Notes: a model not told the origin generated them from the letters alone. DNA of 60,046 bases from Vermamoeba vermiformis (GCA_045837725.1 JBEWZL010000116.1:62001-122046); one strand, 5' to 3'; shown: positions 1 through 60,046, counted from the stretch's first letter. Made by a program: numbers and translations.

Positions 1-1651
1 AAAGATCAATGTCCGTATCAACTGAAAGCGTCCACCGCAGAAAAGATCGGCGCCAAAGGTTTGATTGTAAACTTCAACGTAAGTAATTCCCTTTAGTTAT
101 ATAAGATAGTATAGTATATTTACAAGCTTATTTTAACATATAGGACGTGATTCAGTTTATGCCCCCGATGCTGACGGTAAATCCGGACTTGGTGGTCTCG
201 ATCCCAACGATTATAATTCCAGTCGAAGATCATTTGTATATGACTGCATATGCTAAACAATATGTTGAAATGGGAGAACAAATCACTGCTCAAATCGTTG
301 CAGAAAATTGTAAGTTGTGAGATGGGATCGGATCAGCGAGCGGTTAACTAATGTGATTTTATTATGTGCGTAGCGAATATTATATACTTCTTTAATTTTT
401 GCTACTATTTCTTTGGAACCGCAACGATTATTGAAGCCATTGCGTGTTGGATTTGCCTCATCATCGCGATCAGATTTGACAGACGAATGAACGAGCGAAT
501 ATCATTCATTGTAGCCGCATTGCAAACTACAGGTACGTATAATATTAATATACTATAAGGCTATTCTTTTTTTTTTTGAAACGAAAGTTGAAGATCTAAT
601 TCCATTTTTATTTTAGCGGGAGCCATTAACTATTGGGCCGATTATTGGCAATCTCGAAACTATTGGCCTAGAGAAGTTAATATAATTCTATGGGGCCTAA
701 CGAATTACTTGGCTTTCGTAGAATTATATTGGTTTTTTTGGGTCTGGTACACAGTTCTTATTCGCGGCACTATTTATAGAAACAAGCGTCAGTATAGGAT
801 AGGAAAGATGTTTGCCATCATAGGAATAGTATTACAAGGTCTAAACGATGTGGTAAGCGAACATAATCTATTTTTTCAAACTATTGGATCCGATCACTAA
901 AAAAAGTAATTTTGTGTTTCAGGTCCGTTATTTATTACTATGCCTTGGTCCTTCAGTAGCCGATACTACCAATGTATGGCGAGCAACTCTGGTTCCGTTC
1001 TGCGTTATCATCTTGATTATGTTCGGTGGATTAGGTTACATTACGTTTAAGCTGCGAAGTCGTTTAATGGCCAGTATCAAAGACATGGGTACAACAGGCA
1101 ATAAGAGGACCACTGAATCGCTAAATAGAGTAAGTAAAGCGGTGCAGTCGAAATTTCCAAAAACAAAAAATCCAGCGAAACGCCATAAATCATAGAATTA
1201 TAATATTTATGACTTTATATTAATTTAGGTGACTAAAATTGGATTCCCTATGATCGCTATATTGTTAGCAATCTCATGGAGCTTGTTGTTATGGCTCATT
1301 AAGCCGGATGTGTTTGGCGTAGCATCATTAACAACGTTCATGTTGTGCTTTAGACTAGCATTTGTATATATACCTGTAGCACATGTATGGAGCATCTTAC
1401 ATCGATGGAGATCAGAGAAAATCAGCTCAAAGAGCTCCAAGACAAGATCTAATCGCCATTACATTTCCAAATCCAACAAGATCGGGACTCAAACTAGTGC
1501 CAATGACTCAGCTGGTAAAGAAAGTACTGATAATATTAGCGACAATGTAGAAGAGGTTTCTAAAGAAGAAAAGAACGAAGAGAGAGATGCCCAACTGATT
1601 AATAGTACGACAGCCTTAGTCAAAACAGAAATAACTGAAACGATAGATTAA
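1..1651 (+). CDS. PA (protease-associated) domain + 7-transmembrane receptor-like protein, 5' truncated by window edge
   Basis: Predicted exons ~1-78, 144-309, 374-532, 618-852, 923-1129, 1229-1651 with GT-AG introns. N-part reads CPYQLKASTAEKIGAKGLIVN...SIPTIIIP (PA-like), followed by seven hydrophobic helices and a Ser/Lys/acidic tail. Confidence 0.7.
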
Positions 1652-1818
1652 AGCTTACTTGATAATGTACTAAGTAATATTATATTGTATTAGTACTTTT
1701 TTGCAATTTTGTAAATAAAATGTGTAGCCATACGGATACAGCCAGTTAAAGATCTTTAACTTGAGTATTTTATATTATTAACATTAAGCAGTTATATCAG
1801 AAATGCTAAAATATGGCA

Positions 1819-4751
1819 TTATTTGGCATCTTTCTTCTTAGGAGGCCATTCCGCGTCGATTCTGATACCAATGTACGTCGGGAAACGAGGAATGCCACCG
1901 TCTGTGAGCTCTTGGTACTTGTACGTGATAATACTGCCGATTGGAGGTGGCTTGGCTCGTTGAGCATCAGTAAATCTGAAAAAAGTAAGTCAATAATTAT
2001 TCGAATTTGTAACGGACTGGATCTGGCTTATATTGACTAATATCAAATTGTATCGCGTGTATCGTATTATTAATGTTATATTAATTATACCCTGAACCAA
2101 CTTGGAATGTCTTCTTATTCGGCATTTCCACGAGCAACGCGCCCATAACGCCCTTGTGTTTGCCTTTACCTGGCAGATGCGCTAGGACTTTAGCCTCATC
2201 GTCACTAAAATACAATATATTAACACGTGTATCGTCATTATAGATAATATGAGTACTTACAAGAAGGTCTTAACCTTGAGCAACGTGTTGGATCTGGATC
2301 CGACGTATTTGGACTTGGGTTGTCGCATCATAACACCTTCACCCTTTTTCTTCTGCACTTCATTTAAGTACTCAAGCATGTGATCATTATCTCGGCATTT
2401 AATATGCTCAATTACTTCAATGTGCGGATGCTTCTTTTTCTGAAAACGGATTTGTTAGAAAAGATCTGAGGAGACATACGATTATGCTATTACTTACATT
2501 AGCGGGATCAAATAGCTTTTTCAATGCACTAACACGCTCTTCGAATGGTTTGTCCATGCCAGGCGCATCAAAGATCTGGATCCGTAAGTTAATCGTGCAC
2601 AATACTTTTTGACCCTGGATCTTACTTTATAAGTCAAAGTTTTCCATCGATCGCCTTGATCTTGACTCTTAACGATGCTAACTGTCGTTTGGAACTTGCC
2701 TCGGCCACCAAAAAGTTCTCCATCCAAACAGACATCGCTCGGAAGTTCAGCTGCGAACCAATCAGGCGCGTAGAAATAATTGCCCAGACGTGAAATAAAC
2801 TTCCTAAAACAACGCAAAACGATTGGTATTAATTAAATAATGACTATTATGAGCGAATTAATGACACGTACTTTCCGTTCCAGTACGCGCGGACGCCATC
2901 CAACTTTTCGCTCATCCACCAACCTGATCCAGAAAAATTAAGTCAAAAAGGTATTACAGGACATTACTAATTATGTATTTAACGGTACCAGTCATGTCCT
3001 GGAACTCGTCCCATTTGTGAGCCAATAACAACTTTGGCGCAGTTGTCTTTTCAACTTTGCCCGGTGAATTGCCTTCACGACCAACACGCCAAGTCTCGAA
3101 TTCATCACCTAGATATTAAAAAAGAATAAGACCTTGCTATCAGATGCAAAAAAGTAAAAAAATCAATGTGCCAACCCCTGGAATTGGACCAGGATTTTTG
3201 GAGCCACAATCCAATGTTCTTCCGTTGAACTAGGTCGGCTGAATTGGAAGGTCGCCCAAGGAACAAAAACGCGTCCTCATAAAGGACAGCATATAGTACT
3301 GTCATCATGTCATATTTGATTCGGCCTCAAGCTTACCCAAATACTCGCGTAAATGTTTGCAAGTACGCTGGTCCGTGGCCAAGTTCTGGAACCTCCATGC
3401 GGTACACGTGCAATAATAGACTCCTCCTCTGTATCGCACATCATACGAGCCGTGACCACCTATAGTAATAACAATGTATTAGCTCGTTGATGTTATTACC
3501 AAGTCCAGATCCGTGTCAAAAAGTTGGTTGTGCACGTGATGCTTTCGACACTGAAAATTCGTTAGAATTGACGTACCTTGTATCTGAATGCTATCTCCGT
3601 CGTTCATATGATGCAGTGGCTTCGGTGCATTCGGATCCACTTCCGCCTCGCCTTCACCTTCCCCTTCGCCCATGACCTCTTCTTCGTTTGAATTTTCCAC
3701 AGCAGCTTCATCGCCAAAACTTGTCTCTTCCTTTTCCCCGTCTTCATCGTCGTTATTATTATTGTTAGTATTGTTGCTAACTTTCTTTGGCCCCGAGGAA
3801 CTTTTGGCTTTCTTCGCTTTGTCCACCAGATCCAGCAAGAAATTTTCGTCCACTACCTTAGTGCCATTAGCTTTAGCCTTATCCAACTTCGAGGTGCCAG
3901 CATTAGGATCTTCAGCGATAAGATAATCAACGTTCTTTGAGACATTGGGCGAGTAATTGCCTCCCAGATCATGCACCATTCGAATGATGTCGTTTCTGAC
4001 CAATGAGAGCTTGCCAGTAAGTGCGACACTCTTTCCTTGAAGAGGCTTAACTGCGTCTAACTCTTCTTCATCGTCATTCTTTTTTGACTCGTCTGCATCC
4101 GATTTTTTTGATTTTTTGGATGCGGATGTAGCAGCAGGTTTTTTTGTCTTCGGAGCCTTCTCTTCAGGTTGCTCGTAATCATCGTCTTTAGTATCCACGA
4201 CTTTTTCTTCTTCCTCTTCGTCGGCTTGCGTTACTTGAGGCTTCGACAGTGAAGGGTGGCTTGTTGGATGTGTGTACTGCTTGAAATGATCGCCATTTTT
4301 TCTATTGCAATTAGCTCCATATTTACAAGGATGCGTTTTTTCGATGAAATGCTGCGGGTTCTTGCGAATACAGCCTGCTCCGTATTGGCACGGATGCGAG
4401 TATTCAGTAAAATGCGTTGGATTTTGGCGATTGCAATTTGATCCATATTTACAAGGGTCGAGTATTTTCTAAAATAATATCATTAAATTAAATACTAATT
4501 TTCGATGCATTTTTCGTAAAAATCTAATTTCGAGTAACGGTCAATTTAAAAAAAACTTGATAATCATCCATCGTGAGCTGAGTAATAAATAATAGCAAAA
4601 TTGCAAAAATATTAACACGAAAAATTACCAATTTACTGTCTTGATTTTGATCTTCGTCGTTGTTAGAACCAGATGCTGATTGCCCTGCAGAGGTCTTTTG
4701 GACCTTCTTCGGTCTTTCATCTTCACTGGTATTTGAGAGTTGTCTCTTCAT
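1819..4751 (-). CDS. ATP-dependent DNA ligase (small bacterial-type catalytic core + OB fold) with N-terminal 3x PBZ zinc fingers, BRCT and SWIM-type zinc finger
   Basis: Multi-exon. Motif I WWMSEKLDGVRAYWNG, LDGELF, IFDAP, EGVMMR, LLKVK, C-terminal ITYKYQELTDGGIPRFPTY. Three CxYGxxCxRxNxxHxxxxxHP repeats at 4265-4453; BRCT LQGKSVALTGKL...GTSKLDKAKANGTKVVDE; YYCTCTAWRFQ...RTCKHL. Confidence 0.9.
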
Positions 4752-5244
4752 CTTGTTAGAAACGAAGGAAAATGAATAAATGCGGTCCAAGCGAAATTTT
4801 AAAAATACGCGGGCACCGCCGTTATTCTTCTTTTGAAAGGCAACCAATGGTTATTCAGTATTATAGTAAAGGACTATATAATTATTAAAACAGGCGCTAC
4901 AAGAATTTTGGGGTTTATTAACATGAAAAACTAATCCGCTGTCGCTTCGTTGCTCGTTATATTGCAAAATTATCGTTGATTTTTCTATCAAATACTAAGA
5001 CTTAACTTCTATTTTGATGAGAGGTGAGATTGAGCAACAAAGACGACAGATCTAATTCACAGAAAAAGTGGGTAATGTACAAAATGGTTATCATTGGGTT
5101 CGTTATTTTTGCCGCTTATGTTTCGCATTATATTTCGATATTATTTCTTCGCAAGACTATTTACAGATTGAGATCTCGGAGATCTTGGCGATATGTCCCT
5201 AACAATCCTTATTAATTAAGTATTAATCCTTGTACTGTGCTAAC

Positions 5245-8200
5245 TTACTCATCGCCAGCAGATCTTCGAGAAGAAGTCGTTGTTATGGTCGACAATCGAA
5301 TGCCTAATGATGAGGGGACTTCGGACGCATCGCCTTTAAAACGAAAGATCTTGTCAGATGCGTTCAAAAATGTTATAGATGCATAAATACTTACTAGGTA
5401 AGCGAAAACCTCGCCGTTTGTTCGAGAGTGAGTTTAAATCTTCCAATGGATTGGCAAGTGATTGCTTTGGTGACGTGATCAAGTTCGCGTTCGTGTAGTG
5501 TTCATCGTCTGAAAGCACAGCATCAGATAAGGGACTGCCTGATATAGCACTCAGACTAGGAGAGAAAGACATCGGAGTTGAAGGCGCTGTAAATAAGCGA
5601 ACGTTAGTTTTGTGCCGTTAGATCAAGCAGATCGCATGCACAACGAGCACGTGCTAATGCCTTAAAATGGACTTACTCTTCGGGGAATCTTTCGAGAGCG
5701 AGTTCGACGAGGTAACACTGCTAGTGCGGGTCTTCGGTGATTTTTTCGGGGACTTGCTGGTAGGCGAAACACTCTCATTGGTCTCTGCATCCTTTTCGTC
5801 CTTTTTCAAATCTTTCAAATTCAATTTAATCACAGGCCTAGCGCTCGAATCGTTCGATCGTTGTCGAGGACGATGGTCCTTCGGCTTGACTTCGTTCTGG
5901 TTCAAACTATCGCTCGACTTGTTCCTTCTCGCTTTGGCGATCTGCTTGATCTCCTCGGCCTCTTCTTTTTCGCGAGTAGCATTGCCTCGCGCTGAGAACG
6001 ATAGGGAATTGTGAGAAGTATCGTTGCTATTACTAGATGCATCTGAACGCGGAGAGTCGGTTTGTGGAGATTCGTATTCATCGGTTTTGCTCGCGCGACG
6101 GTCTTTGTCCTAAAAAGGATTAAACAAAATTAATACTCCGTATATCCGAGATCGGAATAAAAATAAACTGTATTTGGCATTAATTAATTAATTACCTTTC
6201 GTCGCGAGATGCTAAGGCTCTTCGTTGAGAAAAATCGTCCGACTTTGTTGATCCCCTTTTTGGCAATGTCCTTTTCCATCATTGCCTTTCTCGCCTTAGG
6301 GTCGTTCAAGCCAGAAGCTTCGAGCTCTTCCTCGGTATAGATCTTCGTCATCAATTTGTTCTTCGGGATTTTGAGCGCTGCGGCTAAAATTAGATCTGGA
6401 TCTGAAATCTGCTGTGGCGCTGATTTAATATATGGAATGACCTTCTCATCATTCATAGACAATATTTCGTCTAAAATAAAGATAGGTTAGTTCATTACTA
6501 AAAAATCGACCTATTAACGGTTCAGATCAAAACTCCGAAATCATCGTTTAAAAAACTTACTCTGAGATTCTTTCAAGATTGCAAGTGCTACTCTAAAGAT
6601 GATAGAAAATCCTTCACTAAGGAAGATATCCCATAGTCGAAACACGAAAGTCAGTTGGCCGTCGTACGCAAAGAGCGTGTGGAACCACGGACTAGCGAAC
6701 ACTGAAACGTGGATACATTGCGCCTCCTAATGATACGACGGTTAGAACATATTGTAGGTGTCGGCAACTAGGCAAATAATATTTGCAATCATCCCTAGAG
6801 TTATATTTAGATGGATAATTTTTCGCGGATCCAGCGCGTGCTAATGCATTGCAAAACTTTGTACAAACTCGCGAGATTAGATTACTTACGAAATGTTCGT
6901 GTATCTCAGGTAACATCGCTTCGATTAGCAAAGCGAATTGATTAAGAGCTCTATTTAGATTAATGATTTTGTCGCCAAAAAATCCTTCCATGTAATAATC
7001 GCGCATCAGCATGTCTAACGTCCAAAATGCACTCTAATAAAGAAAAGTATTAGTACCATTGTAATTTATGCAAGAAACGTCAATAGATTGCAAAAATTTG
7101 GGCAATTGACTTTTTTGGAGTTTGTGTCAGAACTTACTTCTTCTTTCATATTTAACAATAGAACGCCGACTAAGAAGTTCATGCCTTGACAATATCCGAT
7201 GCGCGGGTTTTTCACTGAATAAGCTTGCAACACGTTCCGCAGAGCTTGAACGCCAGATCCGTTACTCTCGAAGAAAAACGGATGTGTCGGGAATGTCCGT
7301 CGAACATCAGTTTCAATCTTTCCAATAAAATATTCGTCGTCACAATCCATCAGACATTTCTACGTAGGAAAATCACAAATTGTTAGTTCAATCGAGAAAG
7401 CGAGCAATTAAATTGACACGTGTCATCACATAAATTGCGACGCACATTTGATTTGAGAATTCCACCAAGATGCTAATAGCAAGACTATAGTCTTACCTTA
7501 TAAATAGATGCTTGATCCCTCAAGTAATCTTTTGCGCCACAAACAACCTGCCAAACATCTCCTCGCAACGCATCCGGTACTCCTCGTCGCATCATTTCTT
7601 TGAACTATAAATACATCAATTAGACATATACTACTTATTTATACATAATTAAAGGCGTAACTCGGGTTAATATAAATTACACGTTGTGCGCCGGAAAATG
7701 AAGTTGTGTCCTCGAACAAAAAAACTTTCCATGTTGCATTTCACGTACCTTTTGTGGATTTCGCACTTTGAACGTGTTCAAATTCTTCAATTTTGAGGCC
7801 CATTTCGCTGCTCGCAAGTCAATGGTCAAGCCCTTCATCACCGTATCTTTCTCCTATGAAAATCAATCGGTAATTAGCAAGATAGATCTCCTAATATAGA
7901 AAATCGTCGCGTTGCGTATCGCGAAAGGTTCGTTAGCAAGTTTCAGTGAATTTCTAAATATGGTTCGGCGCATTTTCTATGCATTTTCTATGGAGATTTC
8001 ATCAGATTTTTTTTTCGAACCGAAAATCTTGGCGCTTTTAGAGCGCTTATTTATGGCCTCGAAAACCATAGAGATACGCGTATCATAGTATACCTTTGCC
8101 TATTGCAAAATTTTTAATGTTTTCGGGTTGCAAAATGCATTGTAAAAGTTGTGCGAGGGAAAATCGTTTCATATATTCTAAATATTTGAACTAATAATGT

Positions 8201-9423
8201 AAGAGTGGTACTAATGCTCCAGTAATATTAATCTCGCTAACTAAATTAGAAATATGATGATTCGGTTGCAAAAAAGTTTTGCTGTCACAAGTGAAATCGT
8301 AAGATACTAGAGGCGTCACTCCAGAACTCGCTTCGTAAGCATAAATATATTCCTTGTGACGCATAAAATGAGATTTTCATAATGATTAAATGAATTTCAA
8401 GATTCAGAAGCAAATTTCTAAGATGATCCTTACCTCGTCTTCGCGACACAAGATCAGCTTGCGCAACTTTTGCTTAGCACTCTGAGCCTCATCGCTAGGC
8501 TTCCTATATTTAGGGTTGCTATACAGATCGTAAGAAGCAATCGTCCTGCCTGCCTCGAGCCACAAGCCTTCGTTTTTTTGAACTGGCAAGTAAAGCTTCC
8601 AATGCTTCGGGTCGTATTCGTCTTCAACAGGAGAATTTGGACCTTCTTTTGGCGATAACGGCGTTGCTACTGGGGATTTTTTGCCTGGCGTAGGAGATGT
8701 GGGGGCTGATCCGGGTCCAAGCGCGTCATTTTCTATTTTTAAATCTGAAACTAATCTCTCGATAATCTAGTTTAAAATGATGTCAATAAATTTTCCTAAT
8801 TATTACATGACATATTGACCAATTGAATTTGATTTTATTCTTTATAAATTTGAAGAGAAATTTTAGAAAATACTTACTTGCTTCACTGTTGTGGTATATG
8901 TATATTTAAACGTCTTTTCGACACCTTCTGATGGTATAATGATTATAACCTCTTGCACTGATTGATTGCCCAAGAGCGAGTTTTTAATTTTTAATTCTAA
9001 TTCGTCCTATAATTCACATATTAATATTAGCAAATAATTCATTAATTTATGACGTTAATTGGACGCGAAGAATTGGTAGAGATTTTACGATCAGGAAACC
9101 GTAAACCGATCTCAACCAATAAAATCAAGCCGTTTTCTCGATTTCAAAAGACTTACATTACTCCGTAAATCATACTGAGCTAGTGTTTTTGAATCTGCAA
9201 GCCATTCTCTAGCGTCGCGATAATCTCTTTTTGTTTTGCTGGGCTTGCCTTTTTGATCAGATGGCCAACAAAGACCGTATGCCTCCACATTTGGTATACC
9301 AAATATTTCTGCAGCCTTTGTAATTACTTGTTTGACTGTAGACGATAAATCGAACGCTAATCCCTTTTGAGAGTTGGATTCGACGTTCGTTAGCACGAGT
9401 AACACTTCGTTCGGGTCTGTCAT
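5245..9423 (-). CDS. TBC-domain Rab GTPase-activating protein with two N-terminal ubiquitin-like (FERM F0/talin-N-like) modules and Ser/Lys-rich tail
   Basis: RRGVPDALRGDVW, IETDVRRTFP (Arg finger), GYCQGMNF (Gln finger), FRLWDIFLSEG. N-terminal repeats end in WLADSKTLAQYDL and WLEAGRTIASYDL. Confidence 0.85.
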
Positions 9424-10122
9424 TTGCAAAAGTTCGTCCTATTCGTCAAATTATGTTCATCTTTTGCTAAGAGTACAAGTTGTGGTATCTGGTATCGATA
9501 ACTTGTCGACAAAATCACGCGATCACAAACAAAATCTTTTTCAATTGATTTAATTTTGTACTCGTACACAGCAGCCATAGAAGAAGTATTTCTGTGCCAT
9601 ATTTATCTCGTTGTGTTGTATAATATCATTTTCATGATTTTGGTAACGGTTACTATGACGATCCAGGATTTAGTTTTGAGTAAGTCAAGGATTATTACTT
9701 ATTTTGAATATTTTTGTGGACACGTTCTCGTGACAGTCCGTTAAAACGAAAGATTGCACGAATTTACGTTTTAAATACAAATTTTAACAGATCAAGCAAA
9801 ATTCCTACCGCGGCACTGGAAAACTCCTCCACTCCCTGGGAACAATGTATTTCTTGAAAAGGGTACGTAGTTATTAACCGCCTATAATACATTTATTCCT
9901 ATTTACATCTCGCTCATATCCCAAGCGAGTAAATTATTCCGAAAATTCCAAATTTACAGTTGATGATCATAGTTCGCTATAATACAATCGGATTGTAAGG
10001 ATGTCACTTCAAGCCGTTCTCTTCTTTGAATGACTTCAAGTCTCGCAGAAACAGATCTCGGCTAAATAATTTATTGCTTAGTATGGTGTTCCGATCGGCA
10101 TGCCAAATTTGAATTTAACCAC

Positions 10123-10827
10123 TTACCTCGACAAAAGACTTTCAGCATTAAGTGCGTTCGCTGTTAGTGCCGAGTGATTGAACGAGATTACAGGGGCGAA
10201 GTTAATCTGACTCGAAGACTCCAAAGGAAAAGCGTATTTTTGGTGAATTTGGTCCAAAATTGAGGATGTGGGCTTGAGATTATCGATAGACACCTTGGGT
10301 GGTGTGTATTGCAAATGAACTTCGGATGTAACAACAACTTGGTACTTCGGATTATCGTGCGCGTGCAAAGGATGCGATTTTAACGAAGCCTGTTTATAAG
10401 AATTATTAGCCGCGACAACTACAAGCATTGCGTGGGCTCTAATTACCTTCTTCGGAGCATGGCCGTCACTACCGCACAATAGATTTGAAATTTTCATTTT
10501 CTCGTTGCTAGGTTCTGAAGATCGAGTCTGGACTTCTTCTGCGGCACGCGATTTTAATACCCTTTTTATGACCGCGGTTGCTTTGTGCTCTTTCTTGGGC
10601 TTCTTTTTTGGCTGTCCTTCGCCTTGTGCGTACCGCCAGTGATAAACTTGAGATGGGTTTTGTTTCTCTTCCTTGACTGGTACGTGCTGATCTGATTGCG
10701 GTTGAGGAGGTAAAAAAGAAAATAACCGAACTCCATATTGCGTTGAGGCTAAGCTGAGGTCAGCATCGTCTCTCTTGCGTTTAATACCACGCGGCTGACA
10801 TTCTTGAACTCGTGCGGGAACCTCCAT
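10123..10827 (-). CDS. Hypothetical nuclear protein, 234 aa, single exon
   Basis: Open 234-aa ORF with basic NLS-like stretches (IKRKR, PKKKPKK) and a short MKISNLL motif; no recognised domain. Confidence 0.55.
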   Translation of the reverse strand: MEVPARVQECQPRGIKRKRDDADLSLASTQYGVRLFSFLPPQPQSDQHVPVKEEKQNPSQVYHWRYAQGEGQPKKKPKKEHKATAVIKRVLKSRAAEEVQTRSSEPSNEKMKISNLLCGSDGHAPKKVIRAHAMLVVVAANNSYKQASLKSHPLHAHDNPKYQVVVTSEVHLQYTPPKVSIDNLKPTSSILDQIHQKYAFPLESSSQINFAPVISFNHSALTANALNAESLLSR

Positions 10828-11758
10828 CTACTCGAACCAGGCGTGGCTGACCCACTTAAAACTGAAAAATAAACTAACCTTTTCTCATGTGATAACTACA
10901 AAAGGTGAATCGAGAAACGTGTATCGTTCACGAACCTCCCGGGGAAAAGTTTCTGCGTGTCTTTGCGTATCTCCTTATTTGGGCAAATTAGCGATGGATG
11001 CGTGGCAAGCAATAACTACTGCGGACCTCCTACGCGGTGTATTATAGCCGTGCAAGTTTAGTGATATCTGCAACCGTTGAGTTTCCTGAGGGAGTTCCTT
11101 ATTCAGTTTCATCGTCTATTTTTGGATCGTTCAATAAACCCTGATCAGTGACGTGGAGAAACGTCATGATTGCGTAAATTTACGAGCACGCGTTCGAACA
11201 CATGTTCAATTGAAATATTTATCCTCTTGGTAGTGCGTTAAGAGAGACCACAGTTCCGGTCTGCATCAGCTGACTTTTAGTGGATTCGCGAGAACAAAAT
11301 TACATCACGAATTCAAGCCTCTCACGCGGTAACTGCGTCGCTCAATTTATTTTATCAAGCGTCACATATCATGCAAACAATCACGTTTTGTCTCGTTTTT
11401 CTAAAATCTGCAAGAAATCTGATCCGAAACTCATTCCAGTCTCTGAAAACAAGTTCAAATTTTAGGCTATAAAATTCTTAGTGCTGAGCTTTCACATCTT
11501 TTTTTTCCTCCACTCGTATTGTAAACACTAAAGGCGTAAACAAAAGTTACAACACATCAACCAACTAAAAAATCGTAAGTATTTATTCTTTCGCTTGCTC
11601 AAAGCGCAGAACGTATGATAATAACATACTTACGCAATCTTATTAAACAATTTTTTTTTCCGTGTTGCAAAGTAGCTAGCAGCCAATCTTAGTGATTTAT
11701 TGCTTATCTAATAATGCTACGCTTGCTGTACCATTCACTAACAATTTTTTCAGGCTAA

Positions 11759-13468
11759 ATGGACGCGAGAATCGATTATTCAATTCTGCCGTTCGATATT
11801 ATCCTCAAGATTCTGTCTTTCCTCTCGATCCAATCAGCATGCAACATGATCCGAGTCAATAGACGCTCGTACTATGAATAGTGAGTTAACCACGAAAAAT
11901 TTCTTGACTTTTCGATAAACTGTTTCTAATCTTATTTTAGTAACGAAAACGAAGCTGTCTGGAAGCTGATCCTCACTTTCGAACTCGAACGAACACATCC
12001 GCAGTTAGTCAAGACAATTCTGAGCAAATACGAAGAGAAATACAATCAAAAAACGTTTACATACGTCCAACAACATCAATCCTTTTGGAAGAACCAATGC
12101 AGAGACTTTTTTTAAGGCGAAAAGAGGCCGGATGTGGGTACCAAAGCACCACTACCGCGTCGACGAGTATTTCAATCAGGATTGGTACAATCTCATCGAT
12201 GGATTTGAATTCAAATTGGTAAGTTTGTGAACTACCCGATGCTATTTTACGTGAAATATCAGTACATGAAATTCACTTAGATTGCTTCGGTTTCTTTTCT
12301 GTGGGAATCACTTCTAATAATCGAACTTTATAAAATCTTTTTATGTTTGGCGTCATAGTTAAGACCTCACGTAACAATCCTTAGGCAATTAACCCGCAAT
12401 TTTTGATTTCTGATCGGATCTAACTTCCAATTGTAGCTCATTTTAGGCAATCGCCGAGTAGGCAAGAGTTCCATCGTCGAGAACTTCCTAGCGAACAATC
12501 TTATCGGTCAGAAGAAGAAAAGTAAGTTGCCTTAATACAGAATTGCCTAACATGGGCAAAAATGTTTGGTTTCTAATTTTGGGCTTGCTGGGAAAGACTG
12601 CCGGCAGCCATTCATGAAAAATCTGTTACGTTTTTCTTGAATCGAAACTGACGCAAACCTTCCCTGCAGAGAAGCACTCGACGTTATTGAAGACTATAAC
12701 GCGAAAGATCCACTTGCCGAACACGAAATTTGGTTTGATCGAGGTTATCGATGTTAGAAGCAAAGGTACGGATCCAGTTTATCCGCTAAAAGTTTCTAAT
12801 AAGAAAACTAGGAATAACCCCGGAACTTGAAGAACTGGTCCAAGCTTGCGATGGATTCGTTGTCATGTACGACATTACGGACAAGAAATCGTTCGAGGCC
12901 GTTCCTAATTACGTCGACTTAATCAACCGCAATACTAGACGGGAGACTAGCCCATTAGTGATCGTAGCGTAAGTAGCACGTAATTAAAAGCTTTTGAAGC
13001 CTCGTACCGGATCTAATAGCCCATTTTTAGAAACAAGATTGACCAAGTTTGCGCTCGCCGCGTGAGCCTTGTGGAAGGCCTTCGCTACGCTAAGACGATC
13101 AATGCTCCTTTCTTCGAGTCAAGGTAAGCCAAACTAAACGTAAAATTGAATCGCAATCAGCATCTAATTCGAACTTTAGCGCGAAAGAAGCTACGAACAT
13201 CAAGTCAATATTCATTCAAGCCGTATACGAGTTCTATTTCTACAACATGCAATCGTGGCACTTCGGAATCAATTCATCAACTCCTCTCGCGATTAATTCC
13301 GCTTACACCAGATGCGTTCCTCGCGAGACTGAAATGGTTGGAGTCAGCTCCACGACTCCTGCATCTTCACCTCCTAAAGACAAAGTCAACGAGCTCGTGC
13401 GCAAGATGTCTGATCACAGCATCAATCGAGAGAGGGAGGTCATGCAGATGAATTTGCATTACGTCTAA
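11759..13468 (+). CDS. F-box + Ras-superfamily GTPase fusion (apparent 1-nt frameshift at T7 run 12107-12113)
   Basis: F-box LPFDIILKILSFLSIQSACNMIRVNR. G1 LILGNRRVGKSS, G3 degenerate EVIDVRSK, DGFVVMYDITDKKSF, G4 NKID, G5 ESSAK. About 7 coding exons. The frame is continuous only if one T is removed from the T7 run. Confidence 0.8.
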
Positions 13469-13819
13469 AATAACGATACCAAACCGAACTAACACGCCAA
13501 AACCAACATATTAACAATTGCATCGCTTACAATAATCACGATACTACCTATTTACAAGATGAAATGAACTATTAGGAGAAAGAAATTCATCCAGATCTAA
13601 CTGCTACTCGCTTTGAGCACGTCAAAGCAACCCTGTACATAGCCACATGTAAATAAAAGTGCAATTCAATTCATTTTAAAACAATCGATTTCGTAAATCT
13701 TATTTAGTACTAACAATGCGGTATTATCGGAGGCCTCCGCAAGACCTGTCAATCATGTCTCACGACAAAAATTTCTTCCCTGCACCACATTTGCTTAACG
13801 CTTAAACCATAATGAATAG

Positions 13820-16800
13820 ATGAAAGTATTGTATTATTTTTATATTTTAGCTTCAATCCTTTGGATTGGTAAGCGAAATGACGTTTTTTAATTTTATTTC
13901 TGACGATCTTCACAGCGAAGCACAAATGTAGCGAATTTGAGAAGATATATTTGAAAGAAGAGCATGTAATCTTAGAACACGAGATTGGGTCTCATAATCT
14001 TCGATTTGGAATAGTGCATCCCGATCACGAAGTTTATTTTACTCTAACACCTCAATTTACGAGCCTATTTCATGAGGTAAATTTTAAAATATTATCATTG
14101 ATTAAACGCGCGAGTAATTAGGCTTATTATATTCCTTGTAGGATATTAATGGAAGCTTGAATTCCTTCCAGAAGCATTGGCCGTATCTAGGCGAAAGTAT
14201 CTCAGTCTTGGTTGGAAGTTTTAATAAGAAAATATTGGCGGCCTTATATAAATATGACAGCAGCCTGTATCGGGTGGATGTTTCAGATCGACCAAACGCG
14301 CTGCTCGTGCTTACAAGGTGAATATTCAAATTACATAAGCGCCTATTTTATTAATATGTTAATAGACTAAGTGAGCCAATTGAACTTTGGATGAATGAAG
14401 CAAGCCAAGAGCAAAAGTTGTTGATCTCATCCTTACTACCAAATTTACGTGCGTTGCCTCAGTTGTTTATAGCGATTGATCACTTATTCCATTAATAGCT
14501 AAAAGGTCATCGATGCATATTTTGCAATCGACATGCACACCAAATTGCTTCAATCGAACTTGCGGAAGTGACGGATGTGGTGGAGTTTGCGGATCTTGCT
14601 CAGGTACACATATTAAGTTATGCCCATGATAGTGCTATTTTATCTTACCTCTACCCAAAGACTTTGATGTATGCACTACGGATGGCTATTGCACGAGTAA
14701 CTGTGCCAGTGAATGTCGTGTCAACCAGTGCGGAGTCGATGATTGCGGCAACATTTGCAGCAAATGTACGGCACCTCAGTATTGCAATTTAATGACCTCT
14801 TCGTGCGAAACATCGGATACACCAGTTATTTCGACTATTCTCAGCTTTCATAATCGAATTCGTTCGAGACACAATCGTAAGTCAAATCCGGATGAAGAGA
14901 CAATGTGTTCTTTAAACTTATGATTTCTTATTGTATGTAGTGTCGCTTCTAAGGTGGAGTGATTCATTAGCTAATTCAGCGTCAACTTGGGCTCAGACTT
15001 GTACTTTCGGCCACAGCTCGACTTTTTTCGGCGAGAATGTGGCAATTGCAGCAGGCCCAGGTTATTCCTATCAGAACGCTCTTACGTAAGTACAAATCTT
15101 GAATATAATTATAGCTTTCTGCGGCCTCGACAATCTTTAGAATGTTCTAGATTTTTAATTTTCCGGAAGTTGAAAGATCTGATCCATTCATCGGCTTAGG
15201 GATTGGATTAAAGAGGAAAGGCGTTACGATTGCGAGAATGATGTGTGCGTGCGCGACTTTACGTGCTTGAACTTCAGACAGATGGTTTGGAACGAAACTA
15301 CAGATGTCGGATGTGCGCGTGTGGTTTGCTCTGAAAATAGCCCGTTTCCAAATGCTGCGTATTGGACAAATATAGTATGCCATTATTCTCCAATAGGAAA
15401 CATAATCAGTACGTATCATGAATAAGTTTATGGAAAATTTTCTTTAATTAATGTAACTCCGTTTAGGCCGTCGTCCTTTTCCCGTAGAATCTTGTCGCAA
15501 CGACGGGTGTAATGCCGCTATTGATTGTGCGTCTCAATCACGCCAATGTGGATACATTTTTGATGGCTGCTCAACGCGTTACTGCGGCACGTGTCCGTCA
15601 GATCCATTAGTTTGTAACGAGGTAAATCAATCATTCAAAATCAGCTCGTATATTAATAATAATCAGAACTCCGGTCTATGCGGATGCACCCCGACAACTA
15701 CATGTGAGAATACAGGTCAAACCTGCGGAACGTTATTTGACGGATGCAGCACAATATCGTGTGGTCCGGCTTGTCCGCCTGGAAGTAAGTTTGAAATTTC
15801 TTCGTTTAGATTATAACAAGGCTCACAATAGTATTATAGCGCCACAATGTTTGCCATTAATACCAGCGGATCAACTTCCACAAGTGTGCCAGTCGCAAGA
15901 AAAAGCGTGTGGTGAGGTCTCTGACGGATGCACTACACACGTCTGTGGCACGTGTGCTAGTGGTAGCTCGTGCCAATTAGGCCGATGCGTGCCTTGCGAT
16001 AGCTGTCCTAGGTATTCTTTGTGCGAAAATCAACGATGCGTTTGCATGCCTGGCTTTGTAAAACGGGTACGTACACGATCATTACTTTTGATCGAGATCT
16101 CACTCAATTTTTTGACAACTACGTCTCGTTATAATATATTGATATTATAAAATACTTACTATAACTCATAATTAATGCTTTTTGTTACTAGGGAGATGTT
16201 TGCGAGATTGTGACTGATAACCCGCAGTGGTCATTTTTCACTTTGCTAGGAGACGACAATTGGACCGTGTTGCCCTTGCTCCGAGTCAATAACAGACCAC
16301 GTGGCGAGCTCCATCAATTGACACAATCAAATGATGAGCCACAGATATTGGCGTGGCTGAACACGCACCGATTAACTACGGTAGCGAATGTTTCGTTGAG
16401 CGCTACAATAATTCCGCAAGGCGATGCAGCTGAATGGGGCCTCGTTTGGCGATCATTTGATGTTAACGATGGAAGAAGCCTGCAATTTATGAGCTTTACA
16501 TTCGCCATTACGGATCAGAAGCGAGGAGAATTCAGATTCAACATCCGCGTAAACGAAACCTTCATGCGCAGTTTTTCTTCGAATTTCTCGCCGTTCTTAC
16601 AAGGTCCGTAGAACATATTAACATTTCGCCGATTTGATTCGAAATCAAGATTAAGTCCGATCTGGATTCTCAATACTTTTACTAAAATGTCCGATTTTAG
16701 GCATGAGCTGGGATAGGAACGTCGGCCATCGCATGCAAGTTGTCGTACAAGGCATGACCTACGAGTTTTACTTGGATGGAGTATTGATCTCGGAGCCTGT

Positions 16801-17751
16801 AACCATGGATCATTTGCCGCTTGGAGGCTATTTTGGGCTTTTTTCTCGGGGACCAGTAATATTCCGAGATATAAGATTGAACACGTTCAGTAAGTCGAGA
16901 AAGGATTAATTTACCTAATTTGGTCTAAACCTGAAGACTGGATGGAAACTCCTGAAATTCTAATTTTGCTACTGCTACTGGCAAATCCAAATTGTTAAAT
17001 GTCATATTTTTTAGGTGATTTGGAGATCAAAATAGCAAATTGTATGAATGTTACTCTTTTTATTAGTCGTCTAGCCCAAGTACTGCGGATCAATCCCGTG
17101 AACATCTTAATGGATAGATTTGCGTCTGATGGATGCGTTGGTAGTGAAGTCTCCAATATATTCGACGTAAAATTACTAGGCTCTGATCGGGGCACCTCCG
17201 CTGCATTAGGTAAGTCAAATCCATTTCGCTCGATCTATTTTCTAACCTCTCTGTAGTATCGTCCTTACGTACACTGATCGCAGAAAACAGTCCAATTCTT
17301 CGAGCGAACAATCTCATCATATTGGACTTGCTTATTAACAACCGCTTTATACCGCCAAACACGTTCGATTTGTTCGGCGAGAAGTCACCAGAAAGCGAAC
17401 CAAATCCAGATCCAACAACAGGCTCGCAACTGAGTAGTAAGGAGAACTTCATATTACATTGAGAATTTTTATTATATTAATATGAAATGAGTACTAAGAT
17501 TTGTTATTTAGCCGGCGAACTTATTGCCATTATCGTGGCCTCTTCTTTGGCTGGAATTAGTAAGTCAATAGCGCCAAAACGATGTTAAAAATAGCATTAA
17601 CGGTTCTAACTAATAACGTCTTTATTTAGGCTGTATATTATTTGTGGTCATTTACGTTCGTGTCAAGCGAGGACAGCACCTCGAGCCACTGCTGAACAAA
17701 AATCAACACAACGGCGTTGAAATGTCGAGCTATGAACGGCTCGAAGACTAG
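13820..17751 (+). CDS. Type I membrane protein with signal peptide, Cys-rich repeats, CAP/SCP (PR-1-like) domain, EGF-like and beta-sandwich (ConA-like) regions
   Basis: Signal MKVLYYFYILASILWI. CAP motifs FHNRIRSEH, LRWSDSLA, GENVA, QMVWNETTDVGCA, IVCHYSPIGN. Repeated CGxxxDGC...CGxC units; C-terminal TM helix and tail ending YERLED. Confidence 0.75.
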
Positions 17752-18359
17752 AGCTAATGCCACGTGTAATAATATAACTGAATATGGAATTGACTCATGT
17801 CGCTACTAGGACTGGATTGACGTGCCAGCAATGCGTCATTTTCGTTCAATTAATACCGCACTGAACTCAAGCGCCGCTTGCAAATTAGATATAGCGAGCA
17901 CAGCTCTAATGTGACTCGTTTGCAAGCCGACCATGTTCGAACCTGACCCGGTCAGGCGTGAGTCGGTCCAATACCGTTATTATTAGCTACACGTTAGACT
18001 GCATTGCTGAATTAATTGTTAACAACGATGACTTGAAGAGCGATATGATTCAAGCAATCTATGATCACAACAACACTCCTCGCTAAAAAATCGGGATGTG
18101 GATCTGATCTCCAAACTTGTTCTCTAAGTTTGAAATTTGCTTTGGGGTGTAGTAGTAAATATTCTATAAACGCTATTTCCGGCAAAAATACACGTCTTAA
18201 GACATTTCAATTTGACATCTGATTTTTTCACACCCGTGTGAATCAATCTTAAAATATTCTGAGGCTGTTTCAGTATTTTTTATCTATTGTTTTTCACCAT
18301 CATACAACGGAAAGCAACAGTTGGAACCTTAGCCGGTTATAGTATCAATTATTTAAAAC

Positions 18360-19845
18360 ATGGATGCTGCAGAGCAATCTCCGTTAGAACCATTATTTCG
18401 GGATTACGAAGACGCTCTTGATATCACTTCCGAAACTCCTCTGCATATTAAGGTGCAGAAAGTCGATAAAGAAGCGGATGTGCGTGCTGTTTGGTTTCAA
18501 CTTTTAGAAAAGATTCCAGAGAGCGAGCTAGATTTTGTTTTATTTAGCCGAAAATTATCTACCGGAGAGACCATCAAGAACACAGCAATTAAATTCAATT
18601 TGTTACCGGAGGTAAGCGGATCTAAATTAAAACATTATTCCTGCCTATTCAATTGACCGTTTTATCTTGATTAGGCATATAAAATATCACCGAAGATAAG
18701 AGCAACGCCAATAGAGCTAAATATTGGTCGTCTGTCTCAACTTCCGCCCGAGATTCGCGGTTTAATATTCAACTACTTGACGTTCGACGATATTTCAGCA
18801 TCAGCCTCAGTATCAAAATCGTGGTTTGCCATAACAACGTCGATCGAAGTTTGGGCTCCTCGAGTGAAAGAGAATATTGCAGATCTCGATCCGTTTACGA
18901 GTGTACAACGTGCAATCATTAATAAGAGGATATGGAAGAATAAGGACCATTATATATATGCCACAGATGTTAATGTGACTGACGGCAAAGGATTGTTAGT
19001 CTGCGAAGAAGGTTATCTTCAAGGCATTAAATTGAATGTTGTCGTAAGAACCAAACTGTAATTATAATGAAGATCGTCACTAATTAGAATTTATATAGCC
19101 TATTATATCCGCATGGAATGGGGAGGGCGGCGAGTTAGAGCGTTACATGGTCAGATCCAAACTTCTGACGAAAGATGAAATCGCACCGTTGACCAAAGAT
19201 ATCGGTAAGTTATTCTAAATTATGCCTAGTATAGTACTCTAATATTATTATACTGGGTTAGGGTCATTTTTAAATGGAGGTGCGATAGATTTTTTGACAC
19301 TCGGTGACACGTTGACGCCGTTCTTGAAATTCATGGCAAACGGCAGCTACAGAATAAGAGTTCAATCCAATTTATTTTGTTGGTTAATTGAATGCAAGCC
19401 AAGCGATAGTCTACAAGAGACAAAAGGCGGTTGCGAGAGCGACGAAGAAAGTATTTATTGCACGCAACCGTCGGATCTACTTTCACTAGAGCGAATTAAA
19501 TTCTACGAAGATCAGATTAAGCAAGGCCAACGATTAATAGTTCTCGCTATTAAAGGAGCATACGATTACTTTTTAATTGACGGACATCATAAGGTAATAA
19601 TCATTATTAAAATTTTCAATTTTCGAAGCGTTCTAATGGATGGTTGATTATAGATAAAAGCATATTATAACTTGGAAAGAGAACGAGAAATGATAATGGT
19701 CAGTATTGAAGCCTCAGATCCGATCAAAATTTCGCGAGAAGAAGAGCTGGCGTACATTCAGCATTCGGAGAGCGGTTTAGAAGCGTTTTTTGTGTCGGAA
19801 AAAGCTGCCGAGAAGAGACGGCTCAAAAGATTGAATAGAAAGTGA
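18360..19845 (+). CDS. F-box protein with C-terminal ParB/sulfiredoxin-like (LIDGHHK) domain
   Basis: F-box LSQLPPEIRGLIFNYLTFDDISASASVSKSW; C-terminal YCTQP...ERIKFYEDQIKQG...YFLIDGHHK|IKAYYNL; 5 exons. Confidence 0.7.
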
Positions 19846-20059
19846 AACAGGCCTCCTATCGCTTAGAAGCCTATCCAAAAGATCTTTGCTAAAGCCTTTG
19901 TATTGTTTGATTCCTAGAGTTCAATTCTCTACCATATATAAATATAATATCTTTACGAACTAAAACCGTTAATGACGAAATTTCGCACGACAGTGGTGAT
20001 AAGAAAACAGTTTTCATGTTGTTGTTGTTCACTAATTGTGAGCAATACCAATACATATA

Positions 20060-22305
20060 ATGAAACCTCGTGGTAAACCAGTGAAATCAAATCGGGTTGG
20101 ATCGGTTAACCCGTTCGCAGTCCTGGATTCGGATGAGGAAGATCAAATACAGCCCGAGCCCGTTGAAGTGAGTTTCTACATATTTTATATTTTAAATAAT
20201 TGACGATTTCTAAAGGATAACACAAAAGTAGTTTCAGATTCGCCTGTCAACTACGCCATAAGTACGTTCAAAATAATCCAAAAATTGTAATAAAAATTGT
20301 AATATAGAGGACATTCATTGGTCGAGAGATAAGGCAATTTTAGAGCTTAAGAATTTCAACGTTCAAAATATCAAAAAAGATCGGGTTGGTAAGAAATTGC
20401 AACGGTTCATTTTAATATCAATCTGTCCTAAATATATATTAGGCATCTTATATCTTCAATTTGAACGAGAATCTGAAGGTACCAAAGCGCTGGAGTGGAT
20501 GCGCCAAAAACATGGCTTAAAATTTAATGCTACAAAAGTACCGTTGAGAACAGGTAAGTACTTAAAATAATATATTATAACCGTATTGACTATTACTTAT
20601 TAAGATCCCAAGTGTTTTATCTGCCATAAGGACGGTCATTGGGGTCCTAATTGTAAAGAAAGTTTATTGGCATCATTTCCTCACGTAAGTCTAGCGTTAA
20701 TTTTTATCAATTTTATTTCTATTAATTAAATTTACAGGAATTAATCTGTTTAATTGGCTCTTATCTTCATATCTCCGAGCTTTTGCGTTTCAAAAGCGTT
20801 AGAAAATCTTATAATACTGCCATTAAATCTATGAGGTAATATATGATTGAATGTAATATAGTGCGCATATATTAGTACAATTTAAAGATCCCTTACGGTA
20901 CGAAATCCGTTCTACGATGAGTACGATACGCAGTTCATGAAATTGAAGTACAACTTTTTGAAGACTTTTCGGTCATTAGAAGAACTCACATTGCTTAAAA
21001 TTGAAGCTGAACAGCTTGTCAATGCCGAGTTTAATACGATAGACTTCATTACACAATGCAAATCGTTGAGGAGTCTGACGCTTCGGTCGCGCGAGTCGAT
21101 GGATCCGCAACTCCTGTCGAAGATTTTTTCATTGACAGCGTTAACAAGATTGATAGTAATTGGTTGTTCAATGCAACAGCAGCTAAGCCAGTTAACAAAT
21201 TTGACGGATCTGGGCTTGTCGGTCACTACTGACGATCCGTTCGATGACACTTTAGATATGCAATTGACCCGTTTGCCTGCGCTAAAAAGATTAGAGTAAG
21301 TGTTATAAGCAATAATATAATACTATACTAATATATTTCATATTCAGATTGAAAATTTTTTATCGTTGGGATGAAGTAGCGCGATTAGTTTTGTCAGCTG
21401 AAAATTTGACACGATTGGTGGCACTTAAAACACGTGGCTTTAGGCACGGAATAGTCTTTGGTGCAGAAATGAACAGACTAGAAGAATTGGATACTGGTTA
21501 CATACGCGAATGGTACCCTCTTATTGCTCCAAATCTGACGCGATTGGTCTGTAAAGTATGTCCAAAGATTAATGACAGCATCAACGACTTTGTCAAATTG
21601 AAGCACCTGACATTAGGCTTGGGACCTGACAAAGAGGTCTTTTTGACACGTCTGGCATTGCCTAATTTGGAAACTCTAAAACTTTCGAGATGGATCTCGG
21701 ATGTGGATGTCAGCGGATGCACAAACTTGAAAAATTTAGTAGTGGAAGCGTTGGACGTGTTCATACTACAAGTGCCTCCAAGTATTACAGATGTGACAAT
21801 CAACCCTTGTCATGCTGCACCACAGACTTTAAAAGCAATAAGCGAACTTCCTTCACTGAAACACCTTAAAATTAGCCAATCATTTACCCCCGACGATGAC
21901 ATTAAAGTTTTGGCCCAAATTACGTCGCTACAAACATTAACGTTTAATCGTCCGTACACTGCGCACGAAGGGTTTATGGATAGTCTGGCACGATTCACAC
22001 AAGTTAAAGTCTTGGATCTGGTACACCAACGTTACTGGCAGAAAAATTATTACAACGAAAAAGCAGTGCTTCTTATCTTAAAATTATCGGAAAAACTGCC
22101 TCACACGAGAATATTACACGGCGTGCAATTCTATCATGACACTCTGTTACCAACTGGTTGTAAAAAATTCAACGAGTATTGCGGCTGTCCAAGGTGCTTG
22201 CAGGCTCGACAGCGTCAAAAAGAATTAGCGGAAGACAAAAAAATCGATAAAAACGAGCCCGACGTCCATTTGCCTGCAAAATTCAACAAGTTTTGGTACA
22301 CGTAA
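20060..22305 (+). CDS. RRM-like + CCHC zinc knuckle + F-box + leucine-rich repeat protein
   Basis: Spliced N-terminus includes GILYLQFE (RNP1-like), CFICHKDGHWGPNC (20613-20654) and LASFPH|ELICLIGSYLHISELLRFKSV (F-box), followed by many LxxLxxLxL repeats. Confidence 0.75.
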
Positions 22306-22342
22306 TAATCGATAATAATAAAACGTTTATTGTACAGTGTGT

Positions 22343-25300
22343 TTATGCGTTGCTATTATCTAACATTGACATTTTAAGCTTAAATTCTTCCTCCAGTTGA
22401 CGTTGCATCTGTTCCATTCGCAATTTAAACTCTTCTTCGAGCCTCTTTTTCTCTTGTTCTAATTTTTCTTTAAATTCACTTTCCAGTCGTTGTTTTTCTA
22501 CTTCCTTCTTAGGAACTACACCGACTATTCAAACAGTTAGCCACAAAGTGCGAAAGAACGTAAAATTTTAGATCCGTACCCGGCTGTTTGAGACCCGGCT
22601 GTGGCGTCAAACCTTCAACAGGCTTAGTGAGCATAGTTGATTTAGGTCATGCTGGGCCGACTTTAGTAGGCGAGGCTTTCGGCACAGCTCCAACACTATT
22701 AGGCCCTTGGCTACCGTTCAATGAAGTAGGTGTCTTGATGACTCCCTTGGGAGGTGACACGGGGATTTTAAAGTTGGGTGAAGACACTGACATTGACTTG
22801 GGTCTAGCACTAATACCGCCACTATTAGCCCTTTCAACGGGACGCAATTGTGGCAATTGGAACTGATTGGTAGGTTCTTGTTTTGGTGACGAAGGAGGCG
22901 GTCCCTTTTTCACTGAACGCAACGAGTTGATCTGGCTTTGAAGAGCTGATTGTGTCATTTGGAACATGTTAGGATGCTTAAGTGCTGCGGGGTAACTAAA
23001 ATAAAAAACATTAGATCCGGATCAAAAAAAATATTTCCGTGAAAAAATTCTTACGGTAACTTTTGAGCGACTGTTTCTTCATCAACTAGAATTCGAATAG
23101 AGGTTATTAGTTCATATATTAATAGTAGATGTCGGTGTCACTTACGTTTGGTAAGTTCACGGTCTTCTCGTTCTTTCAAAGTCTCAGCCTTCTTCACAAA
23201 GTCGTCCAATCGCGAGGTCAGTCGTTGCGTGGCTGCTAACAAATTGGCCATAGAATTGCGATGATTCATCTTCTTATCGCTATTTTGATACTCTTCGTCA
23301 TTGGGCGAACGCTTTTCTTGCTTAATATGCTTCTCTCCCTGTGCAAATATTCATTAATACGAGCACTTTCCAAAAATGGAATAAAGGGTCCTTACCGTTG
23401 CAATCATGTTTCTGAACTCGTCGTTCGTTAATCTATTGCGTTCAGGGTGCTGTGCCATCATTTGGCCTAACGCGTCAATGTCGGCTTTGACACTGATGAC
23501 ATGCCGTTAGCAACTTGTTTTCCTAAATAGGCAAGTACGTACCTCTTAGTCTGTGGTCTTTGGCTTGATAACGATTGGTCAATGAAGTCAGAGACGGCTC
23601 GTAGAGTGCCATAAGCTGTTGGTTTGTCAACTTCAACACCTTGTTGTGCAGCTTCCATAATAGCAAGAGCACCGTAGACTCGATTGAATTGCTCGTCGAC
23701 GTCTTCTGAAGGAGGCATGGGCTTGAGAACGAGCTTACAGAACAGCTGTTCTACGATTGGTCCGTTTTGGAAAGCTTGATATGTCACCTAACAAAAAAAT
23801 CAAAATTTGTTCGGTCGTGGCTTTTGACAACTTTTTCACGCGCCACTTACAATCAAATTAACTTCTGTTTGTTGCACACCATCGTTCAAGGCAATATAGA
23901 ACGGCAAGTCCCTCATTTCGTTGTAAGAAAGTGAGCCTATTAGTACATTTGTTCGTGTAATGTACGTGTTCGCGTTGATCATAAACGTATCATTTGCGAG
24001 AAGTCTCCACGGCATATTTTTCAAAAATCCAACACGAGCGTGCAACGGATTCAACTATACGAGTTATTAAGTACTACTTACTATATAAAACATTATGCGT
24101 ACCTCTATGGTCAGAGAAATGTTGTGCGCAACGACGTTCAATGCACGATTGAAAAACAATCCCAAAATATCTCGCAAGCTATATAAATGGTTAATATAGA
24201 TGGTATTAATAAATAATATAAGAATCGTACTTCGAAATATCAGCGTTGTAATAACTTCCCGAAGTTTCATTTGCCATTGCTCGGAGCAAACTTGCGTCTT
24301 GTTCAGGGCCACAACCTTCATTCAAAAACAATATTAGAACAATAGAACTTATTAAGGCCGAGACTAGCTCATAATATATATAATCGATATTAATAGAAAT
24401 GGTTTACTCACCCATGCAAAAGCATTGAAATTGATATGCGCTCCATTGTTTGACTTGACTGATAATTTGAGCGATTCTGTTTTGTCTTCGCACGACTTGT
24501 TGTTGATTATAAGCTTTCACGTCATTTTGCATTGGTGCGTCAACGAGATTCGGGTCCAATCTATAATTTACAAGTATGAGCCTCGTTCATGAAAAAAAAT
24601 TTTGAGCACATCCACTTACAATTCAATTTGTGCCAAGTTATCGAAGCCATCCGTAAATATCAAGCCTATCTTACATGCCTCTTTTCTATTATGAATGTTA
24701 GAAGTATGAATTTCAAACATGTATTAGTACGTACCGTAAGTAAGGCAATTTTGAATTGAAGCACAAGATCGGGTTTAAAAGGTCAGTTCCACCTTCTGCA
24801 TGCAAAGCATTGATCGAATAAATAATATAATCCTAATATAATTAATAATTGAATACAAAGTAAGGTTTGAACGTACTTTTAAGGCTCCGACTGGTTGCAG
24901 ATCGAACAAAATGTAAGCTTTGTCGTTGAATGTAAATATAGCCAAGCGATCATTATCATTCAAGCAATCCAACAGCTGCATGACCGATTTTTTAAGCGAA
25001 TCAAGCTTCGCGCCGTCCATACTGCCGCTGACATCCAAGGCTAACACGAGGTCGATCGGCATCCGGTCTTTATTCATTCTTGAAAAGTGCTCCACGTGCG
25101 CAACTGCACGAAACAATTGTTGCTAATTAATAATTGATGTTAGTATTACACTCGTATTGCACGTAGATCTGTAGGCAAACTTGGAGTTGGAAATTTCGTA
25201 GTGATTTTTTTTATCTAATTATTTAATCGATCCTTTACTATCCACAAACACGTAAATGAAATATTTTGGTACCAGATCTGGATTTTAAATTAATTTTGCG

Positions 25301-25475
25301 AGTGTAACAATTCACGAAAAATTGAAAAAATCAGATCAAGAGCGAAAAAGCTCAATTAATACGTGCCAATAATTTTAGAAAATAAAATTAATACCTGGAT
25401 TGAATCGTACGAGACGTCAAAGTTGATCTCGCTCTTATCGATCGGATTCATTTTAGTACTGCGCAGCAACTCCAT
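22343..25475 (-). CDS. von Willebrand factor A domain protein with Pro-rich, WH2-like and coiled-coil C-terminus
   Basis: MIDAS DLVLALDVSGSM, AEGGTDL, LIFTDG, DASLLRAMANETSGSYY. C-terminal LRSV/LRPV motifs, a Pro/Ser-rich region and an E/K coiled coil. Confidence 0.75.
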
Positions 25476-25746
25476 TTTCGTATCTAAAAAGGATGCTACT
25501 CCTAATGTGTTGTCTCTCTATTGCTAAGTAAATTATTGTCATTAGGCAAAGGCCCGAGTTCCTTTCGGAATTTCTTTCTCGCAATTTTGAGAAGAAGGCG
25601 CGATCCCAAAATGACTCGGTTGTGAATGGATTGCGAAAGAAACTAGCGGTAACCACAAGTAATAATAAGAATTACAACAAATAACAAATTTGTCGGATTG
25701 GTAGGGGATCGTGGATGTCCTGTTTTAATAACAAGCGTGGCTCGAT

Positions 25747-27258
25747 TTATTTTTGTTCTTTATCAAATTCTTCATCATAAAGCTCTTTCAAAATTGAAGT
25801 ATTGAACTTTCTGCTGTTTTTAGTACCAGGATTAAACTCGATGTATGATCCGTGCTTTTGTGACCTCGACAACGTGTTCCAGAAGTTAGCAGGTGTCAAA
25901 TAAGCTTTATATTCCTCATTACGATATTGTGGGTAGTTTTTCTACGAATAAAATAAATCAGTAACTGTTACTAAAAGAAAATCGTAGGTTGAAACATGGC
26001 CCGATCCATCGATCAGAGAGCGAATAAATTTTGACGGTAAACATATTATACTATATTATACGTACCAAGAATTCTTTGACTTCATCGAGCGATGACCAAG
26101 CAGGCAATGTAGATTCGTTGTCCATGATCAGCAGACCTTCGTCAGTCTTGCAAGTAACAAAAGGACCAATTTTAATTTCATGGTACCTACAATAAACATT
26201 ATTACAGTCATATTAATACAAAAGATAACGACAAATACTTACGCGTCTTCGAGTTGTTTCTTGTCAGCCGAAGTTTTATTGGGGTTCAACGAGTGTGGAG
26301 AATGCTGCCACAAATAGTCGATCATTTTTTCAAGTTTTTGCACGCGATAATAAACTGGAAGAAGTCTGAAATGATCTTCGTTTAAGACGACGTTCCAAGG
26401 CAAGCCTAAATAACACCATCGTGTTAGCACAACATTTTTAAAGTTTCTGTGGCACGTACCAGGGTCAAGAATCAAATGTGATACTTTTTTAGTACCAAGA
26501 TTGCTTGTAATAACATCGACAACGAACTCGATGGGAATTTGTCGAAGTTGAAGTTTTGAGTGCGGATTTTGCACCTTGAAGGAAGTGTCATCAGTATGAA
26601 GGAAGAGAATCACTGGCTCGGTGTCTTGATCCCTAATATTAAATATAGTATTAGTAACTTGCGGAAGCTGCATCGTTTTTTTGGATCGAATCCGGATCTG
26701 AAGCACAGTCAACTTACTTGGATTTATAATTCGGAATATGAGTTCTATATGTAGTGATATGTTAGTACTAATATTATACAATGACTACAGATCGATACAT
26801 ACAAAGTTTTGCTCATGGCAGCGAAGTTCTCGCCGTCAAAAGCAGCGTACAACTTGCTTAAAGTCACAAATTCGCGTAAAAATTCGCCTAAAGTCACTTC
26901 TTTCTTAGTAGCACGCAACATCAGCTTTTGAATGGGAGAAATGTTGTCGAGGTTGAAAGCTTCTGATTTCTTCATTGTCGGGATCTCTACTGTAGTTTTT
27001 TTGGTGGAATATTGCGTAGTAAATAGAATTGATTTTGAAGCTGTTTTGCTGGATTCAGAAATTAATTTCGATCTATTTTGCTGAAAAATTCCATGGCATC
27101 CTAAATTATTAAAATTGTTAATTATATGCACTAAATATTCAAAAGCAATTTTTAAATGCAGTTATCTAATTTTTTAAAATTGGCTAAGCGAACTTACTAG
27201 CCGATCTGGATGAGTTCAGCGCTCTATTGATAGACACACTAACGAATCTCCGTAGCAT
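25747..27258 (-). CDS. Putative mitochondrial protein, paralog A (two SseB-like alpha/beta repeats, tentative)
   Basis: N-terminus MLRRFVSVSINRALNSSR is Arg/Ser-rich without acidic residues. Shares GEFLRE, SHLILDP, HSPHSLNPN, LPAW and IEFNP with the adjacent paralog. Confidence 0.6.
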
Positions 27259-27435
27259 AATAGCTTTATATTCTTTTTGGCCAATAGATAATGTTGCTTG
27301 TGGTGCCTGTGACAAGCCGAAAAAAATTTGGCAACAAAACTTGATCCGTCGAAAAACTTGCCTATATTTGCACAAAAAGGAAAAAGGAATCATTTTGAGT
27401 ACCGCACGATGCAAATGCAGGTATTTAGTAAAAAT

Positions 27436-29045
27436 TTATTGGTCGTCTGGTTTTGTGACTTGCATTCTTTCTCGCCATTCAGGAGGAATAGGCGTATTAT
27501 GAATTTCATAAGCTAATTTGCCATGAAATAAACGAGATTTTGGAGTTTCAGGATTGAATTGAATAGCGCATTTAGACATCAGTTCGGTATTCATTCCTAA
27601 TTTAGTCCACAGATCTTCTCCATCAATAGGCATAAACTTGTATTTCTCAATATCGATCTCTGGATGCTTTTCCTATAATAAAATATGTTATTTTTTCGTA
27701 GAAAAAGCTAGGTAGTGCGGATCCAATGAAACGTACAGGGAATTGGTTGGAAATGTCTTCAGCAGTCCAAATCGGCAATATTGTGTTATTTTCTAAGAAA
27801 TAGAGGCCAGTTTCACTCGGTTCAGACTTTGTCAAATCATGCTCTCGCTCGCAGAGCACCAAAAATGGTGCCAACTTCGGGGTGTAATTCCTGATTAAGC
27901 CAAAAATGAATATTGTTACCGATTAATATAGCGTAAAATAACTACCTGGCACTTTCTTCTTTTTGAGACCCTTCGCCTATAACGCGATTAGGGTTCAACG
28001 AGTGCGGCGAGTGGATCCATAACGATTCGATGTTGGTTTCTGAAAAGGCGACTTGTCTATAATAAGGCAAGTACATAATCTGCTCCTCGGTCAAAGTTAA
28101 ACTGGCAGTAGCTAAAAATTATATTATTAGTCACAAATCGTATTGAAGAAAAAAATTGTAACGTACTAGGATCTATAACGATATGAGTGACCGCAGACTT
28201 TTGATACTCGTTAGTTAACATTTGCATAATATGTCCAATAGGCATGTCGACGAGCTTTAACTTGGTATTTGGTTCGAAGAGACGTAAAGTGTTTTCGCCT
28301 GAAAAAAGAAAGAGCGTAACGTAGTTCTGAACATCAAAATGGACTCCCATTGGCCACCGATCGCTAGTAATAATATTTTTAATTATTTTCTTCAGTTTTA
28401 GTGAATTGTTAGTGGATCTACTTACGAAGGAACGTAGTCCTGGAAAACTTCTCTGTTCCAATAAATACTTTAGTACCCTTATCTTGCAAAAATATTATAA
28501 TATTACCGTGTCCTCATAATGGCACCAGTTTCTTGGCCATTGACGATCTGAATAGGAAACAAAAGTGAGTCTCGCAACCCGATCTCGCGTAACAGCTCTC
28601 CCATAGTAATCTTCTTATCAAAGTATTCAATCATCTTCTCCTGTAATTCATTGGGGTTCTTAATATCCTTTAGCGAGATTGAGGGCTCTACAAGTTTCTT
28701 CGCTACTTCTTGTTCTCGTGCCACCTTGTCTTGTTTAGTAGGGCTGGGTAAAGTTGATTTTCTTTGAGGTGGTCTTCTGTTAGTGGCATAAGTCATTGTC
28801 GAGGGAGCTGTTTTTGCAAGGCTAAACAAGCTAGATTTGGCTAGAGGATTGGATCTGCCTGTCAAGTTTCAACAGAAAAATTAGATCGCAGATTCAAGCC
28901 TTGAATATATAATCAAAAATAATTTTATGCTTAGTCGTATATTTTAAACATTTTTAGAAAATTGTTGCTGGTTTTTTTTGTCGATCTGGATTTGCTTCTT
29001 ACCCTTCGCCTTGATAGCGACTCGCTGAACCAATCTCCTCAACAT
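27436..29045 (-). CDS. Putative mitochondrial protein, paralog B
   Basis: N-terminus MLRRLVQRVAIKAK|GRSNPLAKSSLFSLAKTAPSTMTYAT is transit-peptide-like. Shares GELLRE, THIVIDP, HSPHSLNPN, LPIW and IQFNP with paralog A. Confidence 0.6.
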
Positions 29046-29646
29046 TTATGATAGTATGTGGATAGCTTTGTGCTCTCTATTGTTTGATAAACCGAAATTA
29101 GTATTCGTTCGCGTTGTTAGGGTTGTATTTTAGTCTCCCCAAACAAAAGGAGATATCACCTGATCCTATCGCCTCGCACCAAGCCAACAATTATTGAAGT
29201 AATATAGATAGCTAGGTATACCTCGTTTGATCGGACATTAAGAATAGTGACCCGAGTCAAAAACACTGAAAACAGATTATTATTACAACAAAGCTTACAA
29301 TTGGCCAAGTACAATTCTCTAAGATTTTGTACGGAGGTTGTTATTATTATTTTTTGGTATTTATATGGTTATTGTTATTATTTGTGCCTTGAATGCAATA
29401 TAATCTGAGTTTTCGTGTTGTGTGTAAGACAGATCGCTTCTTTGATGGTATTTACGGCTAATATAGTATTAGTACGGTATAGTAATAATAATACAATAAT
29501 ATGGACTTACTTGTATATATTACAAATTAACAATGCGATCTGACTCTCGCCTTTCAAAATTGTTGATAATTGTTTAAATAAGGAATGTTGTTATTATTAA
29601 TTATCGATATTTGTAGTTTTTCTATTATATAATATTAATATTGTGA

Positions 29647-31778
29647 TTAAAACTCCGCAATGTTGAAAGAAAAGTCGCCTTGATCTAGATCCATTTGTGC
29701 CGCCTTTGTATAAACATCGTTTGTCGTGGCAGGTGGATAATATGTTGGTGCAGGTAATAATGGTGCGTTATTAAACTGCAAAAATCCTTCAGCAAACAAT
29801 TGGGTAAATTGTTCGGATGTTTCGTGATCTATCTGTGGATTCGTTTTGAGCCAATTCACCATTTCTTTGAGACTCTCCAAATACTTGGTAGTTTTTCTAA
29901 ATATATTGCTATTAGAACATAATATAATCAACTTGAATAGCTAGGACGATAGTAAACGGGATCTGTCATTGAATAAGTATTGAATGAGCGCTATATTTAG
30001 CCTCATTTTCAGTAGCAACGAATATAATTGTATTGGATAAGCTCAAAATAACGCGTAATATAATACTACGGGTAATTGGTAATGATTCTAATTTCATGAA
30101 ACGAGCCAGAAAGACGCGCGACACGTACCCGTCCACTTTTGGCGGCTTTGGAGGCTTAGGCGCTTGTTGTTTTTGTGGACTTTTAACGACCTCGCCACGT
30201 GGTTCAGACGAGTGGTAAGTGCCCGTCAAATGCACCACGAGCTCGGGGAACTGTGGCACGAAAACTGAGGGATCGTGTCGCGAGGCAACGTGCAATTGAA
30301 TGCTGACAAAGGAACACTCCGTTGTTAGGGCTTGTCGCAAATGATTCTTGTTGCATTTGAAGTTGTTGTGCCTATTGATGATAATAAATGTCGGCGAGAT
30401 CCGCTCTGGCTCATCAAAGACGAATTCCTTAATAGGAAAATCATCTGGTACGATGATCTGTTGGTCATTAAGCTTGAGATCTAAGTAGCCAATGTGCGTG
30501 TGGTCTGAACTTGACGCTGCTACTTGTTGAGCTTCTTCGAGTGATTTGGCGAGATACAACGAGGTTGGGTCTAAAAATAGAAAAGGTCAATTAGATTTAT
30601 CGGCATCGCAGAAATCACTACGAATTGATTTAAATACATATATAAGGTTCTTATAATAATCGAATAGTATTAAAAATATTCGGCACGAATGGCTGGAAGT
30701 TCGCAATAATTCACAAACGACACATAAATATCTAGCGGATAAACTTGATTCAAAAATGGGTACATAAAGAATTATGCCTATAGTCATGCGGTCTATTATG
30801 CCGCTATTTTTTAGTTTCGTTATTGAATGGATCGTAAACTCCAAAATTTCAAACGTTTCAATTATTAACCGCTCTGCAATATAACCGCCTGTAATAATTG
30901 CGTTTGCGTATATTATGATATATTTAATATATGGCACTAGTTTCAGCCCTAAGTAATTTGATTCGCAAATTGATGAAAAGACACCAGCCGACAATTTTAA
31001 AATAATTAGAATAATATCTACTGTCAATCTAATAATCTAATATTATATTTGAATATGGATAGTATTAATATAGCAACATACCGCCGTCTGAGCTCGGCTT
31101 TGTAAGTAAGAACTTCATTTTGACATGAGTTCCATGATAATGATTTAGGGCTACTGTATTTTCTGTTTTTTTGATAACCTTCGCATTGCTAGCTAGTTGT
31201 AGTGAAAAGACCTATTTTTAATTGGCATTATTAAATGAATTATTTTTAGCGTTGGTTTGAAAGATGGCACGATCCGAATCTGAAAATTATTTCTAGGGCA
31301 TCCAATATTAAATTTGTTATAGGATCATATTATACTATCCTAATATTTAGTTATTTGCATTATACAATTTAATTTTATTCTAAGAACAAATCCAAGATGA
31401 GCTTACCGAAGTTCCAAGCCAACTATTATCGTATGAAATTCTCTTGGCATAATTAACACTATCTATTAACGCGAATCTATCGTTTTTATCGAGTTTTTTG
31501 TCGCCGTCTTCTTCAGCTGAGTCAGATTCGCTCGGCGTATGTTGCGAAGATGACTTAATCGTTGAGGGCGATCTGTTACTACGTCTGCTACTCTTAAGAT
31601 CTACTCTGTCATCTTTGCTATCCAAATATGACGTAATATTGTCCCAGTCGTCATTGTAATCATCTTCAACAGATCGCATTCGCGCGTTTTCTAGCTCAAA
31701 ACGTCGCTGGGACCTGAGCTCCTCCGGATTAATATCATAATTGAATCCGATTCGATTTTCGTTATGATATGTTGCCAT
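29647..31778 (-). CDS. Hypothetical protein (acidic/Ser-rich N-terminus, globular middle domain)
   Basis: Exons ~31778-31407, ~31213-31082, ~30570-30100 and a last exon ending at 29647; the first three junctions were checked to join in frame; no recognised family. Confidence 0.6.
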
Positions 31779-31852
31779 CTGTTTGCAGGTCAAATGACAA
31801 AATGGAACAAACCTAATTTTTTTATTTTTAGACTCGATGCGCAACATAAACG

Positions 31853-33236
31853 ATGACCGACAGCATTCAAGTATGTTCTAAAAAACATATAATTAAATTA
31901 TATGACTTAATAATCGTGACTAAACGTTTAGAAGGTGGATCTGCCAGTGGATGTGGCGCAAATACGAGAAAATACTCAATTAAAAAATCTAGGACATTTA
32001 ATGACGTTATTCAAAGCAGAAGATAAAAATGGAAAGGAATATAACTATTCAGCGTTTAAAATAAATTACAGCAAAGAAGTACAAGGAATAACACTCCACT
32101 TCTGGTCCATCTGCTCCAGGTTACCAACAGAAATTGCAGGAAACTGCATAGGACTCGTGCAAAATACACAAGAACTTATATTGGAAGTTTGTAATCATTT
32201 ACGGTCGAATTGGTAAGTCTCAAATTATCAATTTGATAAATTTATCGCCAGATCTGATCCAAAAATAGTAAATAATGCGAAATAATATTTGACTAAAAGA
32301 ATTAAATAAGATACTCCTAATAACACAACGACTAGTCGTTAATATTTTGGAGATCGCGTGAGTTTAATTCCATCGATAATTCCAGTTATTAATAGCCGAT
32401 AACTACACGCGTCAAATTAATAATATGATCTAATTAATCTATATAATAATTTCGATCTTTAATTGTTCATGTCTGAAACTTCCTTTCTTTATTGAAACGT
32501 CATTCGTTATTCATAACTGAAATGAGAATAAGACGCCACCGAGTATCTTAAAAACTCGTTTATTATTTCATACCAATTATAAAAAGCCATATTATAATAC
32601 TCTTGGCGTTAATCTAACGAGCCAATTTTGATTCAAAATTTCTGCGATCGGATCTTGCCTCATACTTACATATCTATTACTCGTATTATTATATTGGTCT
32701 ATCGATACTAAACATGTTATTTTAGCTCTGGCCAAGGCGTAGGAAATGTATATTGGAGTTCAGACTTTGTTTATCCGGACGGGACTCGGCCACTCAAAAG
32801 AAGACCGCTACTGCAAATAATGCCCACAAAATATCAAAATTCAGCCTCAAGTGATGGCACACTGCCGCTATTTGCAATGTGCTTAGAATTAACGACAAAG
32901 AAATCAAAGTACGCCGTGGGTCCTTTAGAAGAATCAGATTTTTCATGGAAGGCGGATCCGAAGCTGACTTTGAGCGGATATATTAACACTGGCTATTTAA
33001 TCGTCATTGAAATTTTGCCGAATTTTCAACGAAGTCATTGCGTGAAGCAAGAGACGGTGCATAAGGCCGTGAATATGGTGATCAATCGAATACTCATTGA
33101 AAATCACCTCGTGGCCCCAATGAACGGCCATTCACATACTAGTAACGGCCATAATAATAGCACTTCGAATAATAGTAATAGCAACAACGCAATGCCGAAC
33201 GAGATCAAGTTAGCAGACAAAAAGCAACAACTGTAG
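31853..33236 (+). CDS. Hypothetical protein with Asn-rich tail
   Basis: Three exons (MTDSIQ | VDLPVDV...LRSN | ...GQGVGNVYW...KKQQL) with GT-AG introns; no recognised family. Confidence 0.6.
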
Positions 33237-34200
33237 CTAGTTTGAATATTATACTATACTTTGTTAATTAATGAACGTTAAAGCGGAATGTTTGGATTGT
33301 TAAGTCGATCCGTTTTTGTTAAACCTTCCTGTATATAATAAATCGAATAATTGATAACAAATGGATCTGTTGTAATTAAAGGCGTCTATATGAATAACAG
33401 CAATTACGTAACTATTATCAGCAGAATCCTCGCGTTCGCCAGCGGCATCTAAGCCAAAAAATTTGCTCTAAACCTTTACCTCCTCATCGACACAACACCA
33501 CAATTCCAACAGTGCATGCATTGAATTCTTTCTTTTAGCTGTTTTGAGTATTTTTCGCGGCAGGAATGTTATGAACAGAAAGGGGAGGATCCGTGTTCTT
33601 TCTCGCAATCAAGTAATATTAATGAAAATACGCAATTAAATTAGGTAAGTATTTATTACTTATATTGCAGTAGTTCTTTTGTTAGATGCGTGTTCTACAA
33701 TTTTTAATAAATTTTGCTTTGATCTTGAGATCTTTTAAATTCCGAGCGAATGCTGCATAAGGCCCTTTACATAAATATCTCCTATATAAATATTATCTTA
33801 AATATCTTTACTCTTGCGGTCTTACCGGCTATCAGTTTGGGCTTTTGTCAGCTCAGACGTGTGTCTACAGTTGATACGCACACTAAAACGTTACTAATGT
33901 CATTCTATTGCTACTAGGGCTAAGAGCGTCCATTTGACTTGCGTGATTATCGGGTACCGTAATTTCCAACGTTTTCATTTAGCTATGAAAGTACGTAAAA
34001 TCGTTAGGGAGATTGTTACTTCAATTTCCGAGCCATGTGACGTAATCTAAGCCTAAAATGGTCAAATATCCGTAAGTGGGCTTTGCTTGAATGAAATTTC
34101 TGAAGGGAACAAGCTTTTTCCGCTTTTTTTAAATTTTGGTCGACTATTTAACCTAATGAGCATCTAGTCTTTTAATCAATTTGCATAACATCAATACAAC

Positions 34201-37200
34201 ATGGGCAACGGGTCACAAGTAATATTACTGACCTTGAAGAACTTGAAGATCAAGGGCCGAAACGGATGCGGCACTGCAGTTGAGGCCATCTTTCCCTTGC
34301 TCTGCCTTGTATTCTTAATATCTATATTCGTCGTTAGCACTTCGAGCGCTGACAACGATCCAATCTTTGGTCCAATCCCGATCTACTCTGGAGAATCCAC
34401 GCGAGCGATCGCCTACGGACCAAACATCGACTTGGTTCGGAAATTGATGCTACCAGTCGTTGATGGACGAGAAGATCTTCTATATCCTATTGATACCAAT
34501 GAAGAAATGACACAAACGTTAAAGTTCGACTGCGTTCAATCGAGCCGCTGGTAAGTTTTGTTGCTTTTATATAGGCTCCGTATTAATTCGGTACGTTAAT
34601 AGGCGTATTTTTCCGTTTGAGTCCAGAAGATATTGCTGCTGGTGTCTTACCCGATGATGTCACCTACGCCATTAGATTCCTCGGCAAAGACGTTCCTAAT
34701 CCCTTAACTACCATTGACTACACGGCCAATTCCAACAATTCTCCGAACTTACGTTACATATCATTCGTCGCACTGCAACAAAAGATCGATCAAAGCGTCA
34801 TGGCACTCAAGATTTCGGAGAAAACAGGAGTGAGTTCCAGCGTCAGCATGTCCGCATCAGCAACGCGCTTTCCAGTCCAAGAAGGTGAACCAAACTTTGA
34901 CTCGAGATGGCAACAACGCAACTTGATTCTCAAACCTCTTGGTGGTACTTGGCTGACATTCGGTATTCTGTTCTCTGTGTATCGATTGGTCAACACTGTG
35001 TTGGTTGAAAAGAAAACAAAAGTGCGTGACTCGATGAGAATGATGGGCATGCGAGTAAGTTGCACATAATTTCTTTGCTATGGGTACTCATTCTAACGCA
35101 TATTCTTAGAACGAATTCTATTGGTTGACGTGGCTAGTGGTGTCATTGGTCATCATTTTGCCCGCGCTAGTGATTTGCTCGATACTTCTCAAGTTCCTCA
35201 ACTTCTTCCCTCTGACTCCTATTGGTATTATTTTCATCACTTGGTTCCTTTACGCGGCCACTTTGATCGCCGTTGCAATGATTTTCTCGTCATTTTTGAA
35301 CTCCGCAAAGGTGCGGATAGCGTTCTTACTTGCGTTAACTAACTTGTACTAATGGTCATATTCAGAGCTCTGCTATTCTCACCATGTTGACTGTAATTGT
35401 GTTCAGCATCGCAGGAGAACTCGTGGCCATGGCACCAGTCATTCCAGGTGTCAAGATCTTGCTGTCGCTGTTCAGTCCCTTCGCGTTCAACAACATAATC
35501 AATATCCTCGCTGAAGCTGAGAATCTCAGAATAACTATGGATTACGAACACTCAACAGGTACGTTCCGATGAAACTTTAAAGGGTTGATTAACTCATATT
35601 AAATTGACAGTTTCTATCGCTGAATATCTTCCTTCACTATACTCGATGATCGCTATGCTCGTTTGTGATATCGTGCTGTATCTGTTGATCGCCTGGTACA
35701 TTGATAACGTCAAGACAAGTGGCTCGAGGAACCGCGGATGCTTTTGCTTCCGTGCATCTTATTGGGGCAAGCAGCGAAGTGTTGCCACCAACGAAGAAAG
35801 TCTTGAGGATTACGTCGCAACTGAAGGAGATTTCGAGAAAGTTGACGAACTGGGCAATCCAGTTGTGAGAGTCAAAAGACTTCGCAAGACGTTTGACATT
35901 AACGGAAAAACTTTCGTGGCTGTTGACGGCTTCAAGTTGGACCTGTTCGAGAATCAAATTGTTTCCTTATTAGGTAACACTGCAAATACAATACCAAGTA
36001 ACGAGAATCCTGTACTAAGAATCGTTTTGAAGGTCACAACGGAGCAGGCAAAACAACACTGATCTCAATGCTGACTGGCAGTTTCGCACCGACCTCAGGT
36101 GACGCAGAGTTCTACGGCAACAGTCTCACAAAAGATCTGAGTGCGTTGAAGAAGATTGTTGGTATTTGTCCTCAATACGATGCAATCTGGCCTCAACTGA
36201 CAGTTTACGAACACTTGCAACTCTTTGCTGGCTTCAAAGGTACGATCGAATCATCGATTGCCAAATAAGGAAATTGTCTCGTATTAACACGAATACTTAC
36301 CAGGAGTGAAATTCGGAGATATCAAAACAGAAGCAGATCAACTGATCAAAGACTTTGAGCTCGAAGACAAACGCAACTATCCTGCTGGCAAGCTGTCTGG
36401 TGGTCAAAAGAGAAAGCTATCGATTGCCATCGCACTGATTGGAGGATCCAAAGTTGTATTTCTTGATGAACCATCGAGTGGCATGGATCCTGAAGCACGA
36501 AGAACTGTTTGGGACAATTTGACTCGTTACAAAGCTGGTCGTGTCATCATTTTGACGAGTAAGTCGTACTCATTCACAAAAACAGGACTAATCATGACTT
36601 CAGCACATTTCATGGATGAAGCAGATTATCTCGGTGATCGCATTGCCATCATGAGACACGGAAAGCTTCTTTGTGCAGGCTCATCGTTGTTCTTGAAGAA
36701 CAGATTCGGTCTCGGATACACTCTTGGTTGTGTAGTCCACCACTTTGAAAAATCATTTTTACTCACGTTTATTGTTGGTTTCAGGTCAAAGCACCCAAAT
36801 GTCAAGTCGAATCAGTTTCTGAGTTCTTGAATGAACTCTCACCCAATATTCAAATGCTTTCGAATGCAGGTGCTGAGGTCATTTTCAGAGTGCCACGTGA
36901 AAGTTTTGAAGATTTGCCTCAACTCTTGACGGCGATCGAATCCAGCAAAGATGAATTGGGCATCACATCATACGGTGTTGGCCAATCAACACTTGAAGAA
37001 GTATTTTTGGAACTCAACAACGACTCGACACAAGATCAAGGTCTGGACGTCAATCTGAAAGACACAGTGTTCATTCCTGGCTCAAAACGTCCTTCAAAGA
37101 GGCGTCAATTGGAGGCACTGCTCAGAAAGAGATTACGATTCGCTCAACGTGACGGAAAGTTCTTGTTCATTCAGTTCGCAGTGCCCATCATTTTGTGTCT

Positions 37201-39852
37201 CGTTGCTTTCATCGTTCAAACTTTTGTCTTTGCTCCGAACAACGTTGTCGATGCCCAAATAGCATTTGACGGAAAGACTTATGGTATGTTTAAACACATT
37301 ACAATACTTCAAATACGTTCTAATTGCTGTTCTCCACATGTTTTAGACGCGTATCTTTCACCTTGGTCCGACGCCGGGTGTGCAACAAACTTGTTCTCTG
37401 CATTGCCGTTCTACACTTCTGAAAGATTCCCAGAGATTTCGCAGTCAGATCTATCGTCACTGCTTGCCAACATCGACACATTTGCAGCAGGTGCAGTGAT
37501 CAATTCTCAGTGCTCATCAGCTTCGAATGCGTACACTCTCGAGTACTCCTTGATGTACAACGCATCGATACCTCACTCATTGCCTTATCATCAAAATTTG
37601 GTCTCGAATGCATTGCTCAACACGGTGTTGGGAAACTCAAGTCGAGTGTCAATCACCACAATCAATCAACCTGCTGGTACGTTCGACGACACTGCTCGGG
37701 TCAACAGTTTGAACTAATGTTGTTATAGGTGCTGGCATTGACCTCGTAAACAATCTGATCAACATTATCATCTATTTGCTGATTCTTCTCGGTTCAAGTG
37801 TGTTGACAGCATCAGCAGCAGCGTACATCTTCCAAGAACGAGAACTTGGTGTCAAACAATTGCAACTTGCGAGTGGTACGAACGCGAAGATCTATTGGTT
37901 GTCGAACTTCATTTGGGACTTTGTGTTGCACATGATCATCTTCATCGTCATCTTGATCATTGCCAACGCTGTCAGTTGGTCAACATTTGGTGGTGTAAGA
38001 GTTGGTGCCGAGCTCATCTTGATCATCTTCTACAGCTTGTCATCAGTTTGTATTGCTTATTTCTTCTCTTTCGTCTTCTCCGGACCCGGATCTGGCATCG
38101 GATCTCTACTTGGTCTTTTCATCGGTGTTGGCTTTGGCTTCTTAGCCATGGTCAACGCCATATCTGCGGCGGCTAATGATGCCACCGACGCAGTCTCGGC
38201 ATTGGGATACGTGTTCAAAGCCATCAGGTAAACCAAGTGCGTTAATGTCAGCCCAACGCTAACGACCTCTTTTACAGCCCTCATTATTTACTCCTCTCGT
38301 CTTTGGGACAGCTGTCAAATAGCTTCGGAAGTGATCCATTGAACCCTGTTGACGCAAACACGAACATCTTTGGAATGTAAGTTCGCTTGACATTTTTTTA
38401 TGACACTTTGACACCTTCGACTAACTGTCGTTATTTAATAGTAACTTCTGGGGTTCATCTTACATCATATTTGTCGGTCAATCCTTAATCTATGGAGGCT
38501 TCACATTGTTGTTTGAAGAATACACACAACTCCGATTGAAGAGAAACACAAGTGCGAACAACACACTTCGCGATGCTGATGAAGACGATGACGTGGCCAA
38601 AGAACGCGACCTTGTTGATGGCGCTAATGCCACCGACAGAGAGAGCAATTTGGTGTGGGTCAGAGGTCTTCGCAAAGAATTCAATGCGAAGAAAAAGATC
38701 CACAAAGTTGCAGTGCACAACTTCTCACTTCACATTCCTCGTGGTGAGAGCTTCGGTCTCTTGGGTGCAAACGGTGCTGGTATGGTTATTAATGATTACA
38801 AGTACAATAGTGGCACGTGTCTAACCATTGATCGATGATTCATAGGCAAGACAACAACACTGAAAATGTTGTCAGGACAACTTCTTCCATCACGTGGTGA
38901 AGTGAGTATCAACGGCAACACGTACCAACAACTCAATGGCATTCTTCAATCGATTGGCTTCTGTCCTCAATTCGACTCAGTCATTCCAAAACTGAGTGGT
39001 CGTGCTCACTTGGAGTTGTTTGCCGAACTCAGAGGTACGATCGAGATAACTATCACGTGTAACTTTTTTAACTTGTGACTGCACAGGTCTTCCAAAAGAC
39101 AAAGTGCCTTCAATCGTTGACGCACTGATCAAAATGATCAACTTGACAAAGTACGCAGACAGACCTTGTGGCAAGTACAGTGGTGGCAACAAACGCAAAC
39201 TGTCCTTGGCACTTGCTTTAATCGGTGAGCATTACTACTTGGACGAACCATCGACAGGCATGGATCCACTTGCACGCAGATTCATGTGGAACTTGATCAT
39301 GGCAGTGCGCTCGAACAAAGCAGTCATCTTGACAACACACAGCATGGAAGAGTGCGAAGCATTGTGCACTCGTGTGGGCATCATGATCAGTGTAAGTTTT
39401 CGATGAGTTACGTCAAATTCACAAAATAGTTTATTTCCTTATTTGGAAATGTGATTGATTGATCGTAATCACGATGATTTTGATCGTTATTGACACGTGG
39501 TTTATCGATACAGGGAAAACTCCAATGTGTTGGCAGTCCTCAACATTTGAAGACCAAATTTGGCAATGGTTATCGTTTGGAACTCAAGACTGACATGCAA
39601 CACATTGACGACATTCCAAAGTTCATTTCGCAACTTGCCAAAGATGCCAAACTGATCGACAATCACACAACAATGTTCAGTTACGAGATACCGATGCACA
39701 ACTTGACACTTGGCTCGTTGTTGGAACGCGTTGAAAGTGTGAAAAACAAACTTGCCATCAGCGACTATTCAGTGAGTCAAACGAGTTTGGAACATATCTT
39801 CATCACCATGGCTCAAGAATGCGCACAGCCAAAGATCGTTATCGAAAGTTAA
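34201..39852 (+). pseudogene. ABCA: ABCA-subfamily full transporter, copy 1; carries a 5-nt frameshifting deletion in exon 1 and a 65-bp deletion before NBD2 Walker B (pseudogene or assembly lesion)
   Basis: TMD1-NBD1-TMD2-NBD2. [58 protein letters not shown] tails. Exon 1 is 350 nt vs 355 nt in copy 2. Confidence 0.75.
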
Positions 39853-40173
39853 TTCAACCTTTCGCATCATATTTATTTATTAATACTAATTAAAGACATT
39901 ATCGTTGCTACTCGACGATTTGAGGTTTGATTGGTCAATCACGTTTAAATCGCTTGTTACTGTGATTGCGTTTTGAAAATATCTTGATTACAACATTGAT
40001 TTGGAATTCGAAAAAGATTTGATGTTGACACGATGACACGAAACTCCGGTTACCAATTACGCGTCAATTAATATTGAGATGTCGTTACTCAATATCTGAG
40101 AAGGAAATCCTGCCTCGATTAAGCTTGGCAACTGAAACCGAGAAGTTTGGCGTCTTTATTATCAAGTGCGTAT

Positions 40174-40919
40174 TTACATTGAAGCCATAAATAGCGCAGT
40201 TATACTAACAAGTAAGCAAGAGTACCAAGATTTGACTGCCGGAAGGGAGCCCGAAGTTTTTGCTGGCGCGGATGTAGTCGGCGGATTTGGAGAAGGACAA
40301 CTGACTAAATACTGGTAACCACCGTCGATATCATGAACACAAGTCTTGTTATACATCCAATTGCTGGGAGAAACACGATCGCAGGCAATAGATCCGGAAA
40401 AAGTATTTTGGATCACAGATTCACCTGTGCAATTTGAGAACGTCATTGAGGTTCCAATTGTCATATTGGTCTGCGGCATATACGTAGCGCTTGTGACGAT
40501 GCACTTTCCTAATACAGCTAAAACAAAAAGATAGTTATTTCAAAGTTTGGAAGATCGAACTTACCGCCCGTTTCGTAATGAGTGTTTTGGCAATTATTGT
40601 CATCATTCCACGATATCACTGCAAATTCTTCCGTATATCGAGGTTCAACAACAGTTCCGCAGACTTCTTTGGTCCACATTGAAGCGGGGTACATCTGCGA
40701 GCAAGTAGTGTTACACGTAGCGTTGTTCTAAGATTATGTTAATAAATATGCTTTAATACTATACAATAATAGTACCGAAGCCTGTGGATAATATTCATAG
40801 CCAACGTGAAATCCATCGCAATTGGCGTTGTCAAAAAACAATCGCGTCAAAGGCATCGTTGCGCTTGACCAAACGAACGATGTAATAATGATTGCTACTA
40901 ATATGAAGTTGATATTCAT
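40174..40919 (-). CDS. Small secreted Cys-rich surface protein, probable GPI anchor
   Basis: Signal peptide; TRLFFDNANCDGFHVGY shared with the gene at 47657; Pro/Ser/Thr linker and hydrophobic C-terminus; 3 exons. Confidence 0.7.
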
Positions 40920-41251
40920 TCTTGCTACAACTTACAAATAATAAAAAGAAATTGGAATTCGACAAAGATTTTATTTTTTCATTGCGTGTCACATTTCAAT
41001 CACCCCAACTCCGATTCATGACGAATTGATGCCCCAATTTTCGTTTTTTCGCGTTGAAAAGAGTAAATTTTAGAATACAGTGAATCGAACGATAGTCTAT
41101 CAAAACCAAACTTGATCTTCTCCTTCCCGGGAAGTCACACTAGATTTGGTTTTGGTAACGCCTGTAACAACTATAAATAGACCACGTCTTAAATAGGAAA
41201 AGTTTAGAATCTTTACATTCCGATCGGAGACAAGCACCTCTATCGGCGGAA

Positions 41252-44200
41252 TTATTTTTCAATAACGATCTTTGGCTGCGCGCATTCTTGAGCCATGGTG
41301 ATGAAGATCTGTTCCAAACTCGTTTGACTCACTGAATAGTCGCTGATGGCAAGTTTGTTTTTCACACTTTCAACGCGTTCCAACAGCGAGCCAAGTGTCA
41401 AATTGTGCATCGGTATCTCGTAACTGAACATTGTCGTGTGATTGTCGATCAGTTTGGCATCTTTGGCGAGTTGTGAAATGAACTTTGGAATGTCGTCAAT
41501 GTGTTGCATGTCAGTCTTGAGCTCCAAACGATAACCATTGCCAAATTTGGTCTTCAAATGTTGAGGACTGCCAACACATTGGAGTTTTCCCTGTATCGAT
41601 AAACCACGTGTCAATAACGATCAAAATCATTGTGACTGCGATCGGTCAATAACATTTCCAAATAAGGAAATAAACTAGTTTTGATGTAACTCATCAATGA
41701 CTTACACTGATCATGATACCAACACGAGTGCACAATGCTTCACACTCTTCCATGCTGTGCGTTGTCAAGATGACTGCTTTGTTCAAGCGCACTGCCATGA
41801 TCAAGTTCCACATGAATCTGCGTGCAAGTGGATCCATGCCTGTCGATGGTTCGTCCAAGTACAGAACTGGCGGATTACCTGCATATATCGAACGTTAGTT
41901 ATTGTCTTGTGATTGAATATGACTCAGTAATGCTCACCAATTAAAGCAAGTGCCAAGGACAATTTGCGTTTGTTGCCACCACTGTACTTGCCACAAGGTC
42001 TGTCTGCGTACTTTGTCAAGTTGATCATTTTGATCAGTGCGTCAACGATTGAGGGCACTTTGTCTTTTGGAAGACCTGTACAATCACGAGTTAAATAAAG
42101 TAACACGATCAATAACTCTTCATACCTCTGAGTTCAGCAAACAACTCCAAGTGAGCGCGACCACTCAGTTTTGGAATGACTGAATCGAATTGAGGACAGA
42201 AGCCAATCGATTGAAGAATGCCATTGAGTTGTTGGTACGTGTTGCCGTTGATACTCACTTCACCACGTGATGGAAGAAGTTGTCCTGACAACATTTTCAG
42301 CGTTGTTGTCTTGCCTATGAACGCTGATCGTTAGAAACGTCGTACTTCTAATCAATCGTAACTAGTGTAATCACTAGCAACCATACCAGCACCGTTTGCA
42401 CCCAACAAACCGAAACTTTCACCACGAGGAATGTGAAGTGAGAAGTTGTGCACTGCAACTTTGTGGATCTTTTTCTTCGCATTGAACTCTTTGCGAAGAC
42501 CTCTGACCCACACCAAGTTGCTCTCTCTGTCAGTGGCGTTAGCGCCATCAACAATGTCGCGCTCTTTGGCCACGTCGTCGTCTTCATCAGCATCGCGAAG
42601 TGAGTTGTTCGCACTTGTGTTTCGCTTCAATCGGAGTTGTGTGTATTCTTCAAACAATAATGTGAAGCCTCCATAGATTAAGGATTGACCGACAAATATA
42701 ATGTACGAAGCACCCCAGAAGTTACTAGAACGTGTCAGCGACGTGTCAAAAATGTCAAACGAACTTACATTCCGAAGATGTTCGTGTTTGCATCAACAGG
42801 ATTCAACGGATCACTTCCGAAGCCGTTTGACAGCTGTCCCAGAGACGAGAGAAGCAAATAATGAGGGCTATAAAAGAGATCGTTAATAGCTGTTGAGACT
42901 GGGCATCGATCAGCGTACCTGATAACTTTGAAAATGTAACCCAACGCCAAGACCGCTGTTGTCCCATCCGTGGCAGTGGCTCCGATTGCGTTGATTGCTG
43001 CCAAGGCCCCGAATCCTGCACCAACGAAGAGGCCAACAAGCGATCCGATGCCAGCTCCAGGACTAGAGAACACGAAGGAGAAAAAATAAGCAATAGAAAC
43101 TGATGCCAAGCTGTAGAAGATGATCAAGATGAGCTCGGCACCAACTCGTACACCACCAAAGGTTGACCAGCTGACGGCACTAGCTAAGAACATTATGACG
43201 ATGAAGATGATCATGTGCAACACAAAGTCCCAAATGAAGTTCGACAACCAATAGATCTTCGCGTTCGTACCACTCGCAAGTTGCAGTTGTTTGACACCAA
43301 GTTCTCGTTCTTGGAAGATGTACGCTGCTGCTGATGCTGTCAACACACTTGAACCGAGAAGAATCAGCAAATAGATGATAATGTTGATCAGATTGTTTAC
43401 GAGGACGATACCAGCGCCTGCATTAAGACAATTAGTTCACGTGAGTAGGGTGAATTCGTCGAACGTACCAGCAGGTTGATTGATTGTGGTGATTGACACT
43501 CTGCTTGAGTTTCCCAATGCTGTGTTGAGCAATGCATTCGAGATCAAGTTTTGATGATAAGGCAATGAGTGAGGTATCGATGCGTTGTACATCAAGGAGT
43601 ACTCGAGAGTGTACGTATTCGCAGCAGATGAGCACTGAGAATTGATCACTGCACCTGCTGCAAATGTGTCGATGTTGGCAAGCAGTGACGATAGATCTGA
43701 CTGCGAAATCTCTGGGAATCTTTCAGAAGTGTAGAACGGTAGTGCAGAGAACAAGTTTGTTGCGCAACCGGCATCAGACCAAGGTGAAAGATACGAGTCT
43801 AAAATAAGATAGAAGTTAGTCAAGCGACCATAAAAGGAAATAATAAGTATCGGATTACCGTAGGTCGTTCCGTTGAACGCAATCTCGGCGTCGGGATTGT
43901 TCGGAGAAAACACGAAAGTTTGAACGATGAATGCAACGAGACACAAAATGATGGGCACTGCGAACTGAATGAACAAGAACTTGCCGTCACGTTGAGCGAA
44001 CAGCAGTCGTTTTTTGAGAAGTGCATTGAGCTGACGTCTCTTTGAAGGGTGTTTTGAGCCAGGAATGAACACTGTGTCTTTCAGATTGACGTCGAGACCT
44101 TGATCTTGAGTTGAGTCGTTGTTGAGTTCCAAAAATACTTCTTCAAGTGTTGATTGGCCAACACCGTATGATGTGATGCCCAGTTCGTCTTTACTGGATT

Positions 44201-46931
44201 CGATCGCTGTTAAAATCTGCGGCAACCGTTCAAAACTTTCACGTGGCACTCTGAAAATGACTTCAGCACCTGCATTTGAAAGCATTTGAATATTGGGCGA
44301 GAGTTCATTCAAGAACTCAGAAACTGATTCGACTTGACATTTGGGTGCTTTGACCTGAAACCAACAATAACGTGAGTAAATATCATTTTCGAGAGTTAAA
44401 GTGATTGACTTACACAACCAAGAGTGTATCCGAGACCGAATCTGTTCTTCAAGAACAACGATGAGCCGGCACAAAGAAGCTTTCCATGTCTCATGATGGC
44501 AATGCGATCACCGAGATAGTCTGCTTCATCCATGAAATGTGCTGGAGTACCGATTAGTCACTGTATTTGTGAAGCAAATGAGTGCGACTTACTCGTCAAA
44601 ATGATGACACGACCAGCTTTGTAACGAGTCAAATTGTCCCAAACAGTTCTTCGTGCTTCAGGATCCATGCCACTCGATGGTTCGTCAAGGAATACAACCT
44701 TGGATCCTCCAATCAGTGCGATGGCAATCGATAGCTTTCTCTTTTGACCGCCAGACAGCTTGCCAGCAGGATAGTTGCGTTTGTCTTCGAGCTCAAAGTC
44801 TTTGATCAGTTGATCTGCTTCTGCTTTGATATCTCCGAATTTCACTCCTGGTAAGTATTCGTGTTAAAACGACACTATTTCCTTGTTTGGCAATCGATGA
44901 TTCGATCGTACCTTTGAATCCAGCAAAGAGTTGCAAGTGTTCGTAAACTGTCAGTTGAGGCCAGATTGCATCGTATTGAGGACAAACACCAACAATCTTC
45001 TTCAACGCACTCAAATCTTTTGTAAGACTGTTGCCGTAGAACTCTGCGTCACCTGATGTCGGTGCCAAACTGCCAGTCAGCATTGAGATCAGTGTTGTTT
45101 TGCCTGCTCCGTTGTGACCTTCAAAACGATTCTTTAGTAAAGTCTCGCTACTTCGTATTTGCAGTATTACCTAATAAGGAAACAATTTGATTCTCGTACA
45201 AGTCCAACTTGAAGCCATCCACAGCCACGAAAGTTTTTCCGTTGATGTCAAACGTCTTGCGAAGTCTTTTGACTTTCACAACTGGATTGCCCAACTCGTC
45301 AACTTTCTCGAAATCTCCTTCAGTCGGGACGTACTCGTCAAGTCTTTCTTCGTTATTGGTTGAAAAGTTCGTTTGCTTGCCCCAATAAGATTTGCGGAAG
45401 CAAAAACATCCACGGTTCTTTGAGCCACTTGTCTTGACATTGTCAATATACCAAGCAATCAACAGATAAAGCACCAAGTCGCAAACGAGCATTGAGATCA
45501 TTGCGTGCAATGAAGGAAGCCATTCGGTAATAGATACTACGGAGATTATTAGAATGGACGAAACGCGTTTTGATCGTACCTGTTGAGTGTTCATAATCCA
45601 TGGTGATTCTGAGATTCTCAGCTTCAGCGAGGATATTGATAATGTTGTTGAACGCGAAGGGACTGAATAGCGACAATAAGATCTTGACACCTGGAATGAC
45701 AGGTGCCATGGCCACGAGTTCTCCTGCGATGCTGAAGATGATTAGAGTCAACATAGCGAGAATACCGGAGCTCTAAATTAACCAGGATTAGTACGTTGAG
45801 TTTTACGACAAATATTGCGTACCTTCGCAGAGTTTAAGAACGACGACAAGATCATCGCAAATGCGATCAACGTGGCAGCGTAGAGGAACCAACTAATGAA
45901 CGAGATGCCAATAGGAGTCAGAGGGAAGAAGTTGAAGAGCTTGAGAACCACGGAGCACGCAACTAACGCTGGCAAAATGATGACCAATGACACCACGAAC
46001 CAAGTCAACCAATAGAATTCGTTCTAAGAATAGGCATTAGAATGAGCTCAGGGAAAAAATTATGTGCAACTTACTCGCATGCCCATCATTCTCATCGAGT
46101 CACGCACTTTTGTTTTCTTTTCGACCAACACAGTGTTGACCAATCGGTACACAGAGAACAGAATACCGAATGTCAGCCAAGTACCACCAAGAGGTTTAAG
46201 AATCAAGTTGCGTTGTTGCCATCTCGAGTCAAAGTTTGGTTCACCTTCTTGGATTGGAAAGCGCGTTGCTGATGCGGACATGCTGACGCTGGAACTCACT
46301 CCTGTTTTCTCCGAAATTTTGAGTGCCATGATGCTTTGATCGATCTTTTGTTGAAGTGCGACGAATGAGATGTATATTAAGTTGGGAGATTTGTTCGCGT
46401 TGGCCGTGTAGTCAATTAGCTTCGTCGGATCTGTAATGTTTTGACCAAGGATGCGAATAGCGTACGTAATGTCATCGGATAAGGCGCCAGTAGCTATCTC
46501 CTCCGGATTTAACCGGAAAAATACACCTATAATGGATAATTAGATTTGAGACCGTAGTAAAAGACTTTTAGCTTACCAGCAGCCAAGTTCAATGCTCCCG
46601 AACTTGTGATCAATGTGCGAGTCATTTCTTCATTCGTATCAATAGGATATAGAAGATCTTCTCGTCCATCAACGACCGGTAGCATAATATTACGAACCAA
46701 GTCGATGTTTGGTCCGTACGCGATCGCTTTTGTAGGATCTGGCCGAGAGATCGGGATTGGACCAAAGATCGGATCATCGTCTGCACCTGATGTACTAACA
46801 ATAAATATAGTCATTAAGAAGATTAGACAGATCAGGGGAAAGATGGCTTCCATCGCAGTGCCGCATCTGTTTCGGCCCTTGATCTTCAAGTTCTTCAAGG
46901 TCAGTAATAATACTTGTGACCCGTTGCCCAT
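41252..46931 (-). CDS. ABCA: ABCA-subfamily full transporter, copy 2 (no lesion found in the junctions checked)
   Basis: Same domain motifs and intron positions as copy 1. Exon 1 phase matches exon 2; canonical [13 protein letters not shown] before NBD2 Walker B. Confidence 0.9.
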
Positions 46932-47656
46932 GTTATTGTTACGTAATGATATAATTAAGATAATAAGATTTGCGTTGGGTTTAAATAGTTGCAAAAGTAA
47001 GAACAAATGTCCGCGGAACAACAAATTTCCTGCAGGAGTTTTTTAAAATTATTGCCCGCATCAACAGACATCTTACCATATTTGGGAACTAGTGCGCGAC
47101 AAGGCTTAGAAATTCGGGTAATAATTGTCCCGGAGCGGTTTGTTGCAATTTCAAGTTTTTGTTGTAGGATCCTACGAACACAAGCTTGTGTTGTTAGTAT
47201 TAACATAAATAAGAAACAAATACTAAAATTAATACTAGTTATGTAATAATTACCTACTAATTATGTCGACTCTGGAACTTGCGGCCGCAAGGCCTTAGTG
47301 CGGATCCCTTCAACAGTCGTTAGACGCGCAACGTCAAAATAGAGAAATTTCAAACCATGTAAATATCTTTAATATATTATTATTAATATAATAACTTGTT
47401 ACTTACGAATCAATATCGCTGGGCCAATTTTTTTTTTGCGAGCTGTCAAACGAGACCAAAAGTTACTTTGTTTCGTCACTTGTTTTATCTCCAAACAGAT
47501 TCTCTTCCTAAAATAGATCTTTTTGGCCAGATTCTTGCACACTTTGGCCAACGCTGTGAATCTGGTGCATAATGTCACTAATAGAGAGAATTTGTCCGAA
47601 TAAATAATTTGACGATTTGGTCATTGTTCAATTACAGACTACAAACAATACATACC

Positions 47657-60046: not shown

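Follow-up and report, generated by a model that had tools for sequence, protein, structure and literature searches.

The window analysed here, a stretch of DNA of 60,046 nucleotides, carries on its minus strand a gene (4751-1819) of ten exons and 671 codons that probably encodes one 671-residue protein, a eukaryotic zinc-finger-NTase-OB_2 ATP-dependent DNA ligase (Ligase E or 'Ligase K-like') tethered to poly(ADP-ribose) (PAR) and working as a self-targeting repair enzyme. In the mechanism we propose, the ligase would seal nicks or breaks in nuclear DNA through three-step adenylyl transfer, and the conserved finger beside the core would provide the DNA contacts missing from the minimal core. 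The BRCT domain would bind DNA ends or nicks (5'-phosphate), or alternatively phospho or PAR ligands, while the PBZ array would anchor the enzyme to the PAR formed at breaks. Such a self-targeting repair ligase would resemble the PBZ-carrying Ligase E that radiation induces in bdelloid rotifers and in Mortierella.

Gene structure and splicing

The gene model was built by reading the sequence (Table 1). The coding sequence extends from the ATG at 4751 to a TAA codon at 1821-1819, is open throughout its 671 codons and is interrupted by nine introns, all of the GT..AG type (160, 117, 228, 65, 68, 50, 58, 56 and 115 nt). The features listed in an earlier sequence-only reading of this DNA are all present where it had placed them, on the minus strand. 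An alternative 26-nt 'intron' within exon 2, at 3576-3551, was ruled out because it is too short and a stop follows its acceptor; the 117-nt intron is the form seen in RNA.

Table 1. Coordinates of the ligase gene, its domains and its splice joints in the window
Feature	Position	Strand	Content or support
Exon 1	4629..4751	-	codons 1-41; hydrophilic N-terminus with a basic PKKVQK stretch; ATG 4751-4749, the first ATG of the open frame
Joint exon 1/2	4468/4629	-	skips 160, GT..AG; spliced contigs X1, X3
Exon 2	3577..4468	-	codons 42-338 and base 1 of 339; three PBZ, mixed acidic/basic linker, BRCT, acidic low-complexity linker
PBZ array, three abutting C2H2 zinc fingers	4268..4453	-	residues 47-108, 21-residue period; PF10283
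BRCT, RFC1/LigA/PARP1 class	3827..4051	-	residues about 181-255; PF00533
Joint exon 2/3	3459/3577	-	skips 117; X1
Exon 3, SWIM-type zinc finger exon	3337..3459	-	codons 339-380, partly
CxC-x14-CxH zinc-finger signature	3353..3412	-	C355, C357, C372, H374
Exon 4, linker from finger to nucleotidyltransferase domain	2989..3108	-	ends ..LLLAHKWDEFQDMTG
Joint exon 4/5		-	X1; displaced a few bases in X11, X13
Exon 5, motif I (WWMSEKLDGVRAYW)	2872..2923	-	adenylated lysine K426 at 2904-2906
Joint exon 5/6	2803/2872	-	X1, X11, X13
Exon 6, nucleotidyltransferase domain, motif III LDGEL	2626..2803	-	D464, G465, E466
Joint exon 6/7	2575/2626	-	X1, X3, X11, X13
Exon 7, motif IIIa IFDAP	2498..2575	-	F498, D499
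Joint exon 7/8	2439/2498	-	X1, X3
Exon 8, motifs IV EGVMMR and V LLKVK	2261..2439	-	K577, K579; PF01068
Joint exon 8/9	2204/2261	-	X1, X3
Exon 9, first half of OB_2 domain	2091..2204	-	PF14743
Joint exon 9/10	1975/2091	-	X1, X3
Exon 10, second half of OB_2, motif VI PRFP	1819..1975	-	R650, F651, P652; TAA 1821-1819

Eight of the nine introns are matched exactly by spliced contigs of RNA runs X1 and/or X3. For intron 3 (exon 3/4 joint), a matching joint was found in reads of a 90-95% similar relative (runs X11 and X13), amounting to 12 reads of that relative in all, with five differing letters at the junction. The fusion of the PBZ/BRCT exons to the ligase exons, which the sequence-only reading had claimed, is borne out by the exon 2-exon 3 joint in record 3 of X1, where 3575-3799 of the PBZ/BRCT exon is joined to 3349-3457 of the finger exon. 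Because no contig or read among the RNA runs examined spans all ten exons, we infer from this chain of junctions that transcription and splicing of the ligase gene yield a single message. In the RNA of the related organism (X11, X13), depth over exon 2 was far below that over the core exons, as expected if exon 2 evolves fast and falls below the 90% likeness cut-off.

The ligase core, its adjoining zinc finger and their relatives

Pfam searches recovered both halves of a minimal ligase core, namely PF01068 (E 1.6e-7, on exon 8 alone) and PF14743, the OB_2 domain (E 7.3e-9 on exon 9 and 1.7e-16 on exon 10), and EKLDGVRAYW, the sequence given for this core in the sequence-only reading, contains the motif I lysine K426. 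A scan of nine exons (all but exon 5, with its 16 codons) gave no match at E<=1 to the OB domain PF04679 or the DNA-binding domain PF04675. The catalytic motifs are kept at each of the 18 residues checked. In the nucleotidyltransferase domain these are K426, D428, G429, R431, D464-E466, F498 and D499 (motifs I, III and IIIa) and E556, G557, M559, R561, K577 and K579 (motifs IV and V), and in the OB_2 domain they are R650, F651 and P652 (motif VI). Among the columns that are invariant in ten core sequences, 62 of 66 are retained, the four departures being G>K554, L>V558, E>V568 and G>K612.

The type of core was assessed by comparison with solved structures, using two relatives, P0048 and P0243, as stand-ins for the spliced protein of the window. 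The closest PDB sequences to P0048 were those of Lig E (4d05, 1.6e-55; 8u6x, 2.3e-53; 6gdr, 1.3e-41), and no human Lig1/3/4 chain appeared among the matches listed at E<=0.01. P0243, a transcript of 351 residues in a transcriptome of Amoeba proteus, is the nearest relative found and is 63% identical to the protein over residues 329-665; its AlphaFold model (pLDDT 93.5) has 8u6x, 4d05 and 6gdr as best folds (about 1e-27; TM 0.91 to 6gdr, on the target), as against about 1e-12 and 18-20% identity for Lig1/3/4. On these sequence and predicted-structure comparisons, the core is Lig E-like and not Lig1/3/4-like, in agreement with the small bacterial-type core that had been proposed from the sequence.

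Directly before the core, residues 355-374 form a CxC..CKH motif; across 60 relatives, each of its four ligands is either invariant or conserved to 90% or more. This motif had been read as a SWIM zinc finger: the CxC..CxH signature stands, whereas the Pfam SWIM model PF04434, run on the exon alone, reaches E 0.037 and 14 bits, below its cut-off of 19.6. PF04434 was likewise absent from the families listed for the 60 relatives (E<=0.1; 25 of the 39 families found), and it was found neither in 20 relatives at E<=0.01 nor in 10 further relatives at E<=0.001. Many relatives carry the source name 'SWIM-type domain-containing protein'. Nor was the finger added in eukaryotes: 74 of 80 bacterial loci carry it in the form C[ST]CPAWRNQ..R[ST]CKH, in frame and ahead of the core. 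It is present in 184 of the 209 family proteins examined that have 60 residues or more upstream of the core, and the finger-plus-core module is common to ligases of Myxococcota, Planctomycetota and other bacteria. The finger might, speculatively, bind DNA; no discussion of it as an integral neighbour of the core was found in the ligase-class papers searched.

What flanks this module differs between bacteria and eukaryotes. At least 80 residues follow the core in 40 of the 80 bacterial loci, and in all seven scanned loci with such a tail the tail is a WGR domain; one bacterial protein from a metagenome-assembled genome (P0280) reads BRCT-finger-core-WGR. WGR is a PARP-associated domain with a direct role in break sensing. 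The PBZ fingers alone look like a eukaryotic addition to the finger-core ligase. PBZ, BRCT and core occur together in 13 of the best 120 relatives of protein P0026, all 13 with the finger, and the order PBZ, BRCT, core was found in eight of ten scanned. Proteins with PBZ, BRCT, finger and core come from amoebae, choanoflagellates, a chiton and a fungus, and one protist transcript has the identical layout of three PBZ, BRCT, finger and core. A word-indexed search for homologues of exon 2, confined to longer proteins, yielded 4548 candidates and none at E<=1e-5; this null marks a limit of sensitivity rather than absence. Exhaustive HMMER and later searches found collinear relatives.

In a tree of 75 rows, the protein falls on the side that holds 49 of the 51 eukaryotic rows (SH-aLRT 93), the two eukaryotic rows on the bacterial side being Capsaspora and Protostelium. 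There it lies within a group of nine, starred in the tree, that includes four euglenozoan sequences. For this tree Basidiomycota were thinned to 11 and molluscs to seven, partial sequences were excluded, and bacteria were represented by 21 of the 80 loci plus three named bacterial proteins; a first tree had used 101 of 156 full-core sequences, unnamed ones being dropped except for 25 that were chosen. Both are the product of 'quick' searches with SH-aLRT as the only support, and they are unrooted because no outgroup (classical Lig E, Lig K or Chlorella virus ligase) was included.

The PBZ and BRCT domains and their predicted function

The three abutting 21-residue repeats described in the sequence-only reading were recovered by Pfam in the exon translations as PBZ fingers (PF10283, E 2.5e-25, 88.5 bits against a cut-off of 22.7, in three stretches), with units at residues 47-66, 68-87 and 89-108 and hence a period of 21 residues; the acidic linkers that it had mentioned are visible in the translation of exon 2. 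The solved sequences closest to the array are those of the APLF tandem PBZ (2kuo, 1.4e-9; 2kqb, 1.6e-9). The BRCT domain was also recovered (PF00533, E 1.1e-16, 61.2 bits against a cut-off of 21.3), and these E-values, like those of the ligase core, lie far outside what chance would give. Its best PDB sequences belong to RFC1 (2ebu, 2.9e-9; 2k6g, 9.1e-9), followed by LigA (1l7b, 1.2e-5; 2owo, 2e-5) and the PARP1 BRCT (2le0, 2e-3), which supports its earlier description as LigA/RFC1-type. The BRCTs of RFC1 and LigA are DNA-binding BRCTs.

On the strength of these domains, the ligase would be recruited to breaks under the guidance of PAR. Each of the three fingers has its Cys/His ligands, the first aromatic (C-x-Y-G) and the arginine, but the C-Y-R position of APLF reads C-N-R, C-I-R and C-N-R, so that the second tyrosine is lost each time. 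In APLF this residue (Y386/Y428) is called critical for adenine contact in the main text of PMC6264785. The loss would fit the same ligase carrying a PBZ array that does not read PAR and instead binds mono-ADP-ribose, DNA/RNA or a partner, with the BRCT and the finger recognising ends. Further points in this direction are that all 22 PBZ motifs from other Lig E-core proteins keep the tyrosine, that the BRCT is closest to RFC1 and LigA BRCTs, and that the bacterial relatives pair the finger-core with WGR and have no PAR readers. We nevertheless consider this reading unlikely: the Pfam PBZ score is strong, the remaining signature residues are kept in the three fingers, and a non-tyrosine is common at the position elsewhere: of the 79 PBZ-like motifs that the exon 2 search gave in other proteins, 33 have one, mostly T. 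Tandem arrays are moreover described as typical of PAR readers such as APLF (main text of PMC6264785). Counts by PBZ pattern (strict, 16 of 136 proteins; relaxed, 18 proteins) are both below the Pfam counts and are therefore samples rather than a census. The main text of PMC10665377 does not show PAR binding by Ligase E and names PARP only as a co-induced protein.

Returning to the proposed PAR-tethered repair ligase, the domain types and the basic N-terminal stretch suggest that it would be located in the nucleus. Service in an organelle or in replication, on the model of the kinetoplastid mitochondrial Ligase K with its PF01068+PF14743 core, seems very improbable. Ligase K is related to this lineage in the main texts of PMC10665377 and PMC6264785, and the starred group in the tree includes four euglenozoan sequences. 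Against this, PBZ and BRCT domains belong to the nuclear response to DNA damage, the N-terminus shows no evident presequence and is hydrophilic, with acidic and basic residues (read by eye), and the characterised PBZ-bearing AvLigE-B is reported as nuclear (main text of PMC10665377). An artefact or dead gene, arising from two misjoined neighbours or a decaying horizontally acquired copy, could draw on the lack of a read or contig over all exons and on the thin RNA of the relative over exon 2, but it is largely refuted and has hardly any probability left, since spliced sequence supports every junction, exon 2-exon 3 included, the 671 codons are open between canonical splice sites, 62 of 66 invariant residues are kept, and collinear full-length relatives exist in many species.

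Place among known DNA ligases

The main texts of two studies describe the class to which we assign the proposed PAR-tethered ligase. Bdelloid rotifers and Mortierella have a eukaryotic Ligase E (AvLigE-A/B, MvLigE) that is presented as horizontally acquired (Nicolas et al. 2023, PMC10665377), and the same lineage was termed 'Ligase K', with N-terminal PBZ fingers (Hecox-Lea and Mark Welch 2018, PMC6264785), with domain models drawn for Salpingoeca rosetta, Capitella, Lottia, Aplysia, Rhizophagus and others. For AvLigE-B, induction by radiation, ligase activity and a gain in the radio-tolerance of human cells are reported (PMC10665377). The gene of the window shares with these enzymes a PF01068+PF14743 core of bacterial affinity in an intron-bearing eukaryotic gene, the fusion to PBZ and a proposed role in damage repair. 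Its layout differs: AvLigE and MvLigE are described with the core first and one or two C-terminal PBZ in PST-rich repeats, whereas here three PBZ and a BRCT precede the core, and the sequence is no close relative of the Ligase E/K examples named in these papers. The word SWIM is absent from both main texts, and BRCT is absent from that of PMC10665377 and used only for Pol lambda in that of PMC6264785; figures or supplements of either may show these domains. The architecture is neither unique nor without precedent: the class is in print (PMC6264785, PMC10665377) and the layout occurs in many further species. The central idea, a bacterial-type ligase with PAR-binding fingers, has been published since 2018 and 2023, and the gene is no new kind of system.

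Bacterial finger-NT-OB_2(-WGR) ligases of Myxococcota, Planctomycetota and others have the CxC..CxH finger directly before the core, as in the window, share the WW[MIV]SEKLD context of motif I and provide the nearest bacterial relatives in the trees; unlike the gene of the window, they are without PBZ and without introns. An NT-OB_2-WGR cluster has been tied to 'mostly fungal' eukaryotic enzymes (Williamson and Leiros 2020, PMC7470946). The minimal NTase+OB_2 fold is shared with the classical Lig E of Psychromonas (4d05), Neisseria gonorrhoeae (8u6x) and Alteromonas (6gdr). According to published abstracts, however, the classical proteobacterial enzymes are targeted to the periplasm and lack appended domains, whereas the protein of the window has finger, BRCT and PBZ added and a hydrophilic N-terminus that does not resemble a signal peptide (read by eye). 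With XRCC1-Lig3 and APLF the likeness is one of functional analogy only, that is, delivery of a ligase to breaks through PAR or BRCT. The tandem PBZ of APLF is the closest match to its PBZ array, but the protein belongs to neither family; no Lig3-type zinc finger, PF04675 or PF04679 was detected in it, and its core represents a different ligase lineage from Lig3.

Across lineages, the targeting domains attached to this core are WGR in bacteria and PBZ, BRCT or FHA in eukaryotes, which makes the family a natural experiment in aiming a minimal ligase at breaks. The eukaryotic groups named for PBZ, BRCT or FHA forms are amoebae, choanoflagellates, molluscs, fungi, oomycetes and euglenozoans. Tentatively, the finger-NT-OB_2 ligase may be an old and mostly overlooked fourth lineage of eukaryotic DNA ligases, derived from a single acquisition, finger included, from bacteria resembling Myxococcota or Planctomycetota or shared with them. 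Its break-targeting end would have been rebuilt repeatedly, the finger would be the missing DNA-binding domain, and the three PBZ and BRCT of the window would be among the fullest forms reading both PAR and DNA ends, able to do the job of XRCC1-Lig3 in lineages without Lig3.

With this gene the eukaryotic Ligase E family gains a further member that has introns, is expressed and is well supported; its targeting end, with three PBZ and an RFC1/LigA-type BRCT, is fuller than that of the characterised rotifer and Mortierella enzymes. The CxC..CxH finger is an integral and conserved neighbour of the core in bacteria and eukaryotes alike, and as such, together with the lineage-specific targeting domains, may interest specialists of ligases and PARP.

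Gene model and transcription of the ligase

The minus strand of 1700-4900 was inspected, open frames were assembled, and exons were joined by coordinate (Table). The coordinate script returned a 2016-base frame of 671 codons with its sole stop at the end, whose stop and start codons match exactly the limits given by the sequence-only reading (1819-4751). All nine introns are GT..AG (160, 117, 228, 65, 68, 50, 58, 56 and 115 nt). Four runs aligned to the stretch show intron-less joints, though the run index lists none of them as RNA. Introns 1, 2, 4, 5, 6, 7, 8 and 9 are exactly removed in spliced contigs of runs X1 and/or X3, each of these eight joints being CT..AC on the plus strand. The earlier reading's decisive test was the splicing of the PBZ/BRCT exon onto the finger exon, and this joint is present in X1 record 3 (3575-3799 spliced to 3349-3457). 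Support for intron 3 comes only from raw RNA-seq reads of a 90-95% similar organism (runs X11, n = 2, and X13, n = 10) and is termed consistent, not exact, because five letters differ at the junction. No record among the sequences of the four aligned runs contains all exons. The ligase gene model is thus backed by RNA.

X11/X13 junctions are slightly shifted in places (e.g. 2439/2499, one extra letter), and at 2235-3110 these reads cover the ligase-core exons well and the PBZ/BRCT exon hardly at all. The scarcity of exon 2 reads probably reflects faster divergence of this exon in the relative; a different 5' gene structure in that organism may also account for it.

Table. Coordinates of the ligase gene, its protein motifs and other genes in the window
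Feature	Position	Strand	Remark
Ligase exons 1-5	4751-4629, 4468-3577, 3459-3337, 3108-2989, 2923-2872	minus	open frames joined
Ligase exons 6-10	2803-2626, 2575-2498, 2439-2261, 2204-2091, 1975-1819	minus	open frames joined
PBZ units 1-3	residues 47-66, 68-87, 89-108		abutting, 21-residue period
CxC-x14-CxH motif	residues 355-374		
LRR frame	21316-22305	plus	329 codons
ABCA-type exons	36749-37717	plus	
ABCA-type exons	42765-44507	minus	
DUF4962 frame	52553-54982	plus	809 codons, uninterrupted

Elsewhere in the window, the DUF4962 frame (E 3.3e-19) also matches a heparinase II/III-like C-terminal domain (E 2.1e-15) and is intronless amid an intron-rich region. The GC content of 52001-54000 is 0.473, the window's highest bin (other bins 0.35-0.45), and this frame may be of bacterial origin. 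The ABCA-type exons belong to two transporter genes on opposite strands (ABC2_membrane_3 E 4.3e-20; R1_ABCA1 E 4e-4 and 2e-4, both under the cut-off). Leucine-rich repeats are encoded in the 329-codon frame (LRR_Zer-1 30.1 bits, LRR_4 28 bits).

Catalytic core and its relatives

Pfam was run on each exon translation separately, not on the spliced protein. It recovered PBZ (PF10283, E 2.5e-25) in three stretches, which with the 21-residue period bears out the three abutting repeats noted earlier, together with BRCT (PF00533, E 1.1e-16), the final part of the adenylation domain of the ligase on exon 8 (PF01068, E 1.6e-7) and the two halves of OB_2 (PF14743) on exons 9 (E 7.3e-9) and 10 (E 1.7e-16). 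The protein keeps 62 of the 66 columns invariant among ten reference core sequences, as well as the motif I lysine K426 (EKLDG) and the checked residues of motifs III, IIIa, IV, V and VI. With these residues conserved it looks like an active enzyme, and homology makes the assignment of its catalytic part secure.

The core type was judged through two relatives. Among solved sequences, the best matches of P0048, from Aphanomyces astaci, were the Lig E enzymes 4d05 (1.6e-55), 8u6x (2.3e-53) and 6gdr (1.3e-41), and the matches listed at E<=0.01 included no chain of human Lig1/3/4. The nearest relative found, P0243 from an Amoeba proteus transcriptome, shares 63% identity over residues 329-665. Its structure, predicted from a 123-sequence alignment (pLDDT 93.5), retrieved Lig E 8u6x, 4d05 and 6gdr as top Foldseek folds (about 1e-27), with human Lig1, Lig3 and Lig4 at about 1e-12 and 18-20% identity. 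On the P0048 matches and the fold ranking of the P0243 model, the core is Lig E-like, in agreement with the bacterial-type core, unlike Lig1/3/4, that had been proposed.

In two quick maximum-likelihood trees, unrooted and with SH-aLRT support only, the protein pairs with the Amoeba proteus transcript (support 93 and 91). The second tree sets the two within a starred group of nine, whose other members are four euglenozoan sequences and three from saprolegnialean oomycetes. One branch (support 93) has 49 of the 51 eukaryotic rows on one side and all 24 bacterial rows plus Capsaspora and Protostelium on the other, and there may have been a single transfer between bacteria and eukaryotes, in either direction. 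Oomycetes occupy two separate positions in the second tree: the Peronosporales are close to Jimgerdemannia and Allomyces, the Saprolegniales to the window's protein. Their split and the placement of Capsaspora and Protostelium suggest paralogy, transfer between eukaryotic lineages or an error in the tree.

The finger as part of a bacterial module

The SWIM finger of the sequence-only reading stands as a CxC-x14-CxH motif; its assignment to PF04434 does not, the score being 14 bits (E 0.037) under a 19.6-bit cut-off. Pfam's SWIM model likewise did not detect the finger in the family relatives scanned. Many relatives are named 'SWIM-type domain-containing protein' in source databases, presumably from a profile other than Pfam's. 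Of the 209 collected family proteins in which 60 or more residues precede the core, 184 contain the finger. Across an alignment of 60 sequences, each of the finger's four ligands is either invariant or conserved to at least 90%.

A prokaryote scan (one genome per species) gave at least 586 confirmed relatives, the best 80 of which were retained as loci, mostly from Myxococcota and Planctomycetota, the others including Acidobacteriota, Melainabacteria/Cyanobacteria and Verrucomicrobiota. In 74 of these best 80 the finger, C[ST]CPAWRNQ..R[ST]CKH, directly precedes the core in the same open frame, including in complete genomes of Myxococcus, Archangium and Cystobacter. Contrary to the sequence-only reading, the finger is therefore not part of a eukaryotic rebuild. 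At least 80 residues extend beyond the core in 40 of the best 80 loci, and in the bacterial or unnamed proteins scanned this C-terminal tail is a WGR domain, a domain found in PARP enzymes. The bacterial MAG protein P0280 is arranged as BRCT-finger-core-WGR. With WGR and BRCT on bacterial finger-core ligases, the bacterial core, too, seems to come with a break-sensing end. Bacterial finger-core relatives, often with C-terminal WGR, comprise loci L001-L080 and proteins P0223, P0264, P0225, P0242, P0277 and P0280; P0242 has an additional SnoaL-like/DUF4440 domain.

Putative targeting domains and their exchange

The family is a large one: of 8000 scored proteins, 7624 fall at E<=1e-10. Its members come from Basidiomycota, chytrids, molluscs, Capsaspora, choanoflagellates and oomycetes. 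PBZ, BRCT and core occur together in 13 of the 120 best matches of the collinear relative P0026, all 13 with the finger, and in that order in eight of the ten scanned with Pfam. They include amoebae (Pelomyxa schiedti, Mastigamoeba balamuthi, Mastigella eilhardi, Protostelium nocturnum), choanoflagellates (Choanoeca flexa, Salpingoeca infusionum), the chiton Liolophura sinensis, the fungus Jimgerdemannia flammicorona and one MMETSP transcript, P0293, which has the window's own layout (three PBZ, one BRCT, finger, core). The layout thus recurs in other species and is not unique, and the architecture cannot be called new. When exon 2 was searched exhaustively with HMMER, 1290 proteins reached E<=0.001. 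Comparing the best 150 of these locally with the window's core identified 11, P0048 among them, that also have the ligase core, and nine with the finger region. The Protostelium nocturnum transcript P0321 combines FHA_2, one PBZ, finger-core and a C-terminal BRCT, and the relative P0288 has a CUE domain at its start. The family varies greatly in its targeting end.

The tandem PBZ of APLF (2kuo, 1.4e-9) is the closest match to the PBZ array, which keeps the zinc ligands, first tyrosine and arginine. The second APLF tyrosine, described as critical for adenine contact (PMC6264785), is replaced by N, I and N in the three fingers. Each of the 22 PBZ motifs detected in other Lig E-core proteins has Y at this position, and 33 of the 79 motifs of other PBZ-like proteins from the exon 2 search have a residue other than Y. 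The closest BRCTs are those of RFC1 and LigA, which bind DNA ends or nicks, and this likeness suggests direct DNA recognition. From sequence, we infer a targeting role for the PBZ/BRCT end.

Hecox-Lea and Mark Welch 2018 (PMC6264785) termed this lineage 'Ligase K' and found it across the bacteria, in numerous fungi and, sporadically, among protists and animals, usually with the core C-terminal and PBZ fingers on its N-terminal side. Nicolas et al. 2023 (PMC10665377) renamed it Ligase E, argued for horizontal acquisition, reported N-terminal PBZ fingers in three other animals, and showed the rotifer enzyme to be radiation-induced, nuclear, active and able to improve the radio-tolerance of human cells. 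In the main texts, whose figures and supplements may show more, 'SWIM' appears in neither paper, and 'BRCT' is absent from PMC10665377 and used in PMC6264785 solely for Pol lambda. Searches returned nothing relevant on SWIM together with an ATP-dependent DNA ligase, and no later literature on Ligase E, PBZ and ADP-ribose beyond the 2023 paper.

The observation behind the sequence-only reading is confirmed, and the repair role it proposed for the ligase is likely. Most worth the attention of specialists are the conserved finger and the lineage-specific exchange of targeting domains.
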